Part shown: piece after piece, positions 1-64,000 of the stretch
Numbering within the stretch: the first letter of the stretch is position 1
How the letters are laid out: each line of letters begins with the position of its first letter
NCBI GenBank assembly: GCA_028724885.1
Contig: JAQYTJ010000024.1
Location: forward strand, 2,748-66,747
Source: Bacteroidales bacterium
GTDB taxonomy: Bacteria; Bacteroidota; Bacteroidia; Bacteroidales; UBA932
Direction of reading: 5' to 3'
Length of the DNA: 64,000 nucleotides
Translations under genes and position numbers: made by a program
The notes under the pieces: generated by a model
Told to the model about the DNA's origin: nothing
The model's database searches: none
What the model saw: only the letters and a program-made list of their open reading frames with translations

Positions 1-2
1 GC

Positions 3-1652
3 AACTCGCTCACTGGAAAGAAGAATGATTTGCTGGTCCCGATGAACCCTCAATTCAGCCTTGCGACGGGTAATCAGTTCATTGAAGGCTCCAGGGACTG
101 GTCTAGCCGCATAGGGTTTTTTGGACGCGTAAACTATTCTTTCGCCAATAAGTATTTCCTTGAGGCAAACCTCCGTCGCGATGGTTCTCATAAATTCCCG
201 AAAGATCTCAGGTGGAAATGGTTCCCTGCTTTTTCTGGCGGATGGATCATCTCGAATGAGTCTTTCATGGAACCGGTAGAAGAATATTTGAGCTTCGCAA
301 AATTCAGGGCCTCGTGGGGACAGCTTGGAGACCAGTCAGTGTCTAGCAACCTCTATCGTTCTATATTGACATACGGACAGACAAGTTGGTTGGACGAGTC
401 TGGGAAGATGACATATTTCAGCACCCCGAGCTTGGTTGATGCGGACATAACCTGGCAGATGATTCAGACTCTGGATTTTGGATTCGACCTTAGGTTCTTC
501 AAGAATATGATGGGTATTACATTTGACTGGTATAGAAGAGACACTAAGGACATGATAATTCCTGGGGAGTCTTTGCCATCTACATTGGGTGCTGGTGCTC
601 CAAGCGGCAACTATGGTAACCTGAGGACTAACGGGTGGGAAATCACTTACGATTTCGATCACCGGTTCGCCAATGGACTTGGCATCAATTTCACCGCTAG
701 CCTATATGATGCGACGACTAAGATTACGAAGGGTGCGGACTGGGCGACTCCTTGGGAGGACCGACTTATAAGCGAGTCTTATTCAACGGGGAGAAGGTGG
801 GGAGACATCTACGGTTATGTCACTGACAGACTATACCAGAGGGGAGATTTCGTTTATGACTCTTCTGGAAACATCGTCAGGGAAAACGTAATTTTCAGAG
901 GCACCCTTCGCAGCACTAACAAACAGACTGCGCAATATCCTGTATATCAAGTTATTTTCGAAGATGGGAACAATGTCATCTGCTCCCCTGGTGATGTCAA
1001 ATTCAAGGATTTGAATGGAGACGGCTTTATAGATGGCGGCACCGGAACGAACGGAGATCATGGCGATCTTACGATTATAGGGAACAGCACTCCTCGTTAC
1101 GAGTACAGCTTCAGAATCGGGGCAGATTGGAAAGGATTTGACTTCTCTATGTTCTTCCAAGGCATAGGGAAACGCAAAATCTGGGGATCTGGCCAGCTCG
1201 CCATTCCAGGATATTCAGCTAAAGAAGGCGCTCTGCCTCAAACTTTCACTAAAGATTATTGGTACGAGCATTACGACGCAGAAGGAAATCTGGCTGATGC
1301 AAACTATGATGCTTTCTATCCTAGGGCATGGGATCTTGGGGGTGCCAACACGGGCTTCACTATGCAGGTTCAGAGCAAATATCTTCTGAATATGGCTTAC
1401 CTCCGACTGAAGAACGTAACGATAGGTTATTCGCTTCCGCAGAAACTTCTTAGAAAAGTCTTCCTCAATCAAGCTAGAGTTTACGTGTCTTTGGAGAACT
1501 TCTGGACCTGGGATCGTCTAAAAGGTCTTCCTATTGATCCTGAGGCAATTTCTGGATATTCAATGTTCAGCTCAAGCTACAACTTAGGCCGGACGGGTAC
1601 AGGGACGCCTGTGTTTAAATCGGCCTCAGTAGGACTTCAGTTAACTTTCTAA
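3..1652 (+). CDS. SusC/RagA-family TonB-dependent transporter, C-terminal barrel part (5' end outside the window)
   Basis: Frame is open from the window edge. SusC motifs GFFGRVNYSF..KYFLEANLRRDGS, FPAFSGGW, ITWQ..TLDFGFD, GNSTPRYEY, YLRLKNVTIGY; ends in GLQLTF with a terminal Phe. Directly followed by a SusD gene. Confidence 0.95.
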   Translation, partial: NSLTGKKNDLLVPMNPQFSLATGNQFIEGSRDWSSRIGFFGRVNYSFANKYFLEANLRRDGSHKFPKDLRWKWFPAFSGGWIISNESFMEPVEEYLSFAKFRASWGQLGDQSVSSNLYRSILTYGQTSWLDESGKMTYFSTPSLVDADITWQMIQTLDFGFDLRFFKNMMGITFDWYRRDTKDMIIPGESLPSTLGAGAPSGNYGNLRTNGWEITYDFDHRFANGLGINFTASLYDATTKITKGADWATPWEDRLISESYSTGRRWGDIYGYVTDRLYQRGDFVYDSSGNIVRENVIFRGTLRSTNKQTAQYPVYQVIFEDGNNVICSPGDVKFKDLNGDGFIDGGTGTNGDHGDLTIIGNSTPRYEYSFRIGADWKGFDFSMFFQGIGKRKIWGSGQLAIPGYSAKEGALPQTFTKDYWYEHYDAEGNLADANYDAFYPRAWDLGGANTGFTMQVQSKYLLNMAYLRLKNVTIGYSLPQKLLRKVFLNQARVYVSLENFWTWDRLKGLPIDPEAISGYSMFSSSYNLGRTGTGTPVFKSASVGLQLTF

Positions 1653-1659
1653 CAATCGA

Positions 1660-3483
1660 ATGAATATGAAAATAAGATTATCAATATTACTGGTCGTCGC
1701 AGCATTATCATTGGTTTCTTGCAATGAAGTGCTGGACCGCCCTTCGCCTACTGTGGCGGAGGATGAAACTTATTGGACGAGCGCAGAAAAACTGGAAGTC
1801 TATGCGAATGGCTTCTATGACAGATATTTCATAGGTTATGGCACAGGTTGGAGCACATCTGGAGCACCTCTGCTGTCATTCACTTTCAGTGATGATGTCG
1901 TGAATCTGGGAACTCAGAGCAACTTCACTCGTTCCGTCCCGTCATCATCAATATGGAGCTATTCTTACGTCAGGAAAGCTCAAATTATGGTAGAGCGCAT
2001 AGACGAGCGCATGAAGGACATCCTTTCTTCTAGCGAATATTCTCACTGGATGGGGATTGCAAGGCTGTTCAGAGGACTTGAATACGCTCGACTATGCAAT
2101 ACTTGGGGTGATGTTCCTTATTATGACCATGTGCTTGCGACTAACGAGAAAGACGAACTCTATAAGGATAGGATGCCTCGAAAAGAGGTAATGGATCATG
2201 TTTGGGACGATTTCAGTTTTGCAATAGAAAACATTGGCACGAGCGCTGGCTCATTCAAAATAAATAGATATGTCGCAGCTGCGATGGTTAGCCGCTGGGC
2301 TCTGAAGGAAGGAAGCTGGCAGAAATATTACTACAAAGACAATGACCAAGCTGCTAAATTCTTCTCCCTTGCCAAGACGGCTTCCGACATTGTCATGTCT
2401 AGCGGGCGCTATGACATAGTGGAGAATTTTCGAACGCTATTCGGCTCATTTGACCTTTCAAGTAGCAAAGATGTCATCCTTTATAGGAAATATGATGCCG
2501 CGGAGGGAATCACCCACTGCGTGGCATCGTATTGCAATCCGAAGGAATCTAGGGCGAACGGCCCCACTCTCGATCTCATAAAATCGTTCATCTGCGTGGA
2601 TGGAAATGATTGGCAGACATCAACAATTGAAGATGCGAAAGATTTCACTCTTTCTGCTTTAATTAAGACTAGAGATCCTCGATTCGAAGCCACATTCTAC
2701 TGCAAGCCGGTATCTACTGCAAAAAGCTCGTATCTTTTCGCCGTCAAATTCATTCCAAGGAGTGCTCTGGTTTTCCTTGACACAGAAGGTGGCACTGCTG
2801 AGTCGCAATGGACGAGCGTGAACAACCTGAATGGTTATCCTGTTTTCCGATATGCTGAAGTGCTGCTGAACTGGATCGAAGCGAAAGCAGAACTTGAGAC
2901 CCTAGGTAAAGGAACTGTGACACAGGAAGATATAGACATAACCATAAACAAAATCAGGTCCAGGCCTCTTGACGAAGATGCCGAGAAAGCTGGAGTGATA
3001 AAAACAGCGCCTATGATTCTGTCGACTCTTCCAAACGACCCTGAAAGGGATGAAGATGTGCCACAGCTGCTCTGGGAGATTCGACGCGAGCGCAGGATGG
3101 AATTTGCTTTCGAATATTCGAGATACGAGGATTTGCGCCGTTGGCGCAAGCTTGAATATATGGATACTGATGCTAACAAAGATCTACTCTATGGAACCTG
3201 GGTTAATTTCGCGCAGGAGGACTCTGCGGCTCTTTCTTCAGGAAACGTAGATAAGCTTCGCGTAGTTGACATGAACGGTAACGAGATCGTCTATGACGGA
3301 AAGAACGGAAGCAAAATGAGAGGGTTCTACTTTCCAATGCAGACAGTTGGCAGACTGCAATACTTGAACTTGCCTAACGTCAATCCGTACCTTTCTCCAA
3401 TAGGCACTAACAATATCGAAGAATACAAAAACAAAGGGTACACCCTTACGCAGACCGAAGGATGGCCTATAAGATCAAACTAA
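1660..3483 (+). CDS. SusD/RagB-family glycan-binding lipoprotein
   Basis: Lipobox LVSC; SusD motifs WGDVPYYD, FRYAEVLLNWIEA, EIRRERRMEFAFEYSRYEDLRRW. Confidence 0.95.
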   Translation: MNMKIRLSILLVVAALSLVSCNEVLDRPSPTVAEDETYWTSAEKLEVYANGFYDRYFIGYGTGWSTSGAPLLSFTFSDDVVNLGTQSNFTRSVPSSSIWSYSYVRKAQIMVERIDERMKDILSSSEYSHWMGIARLFRGLEYARLCNTWGDVPYYDHVLATNEKDELYKDRMPRKEVMDHVWDDFSFAIENIGTSAGSFKINRYVAAAMVSRWALKEGSWQKYYYKDNDQAAKFFSLAKTASDIVMSSGRYDIVENFRTLFGSFDLSSSKDVILYRKYDAAEGITHCVASYCNPKESRANGPTLDLIKSFICVDGNDWQTSTIEDAKDFTLSALIKTRDPRFEATFYCKPVSTAKSSYLFAVKFIPRSALVFLDTEGGTAESQWTSVNNLNGYPVFRYAEVLLNWIEAKAELETLGKGTVTQEDIDITINKIRSRPLDEDAEKAGVIKTAPMILSTLPNDPERDEDVPQLLWEIRRERRMEFAFEYSRYEDLRRWRKLEYMDTDANKDLLYGTWVNFAQEDSAALSSGNVDKLRVVDMNGNEIVYDGKNGSKMRGFYFPMQTVGRLQYLNLPNVNPYLSPIGTNNIEEYKNKGYTLTQTEGWPIRSN

Positions 3484-3494
3484 AAACGATTGTC

Positions 3495-4916
3495 ATGAAT
3501 ATAAAATATTTCATTGAATATATTTCCGTCGCGGCCATGGCATTCGCCGTATCTGCGACCATGTACTCATGCTCCGATGATTATCCAGGCGCATTGGATG
3601 CCCCATACAGCACTGACCTTTTATCCATAAAGGTCATTAATGCAGGGGCTGATCGAAACTTAATCTATGAGGGTACGATAGATGAAGATAAAAAGATGGT
3701 CTCTTTCAAGCGGTTCGATCCTTCAACGGATTTCTCTAACTTAAAGATTGAAGCAACCGTATCAGAAGGGGCAGAACTTGATTCAGACGTGATAGACGCT
3801 ACTTTCTCGGACGACGAGACCGAAAAGACTGTCCTGCTGAGAGTTAAGAATCATACTCGTTATAAAGACTACTTCGTTCGCATACGAAAGAAAGTTCCGG
3901 TGTTTGGCGCCGATTTGGACAAGGCGACGCTGTATGATTTCACAGGTGGAAAAATAGCTGATGCCGCTTCTGGCTCTACCAGGTGGGCGGATTTCGATGG
4001 TAATCATGTCTTGCTGGTGTCTAGGAATGGGGGAGTCAAGCCAGAACTTTTCAGCGTCGCAGACCTGAAGGCAGGCACAATTGATAGTCCGAAAATCTTA
4101 GATGTCACAGGGATTTCAGGAGGAACTTTTCCTATCAGCTGCGGAGCCTTGAGAAATGGCCACATCTATGTCAGCAATCTATCAGGAGGGGGAGTATCTC
4201 CTCTGAAAATATACTACTGGGACACTCCTGATTCTGTTCCTGAGAACATATTGAATTCCATTCTGGCTGACGACGCTCCAAATGCCAACACTCGTCATGG
4301 CGATAACGCTTCTTTCAATATCGATGCGGAAGGGAATGGCTACGTTTTCTTCGGCAGCAACAGCGATGGAGCCGACTTCATCAGGTATTCGATTACTTCA
4401 GGAAAGATTGTCGGCGAGCCTAAAGTCCTGACTTCTTTCAGCGGGGCTAATTCTTACCCTACGATATTCAGGATGGATGGTACTGGCGATTATGTGTTCA
4501 GCGGCCTTTATACTTATCCGAGAATAGTCAGCGAGGAGAATAAGGCTAGCGCTGAAATTTCTGGCCTTAACGGGCTTCAGATAACTGCTTGCCAGATTGT
4601 TGTATTTAATGAAGAGCGTTATCTTCTTACCTGCTCTGTCAACCGAACCGGCAGAGGAACTTCAGCTCTAAGAATATATGATATCACTAAAGGCTCATCC
4701 TTGTCTGAAGCCGTGGCTTTGCTCAATGCCAATCCAAAACCGATCTACGAGTTCGTGCTGGGGAGCGACAAATGCATCTCCCCTGGCACTGTAGTGAATT
4801 CCTCTATACAGAAAGATGCTGAAGGAAAAGATTCTGTTCTCTCTGTGTTCGCATTCAGCACGCAGATGGGTTTCGTGATTGTTGATTTCCCAATCAAAGT
4901 TGCACTTGATGATTAA
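3495..4916 (+). CDS. PUL surface lipoprotein, DUF4623-like (N-terminal Ig-like domain plus beta-rich domain)
   Basis: ATG 3495 gives a signal peptide ending in MYSC-SDD. Position between SusD and a hydrolase. DUF4623 suggested from size and context only. Confidence 0.65.
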   Translation: MNIKYFIEYISVAAMAFAVSATMYSCSDDYPGALDAPYSTDLLSIKVINAGADRNLIYEGTIDEDKKMVSFKRFDPSTDFSNLKIEATVSEGAELDSDVIDATFSDDETEKTVLLRVKNHTRYKDYFVRIRKKVPVFGADLDKATLYDFTGGKIADAASGSTRWADFDGNHVLLVSRNGGVKPELFSVADLKAGTIDSPKILDVTGISGGTFPISCGALRNGHIYVSNLSGGGVSPLKIYYWDTPDSVPENILNSILADDAPNANTRHGDNASFNIDAEGNGYVFFGSNSDGADFIRYSITSGKIVGEPKVLTSFSGANSYPTIFRMDGTGDYVFSGLYTYPRIVSEENKASAEISGLNGLQITACQIVVFNEERYLLTCSVNRTGRGTSALRIYDITKGSSLSEAVALLNANPKPIYEFVLGSDKCISPGTVVNSSIQKDAEGKDSVLSVFAFSTQMGFVIVDFPIKVALDD

Positions 4917-6360
4917 AAGATTTTTCAAATATTGTTTCGTCCTTTCTCTTTGCGTCGGCCTTGCGGCCTGTGGAGAGAAGGATGAACCTTTCGTACCTGG
5001 TACTAATCCGGTGATTCCGGGGAAACCGGAAACCCCAACATCAGTCGAGTTCCCGAAAAAAGAACTCAGGGGGGTGTGGGTGGCAACTGTATGGGAGATA
5101 GACTGGCCGAAAAGCAATCATGATGAGACTTCGCAGAAGAAGCTTTATCAGGATCAGCTAGACCTTTTTGAACGGATAGGCATCAATGCAGTATTCTTCC
5201 AGGTCAGGAGCAAGGCGGATGCCTATTACGATTCGCGGTACGAGTCTTGGAGCAAGACCATTACTGGCACTGCAGGCAAGGATCCTGGTTATGATGTGCT
5301 AAAATGGCTTATAGACGAGACGCACAAGAGGGGGATGCAATTCCATGCATGGATAAATCCGTATAGGATAGAGACAGGCACGAATGGGAATTTCCCTGAA
5401 CTGGATCCTAAGATTCCGAAGGAGCTGACTAAAGATTATCAGAAATTCCGGGTTTACAATCCAGCTCTTCCTGAAGTGAGGGACAGGCTGTGCAATATAG
5501 TTAGGGAAATCGTAACGAAATATGACGTTGATGGAATTCACTTGGATGACTATTTTTATCCGTCTTTATCTAGCGGGGAGTCTATGAACGATGAAGAAGA
5601 ATACAAAAAATATGGCTCCGGATATAATAGCATCGAGGATTTTAGGCGTGGGAATGTGAGCAAGATGATCCAGCAGATGCAGAAGACCATAATAGATGCG
5701 AAGCCGGAAGTCATTTTCTCAGTGGCTCCTCAAGGGAACTACGACAATAACTATAATGTCCAGTACATTGATGTTGCGAAGTGCTGTTCGGCTGGGTGGA
5801 TAGATGTCATCATCCCGCAGCTGTATTTCAATGAGACGTATTTCGAGCCTAGGCTCGAATGGTTTGCGCAGAATTCCGGAAAATCTCATCTCATGGTGGG
5901 ATACGGAATATATATGTATGGCAATAAAGATGGTTTCTCTGTCTCTTTGTTCAATTCTCTATATTCCAAAGCAAAGTCTAATAGCAAAGTAGAGGGGGCC
6001 TTGCTGTACAACACTTCGTCCCTCATGGAGAATAAAATTGGCATCACGGACGCAATTAAGGGCAAATTTGGCGAGAAGGTTCTCTTACCGTATTTGGGCA
6101 GGGGAACCGAAAATAAACCTGATAAACCGAGCGATGTTAAAATTTCGAGTTCTTCACTCACATGGTCTTCTGTATCAGGTGCGGCCTATTATGCGATCTA
6201 TAAATTGGATGCTTCGAAGAAGAAAGTCAATCTTGTAGGCATCTCTCCTGCTACGAGCTTCAAACTGACTTCGGCTGGAGTATATTATGTATCAGCTCTT
6301 TCGAAGGAAAATGCTGAGAGTGAGATTTCGGCTCCAATCAGCGTAGATGCATTGAACTGA
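4909..6360 (+). CDS. GHL10 (DUF187/YddW-like) glycoside hydrolase lipoprotein with C-terminal Fn3-like module
   Basis: Lipobox LAAC; motifs ELRGVWVATV, INAVFFQVR, FHAWINPYR, YDVDGIHLDDYFYP. ATG overlaps the upstream stop. Confidence 0.88.
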   Translation: MIKRFFKYCFVLSLCVGLAACGEKDEPFVPGTNPVIPGKPETPTSVEFPKKELRGVWVATVWEIDWPKSNHDETSQKKLYQDQLDLFERIGINAVFFQVRSKADAYYDSRYESWSKTITGTAGKDPGYDVLKWLIDETHKRGMQFHAWINPYRIETGTNGNFPELDPKIPKELTKDYQKFRVYNPALPEVRDRLCNIVREIVTKYDVDGIHLDDYFYPSLSSGESMNDEEEYKKYGSGYNSIEDFRRGNVSKMIQQMQKTIIDAKPEVIFSVAPQGNYDNNYNVQYIDVAKCCSAGWIDVIIPQLYFNETYFEPRLEWFAQNSGKSHLMVGYGIYMYGNKDGFSVSLFNSLYSKAKSNSKVEGALLYNTSSLMENKIGITDAIKGKFGEKVLLPYLGRGTENKPDKPSDVKISSSSLTWSSVSGAAYYAIYKLDASKKKVNLVGISPATSFKLTSAGVYYVSALSKENAESEISAPISVDALN

Positions 6361-6361
6361 G

Positions 6362-6387
6362 CTGTAACATTAATGTAACATTGTCAT
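6362..6387 (+). promoter_or_regulatory. Pho-box-like direct repeats
   Basis: TGTAACA at 6363 and 6374 (11-bp period) followed by TTGTCAT; resembles the CTGTCAT/CTGTAAC Pho-box unit; upstream of an OmpR/PhoB-family gene. Confidence 0.7.
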
Positions 6388-6398
6388 GGGGCTTTTTC

Positions 6399-6430
6399 TT
6401 TGACTAGGTCCGGCATTTTTGTTAATTTTG
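6399..6430 (+). promoter_or_regulatory. Bacteroidota housekeeping-sigma promoter (-33/-7)
   Basis: TTTG (6399-6402), 20-nt spacer, TAATTTTG (6423-6430); ATG at 6437. Confidence 0.75.
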
Positions 6431-6436
6431 TGTTAC

Positions 6437-7096
6437 ATGGATAAGATGAAGATACTTGTCGTCGATGACGAATTGGACATCTGTGCGATTCTCAAGTTCA
6501 ATCTGGAGAAGGCCGGATTCGAGGTTTCCACGGCTCAATCTGCAGAGGATGCTCTTGAGAAGGACATAAATTCGTATGATCTCCTTCTTTTGGATGTGAT
6601 GATGGAAGGAATGTCCGGATTCGACCTTGCGAAAATGCTGAAGCAGAAGCCCCAGACCAAGGATATTCCTATCATATTCATAACAGCGAAAGATACTGCG
6701 GATGATGCAGTGAATGGTTTGGATCTTGGCGCAGACGACTATATCTCTAAGCCTTTCTCTATAAAGGAGGTTATTTCTAGGGTGAAAGCTGTCCTACGAA
6801 GGACAAGGAGTGATTCAACCTCTGGCGGGATAGAAATTGACGATGAAAAAAAGTCTGTTAAAGTGGATGGAAAGCCGGTTTCTTTATCTCGCACTGAATA
6901 TGACCTGTTAAAGCTGCTGGTACATAATCCTGGAAAGGTCTTCTCTCGGAGCGACCTTATCTCTGCCATCTGGCCTGCGAACGTCATTGTCACGGAAAGA
7001 ACAGTGGACGTGAGCATTACGAGGCTGAGGAAGAAAATCGGTGAATATGGAGAGAAAATAGTTTCAAGGCATGGCTTCGGCTATTGTTTCGAATGA
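6437..7096 (+). CDS. OmpR/PhoB-family response regulator
   Basis: Receiver motifs ILVVDDE, LLLLDVMM, GADDYISKPF; winged-helix C-terminus ERTVDVSITRLRKKI..GFGY. Confidence 0.95.
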   Translation: MDKMKILVVDDELDICAILKFNLEKAGFEVSTAQSAEDALEKDINSYDLLLLDVMMEGMSGFDLAKMLKQKPQTKDIPIIFITAKDTADDAVNGLDLGADDYISKPFSIKEVISRVKAVLRRTRSDSTSGGIEIDDEKKSVKVDGKPVSLSRTEYDLLKLLVHNPGKVFSRSDLISAIWPANVIVTERTVDVSITRLRKKIGEYGEKIVSRHGFGYCFE

Positions 7097-7938
7097 GTAC
7101 CGTAATAATAATCTCACTGCTCATCGTTGTCATATTCCTTATTTTTGCATTAATAATGGTAAGACAGCGGTTCACCCATCTCAAGAAGTCTCTTGAAGAA
7201 GGGAGGATGAGCATGTATGACCAGCTTCAAAATGCCGAGGAGGACAAGAATCGTCTTAAGAGGCAGCTGACCCAGAACGTAGCTCACGAGCTAAAGACTC
7301 CTGTCAGCAGCATCCAGGGCTACCTTGAGACGATAGTCTCAGATCATGATATGGATGAAGAGGTAAAGAATCATTTCATCCAAAGGTGTTTCATTCAAAG
7401 CCAGCGGCTGTCATCGCTGCTTCAGGATATTTCCACATTGAATAAATTGGATGACGCTCCCGGGAGTTATGAGAGGGAGCCTATGAATATTCTGACTCTC
7501 TTTAATATGATTCTGTCGGATGTCGCTCAGAAGCTTAAAGAGAAGAATATCACTTTGCGAACGCTGATAGGCCCAGAGGTCGTGGTCGTAGGCAGCCATT
7601 CGCTGCTATATTCCATATTTGGAAATTTAATGGATAATGCCATCGCATACGCTGGAGATGGCGTGACTATTACGGTGCAGGTGGTGTCGGAAGACGAGAA
7701 TTTCTATACGTTCAGCTTCGCTGATAACGGAGTGGGGGTGGCTGCGGAGCATCTTCCGCATTTATTCGAGCGCTTTTATCGAGTGGATAAGGGCCGCTCC
7801 CGTAAAATGGGCGGCACTGGCCTTGGACTGGCTATCGTAAAGAATGCGGTCTTGCTTCATCACGGCAGCATTTCAGTCCGACTCGCCCAGACCGGTGGAC
7901 TCGAATTCATATTCAGTCTTCCGAAATCCGATGCCTGA
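7093..7938 (+). CDS. PhoR-like sensor histidine kinase, single TM helix, no sensor domain
   Basis: ATGA overlap with the regulator; H-box AHELKTP, N-box NLMDNAIAY, G1 DNGVGV, F-box FERFYRVD, G2 GGTGLGLAIVK. Confidence 0.93.
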   Translation: MSTVIIISLLIVVIFLIFALIMVRQRFTHLKKSLEEGRMSMYDQLQNAEEDKNRLKRQLTQNVAHELKTPVSSIQGYLETIVSDHDMDEEVKNHFIQRCFIQSQRLSSLLQDISTLNKLDDAPGSYEREPMNILTLFNMILSDVAQKLKEKNITLRTLIGPEVVVVGSHSLLYSIFGNLMDNAIAYAGDGVTITVQVVSEDENFYTFSFADNGVGVAAEHLPHLFERFYRVDKGRSRKMGGTGLGLAIVKNAVLLHHGSISVRLAQTGGLEFIFSLPKSDA

Positions 7939-7983
7939 AAAAGTATATTCTTAAATAAGCCTTCTCCTTGTCTCTCTTTTTCT

Positions 7984-8006
7984 TGTCATCCTGAAGAAAG
8001 TCAGGG
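7984..8006 (+). repeat. Single CGTC/TGTC-tagged palindromic (REP-like) unit between convergent genes
   Basis: TGTCAT-CCTGA-AGAAAG-TCAGG-G; same tag and stem as units at 11411 and 30522-30619. Confidence 0.6.
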
Positions 8007-8022
8007 TTTAAATAATGGAATG

Positions 8023-10266
8023 TCAATTCCCCTCGTTGAAGCCCTTGGCGGAGCGGAGGAGGTGCCTGATGGAAGATGCGATTTCTCTGGTTTCTTGCAA
8101 TATATTCAAGTATAGATAGCCGACGGCGATATTTTCCTTGCCTGTCTGCATCCTCATCATCTGCTTGTCCCTGGTTTGCTCAAGGCAGACTTTAAGCTCT
8201 TCGCCTTGGTGGCGCACTTCTTCAACCTGATCGTAAGAGCCGCTTCGAAGAATTTCAGAAGCACGTTTCAGTAGGAATAAAACTGTGTCTCGGAGTGGAA
8301 TGAACTCCTTCACCTGTTCTTTGCTCATCGGCATGAAGTGGTTATCCACATGCTCCTCGCAAGGGTCTACGATTCGCCTCAGGCAGTAGAGGATTTCCTC
8401 GCAGGAATTCCTTCCAAGATGGAACCAGGTGCTCTTTTCCATAGCGATATCGGCATCTATCCTGCGTAACCCGATCATCTCTTTGCGGCGAGTGTTCTTC
8501 AATTCCTCTCTCTTGCGTCTAAGGGTCTCGTTAGCGCTTCTAAGTGGTCCCAGCTTCTCGGCTATGAATGCGTCAGTTATCTGCTTGTAGGTCGTATTGA
8601 CATATTCAAGGAAATTGCATTGGGTTGAATTCACGTGTTTTGTGAGCAGTTTCAGCACCTCTTCTTTGTCGGTGCTTCTCATCAGTTCGTTGAATACGAC
8701 ATCCCCTTTCTCTTCCTGCTGCCTCTTGCGGTACTTGACTGAACTTCTGATCAGCAGGAATGCAGCCAGGCACATGAACAGACAGGCTGCCAGGAAACCA
8801 CCCAGATTAATCAGCCATGCCACAGTGAAGCATAAAATGAATGCAGCGCCAGCCGTGATAAACCAGCCTCCAATTACTGAAATCACGCCGGTGATTCTAT
8901 AGACTGCGCTCTCTCTTCCCCAGGCCTTATCTGCTAGCGATGTACCCATAGCTACCATGAACGTCACGTAAGTCGTCGAAAGAGGCAGCTTCCAAGATGT
9001 TCCCAATGCTATCAGAAGGCTTGCCACGACCAGATTGACCGTAGCGCGGACCTCGTCGAATGCGGCTCCGTTCCTTAGCTGGATGTCGCTTGCGTCGAAC
9101 CGTTTATTCGCCCAGGCCTTGACATTGTCAGGGAAAACATCACTGAAGAAATTCCCTACGCTGTCTGAAAATCTTACCAGCACCCTGGCAATTCTAGAAG
9201 AGCCGAACATCTCGTCCCCTTCGCTCTGGCGAGAGAGATCCACAGATGTCCTGATGACGTTGCGGGCTTTCTTGGATGTGGCCAGCGAGACGACCATGAC
9301 TACGCCTGCAAGAATCAGGAATATGACAGGGGTTTTGGCAGGAGAGTCCAGCGATGCCATCATGAAGGTGGAAGGGTCTGCGCCCGGATGCGCCATGAAA
9401 TCCTGATAAGAGGAGTATCCTGCCAAAGGCACTCCGATGAAGTTCACTAAGTCGTTGCCAGCGAATGCCATAGCTAGGGCGAACGTGCCGAGCAGAACCA
9501 GCACCTTGAACACATCAACCTTCAAGAAATAGAGTCCCTGCATTATGAGAGTTGACGCAATGAAGCATATTCCCATTAGCATCGGAGTATTCGCTTTAAT
9601 ATATTCCATTGTGTCGGTGCTGATGAAAGACATTCCCTTGATCCCCTTGAATATCATGAAATAAACAATAGTAGTGGCTGCTATTCCGCCGAATATGCCA
9701 ATCTTCCATTTCATGTTATTAAACGAATATGAGAAAGTGAGCAAGAGCCTAGATACATATTGGACAATGGAGCCGAAGAAGAATGCTATAGGAACAGAAA
9801 TGAATATTCCGAATATTACCTCTATTGCCTTCTCTGTGTTCATCAGGTCGCCCAGCCCCATTCCTGCTTGGTCGCCGTGCATTTTCATTATGGCGAATAT
9901 GGTGGTGCCACCGAGGAGTTCGAAGACCATTGAGACTGTAGTAGACGTAGGAAGGCCTAGGTTATTGAATATGTCCAATAGGATTACGTCGGAGATCATC
10001 ACCGACAGGAAGATGAACATAAGTTCCTTGAAAGAGAACATAGCAGGGTGGAAGATTCCGTGCCTTGCTATTTCCATCATTCCATTGCTCATCGTCGCTC
10101 CAATGAAGACTCCGATTGCCGCCACTATGATTATTGTCTTGAACGATGCCACCTTGGCTCCGATGGCAGAGTTAAGGAAGTTTACTGCGTCGTTGCTAAC
10201 CCCGACCATAAGGTCTACTACGGCCAGCGAGAAAAGGAACAGTACGAAAAATAGGAATATGCTCAT
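8023..10266 (-). CDS. PiT/PHO4-family inorganic phosphate transporter with C-terminal PhoU-like helical domain
   Basis: Two PiT signature repeats (GVSNDAVN, AGNDLVN), LPTSTT and LPLSTT motifs, many TM segments, about 230-aa soluble helical tail. PhoU-likeness is inferred. Confidence 0.88.
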   Translation of the reverse strand: MSIFLFFVLFLFSLAVVDLMVGVSNDAVNFLNSAIGAKVASFKTIIIVAAIGVFIGATMSNGMMEIARHGIFHPAMFSFKELMFIFLSVMISDVILLDIFNNLGLPTSTTVSMVFELLGGTTIFAIMKMHGDQAGMGLGDLMNTEKAIEVIFGIFISVPIAFFFGSIVQYVSRLLLTFSYSFNNMKWKIGIFGGIAATTIVYFMIFKGIKGMSFISTDTMEYIKANTPMLMGICFIASTLIMQGLYFLKVDVFKVLVLLGTFALAMAFAGNDLVNFIGVPLAGYSSYQDFMAHPGADPSTFMMASLDSPAKTPVIFLILAGVVMVVSLATSKKARNVIRTSVDLSRQSEGDEMFGSSRIARVLVRFSDSVGNFFSDVFPDNVKAWANKRFDASDIQLRNGAAFDEVRATVNLVVASLLIALGTSWKLPLSTTYVTFMVAMGTSLADKAWGRESAVYRITGVISVIGGWFITAGAAFILCFTVAWLINLGGFLAACLFMCLAAFLLIRSSVKYRKRQQEEKGDVVFNELMRSTDKEEVLKLLTKHVNSTQCNFLEYVNTTYKQITDAFIAEKLGPLRSANETLRRKREELKNTRRKEMIGLRRIDADIAMEKSTWFHLGRNSCEEILYCLRRIVDPCEEHVDNHFMPMSKEQVKEFIPLRDTVLFLLKRASEILRSGSYDQVEEVRHQGEELKVCLEQTRDKQMMRMQTGKENIAVGYLYLNILQETREIASSIRHLLRSAKGFNEGN

Positions 10267-10329
10267 ATTCAGTAATTTACGGAATATTAAATTTCTTCGC
10301 TTAAATACATTACAAAATTCTTGAATATT

Positions 10330-10376
10330 TGTTACCGCCTTGTTTCAGAATTGTTACAATTTGGTTACAATGACAT
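10330..10376 (-). promoter_or_regulatory. Four Pho-box-like repeats upstream of the phosphate transporter
   Basis: On + strand TGTTACC 10330, TGTTTCA 10341, TGTTACA 10352, GGTTACA 10363: exact 11-bp period. Confidence 0.72.
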
Positions 10377-10394
10377 TCTCCCCGCCGTTTAACC

Positions 10395-10429
10395 AAAAAC
10401 GGCTTCCGCAATTCATGCAGAAGCCGTTT
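10395..10429 (-). terminator. Intrinsic terminator of gpmA
   Basis: AAACGGCTTCCGCA / TGCAGAAGCCGTTT stem (one wobble) with a T-run on the minus strand. Confidence 0.8.
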
Positions 10430-10448
10430 CTGAAAAAATCAGCTGTGA

Positions 10449-11195
10449 TTATTTCGCCTTCCCTTGGTTGGCGACTGCCTGCTGCTTAGCCTTGAGAACT
10501 TCAGGATCAGCAAGATAGTAGTCCTTTACGAGCTTGAGGTCATTGTCGAATTCGAACACGTAAGGGACTGCCGTAGGAATATTCAGACCGACGATGTCGT
10601 TGTCGGATATCCCTTTAAGATGCTTCACGACGCCGCGGAGGCTGTTGCCATGAGCAACGACCACGATGTTGTCATGCTGCTTCAGGGCAGGGAATATCTC
10701 GCATTCCCAATAAGGCATAACTCTCTCAATGCACTGCTTCAATGCTTCGGTGCGAGGAATATATTCATCAGGAACGCCGGCGTAACGTGGGTCTTTGGTG
10801 GCGCTGTTAGGGTCATTCTCGTCCAGAGGAAGAGGCTCTACATCGTAGCTGCGCCTCCAGAGCTTCACCTGCTCGTCGCCATATTTTTCGGCGGTTTCGG
10901 CCTTGTTCAGCCCCTGGAGCATTCCGTAATGTTTCTCGTTCAGTCTCCAGCTCTTATACACAGGAATCCAGTCCAGATCCATTGCGTCAAGGACATTATT
11001 CAGAGTCTTTATGGCCCTCTTGAGGTAAGAAGCATAGGCGACTTCGAACGTGAAGCCTTTCTCTTTAAGAGTTCTTCCAGCTTCGAAAGCTTCTTGGATG
11101 CCTTTTTCGCTAAGATCGACATTCGTCCATCCCGTGAACCTGTTCTCTTTGTTCCACTGGCTCTCGCCATGACGAATTAAAACAATTCTTTTCAT
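10449..11195 (-). CDS. gpmA: 2,3-bisphosphoglycerate-dependent phosphoglycerate mutase
   Basis: [25 protein letters not shown] motifs. Confidence 0.97.
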
Positions 11196-11277
11196 ACTCT
11201 TAAATATTTTGGATTATTTTCAGTTTCCGCATCTGTTATTGCGCCCTGGCTCCACTGTCCCACACATATTCGCACGG

Positions 11278-11285
11278 CAAAGATA
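11278..11285 (-). promoter_or_regulatory. -7 promoter box for gpmA
   Basis: TATCTTTG on the minus strand, about 80 nt upstream of the ATG. Confidence 0.55.
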
Positions 11286-11366
11286 CAAAATTCCCCATCA
11301 TTTGGCACCATGTCTCCCACTGTATAGCCAAATTCCCCAGCCCTGGCTTTCCTGATTGCAGCTGAA

Positions 11367-11477
11367 GTCATATCCAGAACGACACCCTCGTCATCCAGAA
11401 CGACCCTACCCGTCATCCAGAACTTGATTCAGGATCTAATGCCCATGGACTAGATTACGGGTCAAGCCCGTAATGAC
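11367..11477. repeat. Composite CGTC-type REP-like element (two partial units plus a head-to-head pair)
   Basis: GTCATATCCAGAAC and CGTCATCCAGAAC tandem units; CGTCATCCAGAACTTGATTCAGGATCT; inverted partner AGATTACGGGTCAAGCCCGTAATGAC. Confidence 0.75.
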
Positions 11478-11512
11478 TTGAGGGTAGTGAACGACTTGGC
11501 CTCCGGCATTTC

Positions 11513-12163
11513 TCAGCCATCCTTCAATAGGTGTCTGCGAGCGTAGTCGCTGCACCAGTCGGTGAAGGGACAGTCCGTGCATTTCGGGGTACGAGCTGTG
11601 CAGGTGTATCGGCCATGGAGGATGAGCCAGTGGTGGGCGATGGGTCTCAGGTCTTCAGGGATATTGGCTTCGAGGTCTTTCTCTACGGACTCAACTGTCT
11701 TGCCGTTGGAGAGACCTAGGCGGCGCGATACTCTGAACACATGTGTGTCTACAGCGATTACTGGCTCTTTGTATATTATAGAGGCAACTACATTTGCAGT
11801 TTTGCGGCCAACGCCAGGAAGCGTCATCAGGTCATTGATTGTGGATGGCACTTCGCCGCCGAAATCGGAAATGATCTTCTGGGCCATAGCAATCAAGTGT
11901 TTCGTCTTGCTGTTTGGATAAGAAATGCTCTTAACGTAGGGGAATACCTCGTCGAATGTGGCAGCAGCAAGCTTAGCTGGCGTTGGAAATGCCATGAAAA
12001 GATGTGGGGCTACCATATTCACGCGCTTGTCGGTGCATTGTGCGCTAAGTATAACCGCAATTAGCAGCTGGAATGGAGAGTCATAATGCAGCTCCGTATT
12101 TGCTGCTGGCTGGTTCTTCTGGAACCAGTTCAATATATTCCTATATTTTTCTTTCTTTAACAT
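11513..12163 (-). CDS. nth: Endonuclease III
   Basis: LLIAVILSAQCTD, HhH motif LPGVGRKTANVV, VDTHVFR, 4Fe-4S motif CTARTPKCTDC. Confidence 0.97.
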   Translation of the reverse strand: MLKKEKYRNILNWFQKNQPAANTELHYDSPFQLLIAVILSAQCTDKRVNMVAPHLFMAFPTPAKLAAATFDEVFPYVKSISYPNSKTKHLIAMAQKIISDFGGEVPSTINDLMTLPGVGRKTANVVASIIYKEPVIAVDTHVFRVSRRLGLSNGKTVESVEKDLEANIPEDLRPIAHHWLILHGRYTCTARTPKCTDCPFTDWCSDYARRHLLKDG

Positions 12164-12317
12164 AGTTTCGCTTTTGACATCCTCAGGTAGTTATCCCCTG
12201 CAGCATTGCTGCCCAATCCGAACCACAAGTGGGTTAATCCCGTGGACAGCATCTCCAAAGCAGCTGCGATCACTGAAAGGCGTGAAGGCTGCTGGGGGTG
12301 GTGGTGGCAGCACCACC

Positions 12318-13133
12318 TTAGATTGTCAGTGCCAGATCAATGGCTTCATTGTTGAGGCTCTCTTCGCAGCTCTCGCCTTTGCAGACGAAGACCCTGCCTG
12401 GGTAGTGTCCGAAGATATTTCTATTGTGAGTCACCATCAAGATGGCAGTGCCATTCTCCTTATTGATTTTCAGCAATAAATTCAAGATTCCTTCAGCCGT
12501 CTCACTGTCTAGGTTTCCCGTAGGCTCGTCGGCAAGGATGACTTGCGGATTGTTCAGCAGTGAACGGGCTATGGCAATTCTCTGCTGCTCGCCACCTGAA
12601 AGCTGGTGAGGCATTTTATGCGCCTTGTCTCTCATGCCGACGCCGTCAAGCACCTCTGAAATTCGCAAGTCTATCGCATCCTTGTCCTTCCAGCCAGTGG
12701 CACGCAGCACGAATGAAAGATTCTCTTCCACGCTCCTATCCATCAGAAGCTGAAAGTCTTGGAAGATGACGCCAAGCTTCCTGCGAAGCATAGGAATATC
12801 TTTCTCGCGTATGCCGTTCAATTTAAATCCACACACCTCCCCGAAGCCTTTTTCAAGCTTGTTTTCGGCCATCATCGTGCGGATGATTGAAGTCTTTCCA
12901 GTGCCAACCTTGCCCACAATGTAGACTAGGTCGCCGGGATAAATTTTCATGTCCAGGTCGTAAATGACAGGATTCTCTCCATTCAGGATTTCGGCATCTT
13001 TGAAAGTAATCAGCGGCTCTTTTGGGATCGCTTCTGTAGAAGTGTCCTGCTGGACTGCGTCCTTCGCAAGTATCTCCTCAGATGCGGAAGCCTGCTGAGC
13101 TGCGTCCTGAATCGGTTCGTTTTTTGCTGTCAT
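12318..13133 (-). CDS. ftsE: Cell division ABC ATPase FtsE-like, with acidic N-terminal extension
   Basis: Walker A GKVGTGKT, Q-loop IFQDFQLL, signature LSGGEQQR, Walker B ILADEPTGNLD. Confidence 0.75.
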   Translation of the reverse strand: MTAKNEPIQDAAQQASASEEILAKDAVQQDTSTEAIPKEPLITFKDAEILNGENPVIYDLDMKIYPGDLVYIVGKVGTGKTSIIRTMMAENKLEKGFGEVCGFKLNGIREKDIPMLRRKLGVIFQDFQLLMDRSVEENLSFVLRATGWKDKDAIDLRISEVLDGVGMRDKAHKMPHQLSGGEQQRIAIARSLLNNPQVILADEPTGNLDSETAEGILNLLLKINKENGTAILMVTHNRNIFGHYPGRVFVCKGESCEESLNNEAIDLALTI

Positions 13134-13159
13134 ATCCTAGTTCTCTTCCATTAATTGAA

Positions 13160-13200
13160 CAAATATAATTGAAATTTTACTTATTTATTGAGTATTTTTG
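13160..13200. promoter_or_regulatory. Divergent promoter pair ftsE / TPR operon
   Basis: TATATTTG on minus (13160-13167) and TATTTTTG on plus (13193-13200). Confidence 0.6.
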
Positions 13201-13226
13201 TGTGATTAATATTTAAGATAGTCGAT

Positions 13227-16217
13227 ATGAAGCTTAAACTGTTAGCGGCGGTCATTATCTTGGCAATTATGCTGCCTGCGTCAATGCAGGCTCAGAACAA
13301 GCAAAAAGATGATTTCCGGCAGGCAATGGATCTTTACGAACACGGAATGTTCGAAAGAGCCGAAAGCATATTCAATGAAATCTATTCAAATACTGGCGAT
13401 GAAACAGCCCTCGGGTACAAGGCTCTTTGCTCTGTTCGGCTGCAAGAAGTTGGCTATGAGGCTGTTGCAAATGAATATATCATCAATCATCCATATTCCA
13501 GCCTCGTGCCGCAAATACATTTCTACAAAGGACTGAACATCTTTGACGACCAAAATTATCATGATGCCCTTGTGGAATTCAGCCAAGTGGATACGAAAGA
13601 CTTGAATGTTTCCCAGATTCCCGAATATGAGTTCAAGTACGCCTATTCAAAATTTGGAGCAGGCGACTATGATGGCGCCAGAATGGAATTCGAGAAAGTG
13701 GAAAATATGCCTATGTCGGACTATACTGCACCTTCAAGATACATCCTAGGCTATATCAATTACTCCCACAAGCAGTTTAAGGCTGCTTACGGCTGGTTCG
13801 AAAAATCCGAGAAAGATCCTCGTTTCGAAGAGCTTTCAAAATATTACAAGGTGGAGTGCCGCTTCATGATGAGAGATTATGACTATGTAATCGAGAACGG
13901 CATAGATATGATGGAAAACGCCCCTGGCAACAGGCGGTCTCATCTGGCAAGAATCATCTCAGAGTCTTATCTTGCCCAAGGGGATAACGACAACGCCAAG
14001 AAATATTACGATATGATAAACCATAGCAGCAGGGATAGGGATCGTGATGATTTTTTCTATGCAGGGTCTCTGTATTATGCTGCTGGCGACTATAAGGGTG
14101 CCATCGACAACTATTCGATGATGAAGGAACGCACGGATTCCATCGGGCAGATAGCCAATTACGAATTAGGCTACAGCTACATCCAGACCGGCAACAAAGT
14201 GGCGGCGATGGATGCGTTCAAGGCCGCTTCGGAATATTCATTTAACTCGAAGGTTCAGGAAGACGCTCATTTCAATTACGCTAAGCTCTCATTTGACTTG
14301 AACCATAACCCTTCCGTATTCGATGATTATATGAAGAAGTACGGCAAAGCTAAAGGGGACCAGATTTACAGCTATATGGCTCTTTCGTGCCTTTACAATC
14401 ACGACTATTCAGGAGCGGTGGATGCCTACAGCCATATAGACCTTTTGGACGATGACCAGAAGGCCAATTATATGAAAGCCAATTACCTAAGGGCTCAACA
14501 GCTAATCGGTGGAGGCTCCTGGAAAGACGCAATTCCTCTGCTGAAGGCCGCTTCATTTTATTCGAACAAGCACGATGGCTTCAATCAGCTAGCTCGCTAC
14601 TGGCTTGGAGAATCACAATTCCGCAGCGAACAATACTCTGCCGCCGCCGAAGCTTTCAAGGACCTTTACAATATTTCGGCCCTGGACAAGCAAGAGGAAG
14701 GAAAACTACTGCCGTACAATATAGGCTGGTGTTATTTCAAGAATAAGGAATATGCAGCTGCGGCCAAATGGTTCGATGAATATCTTGGGACGAGGAACCC
14801 TGAGATGGGAGAAGATGCTGCCCTTAGGCGGGCAGATTGCGATTTCGTTAATAAGGACTATGCGAATGCAATAAAAGAATATGAGAACGCTATGCGGCGT
14901 TTTGCCTATGCGGACAACCTATATCCTTATCTGCAGTGCGGAATTGCCTACGGCCTGTATGGGAAAAATGACAAGAAGATAGAGTCGCTGTCTCGGGCAC
15001 TCACGTCTAAGCCTTCGGCACAATATTACCCAGAGACCATGTACGAGCTCGGTCGGGCTTATGTGGCAGGTGGGAAGAGTGATGATGCGGTGAGCTGCTA
15101 TGAGAAGCTACGCAAGAATTCTTCTGACAAGACCATAAACGCTCGCTCCTTGATAGAGCTTGGAATGATAGCTAGGAATAAGTCAGACAATGATAAGGCT
15201 CTGGGCTATTACAAGCAGGTAGTTGAGGAAATGCCTGGAACTGAATATGCTCAGAATGCCCTTCTTGCCATAGAGTCAATATATCAGACTCAAGGGCGCG
15301 CAGATGAATATCTTGACTATGCCGATAAGGTGGGTGCTAACTTCGGCAAGACCGACAGCGAGAAAGATGACATGTACTTTGCTGCCGCCGAGCAGGTGTT
15401 CATGACCGAGAATTATGAAAAGGCCTCCCAGTCACTTCAAAATTATATGAGCCGTTATCCGAACGGAAAGAATATCGCCAAGGCCGATTATTATATGGCT
15501 GAATGCGAGAGGAATACTGGCAAGAAGGAGCAGGCCTGCGACTGGTATGCGAAAGCACTGTCAGCAGACCCGAATGCGGCATATTCAGAAATGGCTCTCC
15601 TTCGCAGCGGCCAGCTCTATTATGAGATGGAGCGTTTCAACGAGGCATACAGGAATTACGCTGCCCTAGTTCAGAAAACCAGCGATGCCGACATGACCAA
15701 CGCCGCTAGGCTTGGACTCATGAGATCGTCGTACAAGGCTCAGGATTGGCAGTCTGCCATCAGCCAGGCAGAAAAGGTGAAGGCATTGAAAAAAGTCACA
15801 GCTGATGAAAGCAGGGAGGCGGAGTATGTTTGTGCTAAGTCTTATCTCTCTACTAATGAAAGAGATAAGGCATTCGATATGTTCAATAAGCTAAGCGCTA
15901 AGCCTGCGACTGATGAAGGCGCCGAGGCTACATACATGCTCATTCAAGATGCATACGATCAAGGTGAATATGCTTCCGTTGAATCTAAGGTCTATAAATT
16001 CGCGAAAGATGCTCCAGATCAGTCTTACTGGCTGGCTAAGGCATTCATAACGCTCGGTGACTCATTTGCCGAGAGGGACGATTACAAGCAGGCTAGGGCG
16101 ACTTTCGAAAGCGTCAGGAATGGCTATAAACCAGAAAAAGGCACTTCTGATGATGTCCTGGATAATGTGAGGATGAGGCTTGAGAAGCTTAATAATATAG
16201 AATCAGGCAATGAATAA
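13227..16217 (+). CDS. Large exported tetratricopeptide-repeat protein
   Basis: Signal peptide ending in MQA; many TPR-like helical pairs (A..Y..G..YF...Y..A) over about 1000 aa. Confidence 0.9.
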   Translation: MKLKLLAAVIILAIMLPASMQAQNKQKDDFRQAMDLYEHGMFERAESIFNEIYSNTGDETALGYKALCSVRLQEVGYEAVANEYIINHPYSSLVPQIHFYKGLNIFDDQNYHDALVEFSQVDTKDLNVSQIPEYEFKYAYSKFGAGDYDGARMEFEKVENMPMSDYTAPSRYILGYINYSHKQFKAAYGWFEKSEKDPRFEELSKYYKVECRFMMRDYDYVIENGIDMMENAPGNRRSHLARIISESYLAQGDNDNAKKYYDMINHSSRDRDRDDFFYAGSLYYAAGDYKGAIDNYSMMKERTDSIGQIANYELGYSYIQTGNKVAAMDAFKAASEYSFNSKVQEDAHFNYAKLSFDLNHNPSVFDDYMKKYGKAKGDQIYSYMALSCLYNHDYSGAVDAYSHIDLLDDDQKANYMKANYLRAQQLIGGGSWKDAIPLLKAASFYSNKHDGFNQLARYWLGESQFRSEQYSAAAEAFKDLYNISALDKQEEGKLLPYNIGWCYFKNKEYAAAAKWFDEYLGTRNPEMGEDAALRRADCDFVNKDYANAIKEYENAMRRFAYADNLYPYLQCGIAYGLYGKNDKKIESLSRALTSKPSAQYYPETMYELGRAYVAGGKSDDAVSCYEKLRKNSSDKTINARSLIELGMIARNKSDNDKALGYYKQVVEEMPGTEYAQNALLAIESIYQTQGRADEYLDYADKVGANFGKTDSEKDDMYFAAAEQVFMTENYEKASQSLQNYMSRYPNGKNIAKADYYMAECERNTGKKEQACDWYAKALSADPNAAYSEMALLRSGQLYYEMERFNEAYRNYAALVQKTSDADMTNAARLGLMRSSYKAQDWQSAISQAEKVKALKKVTADESREAEYVCAKSYLSTNERDKAFDMFNKLSAKPATDEGAEATYMLIQDAYDQGEYASVESKVYKFAKDAPDQSYWLAKAFITLGDSFAERDDYKQARATFESVRNGYKPEKGTSDDVLDNVRMRLEKLNNIESGNE

Positions 16218-17988
16218 TATTAAAAGAATATATTTCACCGCAGCTGCGCTAGGCGCATGTGCTATTTCTTTCGGCCAGAATCTGAACCCTACGGTCGAGG
16301 TTACGAATACCTATGAAGGGGATCCATCGCATATTCAGAAACCTTTCACTGAGATGGTAGTCCCGGATTCGTTGTTACGATTCGATTTGGATTTCAATTA
16401 TCAGGTTTTCGATAATCCTTATGACGCATCGTATAGTTTCAAGCCATACATGCTGAACGTTAGGCCTGGCAGGGACGCTTGGCGAGGCAAGGGCCTCTAT
16501 CTGAAGGCAGGAGCGGGCTACTCGCTTCATCCGCAGCTGGATTTCGTATGGAGTCCGGAGAGGAAAGGGCCCTTCCAGTTCAGCATCTATGCTAATCACA
16601 GATCTTATTTCGGAAAATATCATGCGATTGTTCCTAAACTGATGTCTGGCCCACAGGGTGGGTACGAGCTGAAATCCAATGGGGATTCGTATAAAGGCCA
16701 CGATGCTCTTACAAGAGCTGGCTTCGATGGCCGGTACAGCTGGGATTCAGGCGCGTTTGCTTTCGGCATCGGTTATTATGGCTTGAATACTAAAGACACG
16801 CTTACGTCTCAGAGCTACAATGCGGCTGATGTCTGGCTGAACTTGCAGTCTTACGATAGCCCGGACGCTCAGTTCTATTATGATGCGACCATCAAAGGAC
16901 GCTTCGGGAAAAACAATCTGGAATATTCCTCAGGCCTCGGCAACCTTTATGGCAAATCCACATTGAATGTGCTGAGTGAATTAGGGATAGCCGAAGGGAG
17001 ATGCGATTACAAGGAAACCGTAATGTCGCTGGACGGCAATGTGGGTTTTGCCGTGAATGGACATAAGTTCTTGGTCGGCATCGATGGCGCATACGCATCA
17101 TATTCAGACTTGCTGCAGGGTGCATACGGGGTGTTCGCTGTCACGCCTAAGTACGTGTTCGAGAAAGGCAAGCTGAAAGTCAATGTCGGCCTGCGCATTC
17201 AGCATTTTTTCAGCAGTAATGACGGGAAGGACCTCTTGGAGCCAGAAGAGTGGGATGGAGGAGCCCTGCTGAACCCGGACATTTACGCTAGCGTCGCTAT
17301 AGTCAATGGTTTCCAGCCTTATGTACGGATATACAATGGCACGAAAATCAACACAATGTCTTCTGTGCAGGAAGGAAGAAATCATTATTTCAATCCGCTG
17401 TGCTTCAGTTTAGGCAATGATACGGGTTACGACCTCAGTGCTGGTTTCAAAGGAGATTTCTCGACGGCATTCCACTATGACGTGAACGCCAGGCTGAATT
17501 CGTATGACGAAACCTTGATGGATTACGTTGCTTATTCTGGGAAAGAGTATTACGTTCCAGCATATTTGCGTAGCGAATGCGACGTTTTTTCTGTAAATGC
17601 ACTCATGAATTTTAGATTGAAAAGGTTCAAGGTCGATGCCGACTTTCATTATTACCATACTAAGTTTGAAGAAGACAGCCGCCATGCTTTTGCCATGCCT
17701 GACTTCACTTTCGGCCTGAAAGCTGTTTACGACATAACGAGCCGGATATATTGTGGGGCGAATATGAGTTATGTACACAAGAGAGAAGGGGATTTCTACG
17801 TTAATTCCCAAGGTGGTTATTCAATTCCAGGTTGGTTCGATTTAGGCATTTTGGGAGGATATCAGTTCAACCGAAAGCTCGGCTTCTGGCTGGAAAGCGG
17901 AAACCTTCTGGGCCAGAAAGTTCAGCCGAATCCGTTCTACGTCGAAAAAGGTCTCTGGATTACGGCGGGCTTAACCTTGAATTTATAG
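16210..17988 (+). CDS. Outer-membrane beta-barrel protein (TonB-dependent-receptor-like, apparently without plug)
   Basis: Signal peptide ending in SFG; alternating aromatic beta-strand pattern; C-terminal AGLTLNL; overlaps the TPR stop. Confidence 0.72.
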   Translation: MNNIKRIYFTAAALGACAISFGQNLNPTVEVTNTYEGDPSHIQKPFTEMVVPDSLLRFDLDFNYQVFDNPYDASYSFKPYMLNVRPGRDAWRGKGLYLKAGAGYSLHPQLDFVWSPERKGPFQFSIYANHRSYFGKYHAIVPKLMSGPQGGYELKSNGDSYKGHDALTRAGFDGRYSWDSGAFAFGIGYYGLNTKDTLTSQSYNAADVWLNLQSYDSPDAQFYYDATIKGRFGKNNLEYSSGLGNLYGKSTLNVLSELGIAEGRCDYKETVMSLDGNVGFAVNGHKFLVGIDGAYASYSDLLQGAYGVFAVTPKYVFEKGKLKVNVGLRIQHFFSSNDGKDLLEPEEWDGGALLNPDIYASVAIVNGFQPYVRIYNGTKINTMSSVQEGRNHYFNPLCFSLGNDTGYDLSAGFKGDFSTAFHYDVNARLNSYDETLMDYVAYSGKEYYVPAYLRSECDVFSVNALMNFRLKRFKVDADFHYYHTKFEEDSRHAFAMPDFTFGLKAVYDITSRIYCGANMSYVHKREGDFYVNSQGGYSIPGWFDLGILGGYQFNRKLGFWLESGNLLGQKVQPNPFYVEKGLWITAGLTLNL

Positions 17989-18000
17989 AAATAATTTAGT

Positions 18001-18047
18001 AAATTTGTCTGTTTTATGGGATGACCTAAAACAGACAAATTTTTTTG
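18001..18047 (+). terminator. 16-bp perfect inverted repeat; terminator of the TPR-OMP operon overlapping the gyrB promoter
   Basis: AAATTTGTCTGTTTTA-N10-TAAAACAGACAAATTT followed by a T-run; TAAATTTG -7 box at 18000-18007. Confidence 0.75.
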
Positions 18048-18048
18048 A

Positions 18049-20070
<2,022 letters not shown>

Positions 20071-20084
20071 AAATTCGCAATAAT

Positions 20085-21353
20085 ATGTACAACGACATTT
20101 TTGCAAGGATTTCTAAAGATACTGGCGGCCCAATCGGCCAGTATTATGACGATGGCTATGGTTATTACATGTTCCCTCGGCTGGAGGGGGAATTAGGCCC
20201 TCACATGAAGTTCAATGGGGTGGAGATGCTCAACTGGAGCCTCAATAACTACCTCGGCCTGGCGAACGACCCAGAGGTACGCAAGGCAGATGCCGATGCA
20301 GCCAATGAGTGGGGGCTGGCCTATCCTATGGGCAGCCGAATGCTGACCGGCCAAACTCGCTACCACGAGGAGCTGGAGAGGCGTTTCGCAGCCTTTGAGA
20401 AGAAGGAGGATGCCTTCCTGTTCAATTTCGGTTATCAGGGAATAGTTTCAGCCATTGATGCCCTTACTGGTCGTCACGACGTGATTGTGTACGATGCTGA
20501 GGCTCATGCATGTCTGCTGGACGGAATTCGCCTGCACGTGGGCGATAGCTTCAAATACAGACACAATGACATCGAGAGCTGCGAGAAGGTGCTCTCCAGG
20601 GCTTGCAAGCTGGCAGAAGAAAATGGCGGCGGCGTGCTGCTCATCACAGAAGGCGTGTTCGGAATGACCGGTGCGCTCGGAATCTTGGACAAGATCGTAG
20701 AACTCAAGAAGAAATATCAATTCAGAATATTCGTGGATGATGCTCATGGTTTCGGCATCATGGGCGAGCATGGCAGAGGCACCTCTGAACATCTGCACTG
20801 CATGGACGGCATCGATCTTTACATCGGAGCCTTTGCGAAAAGCATGGCCAGCATAGGCGGCTTCATTGCAGGTCCGAAGGACATAATCAAGTATCTGAAG
20901 TTCAACATGCGCTCTCAGATGTATGCCAAGGCGCTTCCGATGCCTCTTGTCATAGGAAACATGAAGCGGCTCGAAATCATCGACAGCCCTAAGGGCGATT
21001 CTTTGCGCAAGCAGCTTTTCACAGTTACGAGGGCCCTCCAGGATGGATTCCGCAAGGAGGGATTCGACATAGGGCCGGCAGAGGCCTGCGTCTCGCCTGT
21101 GCACGTGAAGGGCGGAATCGGCGAGGCCACTCATATAGTCAAGGATCTTCGCGAGAACTACAAGATATTCTGTTCCATAGTCATCTATCCGGTGATTCCG
21201 AAGGGAATGATAATATTCAGAATCATTGCTACTGCTGCCCATACTCTCGAAGACGTGGACTACACGCTCAATGTTTTCAAGGAGATAAGGGAGAAGCTTG
21301 ACAAGGGATACTATTCCAACGAGGAGATTGCTACAATGACAGTCATGAAATAA
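20085..21353 (+). CDS. PLP-dependent alpha-oxoamine synthase, cysteate acyltransferase (SulA/CapB/CFAT) type
   Basis: SLNNYLGLA, DAEAHAC, VDDAHG, PLP Lys in AFAKS (K252). N-terminus DIFAR..GGPIGQY and SQMYAKALP match the sulfonolipid-type clade as recalled, rather than SPT/BioF. Confidence 0.78.
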   Translation: MYNDIFARISKDTGGPIGQYYDDGYGYYMFPRLEGELGPHMKFNGVEMLNWSLNNYLGLANDPEVRKADADAANEWGLAYPMGSRMLTGQTRYHEELERRFAAFEKKEDAFLFNFGYQGIVSAIDALTGRHDVIVYDAEAHACLLDGIRLHVGDSFKYRHNDIESCEKVLSRACKLAEENGGGVLLITEGVFGMTGALGILDKIVELKKKYQFRIFVDDAHGFGIMGEHGRGTSEHLHCMDGIDLYIGAFAKSMASIGGFIAGPKDIIKYLKFNMRSQMYAKALPMPLVIGNMKRLEIIDSPKGDSLRKQLFTVTRALQDGFRKEGFDIGPAEACVSPVHVKGGIGEATHIVKDLRENYKIFCSIVIYPVIPKGMIIFRIIATAAHTLEDVDYTLNVFKEIREKLDKGYYSNEEIATMTVMK

Positions 21354-21364
21354 ATTCTCTGAAT

Positions 21365-22186
21365 ATGAATCCTGAATATTTCAGAGACAAAGTTATTATA
21401 GTAACTGGAGCCAGCTCGGGAATCGGGTTGGCTTCGGTGCGTCTTTTTGGCTCATTCGGGGCGAATGTCGTGATGGCTGCGAGATCCTATGAGAAATTGC
21501 TTGAACTGGCTCCGTCGGTGAACGGGAATCCTGAAAAAGTGCTCTGCGTGAAGGCCGACGTGAGCGTCGAAGAAGATTGCAAGAACCTCATTGCAAAGAC
21601 TGTCGAAAAATTTGGAAGAATTGACATACTGGTCAATAACGCCGGTATTTCGATGAGGGCTATGTTCAAAGATATGGACTTGTCTGTCATTAAAAGGCTG
21701 ATGGACGTGAACTTCTGGGGCACGGTTTATTGCACTAAATTCGCCCTGCCTTACCTGCTTGGTACGAAGGGGCAGGTCGTAGGAGTCATTTCTACCGCAG
21801 GATATTGTGCTTTGCCAGCCAGGACAGGATATTCCTCTTCAAAATATGCCATCAGGGGTTTCTTGGACACTATTCGCATCGAGCATATGAAAGATGGCCT
21901 GAACGTGCTTGTCTTTGCTCCTTGCTACACTTCTTCCAATGTTCGCAATGCGGCTCTCACCGCCAATGGCTCAGCACAAGGCAGCACTCCACTCAACGAG
22001 GGCAGGCTGATGAGCGCAGAAGAGTGTGCGATGCATCTGGCAAAGGCTCTTGGGAAAAGACGTTCGGAAGTCATTCTGGGTGCACTGGGCAAAGCTTCCG
22101 TGTGGGTACACAGGCTTTTCCCAAGGCTGATGGATCGCCTGACTTATAAATATATTGCTAGAGAAACGGGAAGTCCCTTCAAATAA
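21365..22186 (+). CDS. Short-chain dehydrogenase/reductase (candidate 3-ketocapnine reductase)
   Basis: TGASSGIG, NNAGI, catalytic YSSSK; 11 bp after the acyltransferase. SDR fold is certain, substrate inferred. Confidence 0.85.
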   Translation: MNPEYFRDKVIIVTGASSGIGLASVRLFGSFGANVVMAARSYEKLLELAPSVNGNPEKVLCVKADVSVEEDCKNLIAKTVEKFGRIDILVNNAGISMRAMFKDMDLSVIKRLMDVNFWGTVYCTKFALPYLLGTKGQVVGVISTAGYCALPARTGYSSSKYAIRGFLDTIRIEHMKDGLNVLVFAPCYTSSNVRNAALTANGSAQGSTPLNEGRLMSAEECAMHLAKALGKRRSEVILGALGKASVWVHRLFPRLMDRLTYKYIARETGSPFK

Positions 22187-22195
22187 TTAATCGAG

Positions 22196-24271
22196 ATGAA
22201 ACTGCCACGTCTTCCAAAAAACTATCTTCGGATTATTCTTCCGCTTTTCGCGCTTTTCCTCGTTCTTCTTTTCATTTTTCCGAGGAATGCGAAATTCAGC
22301 TACGACTATAGGAAAGGTTCGCCATGGAATCATGAGACGCTGATTGCCCAGTTTGATTTCCCTATCTTGAAATCTGACGAGCAGCTTAGGGAGGAGCGTA
22401 GCGCGAACCGTTCCGTTGAGGTTCCGTACTATGTCTATAAGGAAGATGTGGTGACAAACAGCAGGAAAGCTGCCGACGAGGCTGACCTGGGGGACTATTC
22501 TTGGCTGAGGCCGATAATCGTGTCCTCCATGCTGGACATCTATTCCAGCGGGGTTGTGAGCGACGAGGGCGTGAAGCTGGACTCTAGGGCAAAGAAAAAC
22601 CCTGATGCGGTTTTATATATTCATAAAGATAAGAGAGTCACCAAGAAGCCTGTTTCAGAGGTGCTTAAAGAATCAGATGCTAAAGCCAGGCTTCTTGACG
22701 ATGTTGCTAAGAAAGCAAAAGGTGCCAATGCAGATTCGGTGCTGAATGATAGTGGCCTCTATAATCTCATCTCGCCTAATCTTGAATATGATGCCAAGAC
22801 GACCGAGCTGGTGAACTCGCAGAGATATTCTCAGATTTCGCCTACGCAAGGGTTCGTGAGCGCTGGGCAGCTCATTGTCTCAAAAGGCGAGATAGTCACT
22901 GCCGAGGTGGCTCAGATTCTTGATTCATACAAGGTTGAATATGAGGCCAGCATGGGTTACGGCGGCCCGAAAGTGTTATTCTGGTTAGGGAATGCTCTCA
23001 TAGCTGCGTTGTTGGCGTTCTTGATATTCCTAGCACTCTATTTTTCAAATAACAACATATTCAAAGAAAATAACAAGTTCTATTATGTGCTGTTCGTTTT
23101 TCTCTTGATTACCGTTGTAACGCTTATAATCAATAAATTCGCTCCAAGATTCATCTACATGGTGCCGTTCACCCTGACTGCCCTGTTATTGGAAGCGTTT
23201 TTCAAGAATAAGTTCATAATTCCGCAATGTTTCATATCTCTGCTGCCGCTTCTGATTTTCGCCAATAACGGAATCGTGCTTTATGTGATATTCATTTCAG
23301 GCAGCCTGGTCGCAATATATACTTTTAGATTTTTCAATCATAGCTGGATGCAGTTCATCTCCGCAATGATAGTATTCTGCACGATGGCTCTTACGTATTT
23401 CGGCTTCAGGATGATTGACATGGTGAATGATAACCCTTACCAGGCCCTCCTCTTCCTTTTCGTGTCTTCTATGCTCTCTGTGGCTGGGTACCCGTTGGTT
23501 TATCTTTTCGAGAGGATGTTCAACCTTGTGTCGAATTCTCGCCTGAGGGAACTGTGCGACACGAACAATCCGCTGCTGAGGCAGCTGGAGCATCTTGCGC
23601 CTGGCACTTTCCAGCATTCTCTGCAGGTCATGAATATGGCGGATGCGGCTGCGCGCGCCATTGATGCGAACCCTTTGCTGGTAAGCGCAGGAGCATTATA
23701 TCACGACATTGGCAAAATGAAAAACCCACTATGCTTCATTGAAAACGCCAGCATGAATCCAGGAGGGGCGCATTATCACGATCATCTAACCCCGAAGGAG
23801 AGCGCAAAGGCCATAATCAAGCACGTTGATGATGGCTTGGAGCTGGCGGATAAATATAATCTGCCTGAAGTGATCAGGGAGTTCATCAGAACCCACCAGG
23901 GGACATCCGCAACGACATATTTCTATAATAAATATCTCAACGAGGGTGGGGATCCTTCGGATGTGGCCGATTTCTTCTACCATGGGGAAAAGCCTTACAC
24001 AAAGGAACAGACCATACTTATGATATGCGACACTATGGAAGCTGCCTCTAGAACGTTGAAAGACAATTCCCAGGAGGCCTTGTCTGAATTCGTCGAGCGG
24101 ATGGTGGCTATGAAGGTGGATGCGGGGCAGCTGGATAATTCCATTATCTCCATAAGGCAGCTATGCACCCTTAAGCAAGTCTTGAAAGATTATTTAAGGC
24201 AAATATTCCACGAGAGGATAGAATACCCTAACCGTAAGCCCGGTATTGGCAGATTGGGGATAAATGTTTAA
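22196..24271 (+). CDS. 7TM-HDIG phosphodiesterase (PgpH-like, putative c-di-AMP hydrolase)
   Basis: N-terminal TM, extracellular domain, 7 TM helices, APGTFQHS, YHDIGK, HQGT, ICDTMEAA. Confidence 0.88.
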   Translation: MKLPRLPKNYLRIILPLFALFLVLLFIFPRNAKFSYDYRKGSPWNHETLIAQFDFPILKSDEQLREERSANRSVEVPYYVYKEDVVTNSRKAADEADLGDYSWLRPIIVSSMLDIYSSGVVSDEGVKLDSRAKKNPDAVLYIHKDKRVTKKPVSEVLKESDAKARLLDDVAKKAKGANADSVLNDSGLYNLISPNLEYDAKTTELVNSQRYSQISPTQGFVSAGQLIVSKGEIVTAEVAQILDSYKVEYEASMGYGGPKVLFWLGNALIAALLAFLIFLALYFSNNNIFKENNKFYYVLFVFLLITVVTLIINKFAPRFIYMVPFTLTALLLEAFFKNKFIIPQCFISLLPLLIFANNGIVLYVIFISGSLVAIYTFRFFNHSWMQFISAMIVFCTMALTYFGFRMIDMVNDNPYQALLFLFVSSMLSVAGYPLVYLFERMFNLVSNSRLRELCDTNNPLLRQLEHLAPGTFQHSLQVMNMADAAARAIDANPLLVSAGALYHDIGKMKNPLCFIENASMNPGGAHYHDHLTPKESAKAIIKHVDDGLELADKYNLPEVIREFIRTHQGTSATTYFYNKYLNEGGDPSDVADFFYHGEKPYTKEQTILMICDTMEAASRTLKDNSQEALSEFVERMVAMKVDAGQLDNSIISIRQLCTLKQVLKDYLRQIFHERIEYPNRKPGIGRLGINV

Positions 24272-24276
24272 CTTTG
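24269..24276 (+). promoter_or_regulatory. -7 promoter box for tig-clpP-clpX
   Basis: TAACTTTG overlapping the upstream stop codon, 34 nt before the tig ATG. Confidence 0.55.
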
Positions 24277-24310
24277 AACCCATTTTTTGAATATAAAATA
24301 TTAATATACA

Positions 24311-25627
24311 ATGGAAGTCACAAAGAATCAAATCGATGATTTGAACATCGAACTTACAATTGCCTTGAAGGCAGATGATTATGCCGATGCGGAAAGAAAA
24401 AGCTTGGCTGTATATAAGAGAAAGGCGGATTTCAAAGGATTCCGCAAGGGCATGGCTCCGATCAGCCTTGTCAAGCGGATTTACGGTGAGCAGGCGCTGT
24501 ACGAGGCTATCAACGGCATCGTTGCCGAGCAGCTAGATAAATTCATAAAGGACAATAATCTGAAAGTATTAGGCGAACCTCTCCCTAGCGAGAACCAGAA
24601 AGAGAATGACTGGAAGGACGGAGCAGATTTCGAATTCAAATTCGACATTGGCCTGTCTCCAGAGCTGAATTTCGAGGTTGACGAGTCAGACAAATTCACT
24701 TATTACGACATCGAAATATCCGATAAGGAGAAAGCAGATGCGAAAGCGGATCTGCTCCGTCAGCATGGCGATTTTCAGGAGTGCGAAAAGGCCGGAGAGG
24801 ATGATCTCCTGACGGTAGACCTCAGGCAAGGCGAGAAGTCGGTGGAAGGCGCTTACGTGAGCATACGCAGCGTGGCTGATTCGCAGAAGAGCCTGTTCGT
24901 AGGCGTCAAAGCCGATGATAAGTTCACCGTAAACGTGAACGAGGCCTTTGCTAATGAGGTAGACAGGGCTAATCTGCTGAAAGTCAAGAAAGAAGACTTA
25001 TCTGGAATGGAGCCTGAATGGGAGGTCACCGTCGTGAACGTAAAGACGTTCGCCCCTGCCGAGGAGAATCAGGAGACATACGACAAGATTTTCGGGCAAG
25101 GCGTCGTGACTACTCCTGAAGAATTCGAAGTCAGAATAATCGAGAGGCTTCAGAACAGCCACAAGCAGGATTCGGACTACAAGCTGAATCAGGATATTCG
25201 TGAATATTATGTCAATAAAGCTGGCATTTCGCTTCCTGATGCCTTCCTGAAAAGATGGCTTCTGGAGAATAACAAAGAGAAAGTCACCAAAGAGGATGTC
25301 GATAAAGAGTTTGAAGGCTTCGCAAAAGATTTCAAATGGCAGCTCGTGCGAGGCTATATCCTCAAGAAATTCGACGTGAAGATTAATGATAAGGACTTGC
25401 TTGATGCCGCAAAAGGCTATGCGGCATATCAGTATGCCATGTACGGCATGGGAAATCTCTCGGAGGAGATACTCAAAGACGCAGCACATCATTTCCTCCA
25501 GGACGAACGTCACTCTCGCAATATCGAGGAGTTCGTAGAGAACGATAAGGCAGTGGCTGCCGTGAAAGAGCATGCTACCCTTGAGGGTAAGAAAATCTCA
25601 TTTGAGAAATTCGGGAAGCTGAAATAA
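24311..25627 (+). CDS. tig: Trigger factor
   Basis: GFRKGMAP ribosome-binding motif; position before clpP-clpX. Confidence 0.93.
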   Translation: MEVTKNQIDDLNIELTIALKADDYADAERKSLAVYKRKADFKGFRKGMAPISLVKRIYGEQALYEAINGIVAEQLDKFIKDNNLKVLGEPLPSENQKENDWKDGADFEFKFDIGLSPELNFEVDESDKFTYYDIEISDKEKADAKADLLRQHGDFQECEKAGEDDLLTVDLRQGEKSVEGAYVSIRSVADSQKSLFVGVKADDKFTVNVNEAFANEVDRANLLKVKKEDLSGMEPEWEVTVVNVKTFAPAEENQETYDKIFGQGVVTTPEEFEVRIIERLQNSHKQDSDYKLNQDIREYYVNKAGISLPDAFLKRWLLENNKEKVTKEDVDKEFEGFAKDFKWQLVRGYILKKFDVKINDKDLLDAAKGYAAYQYAMYGMGNLSEEILKDAAHHFLQDERHSRNIEEFVENDKAVAAVKEHATLEGKKISFEKFGKLK

Positions 25628-25628
25628 T

Positions 25629-26300
25629 ATGAAAGACAATTTCAATGAATATGCTGTCAAAGGTAGGGGTCTGAGTTCCAATACCCTAGACGATTACAAA
25701 AGAGCGATTGATGATTACATCAATCCGACTATTATCGAAGAGAGAAAACTTAATGTCGCCTCTATGGATGTTTTCAGTCGCTTGATGATGGACAGGATTG
25801 TATTCTTGGGCGTACAGATCAATGACGACGTAGCCAACATCATCACGGCTCAGCTGCTGTATCTTGCATCCGCAGATCCGTCGGCAGACATATCGCTGTA
25901 CGTCAATACCCCAGGCGGAGTAGTGACATCCGGTCTTGCGATCTACGACACAATGCAGCTCGTGGAACCCGATGTGGCGACCATCTGCATAGGCCAGGCT
26001 GCTTCTATGGGTTCAGTGCTCCTTTGCGCCGGAGCTAAAGGCAAGCGTTCATGCTTGCCTCATGCAAGGGTGCTGATCCATCAGCCACTCGGAGGCGCTC
26101 AGGGGCAGGCTTCTGACATCATGATCGCCGCCAAGGAAATAGAGAAGATGAGAACCGAGCTTTATACAATAATCTCTGAGCATTCAGGCCAGCCTTACGA
26201 TAAGGTATTCAAGGATGCGGACAGGGATTATTGGATGAATGCCAAGGAAGCTCTTGATTATGGCATGGTAGACGAGATCCTCACTAAGAAAGCTAAATAA
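25629..26300 (+). CDS. clpP: ATP-dependent Clp protease proteolytic subunit
   Basis: DVFSRLMMDRIVFLG, catalytic AASMG, IHQP, DRD. Confidence 0.97.
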   Translation: MKDNFNEYAVKGRGLSSNTLDDYKRAIDDYINPTIIEERKLNVASMDVFSRLMMDRIVFLGVQINDDVANIITAQLLYLASADPSADISLYVNTPGGVVTSGLAIYDTMQLVEPDVATICIGQAASMGSVLLCAGAKGKRSCLPHARVLIHQPLGGAQGQASDIMIAAKEIEKMRTELYTIISEHSGQPYDKVFKDADRDYWMNAKEALDYGMVDEILTKKAK

Positions 26301-27542
26301 ATGGCAAGCGGAAAGACGACATCTAAGGGGGGAAGACGCTGCATGTTCTGCGGAATGAAGGAGAGCGAGGTGCCTTTCCTCATTGAGGGGCTTTATGGCT
26401 GCATTTGCAGCGATTGCGTTGAGCTGGCTCACAGCTATCTAAAGGACTTGACAAGCTCCAACGCAAAAAAAAATAATCTTGGAAGGATAGAAGACGTTAA
26501 GAAGCCTAAAGAAATAAAGGCGTTTCTTGATGAATATGTCATCGGCCAGGATCGTGCGAAAAAAGTGCTTTCCGTGGCCGTCTACAACCATTATAAGCGA
26601 ATCAACCACAATCTGGTGGACAAGCCGGACGATGGAGTGGAGCTGGAGAAATCCAATATCTTGCTCGTAGGGCCTACTGGAACTGGCAAGACATTGCTGG
26701 CCAGAACTATAGCTAAGATGCTTAATGTGCCGTTCACGATTGTAGACGCGACGGTGCTCACAGAGGCTGGTTATGTCGGTGAAGATGTGGAGAGCATTTT
26801 GACAAGGCTTCTGCAAGAGGCCGATTACGATGTCGCTAAGGCTGAGAGGGGGATAGTTTTCATCGACGAGATAGACAAGATCGCCCGCAAGAGCGACAAC
26901 CCATCCATTACCAGGGATGTTTCTGGCGAGGGCGTTCAGCAGGCTATGCTGAAGCTGCTTGAAGGAAATGTGATAAATGTGCCGCCAGAGGGAGGTAGGA
27001 AGCATCCAGAGCAGGAGTTCATTCACGTTAACACTCAGAATATTCTCTTCATTTGCGGAGGAGCTTTCGAGGGCATTGAGAGAAAGATTGCGCAGAGACT
27101 GAACACTCAGGTGATTGGTTTTGGCGCCACGAAGAAACAGAGGGTGGACAGGAACAGTCTGCTGAAATATGTGGATGCCCAGGACATGAGAGCTTACGGC
27201 CTGATTCCTGAAATAATAGGCCGTCTGCCAGTCATCACTTATCTTGATCAGCTGGACAGGGATGCGCTCCTGAGGATTCTGACGGAACCGAAAAATGCTA
27301 TTCTGAAGCAGTATGAGAAGCTTTTCGAAATGGATGGCATGACGCTGAAGATCGAACCTGGGGTGAAAGAGCTCATCGTCGACACTGCGATAAGCAATAA
27401 GCTTGGAGCCCGTGGACTGCGTTCCATCTGCGAGCAGATTTTCGACGATGCCATGTACGATGCCCCGTCTTCCAGCAAGAAGACTTTCACCGTCACCTTG
27501 AAGTACGCTCAGCAGAAACTTGAAAATTCCATTCAGCAATGA
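26301..27542 (+). CDS. clpX: ATP-dependent Clp protease ATP-binding subunit
   Basis: Zn finger [39 protein letters not shown]. Confidence 0.98.
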
Positions 27543-28378
27543 CGACAGATGGCATATTCAGACAGATTCGCTCTAAGCGCACCATGCTCTGCGTGGGGCT
27601 AGATACAGACTATGCAAAACTGCCTGAATGCGTCAAGTCTGGACGCAGCGTTACGGAAGCAGTTCTGGAATTCAATAAACGCATCATAGATGCAACAGCT
27701 CCGCATTGCGTGGCCTTCAAGCCGAATCTAGCTTTTTATGAATATCTTGGAGCGGCTGGCTGGGAAGTGCTTGGAGAAACGGTTGAATATATTCGTTCCA
27801 ATCATCCGGAAGAGTTCATAATTGCCGATGCTAAAAGGGGGGATATCGGAAATACAGCGAAGATGTACGCCCGCACGCTTTTTGAAACATTCGATTTCGA
27901 CGCTGTGACGCTCTCGCCATATATGGGCAGCGAGACGGTCACTCCATTCCTTGAATATCCTGGTCGCTATGCCATAGTGGTGGCACTCTCTTCCAATCCA
28001 TCGTCGTCTGATTTCCAAGGCCTCGTAAACGGCGCTGTCCCACGCTCTGCCGATAGCTCGGCGTATAAGCCTCTGTATCGAGCCGTGATGGAGAAAATGA
28101 TGTCCATTTCCACTCCTGATAATATGATGTTCGTGGTGGGAGCTACGAAGGCTGACAAGCTGAAAGAAATCCGTGCATTTTGCCCGGATAATTTCTTCTT
28201 GGTGCCAGGCGTAGGTGCTCAGGGGGGGAGCGCAGAGGAGGTGATCGCCAATGGTGCGAGTGCTAAAGGCGGGCTATTAATTAACTCCTCGCGAGCTATC
28301 CTTTACGCTTCTTCTGGAGAAGATTATGCCCATGCTGCCGCAGCGATGGCCTCCCTAACTGCAATTTTCAAAGGCTGA
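27539..28378 (+). CDS. pyrF: Orotidine-5'-phosphate decarboxylase (type 2)
   Basis: [45 protein letters not shown]. Confidence 0.96.
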
Positions 28379-28402
28379 CCTTATGTCTGCCATGATTTGC
28401 AG

Positions 28403-28894
28403 ATGACCTTCATATTCGTAATATTTGCCCTTATCGCGACAGCATTTTCGGCATCGTATTTTCTGCCTTGGGCAGTCAGCAAACTCGTTGGCATATTCAT
28501 AAAACCAGTTGGGAAGCATGCTCGCAAAGTTGGTAAGCTATTTTTCATTGGTGCATTTTGTTGTTTCATCTTCGGCCTTGGCTTCGGCTGGCGTCTTATT
28601 ACCGTAAGACACGTCGACATATTCTTTGATGACCTTCCAGTGACTTTTGATGGCTATAAAATTGCGCAACTCTCGGATCTCCATCTCGGTACATATCATT
28701 TCAGCCATAAGGCCATAGCGCGTGAGGTACGCAAGACTCTGGCAGAGCAGCCAGATATCATTGTTTTTACTGGGGACATAGTGAATTTAATGCCTTCAGA
28801 ACTTCGGTCTTTCACAGAAATTTTATCTGGCTTACATGCGCCTGACGGCGTATGGTCCATAATGGGCAACCATGACTACGTAGTCGCTCCTTAA
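28403..28894 (+). pseudogene. YkuE-like membrane metallophosphoesterase truncated by IS5
   Basis: Motifs SDLHLG, FTGDIVN, MGNHDY are present; the stop codon is supplied by the IS left end; C-terminal H and GHTH motifs are missing. Confidence 0.85.
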
Positions 28895-30343
28895 GAGTTA
28901 TTTAATAAATTGACAATCAATCAAATAAAAGTAGTATTTTTTGTTTTTGTCTGCGGAATTTCGTACCTTTATGTCTGGAAACCTTGCAGAAAATGATAGG
29001 AAAATCACCGAACCAGAACGAGGGCGAACTTTTCAGGCCGCTGCTTAAAGAATTCATAGACATGAACCACGAATTGGCATTGCTAGCTGACAGGATAGAC
29101 TGGCGCTACTTCGAGAAGGAGTTTGCACCCCTCTATTCCAAGACCGGCTGCCCGGCGATGCCGGTAAGATTCATGGTTGGATGCATGATGCTGAAGCACA
29201 TGTACAATCTGGGAGACGAGACATTGGCAGAAGCCTGGGTGATGAACCCATACTTTCAATACTTCACAGGTGCAGCCTTCTTTGAGCACAAGTTCCCATG
29301 CGACCCGAGCGACTTCGTGCACTTCCGCAAGCGCATCGGAGAGTCTGGCTTTCAGAAGATCTTCGAGTATAGCGTGAAGATGTCCGGGAAGAAAGCGGAG
29401 GAGCCATTGGTGGTGTCAGACACAACCGTACAGGGCAACAACACGACGTTCCCGACTGACGCGAGGTTGTACAAGAAGGTGATAGACGGCTGCAACAAGA
29501 TAGCTCACGTCGAGGACATCCCTCAGAGACAGACCTATACGAAGACCAGCAAGGAGTTGCTCCGGATGACATACAACAGCGAGCATCCGAAGCGTCACAA
29601 GAAGGCCGCTGCCGCGATGAGGAAGCTCCATACGATCGCCGGCCGTCAAGTACGAGAATTGGAAAGGGTGATGACAGAAGATCAGCGCAGGGAGTATGAA
29701 GAAGAACTCATCATCTACAACAGAGTCCTGTCCCAGACTCGCCACAGCAAGGATAAGGTGTACAGCGTCCACAAACCGCATACGGCATGCATAGCAAAAG
29801 GAAAGGCAAGCCACAAGTACGAGTTTGGCCAGAAGGTGGGAATGATACTGACAGCCAAATCCCAGATTATCGTTGCAATCAAGGCCTTCGGAGGCAATCC
29901 TCACGACAGTAAAACCGTGGAGCCGCTTCTTGAGCAGATGGCTTCCGGGAATCAGAAATTACCTGAGACATTGGCCTATGACCGTGGCGGACGCGGTGCG
30001 AAGGAGGTTATGGGAGTCAAGGTGATTACGCCTGGCAAGCCGAAGAAATCGGACACTTCGTATGACAGGAAGAAAAAACGGTATCCATTCAGACGCAGAG
30101 CAGGCATCGAACCGGTCTTCGGACATCTGAAGACTGACCACCGCATGCAGGATAACTTCCTGAGTGGCAGGGAATCCGCCTCCATCAACGCAATGCTGGC
30201 CGCAACTGGCTGGAATCTGAAGAAAATGATGAAGGACCTTGCAAAGAAGAGCGCAAAGACTTTATTTGTCTTGTTGCAAATCCTCTTCGGAGATCCTCAA
30301 TATAAATTACAAACTGCGCAATAGGCAGTTGTTAAGGATTGAC
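28883..30343 (+). mobile_element. IS5-family insertion sequence
   Basis: Imperfect inverted ends GTCGCTCCTTAA (28883-28894) / TTAAGGATTGAC (30332-30343), each flanked by TA; single transposase ORF. Confidence 0.85.
28993..30324 (+). CDS. IS5-family DDE transposase
   Basis: InsH-like N-terminus (LADRIDW, YFQYFTG, CDPSDFVHFRKRIG), VSDTTVQ, YDRGGRG, RAGIEPVFGHLK. Confidence 0.93.
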   Translation: MIGKSPNQNEGELFRPLLKEFIDMNHELALLADRIDWRYFEKEFAPLYSKTGCPAMPVRFMVGCMMLKHMYNLGDETLAEAWVMNPYFQYFTGAAFFEHKFPCDPSDFVHFRKRIGESGFQKIFEYSVKMSGKKAEEPLVVSDTTVQGNNTTFPTDARLYKKVIDGCNKIAHVEDIPQRQTYTKTSKELLRMTYNSEHPKRHKKAAAAMRKLHTIAGRQVRELERVMTEDQRREYEEELIIYNRVLSQTRHSKDKVYSVHKPHTACIAKGKASHKYEFGQKVGMILTAKSQIIVAIKAFGGNPHDSKTVEPLLEQMASGNQKLPETLAYDRGGRGAKEVMGVKVITPGKPKKSDTSYDRKKKRYPFRRRAGIEPVFGHLKTDHRMQDNFLSGRESASINAMLAATGWNLKKMMKDLAKKSAKTLFVLLQILFGDPQYKLQTAQ

Positions 30344-30427
30344 TAAATATTAACGGACACTTTCCCTGGTGAGGAAGGTTTAGTTTAGGAGGCTCTGCCA
30401 CCTAGGGCATCCGACTGGCAGTTCGGA

Positions 30428-30660
30428 CTGAGCGACATTTTCCAGCCGCTCAGGATGACTTCCAGAGGATGCTGCCAAGCTCAAACATCTGCCGATCCCA
30501 GCCGGTAGCGTGCATGCACCCTGTCATCCTGACGATAGTCATTCAATAACAAGAGATCCTTTCTAGTCAACGATAACGGTGAATCCAAATAGATCCTGAA
30601 CCAAGTTCAGGATGACGGGTGAGGCCGCCCTGGATGACGGGGTGGATCACTTAGGACGAC
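30428..30660. repeat. Cluster of CGTC-type REP-like palindromes
   Basis: CTGAGCG..CGCTCAG-GATGAC (30428-30459); TGTCATCCTGAC (30522); AGATCCTGAACCAAGTTCAGGATGACGGG (30591-30619); partial CTGGATGACGGG (30630-30641). Confidence 0.75.
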
Positions 30661-30664
30661 ATGG

Positions 30665-31711
30665 CTAGAAGGTTGCGGCAATGGGTTCGGAGCCGAAACG
30701 GCCACCAACCACAAGCTTAGCTTTCAGAGAAATATTCTTATTATTCGTTTCACCATCGACCATGTCGCTCAAAAGCGCCACAGATTTCTCTGCAATTTCT
30801 TGAAGCGGCTGAATCACATGCGGCACGACAGGCTTATTCAAATCATAGATGTCGCTCTCATCGAAACAAACGAACGAGAAATCTTTCGGAAGATTGAGTC
30901 CAAGTACGTTCAGAGCATTGAAAGCATAAAGCGCTATCTTCTTCGTAGGCAGAATGAATGCCTCAGTGCCACGTTTCGAAGCATCCTTGAAAGTCTCACG
31001 TACCATTTTCTTTGCAGCTACAGCCTCATACTCAATCTTGTGGATACTTATATAATCCTGCAGCCCAGCTTCTTCCATTGCTTTCTCGTATCCTCTCTCA
31101 CGATCTGTAAGAGAAGTGACACCGCTCTTATAAGAAACCATCTCAATCTTGCCAAAACCCTGATGAATGAGATATTTCGTGGCAATGAATCCCGCACCGA
31201 CATTGTCTACCAAGACCCTGCCGAAAGCATCACCAGGCATATCCCTATCAATCAGAACCGTAGGAATATTATAATCCACTGCCTTTTTAAGGGCAGCCTC
31301 ACTTCCAAGGCAAGGAGCTATTATCATTCCTTCGACATTGTACCCGATGACAGTATCTATTAAATTAGAAAGCTTATCCGGATTCTCATCAGAACTAGCG
31401 AAAATCACAGTCGTGCCAATTTTATAAGCAGTATTCTCAATATGTCTGCAAATGTCCGAAAAGAACGAATTTGAAATGTCAGACACAATCACTGCAATAG
31501 TATGCGAGCGCCCGCTTCTCAGCGAGGCCGCCGCATTGTTTCTTCTGTAGCCAAGTCTCTTAGCGACTTCAAGTACCCTGTGGGCAGTGTTTTGATTCAC
31601 AGGACAATCCAGCCGCCCGTCTTTCCCCATTTTAGCATTCATTACGAAGGACACCAAAGTCACAGAAACCCCAGCTTCCTTCGCAACATCTCTGATTGTT
31701 ACTTTCTTCAT
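30665..31711 (-). CDS. LacI/GalR-family transcriptional regulator
   Basis: TIRDVAKEAGVS HTH, LGYRRNNAAASL hinge, periplasmic-binding-protein-like core (VLIDR, VDNVGAG, FVCFDE). Confidence 0.95.
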   Translation of the reverse strand: MKKVTIRDVAKEAGVSVTLVSFVMNAKMGKDGRLDCPVNQNTAHRVLEVAKRLGYRRNNAAASLRSGRSHTIAVIVSDISNSFFSDICRHIENTAYKIGTTVIFASSDENPDKLSNLIDTVIGYNVEGMIIAPCLGSEAALKKAVDYNIPTVLIDRDMPGDAFGRVLVDNVGAGFIATKYLIHQGFGKIEMVSYKSGVTSLTDRERGYEKAMEEAGLQDYISIHKIEYEAVAAKKMVRETFKDASKRGTEAFILPTKKIALYAFNALNVLGLNLPKDFSFVCFDESDIYDLNKPVVPHVIQPLQEIAEKSVALLSDMVDGETNNKNISLKAKLVVGGRFGSEPIAATF

Positions 31712-31746
31712 TATATTAATAAATTAACATTTAGGCCGCCTACAAA

Positions 31747-33939
31747 TCAACCCTGAATCATAACCGTAAGTCCAGCCATAACAATGGAAACCATGCTCAT
31801 CAGCTTTATGAGTATATTCAGTGAAGGGCCTGACGTGTCTTTGAAAGGATCCCCTACTGTGTCTCCAACAACGGTAGCATGATGATTTACTGAATTCTTC
31901 CCGCCGAAATGACCATCCTCAACATATTTCTTTGCATTGTCCCATGCGCCGCCCGAGTTCGCCAGGAATATAGCAAGTATGAAACCTGCGCCCAAGCCTC
32001 CGATGAGCAATCCCATAACTCCAGCTGCTCCAAGAATGATGCCTACAAGCACTGGAACTATGATTGCCGTAAGAGCAGGACCTACCATTTCGTGCTGAGC
32101 CGCCTTTGTGGATATCTCTACGCAACGTTTGTAATCAGGACGCTGTTTGCCATCAAGGATTCCAGCTATCTCTCTGAACTGACGACGAACTTCCAGAACC
32201 ATTTTTTGAGCAGCACGGCCAACAGCATTCATAGTGAGCCCACAGAACAAGAATGCCATCATCGCGCCAATGAACACCCCAGCTAGAACCTTCGGATTCA
32301 TAAGCGTCACATTGTAGTAGTTCACCAGATCCACAAGGGTCGCCTTAGCGACTGCGACCACTTCATCGCCTGCATTAATCATCTCAATGCCCACGTGCTG
32401 CAGCCCAATCTTGATTTCCTCAATGTAGGAAGCCAGCAGAGCCAGTGCAGTAAGAGCCGCAGAACCAATAGCAAAACCCTTTCCGGTAGCAGCAGTAGTG
32501 TTTCCGAGAGCATCAAGGATGTCAGTACGATGACGTACTTCCGGATCCAAGTCGCTCATCTGAGCATTTCCGCCGGCATTGTCGGCAATTGGACCGTATG
32601 CGTCAGTAGCGAGAGTAATGCCAAGCGTTGACAGCATTCCGACAGCTGCTATGCTTATTCCGTACAGCCCGCTGCTCAGATTCTCAGGATTGAACGAAAA
32701 GCCAGAAGCACAGAGATAAGAAGCAAGTATTGCCAGCACTATTGTCACTACAGGAATAGCAGTAGAAATCATTCCTAGGCCGATTCCATTGATGATTACT
32801 GTAGCAGGGCCAGTCTGGGAGCTCTCGGCAAGTTTCTGAGTAGGCTTATAAGAGTGCGACGTGTAATATTCAGTTGCCTTTCCTATTATCACTCCTGCCA
32901 GCAGTCCAGAAATTACAGACAAACTGAGCTGCCACCAATTAGCAAAGCCTAAGAGTTTGAATATAAAGAATGTAGCAACGGCGATGAGAATCGCGGAAAG
33001 ATTGGTGCCGACGCTAAGCGATTTCAGCAGTTGCTGCAGCCCTGCATCTTCTTTCGTACGCACTGAATATATTCCTAATATAGAAAGCACCACTCCCACT
33101 GCAGCAATGGTCATAGGAGCTAGAATGGCCTTCATCTGCATTGCCGTATCACCAAAGAATGTGGAAGCCCCCAATGCCATGGTCGCAAGAATGGAACCGC
33201 AGTAGGACTCATAGAGGTCAGCGCCCATGCCAGCCACGTCGCCAACATTGTCTCCGACATTGTCAGCGATGGTCGCAGGATTGCGAGGGTCGTCCTCAGG
33301 GATGTCATTCTCCACCTTGCCAACGATGTCAGCTCCGACATCAGCAGCCTTGGTGTAGATGCCACCGCCGACTCTCGCGAACAAAGCCTGAGTGGAAGCA
33401 CCCATTCCGAATGTAAGCATCGTAGTAGTGATAACCACCAGATTTTGCGAAACATCAGGATCGTAAAATGCTTGAAGCACGAAGAACCATATTGAAATGT
33501 CAAGCAAGCCAAGGCCCACGACCGTCAGTCCCATCACGGCTCCGGAACGAAATGCGAGTTTCAAGCCAGAATTAAGCGACTTGCTCACTGCGTTTGCGGT
33601 TCTAGCAGATGCATACGTCGCAGTTCTCATCCCTATATAGCCAGCTAGCCCCGAAAAGAAGCCACCGGTCAGGAAAGCGAACGGCACCCAAGGGTTCTGA
33701 ACATTAAAACCGTATGCCAGAATAGCAAAAAATATTGCCAGAATAATGAAAACAATGAGAACTACCTTATATTGCTGCTTAAGGTATGCCATTGCCCCTT
33801 CTCTCACGTACTGAGCAATTTCTTTCATCGTTGGGGTACCTTCGCTCTCCTTCTTCATCTGATGGTAGAAAAGCCCTGCGAAGAACAGAGCCACGACTGA
33901 AGCTACAGGTACCAAGTAAAATAATGGGTCCATAAACAT
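31747..33939 (-). CDS. hppA: Membrane-bound K+-dependent pyrophosphatase (Na+ or Na+,H+ pump)
   Basis: GGIYTKAADVGAD, EDDPRNPATIADNVGDNVGD, DAYGPIADNAGG, GNTTAA (K+-dependent form), GDTVGDPFKDTSGP. Confidence 0.97.
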   Translation of the reverse strand: MFMDPLFYLVPVASVVALFFAGLFYHQMKKESEGTPTMKEIAQYVREGAMAYLKQQYKVVLIVFIILAIFFAILAYGFNVQNPWVPFAFLTGGFFSGLAGYIGMRTATYASARTANAVSKSLNSGLKLAFRSGAVMGLTVVGLGLLDISIWFFVLQAFYDPDVSQNLVVITTTMLTFGMGASTQALFARVGGGIYTKAADVGADIVGKVENDIPEDDPRNPATIADNVGDNVGDVAGMGADLYESYCGSILATMALGASTFFGDTAMQMKAILAPMTIAAVGVVLSILGIYSVRTKEDAGLQQLLKSLSVGTNLSAILIAVATFFIFKLLGFANWWQLSLSVISGLLAGVIIGKATEYYTSHSYKPTQKLAESSQTGPATVIINGIGLGMISTAIPVVTIVLAILASYLCASGFSFNPENLSSGLYGISIAAVGMLSTLGITLATDAYGPIADNAGGNAQMSDLDPEVRHRTDILDALGNTTAATGKGFAIGSAALTALALLASYIEEIKIGLQHVGIEMINAGDEVVAVAKATLVDLVNYYNVTLMNPKVLAGVFIGAMMAFLFCGLTMNAVGRAAQKMVLEVRRQFREIAGILDGKQRPDYKRCVEISTKAAQHEMVGPALTAIIVPVLVGIILGAAGVMGLLIGGLGAGFILAIFLANSGGAWDNAKKYVEDGHFGGKNSVNHHATVVGDTVGDPFKDTSGPSLNILIKLMSMVSIVMAGLTVMIQG

Positions 33940-33985
33940 TTAATAATTAACAAAATTCCTGAAACGATTTAAGCAGGTCGTGTTT

Positions 33986-34010
33986 AAAAAGGGTTCCTTT
34001 CAGAACCCTT
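33986..34010 (-). terminator. Terminator-like hairpin in the hppA upstream region
   Basis: Minus strand AAGGGTTC-TGAAAG-GAACCCTT-TTT. Could be the pdxST terminator or an hppA leader element. Confidence 0.6.
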
Positions 34011-34017
34011 GCGAATG

Positions 34018-34025
34018 CAAATATA
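34018..34025 (-). promoter_or_regulatory. -7 promoter box upstream of hppA
   Basis: TATATTTG(CA) on the minus strand. Confidence 0.55.
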
Positions 34026-34148
34026 TGCAAATAGATTGTTACTGCAATACTAATTTTTGATTTTATTCCTATCAAAAATGTCCATCACGCTAAAATTTTA
34101 TAAAATTTTAATTCGCCAGACCAAGAAATATGCCTGCCAAAAAGCACC

Positions 34149-34715
34149 CTAACCGAACATTCTGGCGAAATATTCATAGACCACCTGGCAATCGTCGAGT
34201 TCCGGGTGGAAGGCCGTAACTAACTGGTTCCCATCGCGAGCGGCGACTATATGCCCATCCACTACCGACAGCACTTCAACCCCAGCGCCAACGCTCTCAA
34301 TGTAAGGGGCGCGGATGAATGTCATGGGGATATCCTGCCCTGCGAAAGAGCCACGAGCATGGAAGCTGCCGAGCTGCCTGCCATAAGCATTGCGCCGCAC
34401 TGATATATTCATTGTGGAAAGGCGTTTGAAAGGGCTTCCCTCCATATTCTTAGCTAATAGAATCAGCCCAGCGCAAGTGCCGAAGACAGGCAACCCACCA
34501 AGAATCTCGTCTTTTATAGGATCCATCAGCCCAAGATCCACAAGCAGCTTGGACTGCGTTGTACTCTCTCCTCCTGGAATGATAAGCCCATTCTTCGGCT
34601 GATTCCAATCTTTTCTCTGGCGAACTTCGAAACAGGTTATCCCAAGCTCTCCAAGCAATTTCTCATGCTCGACGAAAGCACCTTGCAACGAAAGCACTGC
34701 AATGCGTCTGCCCAT
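34149..34715 (-). CDS. pdxT: Pyridoxal 5'-phosphate synthase glutaminase subunit
   Basis: LSLQGAFVEH, IIPGGEST, GTCAG, RRNAYGRQ, FIRAP, FHPE. Confidence 0.97.
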   Translation of the reverse strand: MGRRIAVLSLQGAFVEHEKLLGELGITCFEVRQRKDWNQPKNGLIIPGGESTTQSKLLVDLGLMDPIKDEILGGLPVFGTCAGLILLAKNMEGSPFKRLSTMNISVRRNAYGRQLGSFHARGSFAGQDIPMTFIRAPYIESVGAGVEVLSVVDGHIVAARDGNQLVTAFHPELDDCQVVYEYFARMFG

Positions 34716-34745
34716 AATCTCTTATGAATATTTTGCCTTTAGAGG

Positions 34746-35630
34746 CTATTTCCCTCTTTCGGCCATGAGAACCTTTATTTCCTGCTCGTTTATGCCAACC
34801 ATCGCCTCTCCGAGATCCTCACTGAGCTCGGCGAGCTTCTTGGCATCGCGGAAATTAGTGACAGACTGCACGATGGCAGCAGCACGCTTTTGAGGGTTTC
34901 CGCTCTTGAATATTCCGCTTCCCACGAATACACCCTCAGCACCAAGCTGCATCATTAGGGCAGCGTCGGCAGGGGTGGCTATTCCGCCTGCCGCAAAATT
35001 CACCACAGGCAGCTTGCCGTTCTCATGGACGTATTTCACGAGGTCGAGCGGAACCTGAAGTTCCTTTGCTTTCTCGAATATTTCGTCTTCGCTGAGCGAA
35101 ACAATCCTACGTATCTCACTCTGCATCAGTCGCATGTGCCTTACAGCCTGAATCACGTCGCCCGTTCCAGGCTCCCCTTTCGTGCGAATCATCGTCGCAC
35201 CTTCTGCAATTCTGCGCAAGGCCTCGCCCAAATCCCTGGCTCCACACACGAAAGGCACGTCGAATTTCGTCTTGTCGATGTGATAGACATCATCGGCAGG
35301 TGACAGCACCTCGCTCTCGTCTATGTAGTCTATTTCAATTGCCTGAAGTATTTGCGCCTCAACGAAATGCCCTATCCTGCATTTCGCCATCACAGGAATC
35401 GAGACTGCCTGCTGGATACCCTTTATCATCTTTGGGTCGCTCATTCTGGAAACTCCGCCAGCAGCACGAATGTCTGCCGGAATATGTTCCAACGCCATGA
35501 CTGCGCAAGCCCCAGCCTCTTCGGCGATTTTAGCCTGTTCAGCGTTTGTCACGTCCATGATTACTCCGCCCTTCAGCATCTGGGCGAGATTACGATTAAG
35601 AGTCTGTCTGTCTTGATTTTCCATATCCAT
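34746..35630 (-). CDS. pdxS: Pyridoxal 5'-phosphate synthase lyase subunit
   Basis: [49 protein letters not shown]. Confidence 0.98.
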
Positions 35631-35643
35631 GATATTATTAGAT

Positions 35644-36600
35644 TTATTTCTTTCTAGCCCTGTACTCGCTTGGCGAAAGCCCTGACATCTTCCTGAAGAA
35701 GCGAGACAAATGCGCCTGCGAAGAGAAGCCTGCGCCGTATGCTATCTCCTGGACAGTCTTGCTGGTGCTGTCCAGCTGCATTGCGATGTGGGCGGCCATT
35801 TTCTCATCTATGATTGACTTAGGAGCCCGTCCTGCAACCCTACGGCAGACCTGCGAAAGATAGCGGCTGCTGACATTCATCAAGTCGGCATAGAACTGCA
35901 CGTCCGTCCTCTTGCAAAGATGGTGTTCCAGCTGATCCAGGAAGTCGTTGTAGAGCTGCTGGCTCCGCCCTTGCAAATTGTCCGCTTTCAAAATCAGCCT
36001 TGCGGCATATTCATTGGCCTTCCTAATGGCATCTGCGCTGCCAAAGCCTTGGCTTAGGAATGTTGCCAAGGCAGACGAAAAGGCATTCGCCTGGCCATGC
36101 AAGGAGGAGCTTTCGCCTAGCAGGACGATTCTAGGGTCGTCCTCATTCTGAATCAGCCACCCGGCTTCGTCTCCACGGACAACGATGAGAGAGCAGAGCG
36201 GCATCAGCTGGTTACGAATCCTCATCGCAAGATCGTCATCCATTAGTCGTTCCCCCCTTGAGGACGTGAGAACAGGGTGGAAAACCACATAGTTCGGCTG
36301 GTAACGGACGATAGTCTGCGCAAGCATTTCTACCAGCTCAGGGCGGCGAATCATTCCAATCTTCAGAACGGAAGGCTCCACGTCATTCATTATAGCCTCT
36401 ATCTGTCCAATGACAATCGATGCAGGCAGGTCGTAAAACTGTTGGATCCCGACCGTGTTCTGCACCGTAACAGAGGTGATAGCAGAGACTGGCCTCCCTC
36501 CAAGACTCGTTATCGTCCTGACATCCGCCTGCTCCCCAGATTCTCCAGTGCTGTCTGAACCAGTGATAGTCAGCACTATGTTATTGTCCAGCTTCTTCAT
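35644..36600 (-). CDS. ThiD/PdxK-like (probably inactive) kinase domain fused to an AraC-family DNA-binding domain
   Basis: N-terminus [23 protein letters not shown]; C-terminus [39 protein letters not shown] 36600 preferred over the longer ORF start. Confidence 0.9.
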
Positions 36601-36681
36601 CACACAGCAAAATAAACCTAAAAATTCCAAAGTCAGAACGTCAGTTCTGAATATGCATAAAATAAACTAAATTCTGGCATG

Positions 36682-36709
36682 AAAAAAGGCGGCCCATAAA
36701 GACCGCCTT
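36682..36709 (-). terminator. Terminator of the ribosomal/alpha operon
   Basis: Minus strand AAGGCGGTC-TTTATG-GGCCGCCTT-TTTT downstream of rplQ. Confidence 0.85.
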
Positions 36710-36731
36710 CAACATATTCATTTAATATATC

Positions 36732-37295
36732 TTATTCAGCTTTTGGCGCTTCTTCTTCAGTCTTCGGAGCATCTGGAGCAGCTTCCTCTGCTTTCGGGGC
36801 TTTCTCTGCAAGAGACTCGGCCTTCGGAGCATCTGGAGCAGTAGCTTCGGCCTTTGGAGCAGCAGCTTTCTTAGAGCGGCTGCGGCGAGTTGTCTTCTTC
36901 TCCTCTTTCTTCTCTGGCTTAGATGCAAGAGCAGCTTCGTTGAAGTCAACAAACTCTACGATAGCCATATCGGCTCCATCTCCCAAACGGAAGCCGTTAT
37001 GCAATACGCGTAGATATCCTCCTGGACGGTCGGCGATCTTTGGAGCGATCGTTCCGAATAGCTCCTTGATAGCCTCTTTGTCCTTGAGGTAGCTGAACAC
37101 CATTCTGCGAGAATGAGTAGTATCCTCTTTACTCTTGGTCACCAGAGGCTCAAGATACATTTTCAGAGCCTTAGCCTTAGCGACCGTCGTGTTAATTCTC
37201 TTATACTTAATTATAGAGCAGGACATGTTGGCGAGCATAGCCTTTCTGTGGCTGCTCTTACGGCCAAGATGATTGATTGCTTTATTGTGCCTCAT
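36732..37295 (-). CDS. rplQ: 50S ribosomal protein L17 with A/E/K/P-rich repeat tail
   Basis: [23 protein letters not shown]. Confidence 0.97.
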
Positions 37296-37297
37296 TT

Positions 37298-38305
37298 CTA
37301 AACGTTCTTTTTCTTAGGTTCAATATTATATTTCCTTACATCCATGCCGAACTGCAGCTTCATCTTTTCCACAAGCTGATCAATCTCGTTGAGCGACTTC
37401 TTACCGAAATTTCTGAACTTCATTAGCTCATTCCTGGAATAAGAAACCAAGTCAGCGAAATTATCAATGTCAGCAGCTTTCAGGCAGTTATATGCCCTCA
37501 CTGACAGACCAACGTCGGAAAGCTTGGTGAGAAGCAGGTGCCTCATTCTGAGGCTCTCCTCGTCAAGTTCTTTAGAATCGGCTTCAAAGGTGTTTTCTAA
37601 AGCCATCTTCTTGTCGTCAGTGAACAGCTTGAAGTGATAGATGAGAATATTCGCGGCATCCTGAAGGGCAGCGCTTGGAGATATTGACCCATCAGTTACG
37701 ATCTCGAGATTGAGCTTCTCATAATCTGTCTTCTGCTCAACGCGCCAGTTGTCTACGGTCCAGTTCACTTTCCTGATAGGGGTGTAGACCGCATCGATTG
37801 GAATCGTGCCTATAGGTGTGTTTTCGTCCCTCAATTCTTCTGCAGGAACGAAACCGCGGCCTTTTGTCACGGTAACAGACATTTCAATTGTAACTGAAGG
37901 CTCCAGCGAACAGATATGCTGCTCTGGATTCAACACCTGGAAAGAAGACAATCCTCTTGAAATCTCCTCTGCGGTAAACTCGTTTTTCCCGCTTATCACA
38001 ATGTTCGCTGTCTCCGTGTCCACGCTATCAACCATTCGCTTGAATCTTACTTGTTTCAAGTTAAGAATGATATCCTGCATGCCTTCGATCACGCCAGGTA
38101 TGGTAGCGAATTCCTGATCCACGCCTGATATCTTGATCTGACTGATAGCGAAACCTTCGAGAGAGGCTAATAGAATTCGACGGAGCGCATTGCCAATCGT
38201 CTGTCCGTAGCCAGGCTCTAGAGGCCTGAACTCGAAACGTCCGACAGTAGCGGTTCCTTCGAGCATTATAACCTTATCTGGTTTTTGAAACGCTAAGATT
38301 GCCAT
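37298..38305 (-). CDS. rpoA: RNA polymerase alpha subunit
   Basis: [46 protein letters not shown]. Confidence 0.98.
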
Positions 38306-38326
38306 AATTTTTTGGGTGTTAAATTA

Positions 38327-38929
38327 TTACTTGGAGTAAAGATCGACGATGAGCTGCTCATTAATGTTCTCTGGGATGTCAGCCCTTGTAGGAATATTCA
38401 GGAATTTGCCTGAAAGAGCCTTCGGGTCGAATTCAATCCAAGAATATTTCGTAGCGGAAGCTACGCTCTTCTGGATTACCTCAAGGCTCTTAGAGCGCTC
38501 TCTTACTGCAACAATGTCGCCTGGTTTTACCCGCATGGACGGTATGGCGGCAACTTCACCATTAAGGGTGATGTGCGCATGGCTCACAAGCTGTCTTGCG
38601 GCCGCTCTGGTAGGAGCGATGCCCATTCTGTATACAACATTGTCAAGCCTGGACTCAAGCAGTAACAGAAGGTTCTCACCTTTCTGGCCAGCCATGCGGG
38701 AAGCCTTCAGGTAAGTGTTGTGGAACTGCCTTTCCAGCAGTCCGTACATGTATCTTACTTTCTGCTTCTCCTTCAGCTGGATGCCATATTCACGCATCTT
38801 CTTGCGCTTTGCAGCCAATCCATGCTGTCCTGGAGGATAATTCCTTTTCTCGAAATACTTATCGCTGCCAAATATAGGCTCGCCAAATTTACGGGCGATT
38901 TTTGTACTAGGACCAGTATATCTTGCCAT
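38327..38929 (-). CDS. rpsD: 30S ribosomal protein S4
   Basis: [25 protein letters not shown]. Confidence 0.98.
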
Positions 38930-38954
38930 GGTAATTTCTTTTTAATACGTTAAA

Positions 38955-39341
38955 CTAAACTTTACGACGGCCTTTTGGTCTGCATCCGTTGTGAGGCATA
39001 GGGGTCACATCGACAATCTCGGTAACGACGATGCCTGCGTTATTGATGGTCCTGATGGCTGACTCACGGCCAGCGCCCGGGCCTTTAACGAATACCTTAA
39101 CCTTACGAAGCCCAGCATCGTATGCCGACTTTGCTGCATCTTCGGCTGCTACCTGGGCAGCATACGGAGTGTTTTTCTTAGAACCTCTGAAACCACTCTT
39201 TCCGGCAGATGACCAGCTAATCACCTGTCCCTGATTGTTCGTAAGAGAGATGATCACGTTATTGAAGGTTGATGAAATATGGGCCTCACCCGTTGCCTCA
39301 ACCTTTACAACTCTTTTTGATGATGTTGCTTTTTTTGCCAT
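38955..39341 (-). CDS. rpsK: 30S ribosomal protein S11
   Basis: [31 protein letters not shown]. Confidence 0.98.
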
Positions 39342-39354
39342 AATTCACCTAGTT

Positions 39355-39732
39355 TTACTTAGTTGCCTTCTTCTTGTTAGCAACAGTCTTCTTCTTGCCT
39401 TTTCTCGTACGAGCGTTGTTCTTGGTGCTCTGCCCACGCACAGGAAGTCCGACACGATGGCGGATGCCCCTGTAGCAGCCGATATCCATGAGACGCTTTA
39501 TGTTCATCTGTACGGCAGAACGAAGCTCACCCTCGATCTTGCAATCCTCGGCGATCACGTTACGGATAGCAGCAATCTGCTCATCGTTCCAGTCACCGAC
39601 TTTGATGTCGTAATCGATTCCGCATTTGTCGAGAATTCGTCTCGCCAAGTTGCGACCGATTCCATAGATATAGGTTAAACCTATCTCTCCATGTTTGTTG
39701 TTTGGTAAATCAACACCGGCTATTCTTGCCAT
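39355..39732 (-). CDS. rpsM: 30S ribosomal protein S13
   Basis: [34 protein letters not shown]. Confidence 0.98.
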
Positions 39733-39763
39733 AATTTATCTTTTGTTTTTTATTTTAAAACTA

Positions 39764-39880
39764 TTATCCCTGACGCATCTTGAATTTAGGAGTCTTCTTG
39801 CAGATTACGTAGAGATGTCCTTTGCGACGGACGATCTTGCAATCATCGCTACGCTTTTTGATAGATGTCTTGACTTTCAT
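39764..39880 (-). CDS. rpmJ: 50S ribosomal protein L36 (not in the ORF track)
   Basis: Translated by hand: [38 protein letters not shown]; canonical position between infA and rpsM. Confidence 0.95.
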
Positions 39881-39891
39881 ATCTCAAAATT

Positions 39892-40110
39892 TTATTTGTA
39901 CCTGAAGGATATCCTACCCTTTGTTAAATCGTAAGGTGAGATCTCAACCCTCACCTTGTCACCGAGGAGGATGTGAATGAAATTCATTCTCATCTTTCCG
40001 GAAATGTTGCAGAGCAAAACGTGACCATTCTCAAGCTCCACCTTGAACATGGCATTTGGAAGAGTCTCGATGACCTTCCCGTCTTGTTCGATTGCTACTT
40101 GCTTGGACAT
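39892..40110 (-). CDS. infA: Translation initiation factor IF-1
   Basis: [33 protein letters not shown]. Confidence 0.98.
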
Positions 40111-40122
40111 TGAAACCTCGCT

Positions 40123-40902
40123 TTAAAAATTAACAGTAGTTTTTTCTATATAATCAAAGGTTGACAGCTGCTCGGCCCTGCCTTTACGGACAACAACCGT
40201 AAGCTCGAAATGCGCCGAATTCATGTGGTCCGCAGTGTGGACTGCCCAGCCATTCCTAGCCAGGTAAACCCCTCTGCCGCCAGCATTGATCATCGGCTCT
40301 ATGCAGATCACCATCCCATCGACAAGCCTGCATCCATGTCCGGGGCGCCCATAATTCGGAATCCCAGGCTCTTCGTGCATCTCCTTGCCGAGTCCGTGGC
40401 CTTCCAGCTCGCGAACGACGGAGAATCCGAAAGATTCAGCATACGACTGCACCGCGTATCCGATATCGCCAGTACGATTGCCTGCCACAGCCGCTTCTAT
40501 TACTTTATAGAGAGAAGCTTTAGTCACGTCCAGCAGCTTCTTGGTTTCCGGATTCACCTCCCCAACCGGGAAAGTGTAGGCAGAATCACCTTGATAGCCC
40601 TTGTAAATCGTGCCTATGTCAGCAGTGACGATGTCTCCCTCTTTCAAGACGTAGTCCGATGGAAAACCATGAACCACGACATCATTCACCGATGCGCAGA
40701 TAGCTGCGGGAAAACCTTCAAAACCTAAGAAGCTTGGAACAGCGCCATTGTCGCGGATGAATGTCTCAGCCACTTCATTCAACCTCGCGGTTGTCACACC
40801 TGGAGCGACTGCCTTTCCGACTTCTGCCAGTGTCTTCGATACAAGAATGGCATTTTCGCGCAACAGCGCTATCTCTTCTTCTGTTTTTGGTTTAACCATC
40901 AA
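40123..40902 (-). CDS. map: Methionine aminopeptidase type I
   Basis: SVNDVVVHGFP, ADIG, GHGLG, IEPMIN, HFE. Confidence 0.97.
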   Translation of the reverse strand: MMVKPKTEEEIALLRENAILVSKTLAEVGKAVAPGVTTARLNEVAETFIRDNGAVPSFLGFEGFPAAICASVNDVVVHGFPSDYVLKEGDIVTADIGTIYKGYQGDSAYTFPVGEVNPETKKLLDVTKASLYKVIEAAVAGNRTGDIGYAVQSYAESFGFSVVRELEGHGLGKEMHEEPGIPNYGRPGHGCRLVDGMVICIEPMINAGGRGVYLARNGWAVHTADHMNSAHFELTVVVRKGRAEQLSTFDYIEKTTVNF

Positions 40903-40928
40903 TCTTAAATTATCAATATATTAATATA

Positions 40929-42269
40929 TTACATTCCAGAACGTCCGCTAAGGCGGCCAGTCTTCATGAGGCCGTCGTAGTGACGCATCAGGAGGTAACT
41001 CTCAATCTGCTGAAGAGTATCAAGCAGCACACCCACAAGAATCAGCAGCGAAGTGCCACCAAAGAAACTTGCGAACTGGTCATTCACTCCAAGAATTCTT
41101 GCGAACGCAGGAAGGATGGCGATCATTGCCAGGAATATAGAGCCTGGAAGAGTAACCTTCGACATGATGGAATCAAGATAATTCATCGTGGCCTTGCCAG
41201 GCTTTACGCCAGGAATGAAACCACCGTTCTTCTTCATATCCTCTGCCATCATCTGCGGATTCACAGTGACAGCCGTGTAGAAGTAAGTGAATATGATGAC
41301 TAACATGCCGAATATGAAGTTATACCAGAATCCGGTGTAGTTACTTAACGTAGCCGCAAGACCTCTGGTCGCATCGAAGCGAGAGAAGAGGAGCGGGAAG
41401 AGCATCAGCGCCTGAGCGAAGATGATAGGCATCACGCCGGCAGCATTGATTTTCAAAGGAATATACTGACGAACTCCGCCGTATTGCCTGTTGCCGACCA
41501 CTCTCTTTGCGTACTGCACAGGAACTTTCCTGACACCCTGCACGAGGGCAATCGTAGCGACGATGACGAAGAACCATAGTATTAACTCCACGATGAGGGC
41601 AATCGCACCACCACCTGTCGTAGAGTTGAGTTTCGTACCCATTTCAGCAACAAGAGCGAAAGGCAGGCGAGCGACGATACCAATCATGATGAGGAGGGAA
41701 ATTCCATTCCCGATTCCTCTGTCGGTGATTCTTTCGCCCAGCCACATCACGAACATAGAGCCGGCCATCAGAATGATAGTAGCAACCAAGTTGAACGTGA
41801 AGTTGCTCCAGCCCAGCTGAGTCACGGCCGTAAATGCCGCTCCTGGGATCTGGCTGTGAATAGATGCTATGTAAGCAGGGCCCTGGATGCAGAGAATCAG
41901 AACAGTCAAGTATCTTGTGATCTGATTCATCTTCCTACGACCGCTCTCACCTTCGTACTGCAGCTTCTTGAAGTACGGAACGAACATTCCTAGAAGCTGG
42001 ATGACGATGGATGCAGAGATGTACGGCATGACGCCCAGTGCGAACACTGAGGCGTTACCGAACGCACCTCCTGAGAACATATTCAAGAGACCGACGAGAC
42101 CTTCCTGAGTCGTCGTCTGGAGCTGAGCAAGCATCTGTGTGTCGATGCCAGGCATCACGATGAAGCATCCGAGCCTGTAGACAAGGATCAGCGCCAAGGT
42201 ATAGCCTAGCCTCTTGCGGAGCTCCTCTATCTTGAATATATTCTTTATAGTCTCTATAAATTTCTTCAT
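40929..42269 (-). CDS. secY: Preprotein translocase subunit SecY
   Basis: FALGVMPYISASI, WLGERIT.RGIGNGISL, IPGVKPG, GGTSLLI. Confidence 0.98.
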   Translation of the reverse strand: MKKFIETIKNIFKIEELRKRLGYTLALILVYRLGCFIVMPGIDTQMLAQLQTTTQEGLVGLLNMFSGGAFGNASVFALGVMPYISASIVIQLLGMFVPYFKKLQYEGESGRRKMNQITRYLTVLILCIQGPAYIASIHSQIPGAAFTAVTQLGWSNFTFNLVATIILMAGSMFVMWLGERITDRGIGNGISLLIMIGIVARLPFALVAEMGTKLNSTTGGGAIALIVELILWFFVIVATIALVQGVRKVPVQYAKRVVGNRQYGGVRQYIPLKINAAGVMPIIFAQALMLFPLLFSRFDATRGLAATLSNYTGFWYNFIFGMLVIIFTYFYTAVTVNPQMMAEDMKKNGGFIPGVKPGKATMNYLDSIMSKVTLPGSIFLAMIAILPAFARILGVNDQFASFFGGTSLLILVGVLLDTLQQIESYLLMRHYDGLMKTGRLSGRSGM

Positions 42270-42271
42270 CG

Positions 42272-42724
42272 TTACTTGCCGATTACGTTAGCCTTTCCGC
42301 CTGCTGCCTCAAGTTTCGAGATAGCCGAAGCGCTGAAGGCATCAGCAGTCACGTTGAGAGCTGCATTGACCTCGCCGTTGCCTAGAACCTTCACGAGGCT
42401 CTTCTTGTCTGCGAGACCTGCAGCCTTGATGTCCTCGATACCAAGTTCGGTTTTACCGATTTTCTCTGAAAGAGCTTGCAGGGCAGAAACGTTTACTGGC
42501 TGATATTCGATTCTTGTTGGATTCTTGAACCCGAATTTAGGAAGACGCCTCTGAATAGGCATTTGGCCTCCTTCAAATCCTATCTTGTGCTCGTATCCTG
42601 AACGCTGCTTGGCACCGTTCATGCCACGGGTCGATGTACCGCCATGGCCTGAACCTTCACCACGCCCTACTCGTTTTCTTGAATGCGTAGCGCCTTTTGC
42701 TGGCTTTAAGTTATGCAATTTCAT
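42272..42724 (-). CDS. rplO: 50S ribosomal protein L15
   Basis: RVGRGEGSGHGGTSTRG, GFEGGQMPIQRRLPK. Confidence 0.98.
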   Translation of the reverse strand: MKLHNLKPAKGATHSRKRVGRGEGSGHGGTSTRGMNGAKQRSGYEHKIGFEGGQMPIQRRLPKFGFKNPTRIEYQPVNVSALQALSEKIGKTELGIEDIKAAGLADKKSLVKVLGNGEVNAALNVTADAFSASAISKLEAAGGKANVIGK

Positions 42725-42736
42725 TTCTTAGTCCTC

Positions 42737-42919
42737 CTAATTAATTTCTTCAACTACAACCACATGCTGGACTTTTCTTACCATGCCTTCAGAAACAGGT
42801 GTCTTCTCCACCTCCACTGTATGCCTGATGCGACGAAGACCGAGAGACCTAAGATTTGCGATCTGCCTCTTATCCAGTCCGCTTCTGCTCTTTATCTGAG
42901 TGATTCTTAGTTTTGTCAT
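42737..42919 (-). CDS. rpmD: 50S ribosomal protein L30
   Basis: LRITQIKS, LRSLGLRRI; position between rpsE and rplO. Confidence 0.95.
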   Translation of the reverse strand: MTKLRITQIKSRSGLDKRQIANLRSLGLRRIRHTVEVEKTPVSEGMVRKVQHVVVVEEIN

Positions 42920-42930
42920 ATCTGTGCCTC

Positions 42931-43449
42931 CTATCCGTTAAATACCTTACTCATTGGAACTCCGCGAAGCCCAGCCACAGTGTATGCGTCCCTCATCTCG
43001 GTCAGAGCCTTAACAGTGGCTTTAACCAAGTTGTGAGGGTTGGATGAACCCTTAGATTTAGCAAGCACATTCTGTATGCCAGCTGACTCGAACACAGCAC
43101 GCATTGCGCCACCGGCCTTAACGCCGGTACCAGGAGCGGCTGGCTTCATGAATACGACGGAACCTCCGAATTTAGCCTCCTGCTCGTGAGGGATAGTGGT
43201 GTTGATGATGGGGATCTTAACCAGATTCTTCTTAGCATCCTCAACTCCCTTAGCGATTGCGGCCGTGACCTCATTTGCTTTTCCAAGACCATAACCTACA
43301 ACGCCATTCTCATCTCCTACGACCACGATGGCTGCAAAACGGAAGTGACGTCCTCCTTTGGTGACCTTGGTCACTCTTTCGATGGCGACCAGTCTGTCTT
43401 TTAATTCAAGATCAGATGTCTTAACTCTTTTTACGTTCGTATTTGCCAT
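42931..43449 (-). CDS. rpsE: 30S ribosomal protein S5
   Basis: [27 protein letters not shown]. Confidence 0.98.
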
Positions 43450-43454
43450 AGTCT

Positions 43455-43817
43455 TTAGAAAATAAGGCCACCTTCACGGGCGGCATCTGCCAAACTTTTA
43501 ACTCTGCCATGATAGAGATAGCCTCCGCGGTCGAAAGATACGGTAGTGATGCCTTTCTCTTTCGCACGCTCCGCAATAGCTTTCCCTACGATGGCAGCAG
43601 CATCGATTCCATTCTTGCCTTTGCATTCAGCGGCAAGACCTTTATCATTGGATGCAGCTGCAACGAGGGTTACTCCTTTCACATCATCCACGACCTGTAC
43701 ATAGATGTACTTGTTGCTGCGGAATACGACCATCCTCGGTCTCTCGGCAGTCCCATTCACATGCTTGCGAATGCGGTAGTGGATCCTTTGTCTTCTTTCT
43801 GTTTTATTCAATGCCAT
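43455..43817 (-). CDS. rplR: 50S ribosomal protein L18
   Basis: [38 protein letters not shown]. Confidence 0.98.
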
Positions 43818-43832
43818 AATCTAGGTCCTCCA

Positions 43833-44393
43833 TTATTTAGCTGCGGCTGTCTTGCCAGCCTTGCGACGAAGCTGCTCGCCAGCAAACTTAATACCCTTAC
43901 CCTTGTAAGGTTCAGGCCTGCGGAATGAACGAATCTTTGCTGCAACCTCACCGAGAAGCTGCTTGTCGATGCTCTTTAGCACCAGAACAGGATTCTCCCC
44001 CTTCTTCACATCAGGAACTTCAGCCTTAATCTCAGGCGCAAGCATCAGCTGAATCTCATGCGAATATCCCAGGGAGAAGATAAGAATCTGTCCCTGAACG
44101 GACACGCGATAGCCGACGCCGACTAGTTCCTGTTTTTTCTCGTAGCCTTTTGAAACGCCTACGACCATGTTATGCACGAGCGCGCGGTACAGGCCATGCA
44201 TGGAACGATGCCTTGGCTGATTAGTAGGACGTTCGAATTTAATTTCATTATCCTCGATGGTGACTTTGATGTCCGGATCTACTTTCTGGGACAGTTCACC
44301 AAGAGGTCCTTTAACCTTCACAACGTTGCCAGGAAGAAGCTCTACGCTCACCTTGTCCGGAAGGCTTACAGGCAATTTACCAATTCGTGACAT
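43833..44393 (-). CDS. rplF: 50S ribosomal protein L6
   Basis: MSRIGKLPV, GVGYR, RRPEPYKGKGI. Confidence 0.98.
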   Translation of the reverse strand: MSRIGKLPVSLPDKVSVELLPGNVVKVKGPLGELSQKVDPDIKVTIEDNEIKFERPTNQPRHRSMHGLYRALVHNMVVGVSKGYEKKQELVGVGYRVSVQGQILIFSLGYSHEIQLMLAPEIKAEVPDVKKGENPVLVLKSIDKQLLGEVAAKIRSFRRPEPYKGKGIKFAGEQLRRKAGKTAAAK

Positions 44394-44410
44394 TATTGAT
44401 TCTTTTTAAA

Positions 44411-44806
44411 TTAATACACATAGCACACAACTTCGCCGCCTACGTTCTCTGTCTTAGCGGCCTTGTCAGTGATGACTCCTTTCGACGTAGAAAGGATGGC
44501 TATTCCCAGACCATTCAAGACACGTGGAATATTGTCCACGGAAGCATAAACGCGGAGACCCGGCGTAGACACGCGCTCAATTTTCTTGATAGCGGCCATT
44601 TTGGTCTGAGGATGATACTTCAGAGCGATCTTGATAGTGTTGAACGGGTGACCCTCAACGATCTTGTAGCTGAGGATGTAACCCTCGTCGAAAAGAATCC
44701 TAGTGATGGCTTCTTTCATTTTAGAAGAAGGGATTTCCACCACTTTCTTTCCGGCAGAATAAGCATTGCGAATTCTTGTAAGATAATCTGCAATTGGATC
44801 AGTCAT
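44411..44806 (-). CDS. rpsH: 30S ribosomal protein S8
   Basis: True start MTDPIADYLTRIRN at 44806 (the ORF track extends upstream); STPGLRVY, GGEVVC. Confidence 0.97.
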   Translation of the reverse strand: MTDPIADYLTRIRNAYSAGKKVVEIPSSKMKEAITRILFDEGYILSYKIVEGHPFNTIKIALKYHPQTKMAAIKKIERVSTPGLRVYASVDNIPRVLNGLGIAILSTSKGVITDKAAKTENVGGEVVCYVY

Positions 44807-44870
44807 GATTTTATTTTTTTTGTAGATCGACGCCACCAAGGCGCCCGATATCCGATTGTTAATATATTGT

Positions 44871-45140
44871 CTACCAGCTGGCTTTCTTAACACCCGGGAT
44901 TAGGCCATTGCTGGCCATCTCACGGAACTGGATCCTGCTGAGGCCGAAAGCCCTCATGTATCCTTTCGGACGACCGGTCAGAGAGCAGCGATTATGCAAG
45001 CGCACCCTTGATGAATTCTTAGGGAGCTTGTCAAGTGCTGCCCAGTCACCTGCCTCTTTAAGAGCTTTCCTCTTCTCGGCATATTTAGCAACCAGTTTTT
45101 CGCGTTTTACTTCGCGAGCCTTCATTGATTCTTTTGCCAT
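44871..45140 (-). CDS. rpsN: 30S ribosomal protein S14
   Basis: [30 protein letters not shown]. Confidence 0.98.
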
Positions 45141-45145
45141 ATTCT

Positions 45146-45751
45146 TTAATTATTATGTTTCCTGAATGGCAGACCGAACTCGGCGAGAAGAGCGTGCGCC
45201 TCCTCATCAGTCTTGGCAGTAGTCACGAAAGTGACTTCCATGCCATGGATTCTTGGGTTCTTGTCTATGTCAACCTCTGGGAAGATAATCTGTTCTTTCA
45301 GGCCGAGGGTGTAGTTGCCCTGGCCGTCCATCTTCTCAGCTATTCCGTTGAAGTCCCTGATACGAGGGAGCGAAACCCTGACGAGCCTCTCAAGAAACTC
45401 GTACATCTTCACGTTACGGAGAGTAACTTTCACTCCGATAGGCATGCCCTTACGAAGCTTGAAGTTAGAAACGTCTTTCTTTGAATATGTCAGGATAGGT
45501 TTCTGACCTACTATAAGTGCAAGCTCTTCTGCTGCCTCTTCAACAAGTTTCTTGTCCTGAGTAGCCTCGCCTATACCCTCGTTGATAGTAATTTTCTCAA
45601 GCTTAGGGCACTGCATGACTGAAGTATAAGAGAACTGCTTCATGAGCTTCGGCACGATCTCTTCCCTATATACCTTCCTGAGGGTTGGGACATATCCCTT
45701 TGGCAGAACCTGTTCTGCCGCTGGTTTCTTTGCTGTAGCTTTCTTTGCCAT
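45146..45751 (-). CDS. rplE: 50S ribosomal protein L5
   Basis: [28 protein letters not shown]; short K/A-rich N-terminal extension. Confidence 0.98.
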
Positions 45752-45752
45752 A

Positions 45753-46085
45753 TTACTTTATCTCCTCTCCTGATTTCTTGGCGTAGCGAATCTTCTTTCC
45801 GTCTACGAACTTATAGCCAACTCTTGTAGGCACTGGCTTCTGAGCAGTGCTCTTAGCAGGATCCAGAAGCTGCACGTTTGAAATGTGAATGCTGCCTTCC
45901 TGTTTGATGATGCCGCCCTGTGGCTGCTTTGCATTTGGTTTGGTGTGCTTGCTGACAATATTGACACCTTCCACGATGACACGATCCTTATCACGAAGGA
46001 CAGACAGAACCTTTCCGCGCATGCCCTTGTTATCCCCAGCGTTTACGTAAACCGTGTCGCCTTTCTTTATGTGAAACTTTTTCAT
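45753..46085 (-). CDS. rplX: 50S ribosomal protein L24
   Basis: IKKGDTV..AGDNKG, VEGVN, IHISNV. Confidence 0.98.
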
Positions 46086-46097
46086 AATCGCAAAATA

Positions 46098-46463
46098 TTA
46101 AAGAACCTCAGGTGCCAGAGAAACGATTTTCATGAAGCGTTCACGCAGTTCCCTTGCCACCGGACCGAAAATACGCGTTCCGCGAAGCTCGCCTGCGTTA
46201 TTCAAAAGGACGCAAGCATTGTCATCGAAACGGATGTATGAACCGTCTGATCTGCGAACCTCTTTCTTTGTGCGTACTACGACTGCCTTAGAGACGGTCC
46301 CTTTCTTAGCGTCACCGCCAGAGACAGCACTTTCAACAGCAACGACAATCTGGTCGCCTACTGTCGCATATCTATGGTGTGTGCCTCCGAGCACACGGAT
46401 GCAAAGAACTTCCTTCGCTCCGCTGTTGTCGGCCACCTGTAAACGTGTTTCCTGCTGTATCAT
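46098..46463 (-). CDS. rplN: 50S ribosomal protein L14
   Basis: [36 protein letters not shown]. Confidence 0.98.
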
Positions 46464-46465
46464 GA

Positions 46466-46720
46466 TTACTTAACTTTTTCTACGATTTTAACTAATCTCC
46501 ATCTCTTAGTCTTGCTGAGTGGACGGGTTTCCATAATGAGCACCCTATCGCCTTCATCGCACTCGTTCTTGTCATCCTGCGCGACGAACTTGGTGGTCTT
46601 ATTGATGAATTTCCCGTAGAGAGGGTGAGATTTCTTAGTCTCGACTGCAACCACGATGGTCTTATCCATCTTGTTGCTGACCACTGTCCCGATTCTTTCC
46701 TTACGAAGATTCCTTTCCAT
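46466..46720 (-). CDS. rpsQ: 30S ribosomal protein S17
   Basis: [25 protein letters not shown]. Confidence 0.98.
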
Positions 46721-46725
46721 AAGCT

Positions 46726-46926
46726 TTAATTTTTCTGAGCCTTTTCTTTTTCAGCCAGGATAGTGATCATACGAGCGATATCCTTTCTGATTTTCTTAAA
46801 TTCCGATGTGTTTTCCACTGGAGAGACTGAATGGTTGAGCCTTAAAGTATCAAGCCTGTTCTTCTCTACCTGGATGCGGTCGTGTAAATCTGCAATCGAC
46901 ATCTCACGAACTTCTGCTGGTTTCAT
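46726..46926 (-). CDS. rpmC: 50S ribosomal protein L29
   Basis: [10 protein letters not shown]; position between rplP and rpsQ. Confidence 0.95.
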
Positions 46927-46945
46927 ATTCTTATCTCTCCATTAA

Positions 46946-47368
46946 TTATTCTTCAATATAATCTCTGCGAACGACGAATTTAGTCGCTATAGGAAGTTTG
47001 TTGGCAGCAAGACGCATAGCCTCCTTAGCCACTGCGAGCGGAACACCCTCAGCCTCGAAAAGAATACGCCCTGGAGTCACAGGAGCCACATAACCCTGAA
47101 CATCGCCTTTACCTTTTCCCATACGGGTATCGAGAGGCTTCTTCGTGAATGGCTTCACTGGGAATATCCTAATCCAGATCTGCCCCTCACGATTCATGTA
47201 ACGCGAAATAGCCTGACGAGCCGACTCGATCTGCTGAGCGGTCACCCAGCAATTCTCGAGGGTCTTAAGTCCGAAAGAGCCGAATGCAAGCTGGTTGCCT
47301 CTCTGAGCCATACCCTTCATCACATTCTTTTGTTCTCTTCTGTACTTGGTTTTCTTTGGTTGTAACAT
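46946..47368 (-). CDS. rplP: 50S ribosomal protein L16
   Basis: [30 protein letters not shown]. Confidence 0.98.
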
Positions 47369-47453
47369 TGCTGTATTACTTTAATAAACATCTTATCTTC
47401 CTAAACTACTGAGAATCAGCGATTATGCTATAAACCCTTAGTTTTGGGGACTG

Positions 47454-47461
47454 CAAATTTA
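47454..47461 (-). promoter_or_regulatory. -7 promoter box heading the rplP...rplQ transcript
   Basis: TAAATTTG(CA) on minus about 85 nt upstream of rplP; TTTG on minus at 47480-47483. Confidence 0.65.
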
Positions 47462-47641
47462 GCAAAAAAATATGTAAAACAAACATATTTCAAAAAATTC
47501 TTATTGTTTTTCGTCACGAAAATCAACAGATGAACTAGATAATTTTCAGAGAATTATGAATTTCACCGAAAATGTTTTCGTAGCAATTTCGACACGACAT
47601 CCATACGCTTAAAGTCATGGCATGGAATTTATGGATATGTA

Positions 47642-47649
47642 TATCTTTG
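47642..47649 (+). promoter_or_regulatory. -7 promoter box for the DUF4294-like gene
   Basis: TATCTTTG 8 nt before ATG 47658. Confidence 0.55.
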
Positions 47650-47657
47650 CTGACACG

Positions 47658-48353
47658 ATGAAAAAACACGCACTGACATACTCATTAGCTTTCTGCTTTC
47701 TGCTCATGACGACCATCATCCTAGCCGCCCAGGACGACGTTAAGCGTCAAAGCAGCAACTCGAATTCTGGATACATGGGCTATAGGATAGAGCAGGGCGA
47801 CACTGTCTATTATGATGCGATAGACCCAATCTGGGTTTTCCCGAAGGGCAAAGGCAGCTCTAAAGAGCTGAAACAGTATTACAAGCTGGTCTACAATTTC
47901 AATAAAGTCTATCCGTATGCCATAGTAGCCAAAGACCTTATCAAGGAAGCGGACGAATACCTGGCTGCGAACCACTTGAGCAGGCGCCAAAGGGAGAAAT
48001 ACATAGGCAGCGTGCAGAAAAAGCTGTTCAATGCCTATGAGCAGCCGCTTCGCCACATGACCTTCTCACAAGGACGGCTGCTAATCAAGCTGATAGACCG
48101 AGAAATAGGAAAGACTCCTTATAAAATAATAAAGCAATATAAGAACGGCATAATGGCTGGCTTCTGGCAAGGAGTGGCAAAAATCTTCAAGAATGACCTG
48201 AAGAAAAACTACGATCCGCAAGGGGAAGACAAGATGACAGAATATCTCGTCGAGAAATGGCAGAGAGGCGAATTCGATGCCCTCTATTATTCAGTATTCT
48301 ATGAAATGCCGAAGCATCCAAAGCTCGCATCGGCTGAGTTGAACAAGAAATAA
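47658..48353 (+). CDS. DUF4294-like exported protein
   Basis: Signal peptide ending in ILA; motifs LVYNFNKVYPYA, TFSQGRLLIKLIDRE, FWQGVAKIF..DLK..YDP recalled as typical of DUF4294. Confidence 0.75.
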   Translation: MKKHALTYSLAFCFLLMTTIILAAQDDVKRQSSNSNSGYMGYRIEQGDTVYYDAIDPIWVFPKGKGSSKELKQYYKLVYNFNKVYPYAIVAKDLIKEADEYLAANHLSRRQREKYIGSVQKKLFNAYEQPLRHMTFSQGRLLIKLIDREIGKTPYKIIKQYKNGIMAGFWQGVAKIFKNDLKKNYDPQGEDKMTEYLVEKWQRGEFDALYYSVFYEMPKHPKLASAELNKK

Positions 48354-49051
48354 TCCTCCTCGCCTGCATCCATCCAGTCTTTCAAAACGAGCAGCCTTGC
48401 ACCATCAGGAAGCGCAATGTCTAACTTGAGGTGGAAGTGTCCAAATATGAAATAATCAACATGGTGCTTCTTCAAATATTCTAAGGAATATATATACAAA
48501 GGTTCTTCCTCTCCTCTGAATACATATGGAACATTTTTCGCAACTCTGCTATGTTTCGACCAGCTTTTCCCGAAGCGGAAAGCCAGCCAAGGATGAAGCA
48601 GACTGAATATTCTTTGAAAAAACGGCTTACGGAAACCCCAGCGCATCAACTTATACCACTTGTGTCCAGGACCCAGGCCATCCCCGTGGCCGAGACAGAA
48701 ATCCTTCCCTCCTATATTAATATAATATGGCTGCTGAAGTATCTGCATTCCCAATTCCTTGAAATACCAGTAGCACCATATGTCGTGATTGCCTTGGAAG
48801 AAATAAACCTTCACGCCAGCATCCATAAGGTCCATAAGGGTAGAGAAAACTCTCACATAGCCCTTCGGGACAACGTCCCAGTACTCATACCAGAAATCCC
48901 AGATGTCACCAAGCATGTATAAGGCTTCCGTTTTCTCAGGTGGAATGGACCGCAGGAATTTAACGAACCTGCGCTCCCTGTCCTTAGGGTCTTTCACATC
49001 CAAGCCAAGATGTACGTCGGAGACGAAATATGTCAGCGTTCTGTCAGCCAT
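48299..49051 (-). CDS. lpxH: UDP-2,3-diacylglucosamine diphosphatase (LpxH-like)
   Basis: FVSDVHLG, LGDIWDFW, QGNHD, HGDGL, FGHFH. Confidence 0.8.
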   Translation of the reverse strand: MADRTLTYFVSDVHLGLDVKDPKDRERRFVKFLRSIPPEKTEALYMLGDIWDFWYEYWDVVPKGYVRVFSTLMDLMDAGVKVYFFQGNHDIWCYWYFKELGMQILQQPYYINIGGKDFCLGHGDGLGPGHKWYKLMRWGFRKPFFQRIFSLLHPWLAFRFGKSWSKHSRVAKNVPYVFRGEEEPLYIYSLEYLKKHHVDYFIFGHFHLKLDIALPDGARLLVLKDWMDAGEEDYFLFNSADASFGCFGIS

Positions 49052-49876
49052 TTAAAAGAATATGAGAAGCAGCAAAGCCACGACTAGACAATAAAGAGCG
49101 AACCACGAGAGCCTTGCCTTCTTCACTATCGAGATCATCACCTTGCAGGCGAATAGGCCAGCGAAAAAAGCTCCGAGGAAGCCTAAGATAATGCTTTCCG
49201 ATCCAATTCCCCCGTCGAAAGATCCGCCTGAAATGCCTTTAGCCAAATCCAGCAGCTGCTCGCCGATGATAGGGATTAGCACCATGAGGAATGAGAATTG
49301 GGCCATTACATTTCGCCTGACTCCGCAGATTAGTCCTGTAGCGATTGTAGTACCAGAGCGAGACAGACCCGGAGCCACTGCGAAAGCCTGGCCAAGACCG
49401 ACCACGAAGGCCTGCAAATAAGTTATTCCATTCCTATATTTATTCGCTGAGGCAGGCTCAGCGGAAGACCTCTGCCTTCCAGCCTTATCGGAGAGGTATA
49501 ATAGTATGGCAGTGATTATCAAGCATACAGCCACCGTGAACAAATTATCGCCGAATAAAGCCTCCACTTTATCCTTGAAGAAAAAACCGACTATGGCGAC
49601 CGGAATCACTGAGACCAAGACTTTAAGAATATAATCAGTCTCGTCGTTGTACTTAAATTTAAAGAAGCCTTTCAGCAAATCGCAAATCACTTTCCAGAAC
49701 ACGACTATGGTGCTGAGCACCGTAGCGAAATGCACAGTGACAGTGAAATCCAAGAAACCTTCAGTGTCTGCGCCCAACAGCTCGCGAGCTATCATAAGAT
49801 GACCGCTGGAACTAACCGGCAGGAATTCGGTAAGCCCTTGCACGATTCCCAGCAGCAAAGCCTGCCACCAATCCAT
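49052..49876 (-). CDS. uppP: Undecaprenyl-diphosphate phosphatase
   Basis: GIVQGLTEFLPVSSSGH, PGLSRSGTTI, FSFLM. Confidence 0.96.
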   Translation of the reverse strand: MDWWQALLLGIVQGLTEFLPVSSSGHLMIARELLGADTEGFLDFTVTVHFATVLSTIVVFWKVICDLLKGFFKFKYNDETDYILKVLVSVIPVAIVGFFFKDKVEALFGDNLFTVAVCLIITAILLYLSDKAGRQRSSAEPASANKYRNGITYLQAFVVGLGQAFAVAPGLSRSGTTIATGLICGVRRNVMAQFSFLMVLIPIIGEQLLDLAKGISGGSFDGGIGSESIILGFLGAFFAGLFACKVMISIVKKARLSWFALYCLVVALLLLIFF

Positions 49877-50148
49877 TACTTCTTTTCCTCCGAGTTAATG
49901 CGCGGCCTCTTTATTATGGCCACGATTTCAATTGCGATTCCGCAAATAATAACTATCGGAGCTGCGACCAGGCGTCTAAAGTCGAACATCGAATAGTTGA
50001 AGACGTTAGGATCTTTCATTCCGCCACCCATCAACAGGAGGAATCCTGCTATCATTACAAGCACTCCGATAACCATCATCCATATTCCTCTGCTGGTGAT
50101 AGCCATCTTCGGATTATCCGGGATTTGAGTTTTTTTAGACTTTGACAT
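49876..50148 (-). CDS. DUF3098-like small membrane protein
   Basis: Two TM helices, GFLLLMGG..DPNVFN..MFDFRR..APIV; usual position between ftsX and uppP. Confidence 0.8.
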   Translation of the reverse strand: MSKSKKTQIPDNPKMAITSRGIWMMVIGVLVMIAGFLLLMGGGMKDPNVFNYSMFDFRRLVAAPIVIICGIAIEIVAIIKRPRINSEEKK

Positions 50149-50154
50149 ATTTAT

Positions 50155-51033
50155 TTAATAATATAATTCATTCTTCGACAGCCTCAGGAGCTTCCCTACC
50201 ACGAAGTAGGTGCTAATGAAGCATATTAATATTCCGGCTGCCACTACTATTCCAAGCACAATGAGCAGGAGGTCCAGCGAGAATATGCTGAATAGCTGCT
50301 CAAATTCATTCCTGATGAAGAACAATATGCCCACCAGCAGAATAATCGCAATGAGAGCGGAGAACAAGCCCTGGAAAACCGACTGCACTAGGAACGGCCC
50401 TCTGATGAAAGACTTAGACGCTCCCACGAGCTGCATGGCGTGAATGGTAAATCGCTTCGAGAAGACGTTTAGACGCACTGTATTATTTATAAGCACGAAC
50501 GAGATGAACAGGAGCAGCAGTATGAAAACTCCCAGAATCAGCGAAACCTTCTGCAGATTAGTGTTCAGTTTTTCCACCAGAGATTGCTGGTACACTACAT
50601 CATCCACCATCGGAGACTTCATAATCTTTTTCTCCACCAGCTTCAGGCTGTCGGCTGAAACGTAGTCGGCCTTTAGGGTAACGTCTATGGAAACTGGGAT
50701 TGGCGTGGATTCGAACACGTCAAGGAAATCCTCCCCCAACATATCCACCATCTCCTTCGCACCCTGGGCCTTCGAGATGAAACGTGTTTCTCTGACGAAT
50801 GGCATGCTGTCCAGCTGCTGCTGGAACTTTCCTGCTTCATCTTCACCCACCTCCTGCATCATCATAACCGAAACCTGCATGTTTTCCTTAAAATAATCGG
50901 ATACATTCTTCGCATTCACAAGAAGCAGGCTGGCGATGCCAACGAGCAGCAGCACTAGGCTGATACTTATCACCGTGGATATCCATGCGCCAGCAAGCCT
51001 ACGCCGAATTATTTTATTCTCACCTTCTGCCAT
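50155..51033 (-). CDS. ftsX: Permease-like cell division protein FtsX
   Basis: 4-TM topology, INNTVRLNVFSKRFTIHAMQLVGA..FIRGPF; ATG 51033 preferred. Confidence 0.92.
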   Translation of the reverse strand: MAEGENKIIRRRLAGAWISTVISISLVLLLVGIASLLLVNAKNVSDYFKENMQVSVMMMQEVGEDEAGKFQQQLDSMPFVRETRFISKAQGAKEMVDMLGEDFLDVFESTPIPVSIDVTLKADYVSADSLKLVEKKIMKSPMVDDVVYQQSLVEKLNTNLQKVSLILGVFILLLLFISFVLINNTVRLNVFSKRFTIHAMQLVGASKSFIRGPFLVQSVFQGLFSALIAIILLVGILFFIRNEFEQLFSIFSLDLLLIVLGIVVAAGILICFISTYFVVGKLLRLSKNELYY

Positions 51034-51062
51034 GATAGCATTCGAACACTCTATATTAGGTT

Positions 51063-51108
51063 CAAAGATAGTGAAATATAAAAATATCAAAAAAAATTCT
51101 TATCTTTG
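51063..51108. promoter_or_regulatory. Divergent promoter pair ftsX / GT5-like operon
   Basis: TATCTTTG on minus (51063-51070) and on plus (51101-51108). Confidence 0.65.
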
Positions 51109-51149
51109 TATACTTAGAGAGGCTTCCCTCTAGAAACCAGTTATTAATC

Positions 51150-51968
51150 ATGGGTGATTCCTTAAAAAGAGTATTGTTTGTTAATTCTGAAACGGTTCCT
51201 TTCCTTCCTGAGACACCTATCGCCAAGATAGGGCGTTATCTTCCTCAGGGCATCCAGGATCGCAAAAAAGAGATTCGGACATTCATGCCTAGATATGGGT
51301 GCATAAACGAAAGAAAGAACCAGCTTCACGAAGTAATACGTCTTTCCGGAATGAATATCATCATAGGGGATGTAGACAGGCAGCTGGTAATTAAGGTAGC
51401 GTCCATCACAGCAGCGAGAATACAGGTCTATTTCATCGACAACGACGACTACTTCAAGAGAAAGCAGCTCACCTACGATGCTAACGGAAAGTTTTTTGAA
51501 GACAACAGCCAGAGGGCTATTTTCTTCGCTCGCGGCGTGCTGGAGACGGTGAAAAAGCTTCGCTGGGCTCCGGACATCGTGCATTGCAGCGGATGGATTA
51601 CGTCTCTCGTACCGATGTACCTCAAGAAAGTTTATCATAGGGATCCTATATTCACGAATTGCAAGATTGTGTCTTCGCTATATGGCGAGATCAATAAAGA
51701 GACATTCGCCCCTGGTTTTGCAAATATGGTCAGAATCAATGGGATAAAGACTTCCGATGTGCCTTTCAAGGATCCGGTAAGTGGCATAAATCTTGCGGAA
51801 TTGGCGGCTTTGTATTCTGACGGCGTCATTTTCAGCTCAAAAGACGTAGACAAGCAGACTGAGGACTATTGCAAGAAACTCAAGATCCCCGTTCTGCAAT
51901 ACGACGAGAAACTTTTTGAGGATGACAGCTACATCGACGAATACGACAAGTTTTACGAACAGTTGTAG
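51150..51968 (+). CDS. Glycogen/starch synthase-like protein, N-terminal GT5 domain only
   Basis: IRTFMPRYG, YFIDNDDYF, PDIVHC..W; only 272 aa and lacks the KxGGL motif. Confidence 0.8.
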   Translation: MGDSLKRVLFVNSETVPFLPETPIAKIGRYLPQGIQDRKKEIRTFMPRYGCINERKNQLHEVIRLSGMNIIIGDVDRQLVIKVASITAARIQVYFIDNDDYFKRKQLTYDANGKFFEDNSQRAIFFARGVLETVKKLRWAPDIVHCSGWITSLVPMYLKKVYHRDPIFTNCKIVSSLYGEINKETFAPGFANMVRINGIKTSDVPFKDPVSGINLAELAALYSDGVIFSSKDVDKQTEDYCKKLKIPVLQYDEKLFEDDSYIDEYDKFYEQL

Positions 51969-51971
51969 ACA

Positions 51972-53570
51972 ATGAAGAAAATCCTATTCGCAGCAGTGGT
52001 GCTGTCATGCACTCTGTCATGCACGAATGTAGATAAAACACTTGCAGGCGACTTCATCGCCACGAATGAGAAATACGATATCTACGAGGCCGAGTTCGAC
52101 CTAAGCGAGATATACAGCATGCCGATCGACAGCCTAACGGCATATTCCTCTAGAAGAATGAATTTGGGTTCCATAAGGGATGACACGTATGGCTTATTCA
52201 AAAGAGGCTGCGCAGTCACGTTGGTGCCAGTGCTAGACTCCATTGATTTCGGTACTGACCCTGTCTTCGAGAGGATGCGCTTCCAGGTTTGCTTGGATTC
52301 CATTTCCGTTGAAGATGAGTCGCAAAAGAACATATTGCAATACGTAAATGTCTATCCTCTTACGAAAGCCCTTGACTCTACTTCTTATGCATCCAGATCG
52401 AATATAGAATATTCAAATACCAGAATTTCCAGGAATGTTCCTGTCCTTAACGGCACCGATTCCCTCATATTCTATTTCACTGAAGACTTTGGGAAGAAAT
52501 TCCTAACCATGACGAACGACGACTTGAAGAATTTCGATGAGTACCATAAAAAATTTCCTGGAATATATCTTACCACGAACGATCCCTCTGGTAATGGAGG
52601 AAGACTCAACATGTTTAAATTCAACATATTGGAGACATCTTCATCATACGGAACTTATAGAACCGACAACTATGCCGTGCTATACTATAACGCCGATTTC
52701 AACGGGGAAAGAAGGGATACGATGCTGATGTTCTATTTCAGCCCGCTAAACTTCCAGAATCTTGACTCGCTGATCAACCATCACAGCCTCCCATCGCAGT
52801 ACGTCCTGAATCTTGACAGCCACGAGACAGACGGGATCGGCGGACGGGCGGATGACAAGCTGTACATAGAGGGAGGAAGCGGACTGAAGCCAGTCATTCC
52901 GGCCAGCGAGATAAAATCTCTCGTGCGGAATGACATATTGAAGAATGGAGGCGATCCTCTCACTACCGTGATCACGAAGGCAACGATAAAGCTCCCGTTC
53001 GATTTTCCTGATGATTACACGACCATGTTTCGCTTCCCTGCGGAACTGAGCCCTACTGTTCGAATCAGCCGACAAGGCAAAGTGACTTTCGCAGGACTTA
53101 CAGATGCGAGCGTGTCAACAGAAAACCAAGGAATCATAAACCGGTCTCTTTGCGAATACGCCCCAGACATTACCCATCATGTACAGGGGATAATCCGCAC
53201 CTCGGACACTACGAATCTTCACAACTATGATGTCTGGATGCTGAATATGGCCAAAGAGAAAAATACCACAACAAACTCGCAAGCCCAAGAATTAAGCGAC
53301 CACTATAACCAGATGGCCTACTATTCCTACTACAATGACATGTATGGGGGCTATGGTTATGGAGGCTATGGCGGTAGTTACGGAAGCTATTACAGCAACT
53401 ACTACAATTACATGATGATGGCCGCATACGCCAACCTGTCTTCCACCACGACTTCATACAGTTACGAGCTGGACAAGGACCGTTATTACAAGGCAGTGCT
53501 AAGAGGGCCTAACTCCACTACAGGACCTACCCCGAAGCTGAAAGTCATTTACGCCATACCGAAGAAATAG
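51972..53570 (+). CDS. DUF4270-like lipoprotein with Tyr/Gly-rich insert
   Basis: Lipobox TLSC; 3 bp after the GT5-like gene (usual pairing); C-terminal PKLKVIYA. Confidence 0.72.
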   Translation: MKKILFAAVVLSCTLSCTNVDKTLAGDFIATNEKYDIYEAEFDLSEIYSMPIDSLTAYSSRRMNLGSIRDDTYGLFKRGCAVTLVPVLDSIDFGTDPVFERMRFQVCLDSISVEDESQKNILQYVNVYPLTKALDSTSYASRSNIEYSNTRISRNVPVLNGTDSLIFYFTEDFGKKFLTMTNDDLKNFDEYHKKFPGIYLTTNDPSGNGGRLNMFKFNILETSSSYGTYRTDNYAVLYYNADFNGERRDTMLMFYFSPLNFQNLDSLINHHSLPSQYVLNLDSHETDGIGGRADDKLYIEGGSGLKPVIPASEIKSLVRNDILKNGGDPLTTVITKATIKLPFDFPDDYTTMFRFPAELSPTVRISRQGKVTFAGLTDASVSTENQGIINRSLCEYAPDITHHVQGIIRTSDTTNLHNYDVWMLNMAKEKNTTTNSQAQELSDHYNQMAYYSYYNDMYGGYGYGGYGGSYGSYYSNYYNYMMMAAYANLSSTTTSYSYELDKDRYYKAVLRGPNSTTGPTPKLKVIYAIPKK

Positions 53571-53783
53571 ACTGGCGCTTCATAGCGGCATCCATGCAAA
53601 TTTATGATCCGTGGGGCCATTTTCGTTCGGCAAACTCTCGATGATAGACGAACAAAACCAATGAAGCCTTTGTATGGATGAACGTCATAGTATGTCCTTG
53701 GAATTAGATCAAGGCCCTGTCTCTCAACATCTCTTATGTCTACAAGCCTATTCCCAAGAGCCACCGTTTTCGCAAATCCTTTT

Positions 53784-55036
53784 CCTGTTTTCGTCACTCA
53801 CGTCGTCCTTAAAAATTCATCCATTGATTATCAATGATTAAAGGGGTGCGAATTTGTAAATTTGGGTGCCTCGGGGTATCTTTGCGCCATGTTCGTGCGC
53901 AGGAAGACCAACCGCTCGGGGAGCATAAGCGTCCACGTGGTGGACAAGAGTGGTGGTGGCTATAAAGTCATCAAGACCTTTGGCACGGCATCGACGGCGT
54001 ATGAGGCCGACCTGCTGGAGAACAAGGCACGCCAGTATATCCGGGAGCGGACAGGCCAGTTGGAAAGCCTGTTCGGAGATCCGAGCGAGGATGTCCTGAA
54101 CGAATTCCTTGCCGGTTTGCTGGTAACCACGGGAGGCAACCCCATAGGATATGAAATCTACGAGGGCAATATCTTTGAAGGGCACACATTGATCCCAGTA
54201 ATCGAGAAACTGGCATCGACGCATGGGCTCTCTCACCCCATCGTGATAGCCGATGCCGGCCTGCTGTCCAAGGACAACGTCAGGAACTTAGAGGAGCAGG
54301 GGTACAAATATATCCTTGGTGCGAGGCCCAAAAATGAGAGCGGGGCCATTCGGGCGAAAATTCTGGGGCTCCACATGAAAGACGGGGACGTGTTCGTCAT
54401 AGATAAGGCCAAGGGCGTGAAACTGGTCGTTTCCAAGACCGAGAAACGGGCCGTGAAGGATGCCCGCAACCGAGAGAAAGGCCTGGCCCGGCTTGAAAAG
54501 AAGGTCGCCAAAGGCCGATTAACCAAGTCGAGCATCAACAACCGCGGATACAACACATATCTGAAGATGGAGGGTGACGTCACCATATCCATCGGCATGG
54601 ACAAGTTCAATGCGGATGCGGCGTGGGACGGCATCAAGGCCTACATGACGAATACAACCCTGAACAAGGAGGAAGTAATCGCGAACTACGGTAATCTATG
54701 GTACATTGAGCGTGCCTTCAGGATGAACAAGAGCGACTTGAGGGTCAGGCCAATCTGCCACCGCCTCCGTAACCGCATCGAAGGGCACATCTGCATCTGC
54801 TTTAACGCATACGCCGTATTGCTGGAACTTGAGCGCATACTCAAGGCAACCGGGTCACCTCTGACTCTCGCACGAGTCAGGGAGGCCGTCAAGACAATGT
54901 GCCGCCTGAACTACGTGTCACCAAACACGCGCAAGCCGATGTCCGTCCTGCTCCAGATGGACGCCGAGCAGAAGCAGGTCTACGACCTCATCTACCCGCC
55001 CGAATAAAATCTGGGTGCCTCATTGACGAAAACAGG
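53784..55036 (+). mobile_element. IS1634-family element, internally deleted
   Basis: Perfect terminal IRs CCTGTTTTCGTCA (53784-53796) / TGACGAAAACAGG (55024-55036); subterminal TGGGTGCCTC at 53863 and 55012. Confidence 0.85.
53889..55007 (+). pseudogene. IS1634 transposase with in-frame internal deletion
   Basis: MFVRRKTNRSGS start; PIGYEIYEGN..EGHT, IADAGLLS, IERAFR..KSDL..RP..HR..NRIEGHICICF; the FYDxTTLYFE segment is absent. Confidence 0.8.
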
Positions 55037-55057
55037 AAAAAACTTTTCCTCATATCG

Positions 55058-55097
55058 AAAAGACCGGAGAAAAGCCATGATACGGCTTCCTCCGGTC
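55058..55097 (-). terminator. Terminator of the pilus operon
   Basis: Minus strand GACCGGAGGAAGCC-GTATCAT-GGCTTTTCTCCGGTC-TTTT. Confidence 0.8.
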
Positions 55098-55143
55098 ACA
55101 CCTGCAAAACTGGGAAATTCCTTCCCCAATCCCCGGGACCAGA

Positions 55144-58100
55144 CTATTCAAGGTCCCTCACGCAACGCACGTATCCCTTCCTGTTATTCACAAGCCTGTC
55201 ATTGTCACCCGCCCACTGGGTATCCACGGTCGTGACCCATCGGAGATAACCATGGAGATACATCTGGTAGCCGGCACTGAACGATCTTGCCCCGTTCATG
55301 CTACGCTTGGAAAATCCCGTCCGAGAATGGAGAACTTCAGATTCTACTACTCCCAGAGAAGGAAGGTCATTACCGAATTCGTAAACCTCCTTTTTCTCAG
55401 GGTTATGCCAGTCGAACAGGCTCCCGCACATGATGATCAATTCCACCTCGTTGGGCACCCGCCAGGTTCCCAGGTCGCTCTTGTCCGCCTCCTGGTAATA
55501 ATAGGCACACGGGCTGTTTCCCTGTTCGATGTCCGCCATCAGCGTGCTCCAATCCTGTAAGTAATACTCGCTCTTCCTGTCAGGATTATTCAAATCCTTG
55601 GGCTGATCTATCTTATTGGCGATATACTTGGCCACCTCAAACCCGTTCTTGTAAATGGTGTTGCTCTGGGAGCCCTCATCATGCGCGGGCAACTCGTAAA
55701 TGGCTCTTACTCTACGCGTCATGCTGTATGGCAGGTTATCTGCCCTAAAGACCAGATATTCCTCTTTCGTCCTGTTATTGACAAGAGACTTGTTCAGTTC
55801 CTTGCCCAACTCCTCGATGTGATAGCTTTCTTCCCCAGACTCCAGCATCCCCAGATCCCTGATCAACCTCACTTCCGAGTAGGGGGTGCGGTCCCCGGGT
55901 GAGTTCCCTTTCTTGTAATAATCAAAGTTTGCGATGGGAGTCACGCTGCGGGACTCCAAGATACAAATATAGGGGTTGGAAGAGTATAAAGAAAGGTTTG
56001 TACTTCCCATAAAGGCTCTTGACATATAAAATGCCGTGGCGTTGTCCGAGGGGGCGTGCCCGTGCAGCCTGGAATGTAACGGCAACGCCCGTTCCCCCAC
56101 GATAAGCATACCGCTCTCGCTCACCGAAGGAATATACCACTTCATCTCGGCGGCCTGCATCCGGCCATCACGGTTATCATCCCGGTTCCGTAAAAACGGG
56201 GTGAAACAGGCATATTCGGCGTGGTAATTCTTGGCTGCCAAATTATAATGGTCTCTGCTGAGAGTCAGCTTCGCGTTGTCCACCTTCGTCATGACCTGCC
56301 ATAACTGGTCTTGTTTACTTCTTCTCATCGGGTCAATCATGACCTCTTGACTGAAGTCGCCCGACCTTGCCATCACCTTCCAGGTATTCGACCAGCCGTT
56401 GGATGTATATTTATTATAAAAAGCATCCGGTTCTCCCGGAGCCTTCACCATAAAGTCCAGGTCCGGTGTCTCGTTCACGTTTTCCACCCCCCAGACACGC
56501 ATGCCTTCGGGTCCCTCCGTAAACACCGTCTTGATGGACATCTGACGGATGGAAACGACAGCCTGGTGATAACGTGACTGCCCGTCGGGGGAGATTTCAT
56601 GCGACGTGTTCACCAGCAGGTCGAAAGTCCGATCCGGGGCGTTGGCAAAGGTTTTCCACAAGTTCTTGTCCTCGGGGGCGCCATCCTGCATGGGGTTCCG
56701 CTCGTAGAAATACTCGTTGGCGTAAACCGTCACCTTGCAAAGCCCCGTGGAGGCATTAAATACATAATCGGGCTCTTTGACAAGTCGGTAAAGAAACTGT
56801 TCCAGCGAAAGCAGATGCGCCCCCGTGTTGGAGTAATATTCCATGGTTTCGTTTCCATTGTCAGACAGGGTGCTCGGGTGGATGAAGAACGCGAGCCAAC
56901 CAGTGTCTGCCTTCTTCTCCCCTGAAGGAACGTATCCGTTTTCCTTCAGCTGTTCCAGCTCCGCCCTCGTGTAAGAGACTATCTTGTCACAGAACGGGGT
57001 GCGTATGGCAAAGGAGATCATCGCGTCGTCCTTCAAACTGCCATCCGGACTGAAGATGGCAAGATCGTCCTTGTTGAAACGCATCAGGCCCTGTTCATAA
57101 TGGCAGTCAAAACTGAAGGAGCGGTGAGCGTCATATACAAGGCCTTCCACCCCGGGAGCGGGCTCCTCTTCCCGGTCCTTGTCGGACATCGCCTCCACTA
57201 CCAGGTCGTTCATCCCCTTGATCGTCACGTTATAGGTATAGTGCACGTTACGTTCTATATCATAATCGTTGACCGGATCATTCTCCGCCGTGTATCCCAG
57301 GTAAATGCGGTAGGTCACCCTCCCGAAACGCTCCGTTGAGACTTCACCGGTTGTCATATCCTGGCGTAACTCACCCGTGAACTCGATGTAGGGAGCCAGA
57401 TCCGGAGCGTATTCTGTAGCTCCGTTCTGCACGTTCGGCTTCTCCGTAGCATCAGGAACGGGAGACTTCACTTGTTTCTGCCGCAGGTCATACCCCTTCC
57501 TCTCCGCATTGTAACCGGGAGAGGCGGGAGTTATCATTTTTTTTGCCAATTTCCGGTTCTCCGGAAGGTAAAACGTAGTAGTAGTAGTAGTAGCGTCGCC
57601 CTCGAACTGGAATAATTCGGACAACCAGTACGAATCCATCTCCATACCGCCGGCATCCCAAGGAGCCCCGGCATCACTGCCCTTGACATGCTCGGTGACA
57701 AAGGTCGAAGCCGGCACATTACCGACTCTCCATGTCCCGGGCACGAACGTGAGCCCCTCCCTGGTTTTCAGGTTGACCGTGATTTTCGCCTCCGCACGTT
57801 TCAGGGAGACCTCGAGGCGCCTGGTGTCGGGACTGATCTCCTCCGTCTTGGTAACTGACATCAGCAGGTTCCCGTTCGGTCGGAACAGGGTACGGGCGGT
57901 CATCTCCGCCTTGACCCTCTGAATGTCCGAAAGGGACGACACGCCAGCCAAGATCCCGGGCTCTACCTGAAACAGCCCGTCACCATCCGATTTATAGTTC
58001 GCCAGCAGGACCAGCGTCTTCTCTCCCGAGGTAATGGGGATGTTTTTCAGCAATCCCATGCTCGTGGGTGCATCCGTGTCCTTCTCGCCGGTTGCCGTTT

Positions 58101-58395
58101 CCAAGGCAGCAGCGGCCTGATAAAGCTCCGCACGGGGATACTCCCGGGAGAACTCCACGCCGCCGCGGGAATCGAAAACCCACAGGTAAAGGTCGTATAT
58201 CTTTCTCTCCTCGCCTTCCGGCAGGCCCGAACGTGTCTTGGCCCTGTTGGCTGCCGTACCCACGCTGATGTCTACCGTCGTGGGCACGCCTTCCGGGACA
58301 CCGCTGCCCCGAAGCAGCTCCTCGTCCGTACAGCAGGTAAGAACGGGCAGTAACAAAAGAATGAAACAAGTTATTTTCAGCCTATATGCTTTCAT
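55144..58395 (-). CDS. Type V pilus large tip adhesin lipoprotein (DUF4906-like) with C-terminal lectin-like domain
   Basis: Lipobox LTCC-TDEE, maturation site AKTR|SG, pilin-like LKRAEAKIT, FYLPEN, RNVHYTYNVTIKG; ends WRVPNEVEL...GYVRCVRDLE. Confidence 0.8.
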   Translation of the reverse strand: MKAYRLKITCFILLLLPVLTCCTDEELLRGSGVPEGVPTTVDISVGTAANRAKTRSGLPEGEERKIYDLYLWVFDSRGGVEFSREYPRAELYQAAAALETATGEKDTDAPTSMGLLKNIPITSGEKTLVLLANYKSDGDGLFQVEPGILAGVSSLSDIQRVKAEMTARTLFRPNGNLLMSVTKTEEISPDTRRLEVSLKRAEAKITVNLKTREGLTFVPGTWRVGNVPASTFVTEHVKGSDAGAPWDAGGMEMDSYWLSELFQFEGDATTTTTTFYLPENRKLAKKMITPASPGYNAERKGYDLRQKQVKSPVPDATEKPNVQNGATEYAPDLAPYIEFTGELRQDMTTGEVSTERFGRVTYRIYLGYTAENDPVNDYDIERNVHYTYNVTIKGMNDLVVEAMSDKDREEEPAPGVEGLVYDAHRSFSFDCHYEQGLMRFNKDDLAIFSPDGSLKDDAMISFAIRTPFCDKIVSYTRAELEQLKENGYVPSGEKKADTGWLAFFIHPSTLSDNGNETMEYYSNTGAHLLSLEQFLYRLVKEPDYVFNASTGLCKVTVYANEYFYERNPMQDGAPEDKNLWKTFANAPDRTFDLLVNTSHEISPDGQSRYHQAVVSIRQMSIKTVFTEGPEGMRVWGVENVNETPDLDFMVKAPGEPDAFYNKYTSNGWSNTWKVMARSGDFSQEVMIDPMRRSKQDQLWQVMTKVDNAKLTLSRDHYNLAAKNYHAEYACFTPFLRNRDDNRDGRMQAAEMKWYIPSVSESGMLIVGERALPLHSRLHGHAPSDNATAFYMSRAFMGSTNLSLYSSNPYICILESRSVTPIANFDYYKKGNSPGDRTPYSEVRLIRDLGMLESGEESYHIEELGKELNKSLVNNRTKEEYLVFRADNLPYSMTRRVRAIYELPAHDEGSQSNTIYKNGFEVAKYIANKIDQPKDLNNPDRKSEYYLQDWSTLMADIEQGNSPCAYYYQEADKSDLGTWRVPNEVELIIMCGSLFDWHNPEKKEVYEFGNDLPSLGVVESEVLHSRTGFSKRSMNGARSFSAGYQMYLHGYLRWVTTVDTQWAGDNDRLVNNRKGYVRCVRDLE

Positions 58396-58431
58396 ATATA
58401 ATAAAAATTTATAATGACAAAATCGTGAACA

Positions 58432-59844
58432 TCACTGAAAAGGAGGGAACTCCACATCCTTCAGCTCCCAGGATTCGACCCGGTAGATAATCTCTCTGTC
58501 CGCGGCTTCCGGCAAGACTATGAATACCTTATAATCCCGGTTCGGGTAAATGGGGCCGGAATACACCCCGGGAGAACTTTCCTCGCCAATGTCAAGCAAA
58601 AAGGTCCTTGTCCTGGTCTGTGAGATGTTTCCTCCTGTATAATACTCCACTGTCAGCTGTATCTTCGGGTGAGGGTGTCCTTCCTGCCAGGAATTGGCTT
58701 CCGGAATATACGGGGCCAGGTACTGGGGAAGGAAGAACTGCTCGTATTTTTTGGCGTCCATTTCCGTATAGTCAATCCATCCGCCGGCATTGAGGGGGGC
58801 CTCGTAGATGGTCAGTTGCGCTTCATTTTTTATTCCATAGGAATACGTGCCAGTATGCTCCGTGTTCTTTCCCGTTCCCGGGGTGGATCCTGCAAGCTGG
58901 CCGCCGTCCGAGTCATTCTCCCTGAAAGAAGGAGACATCAGTACCGGAAAGTTCAAAAAGGCAATCCTTTTATAATTATAAATGATCTGCTCAAAGGGGG
59001 CAATGCTTGCGATGTATATTCTGACACGGGAGAAATCACGGAACAGCGGGATTGTGATATCCTGCACCTGCTCCCCGGAAGCGGGCTGGACGGCCGTGGA
59101 CAGCTTTCCCGAAAGCATGCCCATATGCAACCTGTTGGATATTCCGGGAGCGTCATCCCAAGAGATATTGGAAGTTGTCGTCCAATCTATAATCTTCTCA
59201 TCCGACGGGGAAGGAGTCACACCATCGTACGGGTTGTCCACCGGAATGCCGAGACTGCCGTCATCCTGCTCCCTGATGATGGCAGGGAATGCGGCTTCGA
59301 CAATATCCTCCCTGTCCACCTCCTCCATGCCTTCCCCGAGGAAGTCCCATGGAACTGCGTTCTGCAGGATTCCTCCGGGCGTATAATAGGGCAGGTCCTT
59401 TCCTGTCTGGTTGGGGGCATAGAAAGCATAGAATTCACTCTCGCCTTTGGGGATGCGTATCTTGGTTTGATATTCCCCCTCCGCGTTGCCCGAACTGAAA
59501 GGAAGCAGGCGACTGTACACATACCGGTTCTGCTCCTTGTTGAAAACCATAAGTGCTATTCTGGGCTGTGCGGGGGCTTGGGGAAACAGTGTGCCGGTTT
59601 TATACCAGTTGGCCGGATCGGAGGAATAAAGGTCCAGCATCTCACTTCCCCCGGCTGTTACGCCACGGGTTGACAGGTTCAGCCTGACGGTCACGTCATC
59701 CTCTCCGGAAAGCCGTTCCGGGATATCTTCTTCGTTCCGGCATCCTGTCAGGGCAAGGAAAAAGAGCGGCAACAGCGTCATCACAAAGTTCCTCAAGGCC
59801 CTTACCGTGCGAGTATATTTAGTATCTTTCAGCATAATATTCAT
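58432..59844 (-). CDS. Type V pilus ancillary pilin (Mfa3/4-like) lipoprotein
   Basis: Lipobox LTGC-RNEED, LSTR|G site, LFRDFSRVR, C-terminal YRVESWELKDVEF strand; ATG overlaps the upstream TGA. Confidence 0.78.
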   Translation of the reverse strand: MNIMLKDTKYTRTVRALRNFVMTLLPLFFLALTGCRNEEDIPERLSGEDDVTVRLNLSTRGVTAGGSEMLDLYSSDPANWYKTGTLFPQAPAQPRIALMVFNKEQNRYVYSRLLPFSSGNAEGEYQTKIRIPKGESEFYAFYAPNQTGKDLPYYTPGGILQNAVPWDFLGEGMEEVDREDIVEAAFPAIIREQDDGSLGIPVDNPYDGVTPSPSDEKIIDWTTTSNISWDDAPGISNRLHMGMLSGKLSTAVQPASGEQVQDITIPLFRDFSRVRIYIASIAPFEQIIYNYKRIAFLNFPVLMSPSFRENDSDGGQLAGSTPGTGKNTEHTGTYSYGIKNEAQLTIYEAPLNAGGWIDYTEMDAKKYEQFFLPQYLAPYIPEANSWQEGHPHPKIQLTVEYYTGGNISQTRTRTFLLDIGEESSPGVYSGPIYPNRDYKVFIVLPEAADREIIYRVESWELKDVEFPPFQ

Positions 59845-60758
59845 CAATCGGTTATGGGAACCACGTCAACGGCTTCCCAGGGTTTTACACTTACTGTCAG
59901 AGAACGGGGATTCTGGCGGAAGAACAGTGGAAGCACCGCTTCCTGCCGCCCCGTTATCCGTATCTGGTCGGGATACAGAGCGATATATTCCGCGACATCT
60001 ACCGTGCAGAGAACCTTATCTCCCTGCATAAGACGGATCGTCAGCGGGTCCCCGTCCTTGAAGCGCAGGGTATTGAAATCAAGCACGAAACGGTCGTTTT
60101 TCCCTCCCGTGTAAAACGGAAGGTCGAAGGATGTTTCTCCCGAACGCTGCCCGGAAAAGGAGAAACGGGCTGAGAGCGTTTCCATCGTCAGGCGGAAGCC
60201 CGTCCCCTTGTTCTGTTCGTACCAGGTCCCGGCGTTCTCATCGTCGTCGGGAAGGACTACCGCATGGATTTTCACGTGCTGGGAATAAAGTCTTACCACG
60301 TCACGGGAGTCGTTCATGACCTTCGACGTGATGGTGGTTTCCCCAAGGTATAGCCTGTCAAACGTGCCGGCCGCCGGTCCGTCCTTTTCCGCCAGTTCGG
60401 GCCGGGAAACCGACGCTTCACCGTAAGCACCATCCCCGATAACCGTCTCGTTCAACGCGTTGCCCACAGCCACTACTTTATAATCACCTTCCGGGAGCCT
60501 GACCTCCAGCGGTGAAAGCAGCTGTTCTCCCTCCAGGTGGTGTTTATCCACCAAGGCCCCGTTCCCGACGTCAAAGATGAAGACGTCAATGTCATCCACG
60601 TATTCCTGCAGATGTTCCCGGTTGTCATCGGCCAGGTAGGAGAAGACAATCGTGTTGCCAAGGCAGCCGCTCAGGTCGTCATACACCCGGTCACATGCGG
60701 TCACGAGGTATAAAGCGGCCAACAGGCCCAGCCAGGTCGGTATGTTTCTTATGTTCAT
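59844..60758 (-). CDS. FimB/Mfa2-family pilus anchor lipoprotein
   Basis: VTAC-DRVYDDLSGC, VDDIDVFIFD..G, C-terminal VKPWEAVDV; no Arg maturation site. Confidence 0.85.
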   Translation of the reverse strand: MNIRNIPTWLGLLAALYLVTACDRVYDDLSGCLGNTIVFSYLADDNREHLQEYVDDIDVFIFDVGNGALVDKHHLEGEQLLSPLEVRLPEGDYKVVAVGNALNETVIGDGAYGEASVSRPELAEKDGPAAGTFDRLYLGETTITSKVMNDSRDVVRLYSQHVKIHAVVLPDDDENAGTWYEQNKGTGFRLTMETLSARFSFSGQRSGETSFDLPFYTGGKNDRFVLDFNTLRFKDGDPLTIRLMQGDKVLCTVDVAEYIALYPDQIRITGRQEAVLPLFFRQNPRSLTVSVKPWEAVDVVPITD

Positions 60759-60833
60759 ACTTTACACTAATTATTATAAATCAATACTGTAATTTTCCCG
60801 AAAGAGAGGACACGTTTCCCTCCCGTGGGTAAT

Positions 60834-60864
60834 AAAAAAGGGAGGGGACAAACTTTCCCCTCCC
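60834..60864 (-). terminator. Internal terminator after the major pilin gene
   Basis: Minus strand GGGAGGGGA-AAGTTTG-TCCCCTCCC-TTTTTT. Confidence 0.85.
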
Positions 60865-60952
60865 CGAGAGTGCGGGGCGGATTCCGGTACCGGCCTGTCA
60901 GGGCCGATACGGGAAAAGCGCTCTGGCAAGTGGCTATTACTCTCTATCTGTA

Positions 60953-62386
60953 TCAGTCAAGGATGGGGAATACGTTCACAGCGGTCCAAGGCTGCACCTC
61001 GACACGGACGATGACGTTCACGTTCTCGTCCTCCAAATCCTCCTGTCCGCCCGGTTCAGGAGTCACACCTTCAGGAATGCTCGGGTCAACATCCACGAGG
61101 ATACCCTGGCCCCCGTTCAGCGCAGCGAGATCCAGATTGATCAGGTAACCGCCCTTGCCGGCTTCCAGATCCGTCGTGCCTGTAGTTTCACCTTCTGCCT
61201 TCGCGTAACCGGATATAACGACAAAACGTCTGTCGGCGGATACGCCGTCGTCACCTGTCTTGAAAACGAAAGCAAGTTTTGGAGCGTTGTTTTCCTTACC
61301 GTAACCCGTAATGCCGTTCACGAAGAAGTTAAACGCTGCGGCCTTTGCCCCCTGTGCGAAATCGAAACCCGCTGCATTGAAATATGAGGCCACTTCCGAC
61401 AAGTCCGTGTTACCGTCGGGTTTGAACGTGCCGTCTTCGAATTTATAGCGGTCTCCGGCGTAAGTCTTGGCCCAGAACCAGTTTGCCTCTTCTTCCACTG
61501 TAAGTTGAGGAACAGAGAGCGTTCTGCTGAAACGGTTCATCAGGATACCTTGGTTTGCAGTGGTCACTTCGACAACCTGCAGCCATTGACTCAGGCTGGC
61601 CTGTTGGGCAATGTCGGACTTGCCGTCCCATATCTGGCCGTTGAAGCCTGCGGCATCAGCCTTGAAAGCGGCCCACGCTTCGGCACTGCTCTTTCCCTTA
61701 TTTTCATCCTTGGCCAGCCAAGTCGTGCACCATTGTTCAGCCTCGGTCTTTTTCCCGTCTTTCCAGATAACCTTGACAAACTTGGTACCGGTCACCTGGA
61801 AGCGGTTCATGCTGGCGGTCAATGTGAGCTCGGCCTTCTTCACGGTACGTTTGTCTTCCTGAGGATTGACGCCATAAGGCTCGGCGCCAACAGTGGTAAG
61901 TGTTTCAGAACCGGCATAAATCACTTCATTAATTTGGGCTTTCAGCTGTTGTTTGCTGATTTCAGCAACAGTCTTTCCCTCACCGTCAACCAACGCTCCC
62001 TGAGGGTTAGCGATAACAAGTGCCTTTGTCACGCCATTGTCCACGTCAAGGAATTTATAACCTCCCGTCGTTTCCCCTGCACCCACGGCAGTAGCCGAAG
62101 TCAGCTTGGTAAAATCATCAGTATCTTTTGTAAATTCCTTCGACAGGACAATGTCTTCCCCAGCCACCAAGTACACATGCAGTTTTTCAACCGATGCCGC
62201 ATCCTGGTGGTTGGCGGTGTTCTGCAATTCGCCCATGGCGGCACGTGTGCCCGGACCGGGTAATGCCACTGACATCACCACATCAACCGGTTGGTTGCCA
62301 CTCTCCGGCGCTACCGGATTCTCTTCGTTGTTACATGCAGCGAACAACGCCAACGAGGCCACTGCAAAATACTTCATTACTTTCAT
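60953..62386 (-). CDS. Type V pilus major subunit (Mfa1-like) lipoprotein
   Basis: Lipobox FAAC-NNEE, GTR|AA maturation site, Pro-rich PSIPEGVTPEPGG then donor strands VIVRVEVQPWTAVNVFPILD. Confidence 0.85.
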   Translation of the reverse strand: MKVMKYFAVASLALFAACNNEENPVAPESGNQPVDVVMSVALPGPGTRAAMGELQNTANHQDAASVEKLHVYLVAGEDIVLSKEFTKDTDDFTKLTSATAVGAGETTGGYKFLDVDNGVTKALVIANPQGALVDGEGKTVAEISKQQLKAQINEVIYAGSETLTTVGAEPYGVNPQEDKRTVKKAELTLTASMNRFQVTGTKFVKVIWKDGKKTEAEQWCTTWLAKDENKGKSSAEAWAAFKADAAGFNGQIWDGKSDIAQQASLSQWLQVVEVTTANQGILMNRFSRTLSVPQLTVEEEANWFWAKTYAGDRYKFEDGTFKPDGNTDLSEVASYFNAAGFDFAQGAKAAAFNFFVNGITGYGKENNAPKLAFVFKTGDDGVSADRRFVVISGYAKAEGETTGTTDLEAGKGGYLINLDLAALNGGQGILVDVDPSIPEGVTPEPGGQEDLEDENVNVIVRVEVQPWTAVNVFPILD

Positions 62387-62441
62387 AATTCGAATTGTTT
62401 TTAAATTAATATTACTAATACTATATATAACTATGTCTGAG

Positions 62442-63944
62442 TTATATCTCTATCTGCTGATTGTTTCCACCGTCCCCGGGCTCCCCTGAGAGTTTTTGTT
62501 TGCCCCGGGCCATACCGGCTTTCTTGATTAATTCTTCCGCCTTCCTCCAGTCACCTTTCATGTTATAGGCAACGGCCATGGGAAAGAAAGCACGGCTGTC
62601 ATTCGTTACCGGTTCCAACACCCGCAACGCGCCGTCCGCATCCTGCCCGTATTTCAACAGGGCGTTGGCGTAATTCAGAATTGCCACGGCGTCATCCGGA
62701 AACTGTCCGTAGGCCCTCTCGTACACCGGAAGGGGAGACGCCCCCCGGGAAGCGTAAAGTTCGGCCAGCTGGTACATCTCGTGCTGGCTGAGACATTCGG
62801 GTTTCGTTTCAAAAATTCCGGGAAGTTCCTCCACCGTGTAGGGTCTCACGTCAAAACTGAGGCTGAAAGTCGTGCGCCGCAGCCCCGGATAGAACTCTTC
62901 GAGGAGGAGGCGATAGCTCCTGCCGTCATCCAGGGCACGGATGGCCGCCTCGCGCTCCGTGTCACGTTCGTTATGTCCGATGATAAAAAGGATCTCGTCC
63001 CTGTTGACGAGGGTGGAGCCGCTGACCGCCGATTTGAGGCCTTCCCAGTCCTCCCCGATACCCTCGGTACGATAGATCGGCGCATTCTTCAAGGCGGGGT
63101 ATTGACGCGAAATATAATCTGAAAGGATTTGGGTGCGTCGTTGCGCGAGGGACCTGTTGTAATCGAAACTCCCCTCGGGAGAGGCATAGCCTTTTATATG
63201 TACCTCCGTGAGTGACGTTCCTTGAATATTCAGGTTCTCCGAGAGGAACTTCCTCAGCCTGTCAAGTTCCTGGGCGTTGCCTGCGAAATGTTCCTGCAGG
63301 TCATGGCGTGCAACAGGAAAGACCACCTTGCAGTCGAAGGAATCCTTGTAGCATTTGATCATGACCTTTTCCGGCTCAATGAAATTGTAGGCATAATCCT
63401 TCTCCCCAAAGAGGGGGATACCGGCTTGAAAGGCGATGTCCTCGCTCTCGTTCGTGCCGCACTCGGCACAGCCGTACGACACCTCCCTGACAACGAGCCG
63501 CCCGTCAGCCATCCACCGTTCAAAGGGGACGCTTCTTTTCACCGTCAGGCCCGAACTTTCCAGCACCTTGGCGGAACGGACCTCGCCGGATCCGGGGTTA
63601 CCGGGTTTCAGGTTGCCCAACGCCTTTCGACGCTTGATCACCTTATATCTTCTCTTGCCGGCCACGCAGACCGGTTCGAGGCGGACGCTGTCACGCCCGT
63701 CAGCCGAGACATAGACGGGGAACAGGTAAGCGACTTCCTGGCTTCCAAGCCCTGCCAGGGGGAAGACACTGAAAGTAATATCCAACGCATCTCTACCCGG
63801 TTCACGCTCCACACGGCTGTTTGAATAATCCCAACGCGAGGTACCTGACGTTGATAAAATGTCCTGGGCGGAAGAAAACAAGGGAAACATTCCCAGGCAG
63901 CCCATGATAAGGATTTGCTTCTTGTTAATATGGTAAGGTTTCAT
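62442..63944 (-). CDS. DUF3868/OmpA-like pilus-associated protein with C-terminal TPR-like helices
   Basis: Signal peptide ending in SSA; FPVARHDL, OmpA-like IKGYASPEG..YNRSLAQRR, GEDWEGL, YPGLRRT. Confidence 0.82.
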   Translation of the reverse strand: MKPYHINKKQILIMGCLGMFPLFSSAQDILSTSGTSRWDYSNSRVEREPGRDALDITFSVFPLAGLGSQEVAYLFPVYVSADGRDSVRLEPVCVAGKRRYKVIKRRKALGNLKPGNPGSGEVRSAKVLESSGLTVKRSVPFERWMADGRLVVREVSYGCAECGTNESEDIAFQAGIPLFGEKDYAYNFIEPEKVMIKCYKDSFDCKVVFPVARHDLQEHFAGNAQELDRLRKFLSENLNIQGTSLTEVHIKGYASPEGSFDYNRSLAQRRTQILSDYISRQYPALKNAPIYRTEGIGEDWEGLKSAVSGSTLVNRDEILFIIGHNERDTEREAAIRALDDGRSYRLLLEEFYPGLRRTTFSLSFDVRPYTVEELPGIFETKPECLSQHEMYQLAELYASRGASPLPVYERAYGQFPDDAVAILNYANALLKYGQDADGALRVLEPVTNDSRAFFPMAVAYNMKGDWRKAEELIKKAGMARGKQKLSGEPGDGGNNQQIEI

Positions 63945-64000
63945 TGATATACATTTTTAGCATGATAGAATAAAAAATCGTGTCCCCGGATTCAGGGAGT

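Follow-up and report, generated by a model that had tools for sequence, protein, structure and literature searches.

We examined a 64,000-nucleotide stretch of Bacteroidales DNA (the window), in which an ATG-initiated open reading frame (ORF) at 20085-21353 lies in a compact run of genes. Judged by homology, its product is very probably a PLP-dependent homodimer, a cysteate acyltransferase belonging to the SulA/CapB/CFAT family (the window CFAT). It almost certainly forms the first committed intermediate in bacterial sulfonolipid synthesis and is not a serine palmitoyltransferase (SPT). The coordinates and the residues K252 and K282 given in the original prediction proved exact on re-reading the ORF and its codons. 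The gene is followed by one for a classical SDR, and further genes predicted to belong to the same or a parallel pathway lie on other contigs of the genome (Table 1).

Table 1. Positions of the features discussed here. Entries without a contig name refer to the window; C8 and C40 are other contigs of the same genome.
Feature	Position	Strand	Basis
Predicted cysteate acyl-ACP (fatty) acyltransferase, SulA/CapB/CFAT family, PLP-dependent alpha-oxoamine synthase, 422 aa	20085..21353	+	ORF, homology, tree, reciprocal best hit with SulA
K252 in AFAKS, predicted PLP Schiff-base lysine	codon 20838..20840 AAA	+	aligns with SulA K251, CO-CFAT K250
K282 in SQMYAKALP, CFAT-diagnostic lysine	codon 20928..20930 AAG	+	aligns with SulA K281, CO-CFAT K280
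Classical SDR, 273 aa, predicted NAD(P)H-dependent 3-ketocapnine reductase	21365..22186	+	PF00106, NF004825; 11 nt past CFAT stop
Cysteate synthase	C8:17460-18749 (TIGR03844 match 17499-18647)		408 bits versus cut-off 324.9
SPT + SDR module	C40:24623-26621 (locus L111 4623-6613)	-	NF047600, 588 bits; SDR 264 aa, 4-nt overlap

Gene neighbourhood

The CFAT and SDR genes are placed between gyrB and a gene for a 7TM-HD (HDIG) membrane protein, all four on one strand and separated by gaps of 14, 11 and 9 nt (18055-24271). Because the genes are so tightly packed on one strand, CFAT and the SDR may be co-transcribed with gyrB; co-transcription of the SDR with CFAT is probable from the gene arrangement. 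A promoter and terminator scan of 17800-24600, which was not tuned to Bacteroidota, gave no convincing match and is uninformative on the operon, because it returned no more matches than shuffled sequence. Upstream of these genes, a 592-aa ORF (16210-17988, +) overlaps the end of a TPR/YbgF-like gene and has no Pfam or NCBIfam match.

The window protein groups with SulA and CapB

The sole Pfam domain of the window CFAT is the generic class I/II aminotransferase domain PF00155 (E 5e-34). In a PDB search, Alistipes finegoldii SulA (7U7H) is the top match, with E 5e-171 and 572 bits, and second comes Capnocytophaga ochracea CFAT/CapB (28EH) with 528 bits, both being CFATs with known structures and biochemistry; after a wide gap follow the best SPT, Kbl and BioF structures, with 217, 190 and 130 bits. 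The alignment to 7U7H pairs residues 4-414 with its residues 23-431 and has no large gaps, and the fold-type I PLP alpha-oxoamine synthase domain is full-length. SulA (alfi_1224) can thus be aligned end to end with the window CFAT, and the catalytic N, H, D, H and R are common to both. Aligned with the reference enzymes, the window protein is 60.6% identical to SulA (over 409 residues) and 58.3% to CapB, as compared with 31-34% for SPTs and 26-31% for Kbl and BioF. SulA and the window CFAT are also reciprocal best hits, at 491 bits versus 209 for the next match.

Using NCBIfam models, we found that none of the SPT, Kbl, BioF and ALAS equivalogs gives the protein a score as high as its curated cut-off. 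The nominal best match is NF047600 (SPT, CFB group) with 276 bits versus a cut-off of 640; the Kbl models TIGR01822 and NF005394 give 237 versus 493 and 274 versus 460 bits, and the BioF model TIGR00858 gives 265 versus 426. Since all of these scores are under the cut-offs, the window CFAT is none of SPT, Kbl or BioF by these models.

We then placed the protein in a maximum-likelihood tree of 36 sequences, comprising SulA, CapB, Sphingobacterium multivorum SPT, E. coli BioF, three Kbl or BioF/Kbl structures, the three paralogues of the window genome, and further homologues sampled at family and order level. A CFAT clade of 25 sequences, supported at 100/100 on a stem 2.12 substitutions per site long, unites the window protein with SulA and CapB, and the SPTs form a separate clade (100/99). 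The phylogeny proposed along with the original prediction therefore groups the window protein with SulA and CapB, apart from SPT, Kbl and BioF; clustering with SPT or BioF did not occur.

Active-site residues are of the CFAT type

Pocket residues were taken from the lists in the SulA paper (PMC9304779) and in the 2026 report of CFAT structures with bound cysteate (PMC13692747). In the alignment, N54, G83, F115, G116, Y117, H141, C143, E189, D218, H221, A251, K252, K282 and R379 are all present in the window CFAT. The protein is CFAT-type at every position that discriminates CFATs from SPTs (F/T, Y/F, E/D, A/S, K/A, and C versus mostly S), and its F115, Y117, C143, E189 and A251 correspond to F113, Y115, C141, E187 and A249 of C. 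ochracea CapB, also called CO-CFAT (28EH, 28FA). CapB comes from another class, Flavobacteriia, and belongs to the same clade; 15 of the 19 tabulated PLP and substrate-pocket positions are identical in CapB and the window CFAT, among them every one that distinguishes CFATs from SPTs.

The column of K282 holds Lys in all 25 CFAT-clade sequences and Ala in six of six SPTs; elsewhere, it holds Asn in the two Kbl sequences tabulated and Thr in E. coli BioF. The earlier description of this site as occupied by a small residue in SPT and BioF is therefore exact for SPT, but approximate for BioF and for Kbl. The accompanying claim that a lysine at about position 281 serves the sulfonate goes beyond the literature. 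The SulA K281A variant shows normal cysteate binding with ~1000-fold lower activity, and its authors ascribe to the side chain a structural function, the closure of the active site (PMC9304779). When cysteate is bound to CO-CFAT, the sulfonate is contacted by Asn52, His139 and Lys250 (PMC13692747).

These residues bear on whether the ORF could instead encode an SPT, which would make 3-ketosphinganine for sphingolipids. We consider this extremely unlikely. S. multivorum SPT (3A2B), a serine-using enzyme, is built on the same fold-type I alpha-oxoamine synthase scaffold and has the same proposed catalytic cycle (PMC9304779), but it is 31% identical to the window CFAT, has Ala at the 282 site and T/F/D/S where the window protein has F/Y/E/A, and sits in the separate clade. 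The shared fold and catalytic scaffold, together with the nominal first place of NF047600 among the NCBIfam matches, are what the SPT assignment has in its favour; the score far under the cut-off of that model, the low identity to SPTs in general and the position outside their clade argue against it. In addition, a true SPT orthologue is already present on contig C40, and characterised CFATs have little or no activity with serine (PMC13692747).

Within the CFAT clade, the window protein differs from the SulA pocket by three changes in the alignment: T248 to A249, F246 to I247 and A83 to S84. All three variants are common inside the clade, and the T248-equivalent position is Ala in 11 of its 25 sequences. 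In SulA the T248 side chain hydrogen-bonds the PLP phosphate, and the CO-CFAT T247A variant retains 19-48% activity (PMC13692747). Given these departures, and a determinant of cysteate selectivity that is not settled in the literature (PMC9304779, PMC13692747), one could picture a CFAT-clade enzyme whose amino or sulfonated substrate is not cysteate, or whose acyl donor is unusual, and which forms a long-chain base other than 3-ketocapnine. Such a specificity is very unlikely here: every position separating CFAT from SPT is CFAT-type, CFAT co-occurs tightly with cysteate synthase and a KCR1-type reductase (see below), and the six diverse CFATs tested in the literature all used cysteate (PMC13692747).

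Cysteate synthase and paralogues in the window genome

The genome from which the window comes measures 2.74 Mb in 58 contigs and is 98.5% complete. Among public genomes, it is most closely related to MAGs of uncultured Bacteroidales (UBA1680, RUG142; 98% identity) and to Candidatus Cryptobacteroides spp., obtained from rumen, poultry, horses and digesters. The genome encodes three alpha-oxoamine synthases: the window CFAT, an SPT on contig C40 and a Kbl on contig C14. The SPT matches NF047600 and scores 463 bits against S. multivorum SPT, with Ala at the K282 site, and the Kbl scores 685 bits against TIGR01822. Because the genome has separate SPT and Kbl genes, both of these roles are already filled. 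A. finegoldii, in contrast, is without SPT and has just SulA and a Kbl-like enzyme (PMC9304779).

Proteins that share its 90% cluster are called 'pyridoxal phosphate-dependent aminotransferase family protein' at NCBI and 'glycine C-acetyltransferase' at JGI, and NCBIfam has no CFAT model. The JGI label would make the ORF a Kbl, and SulA's own PDB title, '7-keto-8-aminopelargonate synthetase-like', recalls 8-amino-7-oxononanoate synthase (BioF). Either identity has a practically negligible probability: the scores (237-274 bits where the Kbl cut-offs are 460-493, and 265 where the BioF cut-off is 426), the identity of 26-31%, the split in the tree and the bona fide Kbl elsewhere in the genome all point away from it. 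The JGI name is probably a mis-annotation of what we propose to be a CFAT.

A search of the genome for a cysteate synthase, suggested with the original prediction, found one above the curated cut-off on contig C8. Taken together with the scores, the tree, the pocket residues and the reciprocal best hit with SulA, this gene backs the prediction of a SulA/CapB-type cysteate acyltransferase as opposed to an SPT. Across 151 species of the family, CFAT and cysteate synthase are both present in 76 and both absent from 60, with CFAT only in 14 and the synthase only in one, counts that are uncorrected for shared ancestry.

Among contigs of at least 20 kb, C8 has the lowest GC (0.446, where the mean is 0.477), and its tetranucleotide distance has rank 37 of 39. 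The C. ochracea genes for CapA and CapB look adjacent by their consecutive accessions (PMC12927429), whereas in the window genome the cysteate synthase is on a different contig from CFAT. In congeners, the cysteate synthase gene is found on CFAT's contig, about 76-79 kb off, so the C8 gene probably belongs to the window genome.

We also searched the genome with E. coli CysD, CysN, CysC, CysH, CysI and CysJ by tblastn and obtained no real matches. The CysN matches, at 24-29% identity, are probably other GTPases. The genome encodes a sulfite-requiring cysteate synthase without an obvious assimilatory route to sulfite.

A KCR1-type SDR gene directly downstream of CFAT

The translation of the downstream SDR contains the cofactor and catalytic motifs TGASSGIG, NNAG and S...YSSSK. 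Orthologues of this SDR (E <= 1e-50) are present in 59 of the 151 family genomes, every one of which is CFAT-positive, and in 51 of these 59 the two genes share a strand and the SDR gene comes directly after CFAT, 7-268 nt away. In a sample of 301 species drawn evenly across Bacteroidales, the SDR was found in 166 of 228 CFAT-positive genomes versus 6 of 73 CFAT-negative ones, numbers that are likewise uncorrected for shared ancestry. Outside the family and its nearest neighbours, the SDR is usually unlinked to CFAT.

A. finegoldii, whose genome we recognised in the sample by a 100% match to SulA, resembles the window genome in having an orthologous KCR1-type SDR. There is one clear orthologue, 50% identical to the window SDR, and the two are reciprocal best hits (271-276 bits versus 54-84 for the next SDRs). 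It is encoded 1.85 Mb from sulA, whereas only 11 nt separate the two genes in the window. The A. finegoldii protein contains HGSIVGISSVAGLHGLPGRTGY, which Fig. S10 of PMC11211663 shows for AF_1 (WP_009596236.1); the match was made to this printed segment and not to the accession, and AF_1 corresponds to AF_KCR1 by the numbering in that paper. AF_KCR1 is one of three KCRs validated in vivo and in vitro (PMC11211663). Because its reciprocal best hit carries the AF_1 segment, the window SDR is, by sequence comparison, an orthologue of this experimentally validated 3-ketocapnine reductase, CFAT-linked here and unlinked in Alistipes.

The three active KCRs of A. finegoldii are encoded by scattered, unclustered genes, and none has been singled out (PMC11211663). 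The linkage of CFAT and SDR genes described above points independently to a KCR1-type enzyme as the reductase proper to this pathway. The CFAT enzyme itself is not new, and the modest gain of the present analysis is this operon evidence on which reductase serves the pathway. A homologue search with the window SDR returned close relatives only, all named 'SDR family oxidoreductase' with no functional name. The 20-residue segment of Ornithobacterium CapC given in a supplement, the only part compared, has no resemblance to the window SDR.

A predicted route to sulfonolipids

These genes suggest the following route. Cysteate synthase would convert O-phosphoserine and sulfite to L-cysteate. By homology with SulA and CO-CFAT, the window CFAT would hold PLP on K252 as an internal aldimine, from which L-cysteate would displace the lysine to give the external aldimine. 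A long-chain acyl-ACP would bind next, and a decarboxylative Claisen-type condensation would yield 3-ketocapnine (3-dehydrocapnine), CO2 and holo-ACP, with K282 of the partner protomer closing the composite active site. The adjacent SDR would then reduce 3-ketocapnine to capnine, and an N-acyltransferase would complete sulfobacin-type sulfonolipids.

Predicted sulfonolipid and sphingolipid modules in one genome

Within the family, genomes with CFAT tend to lack SPT and vice versa: of the 151 genomes, 67 have CFAT only, 42 SPT only, 23 both and 19 neither. The sample includes nine species of the window's genus, of which six have CFAT only, two have SPT only, and the window genome alone has both. 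Its SPT gene on C40 forms a module with an SDR gene that follows it with a 4-nt overlap. The product of this SDR gene includes ISSLGGLIGLPFQGLY, which resembles the stretch of BT_0972, a 3-ketosphinganine reductase, given in the supplement of PMC11211663.

Mis-binning of C40 was considered and rejected on composition (GC 0.465; tetranucleotide distance rank 20 of 39). Because the CFAT and SPT modules are both present, and C40 has no compositional sign of mis-binning, the window species may make both sulfonolipids and sphingolipids.

The observations on the two modules can be joined in one proposal: that the AF_KCR1-type SDR is the dedicated physiological 3-ketocapnine reductase, as its operon frequency (51/59) and its distribution over the order (166/228 versus 6/73) would suggest, and that the window species is a dual producer, using CFAT with the KCR1-type SDR for one lipid class and SPT with the BT_0972-like SDR for the other. 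We regard this joint proposal as evenly balanced between right and wrong. If true, the KCR1 type would be the choice that settles among the several scattered, promiscuous reductase candidates reported in Alistipes and Chryseobacterium.

Distribution of CFAT across Bacteroidales

Sulfonolipids such as capnine and the sulfobacins are immunologically active lipids, and work on them in the gut has mainly been tied to Alistipes and Odoribacter. The original prediction held that they are reported in few gut Bacteroidales genera. This holds for published lipid reports, which cover few, but the gene is widespread. CFAT orthologues occur in 90 of the 151 family species, with 56-83% identity among the matches listed, and paralogues are cleanly apart at 38% or less. 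At the order level (E <= 1e-100), we found CFAT in 228 of the 301 species and in 163 of 208 genera, with 57-73% identity among the matches listed.

CFAT genes are thus the rule and not the exception in the sampled Bacteroidales, which bears on the metabolomic attribution of sulfonolipids in animal guts. Because these genes are so common across the order, the window CFAT counts as an unexceptional representative of a known enzyme family, from an uncultured gut and rumen lineage. Homologues of CFAT, CYS and SDR have already been mapped in large surveys of human-associated genomes (PMC11525784, PMC11211663), and a literature search found no paper joining Cryptobacteroides with sulfonolipids. The present analysis assigns a sulfonolipid capacity, predicted from genes, to an uncultured Bacteroidales lineage related to Candidatus Cryptobacteroides.

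A different gene order in related genera

Of the 14 family genomes with CFAT only, eight have a divergent PALP-family gene with a weak TIGR03844 match, which in at least six of them shares a contig with CFAT and lies within ~3 kb of it. In genera with CFAT but without canonical cysteate synthase (locus L107, 685-3976, in genome G144; also G014, G066, G022, G002 and G062), CFAT is directly followed by this PALP gene and then by a different SDR of 268 aa. The PALP product has 406 aa, is 23% identical to the window genome's cysteate synthase and scores 97-135 bits against TIGR03844. This CFAT-PALP-SDR arrangement resembles an alternative sulfonolipid cluster of three genes, in which the PALP product may be a cysteate synthase of a second type.

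Follow-up and report, generated by a model that had tools for sequence, protein, structure and literature searches.

A probable AF_KCR1-type SDR encoded directly behind a cysteate fatty acyltransferase in Bacteroidales is a candidate 3-ketocapnine reductase

Introduction

Which enzyme reduces 3-ketocapnine in the cell is the question raised by a Bacteroidales locus at which the gene encoding an SDR, here termed P0001, directly follows that of an acyltransferase. Host immunity is affected by the sulfonolipids of Bacteroidota from the gut and mouth, with TLR4 being one of the routes (PMC11525784). Published work aimed at finding the reductase of their biosynthesis yielded several promiscuous and unlinked SDRs and left open which of these is the enzyme used in the cell (PMC11211663). 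In that work, C. gleum and Alistipes finegoldii each provided three SDRs that reduced the product of cysteate fatty acyltransferase (CFAT) in vivo and in vitro, and none of the six was, according to the authors, encoded in a cluster with cfat; enzymes of the 3-KDSR type, such as Tsc10p, also reduced this product (PMC11211663). With three active SDRs in each of the two species, 3-ketocapnine reductase (KCR) activity in vitro is a promiscuous trait of SDRs and is no proof of a physiological role.

Three reductases serve as points of reference. Wu et al. [quoted passage not shown] CapC (QAR30703.1) is the dehydrocapnine reductase of Ornithobacterium rhinotracheale, as cited from Liu et al. 2022 in PMC12927429 and PMC11211663. 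KdsR (BT_0972) is the 3-ketodihydrosphingosine reductase of Bacteroides (Lee et al. 2022, PMC9278070). Both the pathway and its reaction are already in the literature, as very probably is the type of reductase considered here, and no new pathway is proposed. The present analysis distinguishes three reductase lineages, namely, AF_KCR1/P0001, CapC and KdsR, and provides comparative evidence tying the P0001 type to CFAT.

Results

The window, that is, the whole stretch of 64,000 nucleotides that was analysed, lies on contig C24 of a Bacteroidales genome (G000; 2.74 Mb, 98.5% complete), with close protein matches bearing the labels 'MAG: Bacteroidales bacterium' or 'Candidatus Cryptobacteroides sp.' On the plus strand, gyrB (18055-20070; NCBIfam gyrB, 918-961 bits) is followed after 14 nt by a gene encoding a 422-residue alpha-oxoamine synthase of the SulA/CapB/CFAT type (20085-21353). 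The TAA stop codon of this gene ends at 21353, while the ATG start codon of the gene encoding the 273-residue P0001 (21365-22186, plus strand) begins at 21365. ORF coordinates hence confirm the 11-bp gap given in the preliminary description (21354-21364), a distance too short to accommodate a promoter or terminator. After a further 9 nt, there appears a gene on the same strand encoding a 7TM-HD (HDIG) membrane hydrolase (22196-24271; Pfam 7TM-7TMR_HD, HD and 7TMR-HDED), followed by tig, clpP, clpX and pyrF. Because equally short gaps separate the housekeeping neighbors, the distance between the CFAT and SDR genes is by itself weak evidence, and it is the comparative data that carry the case.

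A scan of the region spanning 17.7-30.5 kb of the window for the Bacteroidetes-type -7 motif TAnnTTTG revealed only two sites, namely, TAAATTTG at position 18000, before gyrB, and TAACTTTG at position 24269, before tig. No terminator-like hairpin was detected in the 14-, 11- and 9-nt gaps between the four genes. The positions of these motifs suggest that gyrB, CFAT, SDR and 7TM-HD are probably transcribed as one unit, with gyrB as the first gene. As such, the two lipid genes may be carried on the gyrB transcript, while the 7TM-HD gene would probably be co-transcribed with that of the SDR. A scan for sigma-70 promoters and terminators, uninformative for Bacteroidota, returned matches not above shuffled expectation. 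The 7TM-HD hydrolase presented no sign of a role in the sulfonolipid pathway, and a Pfam profile search of the neighborhood in the window revealed no catabolic genes near the SDR gene.

The product of the gene upstream of that encoding the SDR was compared with proteins of the PDB using phmmer. The best scores were obtained with A. finegoldii SulA (7U7H; 572 bits) and C. ochracea CapB (28EH; 528 bits), as compared to 217 bits for the best serine palmitoyltransferase (SPT), and no NCBIfam SPT/Kbl/BioF model was matched above its cut-off. When considered against a published list of CFAT pocket residues (PMC13692747), N54, F115-G116-Y117, H141, C143, D218, H221, K252, M279 and K282 were all seen to be kept. 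This includes the catalytic lysine, K252, and K282, with the latter corresponding to SulA K281, a SulA-specific lysine. Judging from its sequence, the upstream gene is a true CFAT gene, closer to SulA/CapB than to SPT. The rest of an AF_KCR1-type pathway was also found in this genome, with CFAT adjoining the SDR and an archaeal-type cysteate synthase being encoded on contig C8 (TIGR03844, 408 bits, above cut-off). Because both CFAT and cysteate synthase are encoded, the cell is expected to produce 3-ketocapnine, on which such a reductase would act.

P0001 presents the motifs of a classical SDR, namely, TGASSGIG at residues 14-21, NNAG at residues 91-94, N116, S143 and Y156-x3-K160. In an alignment of 62 sequences, T14, G15, G19, G21, N116 and K160 were invariant, while S143 and Y156 were at least 90% conserved. 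The catalytic motifs earlier described as intact are indeed so, and are conserved in the relatives of the protein. P0001 was matched by Pfam adh_short (PF00106; 164 bits) and by NCBIfam PRK06181 (288.6 bits; cut-off 215). The AlphaFold (AF2) model of the protein (pLDDT 95.4; pTM 0.93) adopts a Rossmann fold of a size within the 250-280-residue range and matches more than 500 SDR structures, with clavulanate dehydrogenase and the lipid-handling 11beta-HSD1 being the nearest folds over the full length. This match, which includes the two C-terminal helices of the model (residues 240-265), suggests a hydrophobic substrate site. An arginine, R40, is found after beta2, in the sequence 'AARS.' Reductive SDRs that bind NADP(H), 11beta-HSD1 among them, typically have an arginine at this position. 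This residue, read by the SDR coenzyme rules, together with the full-length match to NADPH-dependent 11beta-HSD1 and to clavulanate dehydrogenase, suggests that P0001 is a reductase with a preference for NADPH.

The relation of P0001 to AF_KCR1 was considered using the printed 22-residue active-site segment of the latter, HGSIVGISSVAGLHGLPGRTGY (PMC11211663, supplementary Fig. S10). At the corresponding position, P0001 reads KGQVVGVISTAGYCALPARTGY. A 16-residue segment of AF_KCR1 was back-translated and searched in 301 Bacteroidales genomes, with up to 3 nucleotide mismatches being allowed. Matches were obtained in 24 of the 301 genomes, with none being obtained with the reversed control. All 23 placeable matches fell inside a P0001-type orthologue, with the other (in G291) lying at a contig end and hence not being placeable. 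Those P0001-type orthologues that were fetched agree with the 22-mer at 14-20 of 22 positions. The exact 22-mer (22/22) appears in 45 proteins, with the full-length proteins among them forming a subclade whose members bear the label Alistipes sp. or Rikenellaceae; those full-length members that were checked share some 50% identity with P0001 over 268 residues. A quick ML tree joined this subclade, P0001 and all of the fetched Bacteroidales orthologues (SH-aLRT 89), and set this AF_KCR1/P0001 clade apart from a clade of a second SDR, SDR2 (99), and from a grouping of KdsR-like and CapC-like proteins (96). On the basis of the 22-residue printed segment and a quick tree with moderate support at the key node, P0001 is very likely orthologous to AF_KCR1. 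Three genomes containing the closest CFATs (G090, G119 and G292) were also considered as possibly being Alistipes; since five SulA peptides matched these at only 5-8 of 12-15 positions, the three were unusable for reading AF_KCR1 directly.

The CapC active-site segment presented in the mLife 2024 supplement (PMC11211663) was likewise back-translated and searched, in this case in species-representative genomes. One locus containing the exact motif was found, in Weeksellaceae bacterium TAE3-ERU29 (JAHUUM010000002.1, L013:1-2393), where the gene order is CapA-type cysteate synthase (569 bits), CapC-motif SDR and capB-like synthase. In this compact capA-capC-capB arrangement, the reductase gene lies between those of cysteate synthase and acyltransferase, and so a reductase encoded next to the acyltransferase is not new in itself. 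P0001 shares 30% identity over 201 residues (89 bits) with the CapC-like protein. The best NCBIfam matches of the latter are PRK06182, PRK06914 and KdsR (149 bits), as opposed to PRK06181 (288.6 bits) for P0001. The low identity, the different best families and the different tree clades rule out P0001 as a CapC orthologue.

Ketosphinganine reductases were next compared. The KdsR model (NCBIfam NF049977; curated cut-off, 400 bits) was absent from the 25 best families of P0001. A KdsR-like SDR is instead encoded on contig C40 of the same genome (C40:24631-26612; L004:701-2691, minus strand), where the gene encoding an SPT-like synthase (NF047600, 588 bits) and that encoding the SDR (C40:24631-25416; best family NF049977, 290 bits) overlap by 4 nt, with the reductase coming directly after the synthase. 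P0001 shares 25-28% identity with this protein. The comparisons with CapC and ketosphinganine reductases called for in the preliminary description thus returned neither relationship, with P0001 not being KdsR-type and with CapC itself grouping with the KdsR-type reductases. By sequence, the genome thus appears to hold two modules of a condensing enzyme and a downstream reductase, one of the sulfonolipid type and one of the sphingolipid type, with the C40 pair probably serving sphingolipid synthesis.

To follow the P0001 orthologue group across genomes, a sample of 301 Bacteroidales genomes was considered, with a cut-off of E≤1e-60 defining orthologues and with counts being tallied from per-genome search tables. 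The co-occurrence counts are descriptive rather than a statistical test, as these are related genomes and the counts overstate independence. The 166 carriers of a P0001 orthologue comprise 160 of the 228 genomes containing a CFAT orthologue, none of the 44 genomes containing only an SPT-like synthase, where no match was seen even at E≤1e-30, and 6 of the 29 genomes containing no such synthase. The orthologue is hence found in 6 of 73 CFAT-negative genomes and is absent from 68 of the 228 CFAT-positive genomes. Completeness is 77-93% for five of the six CFAT-negative carriers and 98% for the other; in one of the six (G157), the SDR gene is found at a contig edge, exactly where a congener (G274) has CFAT. 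In other orders of the Bacteroidia, all 21 carriers of the P0001 type in a 251-genome phylum sample are CFAT-positive. All 17 genomes of family f150 contain CFAT and none of them the P0001-type SDR, while in family f151, two genomes contain both genes and one (G523) contains neither. Within the genus of the window, G000 encodes both CFAT with the SDR and SPT with the KdsR-like protein, G006 encodes only the former pair and G269 encodes only the latter, as adjacent genes; G006 and G269 are each 100% complete. The P0001 orthologue group therefore tracks CFAT across the class Bacteroidia. The CapC type has two carriers among the 251 genomes of the phylum sample, both CFAT-positive and without the P0001 type, and offers weak support.

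In a separate observation, all 41 genomes of family f171, belonging to another class, encode a CFAT-like synthase (45-49% identity; E of about 1e-120 to 1e-129), with the P0001-type SDR being found in 0 of 41.

Conservation of the physical linkage was also examined. Same-strand adjacency of CFAT and the SDR, with gaps of 4-34 nt, was seen in G000 and in four further genomes from two families, G006, G152, G124 and G244. The SDRs of these five genomes form one subclade in the tree (99), corresponding to one sub-lineage. In G274, the two genes are divergent and separated by a 280-bp spacer. The flanking gyrB and HD genes are both kept only within the genus (G006), where the 7TM-HD gene again follows the pair. 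In G152, gyrB is nearby and 7TM-HD does not follow, while neither flanking gene is found in G124 or G244. Elsewhere in the Bacteroidales, CFAT and the SDR are encoded 30-260 kb apart or on different contigs, while in other orders, the distance ranges from 136 kb to several Mb. Since adjacency is confined to one sub-lineage and the genes are dispersed in most genomes, the linkage is lineage-limited and not general. The expectation that adjacency is conserved thus held within a sub-lineage of Bacteroidales and failed in most genomes.

Other enzymes were also noted near CFAT genes. In two other Bacteroidales families, SDR2, sharing 27-35% identity with P0001, is encoded together with a VOC/glyoxalase-like protein of about 356 residues beside CFAT in G090 (L019:2169-7029), G124 (L016:7293-9157) and G244 (L017). 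G090 presents the genes for CFAT, a 406-residue PALP enzyme, SDR2 and VOC in this order; the SDR2-VOC module is absent from the window's genome. As G124 and G244 carry SDR2 beside CFAT as well, adjacency alone cannot tell which SDR is the reductase. In G134, the P0001-type SDR gene is convergent with and some 1.1 kb from that of a third kind of alpha-oxoamine synthase (L023:4495-5733, minus strand) sharing 35% identity with the SPT-like protein and 28% with CFAT, with the true CFAT being encoded 31 kb away on the same contig.

Discussion

The proposal that the SDR is a candidate 3-ketocapnine reductase is supported by the true CFAT predicted upstream, by the manner in which orthologues of the protein track CFAT and by its very probable kinship with AF_KCR1. 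It is therefore considered likely that P0001 acts as the NADPH-dependent 3-ketocapnine reductase of the sulfonolipid pathway, as a member of the AF_KCR1 orthologue group and not of the CapC or KdsR types. In the proposed route, cysteate would be provided by the cysteate synthase of archaeal type, whose gene lies on another contig, CFAT would condense this with a fatty acyl thioester (acyl-ACP/CoA) to yield 3-ketocapnine, and P0001 would then reduce the C3 ketone, generating capnine by the usual Ser-Tyr-Lys mechanism. The two genes would be co-transcribed from the gyrB promoter.

Other explanations can be weighed against this reading. The KdsR-like SDR of contig C40 could reduce both 3-ketosphinganine and 3-ketocapnine, leaving P0001 to some other sulfonolipid-linked redox step or to another lipid. 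In its favor, the nearest relative of CapC in this genome is the KdsR-like SDR (32%, 127 bits), ahead of P0001 (30%, 89 bits), CapC-like and KdsR-like proteins cluster in the tree, and Tsc10p-type (3-KDSR) enzymes are reported to reduce the CFAT product (PMC11211663). Yet G006, complete and of the same genus, encodes CFAT and P0001 with no KdsR match at E≤1e-60, KdsR-type genes are rare, being found in 52 of 301 Bacteroidales genomes as compared to 228 for CFAT, and capnine or sulfobacin is reached without a further reductive step in the pathway as described (PMC11211663, PMC10191378). As such, this division of labor is unlikely.

It could also be that P0001 is a general-purpose SDR, placed next to CFAT by chance within a compact housekeeping operon, with shared ancestry alone explaining why the two genes are found in the same genomes. 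Short gaps are indeed also found toward the gyrB- and HD-side neighbors, CFAT and the SDR are encoded 30 kb to several Mb apart in most genomes, and the sampled genomes are phylogenetically related. Such an account is nonetheless quite improbable, given that both genes are missing together at a fine scale, from G269 in the genus and from G523 in f151, that no SPT-only genome offers even a weak match at E≤1e-30, that the pair is kept in G124 and G244, where both gyrB and HD are missing from the flanks, and in divergent orientation in G274, and that motif and tree tie the protein to a validated KCR. Finally, SDRs are reversible in principle, and P0001 might mainly act oxidatively, with capnine or a hydroxy-lipid as the substrate of a dehydrogenase that serves turnover and not synthesis. 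The 'AARS' arginine after beta2, as expected of reductive NADP(H) SDRs, the fold match to 11beta-HSD1 and the linkage of the gene to that of a biosynthetic acyltransferase, with no catabolic genes nearby, argue against this role, which is very improbable.

The adjacency to CFAT, the near-exclusive co-occurrence and the split within one genus between CFAT with SDR and SPT with KdsR together point to a single SDR orthologue group, which is probably the one containing AF_KCR1, as the likely enzyme of Bacteroidales cells. That the P0001/AF_KCR1 group is not orthologous to CapC will aid genome annotation and the prediction of sulfonolipid producers from metagenomes. A broader and more tentative idea, held with slightly less than even confidence, is that, of the several SDRs able to reduce 3-ketocapnine in vitro, those of the P0001/AF_KCR1 type are dedicated to this step in the cell throughout the Bacteroidia, having been recruited independently of the CapC type of Ornithobacterium/Weeksellaceae. 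Producers of both sphingolipids and sulfonolipids would then retain two substrate-discriminating reductases, one per long-chain base, with the gene of each coming straight after that of the matching condensing enzyme.

Among known systems, 11beta-HSD1 and clavulanic acid dehydrogenase share with P0001 the fold, a cofactor site of the NADP(H) type and a helical extension at the C-terminus (TM 0.77-0.80); with 25-31% identity and unrelated substrates, the likeness is a structural analogy only. AF_KCR1 is, like P0001, a classical SDR of some 270 residues placed in the same tree clade through proteins containing its exact segment, and it is from these proteins that about 50% identity to P0001 is expected. 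The AF_KCR1 gene of A. finegoldii reportedly does not cluster with cfat, whereas that of P0001 lies 11 nt downstream of CFAT. CapC shares with P0001 the same proposed reaction and a gene beside that of the acyltransferase, but belongs to another SDR subfamily, with CapC-like proteins grouping with KdsR-like proteins in the tree. KdsR performs an analogous keto-reduction of a long-chain base, and in the window's genome the SPT and KdsR-like pair is arranged as are CFAT and the SDR; the KdsR type, however, goes with SPT, while the P0001 type goes with CFAT.

Follow-up and report, generated by a model that had tools for sequence, protein, structure and literature searches.

Introduction

To our knowledge, the regulation of vitamin B6 synthesis described in bacteria relies almost entirely on MocR-type PdxR proteins, and no regulator of pdxST has so far been described in Bacteroidota. 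Enzyme or kinase folds have been recruited as ligand sensors in other regulators, such as the ROK repressors (NagC, Mlc and XylR), BirA, NadR, NrtR, NiaR and the archaeal ThiR, but we know of none of these that uses a ThiD-like domain or controls pdxST. PdxR is the MocR/GabR-type regulator of pdxST in Corynebacterium, Streptococcus, Listeria and Bacillus (PMC10450172; PMC5320631). It combines a GntR winged helix with an aminotransferase fold carrying covalently bound PLP, and binds repeated motifs near the pdxS promoter.

The gene considered here lies in a 64,000-nucleotide stretch of Bacteroidales DNA, which we call the window in its entirety. Like PdxR, it is a local gene beside pdxS–pdxT, to which it would be dedicated, with an enzyme-derived predicted sensor and an expected PLP feedback, and it also has candidate operator repeats. 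Unlike PdxR, the protein pairs an AraC-type double helix–turn–helix with a ribokinase-fold ThiD remnant, and a Pfam search found neither a GntR nor an aminotransferase-like domain in it. With AraC, XylS, RhaS and SoxS/MarA it shares a complete C-terminal HTH_18 domain and a candidate tandem direct-repeat operator abutting the core promoter, whereas its N-terminal sensor, an apparently dead vitamin kinase, is unlike the cupins, periplasmic-binding-like domains and other AraC partners described so far. The ROK repressors, BirA, NadR, NrtR, NiaR and ThiR likewise use an enzyme or kinase fold to sense a ligand, but their folds and DNA-binding domains are different.

Among enzymes, the nearest relative is ThiD (PF08543, TIGR00097; PDB entries 1JXH/1JXI, 1UB0, 4JJP and 7R8Y), with the same fold, 26–30% identity and the GSD, QAD, QNT and KIGM motifs in common. 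The regulator differs from ThiD in having no GTGC motif, KGGH segment or NxxE Asn, in scoring below the curated cut-off, in being fused to a DNA-binding domain and in having pdxST rather than thi genes as neighbours. The PdxK enzymes of Bacillus subtilis (2I5B) and Staphylococcus aureus (4C5J-N) are also structural matches, from which it is clear that pyridoxal can be bound by this fold; these enzymes, however, are active kinases with dual-Cys or GTGC chemistry, and the regulator obtains higher scores with HMP-P kinases than with them. Full-text literature searches gave no description of a ThiD–AraC fusion.

Domain organization of the regulator

The open reading frame spans positions 35644–36600 of the window (minus strand) and encodes 318 residues. 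The ATG at 36600 was taken as the start because the alternative TTG, at 36630, is on the upstream side of the predicted −7 box and because homologues begin near MKK..ILTITGSD. The sensor domain (residues 8–207; 35980–36579, minus strand) is a ribokinase-fold remnant of ThiD, as judged from Pfam and from structure and family alignments. The Pfam Phos_pyr_kin profile matches residues 16–151 over profile positions 1–135 of 246 (E = 5e-39). The AlphaFold2 model of the sensor is a confident ThiD fold (pLDDT 92.7), and the closest folds in the PDB are ThiD structures (Foldseek, E = 1e-11 to 4e-15), so that Pfam, AlphaFold2 and Foldseek all place a vitamin-kinase-type ribokinase-like fold in the protein. 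A comparison with ThiD and PdxK had been suggested in the preliminary description; it returns the ThiD fold, with both HMP-P kinases and PdxK among the structural matches. The sensor is nearer to the HMP-P kinases than to the pyridoxal-kinase branch (128 bits with TIGR00097 versus 67 bits with PRK12412).

The fused AraC/XylS domain, with its double helix–turn–helix (residues 237–316; 35653–35892, minus strand), is intact as initially described: HTH_18 is matched over its full length (profile positions 1–80 of 80, E = 1e-20, 74 bits against a cut-off of 33.6). HTH_AraC gives 40 bits, and a PDB sequence search matches this part to the DNA-binding domains of SoxS and AraC. The C-terminal domain of about 100 residues with two helix–turn–helix motifs that marks AraC/XylS proteins is thus present.

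Public databases annotate the family as hydroxymethylpyrimidine/phosphomethylpyrimidine kinase. The regulator nevertheless reaches only 127.8 bits with the ThiD equivalog profile TIGR00097, below its cut-off of 204.95, and aligns only to profile positions 1–142 of 254. Judged from its domains and motifs, the protein that carries the name of a thiamine-pathway kinase is a transcription factor, and its predicted sensor is a shortened, catalytically dead form of that enzyme.

Loss of the kinase half and conservation of the pocket

The sensor was aligned using phmmer to solved ThiD structures (7r8y, 4jjp and 7l07), and the family alignment was also used. Residues 8–148 of the regulator align with ThiD residues 25–165. 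The preliminary description had read the domain as a kinase that keeps its substrate-pocket half and has lost its ATP-binding and catalytic half, and the alignments agree with it motif by motif. The pocket motifs are all located within residues 14–83 (GSD at 14–16, QAD at 24–26, QNT at 47–49 and KIGM at 80–83). LDPV has become FHPV at residues 107–110, and TPN has become VVR at residues 140–142, with which the Asn of the Mg site (NxxE) is gone. A deletion junction at residues 149–163 (36112–36156, minus strand) stands in place of ThiD residues 166–223, i.e. the KGGH strand and the following hairpin; the net loss is about 43 residues, where about 40 had been estimated. HGQAN, found where ThiD has the HGTGC anion hole and catalytic Cys, occupies residues 168–172 (36085–36099, minus strand), exactly where it had been placed. 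The C-terminal helix of ThiD is also retained.

We assembled 148 two-domain relatives (ThiD-like plus AraC), in short forms with the deletion and full-length long forms of 357–391 residues; family members range down to about 35% identity. The catalytic Cys is kept in none of the 148 fusions, its position being occupied by Asn in 95% of the short forms and by Gly in 65% of the long forms. Arg or Lys stands in for the Asn of TPN in 65% of the short and 100% of the long forms, and the Asp of DPV survives in only 41–50% of the fusions. GSD, Gln24, Asp26 and Thr42 are 100% conserved, and Lys80 and Gly82 are conserved at 99–100%. QNT is present in 96–98% of the short forms and 40–70% of the long forms, and the constraint on the pocket may therefore not be uniform. 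Family-specific Ala to Thr/Ser changes occur near the pocket at positions 13, 21 and 43. The pseudokinase reading of the ThiD-like domain is thus supported by the alignments, and it holds in 148 of 148 family members.

In the phylogeny, the N-terminal domains of the fusions form a single clade (SH-aLRT 99), with the long forms at its base and the deleted forms nested inside it. The family is, on this tree, of single evolutionary origin, and since the full-length forms are basal the deletion is derived. The family offers a clean stepwise series from enzyme to sensor: active ThiD, full-length dead fusion, and fusion without the ATP half.

Linkage to pdxS–pdxT

The regulator gene is followed by pdxS (34746–35630, minus strand; NF003215, 505 bits against a cut-off of 395), which encodes the lyase subunit of PLP synthase, and pdxT (34149–34715, minus strand; TIGR03800, 197 bits against a cut-off of 105.55), which encodes its glutaminase subunit. 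Both are genuine by profile score, and the position of the fusion 13 bp ahead of pdxS is confirmed: the gap between the stop at 35644 and the pdxS ATG at 35630 is 13 nt. Four gene arrangements occur among relatives, namely regulator–pdxS–pdxT, divergent, convergent and pdxS–pdxT–regulator. In a census of 50 species-level loci with enough flanking sequence, pdxS lies within 700 bp of the fusion in 28 and about 0.9–5.2 kb away in nine; for the remaining 13 loci, 12 genomes were searched and pdxS was found in 12/12. In Segatella copri pdxS is about 6–12 kb downstream of the fusion on the same strand.

Homologues unlinked to B6 or thiamine genes had been put forward as the observation that would speak against a role in B6 control. 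Instead, every fusion-bearing genome that was checked has pdxS, almost always adjacent or 1–12 kb downstream. The predicted co-occurrence with pdxST is also seen in 401 genomes drawn at random from the order, where pdxS is found in 18 and the fusion in seven, adjacent to pdxS in 7/7. The fusion is absent from 11 of the 18 pdxS-positive genomes and therefore does not regulate pdxST throughout the order; among these 11, no consistent alternative regulator was found in the neighbourhood, an Lrp/AsnC-like gene being present in one. Relatives of the host in the same genus and the same family have neither the fusion nor pdxS, and in one of them (G332) rplQ is directly followed by hppA, i.e. the site is empty. 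Elsewhere, one genome (G110) carries a second fusion paralogue distant from all B6 genes.

The host genome is 98.5% complete, and no thiC, thiE, thiD, pdxK or pdxH was found in it. Nor was a MocR-type PdxR: all of its GntR-type frames are at most 277 residues long, too short for MocR. A second PF08543 match in the genome (C13) proved to be a GAGD-motif ribokinase and was thereby ruled out as a true ThiD or PdxK.

Promoter and candidate operator

The Bacteroidetes −7 consensus is TAnnTTTG. A predicted −7 box of this type, TTATTTTG, lies at 36608–36615 (minus strand) and lines up with the TTCCTTTGCAGCC boxes found in relatives; from its position, the regulator–pdxS–pdxT mRNA would be nearly leaderless. 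Upstream, a hairpin followed by a T-run (36682–36709, minus strand), read from the sequence with a loop of more than 8 nt that is beyond the limit of the scan, closes the rplQ (ribosomal/rpoA) operon, and the regulator operon therefore needs its own promoter.

The pdxS promoters of Segatella carry an array of 17-bp direct repeats with a 21-bp spacing, leaving 28 nt between the end of the last repeat and the −7 box downstream; in S. copri the repeats are TTTRTAYATTYGGGAAT and a TATACAAAATGAC unit, with a GGAA core. In the five genomes scanned, the repeats occur in pairs, or match with 0–1 mismatch, at pdxS only. Conserved candidate repeats are also found at the pdxS promoters of more distant family members, and none were found at those of fusion-less genomes. 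In the window, the weak candidate site TTTATGCATATTCAGAAC (36644–36661, minus strand) lies 28 nt from the −7 box, as does the promoter-proximal Segatella repeat. The Segatella-derived matrix gives it a score of just 0.4 (all sites in the window score 5.1 or less), and an 18-nt degenerate operator pattern is not enriched, with three matches in the window versus 1.2 expected, a count reached by 12 of 100 shuffles. The site is thus put forward only as a positional analogue of the Segatella repeat, and as an operator it is a weak candidate. A perfect inverted repeat, with arms TCAGAAC and GTTCTGA around TGAC, overlaps it at 36633–36650 (minus strand). A known RNA element or riboswitch was also considered and dropped, Rfam giving no relevant match over 33900–37000.

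A candidate B6-responsive regulator

The explanation that we favour, with a probability of roughly two in three, is that the fusion is an AraC/XylS one-component factor with a dead ThiD sensor, dedicated to pdxST, whose ligand would probably be PLP or a different B6 vitamer. The idea of a dead kinase repurposed as pdxST regulator, already put forward in the preliminary description, is strengthened by the four gene arrangements, the joint presence or absence with pdxS within the host's own genus, the repeat operator and the lack of a MocR-type PdxR. A fossil ThiD (HMP-P kinase) domain would replace the usual AraC-type N-terminal sensor, its vitamin-substrate pocket kept and its ATP-binding and phosphate-transfer parts gone. 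The regulator would be co-transcribed with pdxS and pdxT from the promoter just upstream of its own start and, sharing that promoter in this window, would regulate itself. It would dimerize through the ThiD-like domain and bind the predicted operator repeats mainly as an activator, which is favoured because the candidate sites lie upstream of the core promoter. Switching would be achieved by a B6 vitamer in the retained pocket, the likeliest ligand being the end product PLP, in a feedback control analogous to that of PdxR; the 5′-phosphate may be read by the Arg or Lys that has taken the place of Asn where Mg-ATP once bound. With thiC, thiD and thiE all absent from the host, HMP is a less likely ligand than a B6 vitamer.

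We may wonder whether the pocket instead still recognizes HMP, HMP-P or thiamine, which would couple B6 synthesis to B1 status. The domain is derived from HMP-P kinases and not from PdxK-type enzymes, its Gln47 of QNT is retained and HMP had also been allowed for as a ligand in the preliminary description. This Gln is typical of HMP-specific enzymes, with Met in pyridoxal kinases, and the PdxK of S. aureus has a flap Cys. The residues that fix HMP versus pyridoxal specificity are not listed in the ancestral-reconstruction study of HMPPK (PMC11229819). Such a coupling is nevertheless quite improbable, as the host, with no thiC, thiE or thiD, makes no HMP-P, no thi gene was seen beside any family member (the contexts are those of pdxST) and the family-specific changes of Ala to Thr/Ser near the pocket suggest an altered specificity.

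The dead kinase might also be a dimerization scaffold, with pdxST responding to the level of the protein, to a partner protein or the like and not to a ligand. ThiD is a dimer, AraC regulators require a dimerizing N-terminal domain, and the 40–70% conservation of QNT in the long forms and the decaying Asp of DPV would fit; yet the invariance of GSD, Gln24, Asp26, Thr42, Lys80 and Gly82 over 148 proteins exceeds what maintenance of a fold usually needs, and a vitamin-pathway regulator without input would be unusual, which makes a pure scaffold unlikely. A bifunctional enzyme–repressor of the BirA or NadR kind, still phosphorylating HMP or pyridoxal, would agree with the public name of the protein and with the lack of any other ThiD or PdxK in the host. 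We consider it highly improbable given the deleted ATP-binding segment, the catalytic Cys gone in 148/148, the lost NxxE Asn and the 128 bits against an NCBIfam equivalog cut-off of 205.

Beyond the regulatory role itself, it is possible, as a tentative extension only slightly less likely than not, that the fusions form an undescribed class of B6 regulators in which the ATP site is lost, and in the Prevotella/Segatella lineage deleted outright, while the pocket and the basic residue together read PLP, and that they are the main switch of de novo B6 synthesis in Prevotella and Segatella, which dominate human gut and rumen communities. For Prevotella-type bacteria of the gut and rumen, the family is the strongest candidate for a B6 regulator not yet described. 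These bacteria include S. copri and its relatives, in which the supply and cross-feeding of vitamins attract active interest. Its recognition corrects an annotation error in hundreds of entries named hydroxymethylpyrimidine/phosphomethylpyrimidine kinase, a name that can fake thiamine or B6 salvage in genome-scale metabolic models when, as in this host, there is no real ThiD or PdxK. Being compact, the fusion could also serve as a building block of genetic switches that respond to B6 in Bacteroidales. Finally, pdxT, pdxS and a ‘bifunctional HMP kinase’, given by name without a locus tag, are co-induced in a transcriptome of P. bivia (PMC11410844); if that kinase is the fusion, this would be circumstantial support for the regulator.

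A probable pseudokinase-derived regulator heading pdxST

On the minus strand of the window, rplQ (36732–37295) is followed by an ORF of 318 residues (35644–36600, ATG at 36600), the regulator, then by pdxS (34746–35630), pdxT (34149–34715) and hppA. The NCBIfam profiles show pdxS and pdxT to be genuine, and the gap between regulator and pdxS, counted again, is the 13 nt of the preliminary description. A hairpin with a T-run 3′ of rplQ (36682–36709) lies between the ribosomal genes and the regulator operon, and a Bacteroidetes-type −7 box, TTATTTTG, is predicted on the minus strand at 36608–36615, just 5′ of the ATG; a longer regulator starting at TTG 36630 is therefore excluded. The L17 protein encoded by rplQ carries a low-complexity C-terminal tail of about 70 residues rich in Ala, Pro, Lys and Glu (36732–36960); the L17 proteins of relatives were aligned by tblastn to residues 1–119 only.

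The proposed fusion of a ThiD-like domain with an AraC HTH is borne out by Pfam, with Phos_pyr_kin on residues 16–151, covering only profile positions 1–135 of 246, and a complete HTH_18 domain on residues 237–316. Against the NCBIfam ThiD equivalog the regulator scores 127.8 bits, well under the cut-off of 204.95. Alignment to solved ThiD structures pairs ThiD 25–165 with residues 8–148 and leaves 15 residues in place of ThiD 166–223, a net loss of about 43 residues that agrees with the deletion of some 40 residues around KGGH read from the sequence alone. The same alignment reproduces the described substitutions: DPV is paired with HPV (LDPV to FHPV), TPNxxE with VVRxxE (TPN to VVR) and HGTGC with HGQAN, at the same coordinates (36085–36099). 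An AlphaFold2 model built from a 38-sequence alignment has a mean pLDDT of 92.7, with drops in confidence confined to the deletion junction and the inter-domain linker. In the comparison with ThiD and PdxK structures that had been suggested, Foldseek against the PDB ranks ThiD/HMP-P kinases first (7R8Y, 4JJP, 1UB0 and 1JXI; E-values of 4e-15 to 2e-11) and pyridoxal kinases next.

Conservation and origin of the family

An exhaustive representative search revealed relatives of 357–391 residues with a full-length ThiD-like domain (long forms), in addition to the fusions with the ATP-half deletion (short forms). We tabulated each ThiD motif in the 148 proteins with both domains. GSD, Q24, D26 and T42 (window protein numbering) are conserved in 100% of both forms, K80 and G82 in 99–100% of the short and 100% of the long forms, and QNT in 96–98% and 40–70%, respectively. 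The catalytic Cys occurs in none of the 148, as would be expected of the dead kinase first proposed: it is Asn in 95% of the short forms and Gly in 65% of the long forms. The Asn of TPN/NxxE is Arg in 65% of the short forms and Arg or Lys in 100% of the long forms, and the Asp of DPV is kept in 41% and 50%, respectively. The long forms are predicted to be as catalytically dead as the short ones. Three family-specific changes of Ala to Thr/Ser in the 148 fusions, at positions 13, 21 and 43, lie close to the pocket. The public name of these proteins is HMP/PMP kinase.

In an N-domain tree with 30 ordinary ThiDs, a single clade holds all fusions (SH-aLRT 99), with the long forms basal and the deleted forms nested; two proteins, P0024 and P0074, are intermediates that still have part of the deleted segment. 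This branching gives the order of events: a ThiD gene was duplicated, then joined to an AraC domain with loss of catalysis, and the now useless ATP half was finally deleted in the Prevotella/Segatella-type lineage.

Linkage to pdxST

Four arrangements of regulator and pdxST are found among distant members: regulator, pdxS and pdxT in series (the window, P0123, P0141), divergent (P0148, genome G110), convergent (P0129), and pdxS, pdxT and then regulator (P0154). Among species-level loci of GTDB genomes having sufficient downstream sequence, pdxS lies at most 700 bp from the regulator in 28 and about 0.9–5.2 kb away in nine, with insertions that carry, for example, a transposase-like ORF, an AAA ATPase or a TonB-type receptor. 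In 13 further loci pdxS is not within 6 kb; it was found in 12 of the 12 genomes searched among these, and on Segatella copri chromosomes with a computable distance it lies 6–12 kb downstream on the same strand. Of 401 genomes of the order taken as an even sample, 18 have pdxS and seven the fusion, which adjoins pdxS in all seven, in line with the anticipated co-occurrence. The linkage is one-way: 11 pdxS-positive genomes lack the fusion, and these show no consistent regulator gene beside pdxS. Both fusion and pdxS are missing from three genomes of the same genus and one of the same family. In one of the same genus (G332, contig C2, locus L106), compared with window 33940–36731, hppA directly follows rplQ, an empty site lacking the 2.6-kb regulator–pdxS–pdxT module. 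Regulator, pdxS and pdxT therefore behave like a single module that was acquired or lost whole at the rplQ–hppA site.

In the S. copri complex (L015, L019, L028, L036, L038, L040, L067), variable inserts of about 1–12 kb between regulator and pdxS carry lipoproteins and a TonB-type receptor as well as a transposase-like ORF and an AAA ATPase with DUF4143-type sequence. A repeat or mobile-element hotspot is suggested by the many MAG contigs that end no more than 600 bp downstream of the regulator. G110 has two paralogues, the long form divergent to pdxS and a short deleted one (G110:C23:113290–114183; L104 4273–5187) 57 kb away in a neighbourhood free of B6 genes, between a beta-galactosidase gene and an AAA ATPase gene that adjoins one for an NhaC-like transporter. 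In G265 (C3:40402–41327; L100 5394–6418) the regulator is split into two overlapping frames of 219 and 199 residues, a frameshift or sequencing error and possibly a pseudogene, preceding an intact pdxS with a good candidate operator. The closest relative outside the species of the window (64% identity; L007 6001–7809) is followed not by pdxS but by a 248-residue ORF that, from its sequence, we take to be YaaA-like.

Candidate ligand and precedents

The host genome (98.5% complete) contains no thiC, thiE, true ThiD, PdxK or pdxH, and no GntR protein of MocR/PdxR length. PdxST is therefore the only route to PLP recognised in it, and the host does not make HMP. We may wonder whether the sensor binds HMP, given that its domain is derived from HMP-P kinases and has kept the Gln of their QNT motif; yet with no HMP production in the host this ligand is less favoured, and a B6 vitamer, most simply PLP acting in feedback, would be the favoured candidate.

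Recruitment of an enzyme fold as the sensor of a transcription factor is a well-known principle (MocR, ROK, BirA, NrtR), and the fusion would be a further instance of it. As the preliminary description had supposed, we found no account of the ThiD–AraC fusion in the full-text literature, whether of the ThiD-derived sensor, its pairing with AraC or its pdxST target. Those papers found there that compare B6 regulons and pathways across genomes deal with MocR-type regulators only. In a biofilm transcriptome of P. bivia, pdxT, pdxS and a ‘bifunctional HMP kinase’ are among the top co-induced genes (PMC11410844), which would fit an autoregulated operon, provided that this kinase is the fusion. A YaaA family gene is also co-induced with pdxST (PMC11410844); taken with the ORF beside the L007 regulator, this could be due to chance or mark an additional member of the regulon.

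A candidate operator at pdxS promoters

For pdxS genes with a promoter of their own (Segatella group), phylogenetic footprinting of the upstream region shows an array of three copies of TTTRTAYATTYGGGAAY and one variant unit, TTTATACAAAATGACGC, at 21-bp spacing and in one orientation, with variable spacers, the last copy ending 28 nt ahead of the −7 box TTCCTTTGCAGCC. The array is retained even with kilobases of insert between pdxS and the regulator gene, and its two promoter-proximal units recur in distant members (L061, L063, L077, L100, L083, L085, L101–L103). In five Segatella genomes, paired sites occur only at the pdxS promoter, as do matches with 0–1 mismatch except for one single site in G402; single matches with two mismatches are at about the level of a reversed-pattern control. 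In genomes without the fusion, no site at the pdxS promoter scores at least 10. The more probable sign of regulation is activation, given that the sites lie upstream of the core promoter. In the window, the operator pattern shows no statistical enrichment; a candidate with a poor score, TTTATGCATATTCAGAAC (36644–36661), has the same position as the proximal Segatella unit and is overlapped by a perfect palindrome, TCAGAAC-TGAC-GTTCTGA (36633–36650).

Other repeats occur at pdxS. In Segatella promoters (e.g. L008 and L015), an inverted repeat between the proximal repeat and the −7 box, GGAACAYTTTT...AAAARTGTTCC, extends across the core promoter, and its arms differ between species in a compensatory way (C/G in L008, T/A in L015); lying 5′ of the predicted transcription start, it is a possible second site of protein binding. 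In a fusion-less genome (G220, locus L097), the pdxS leader contains a long inverted repeat, ACCTGTACA...TGTACAGG, about 60–110 nt before the ATG, which may be a different control element acting at the RNA or DNA level.
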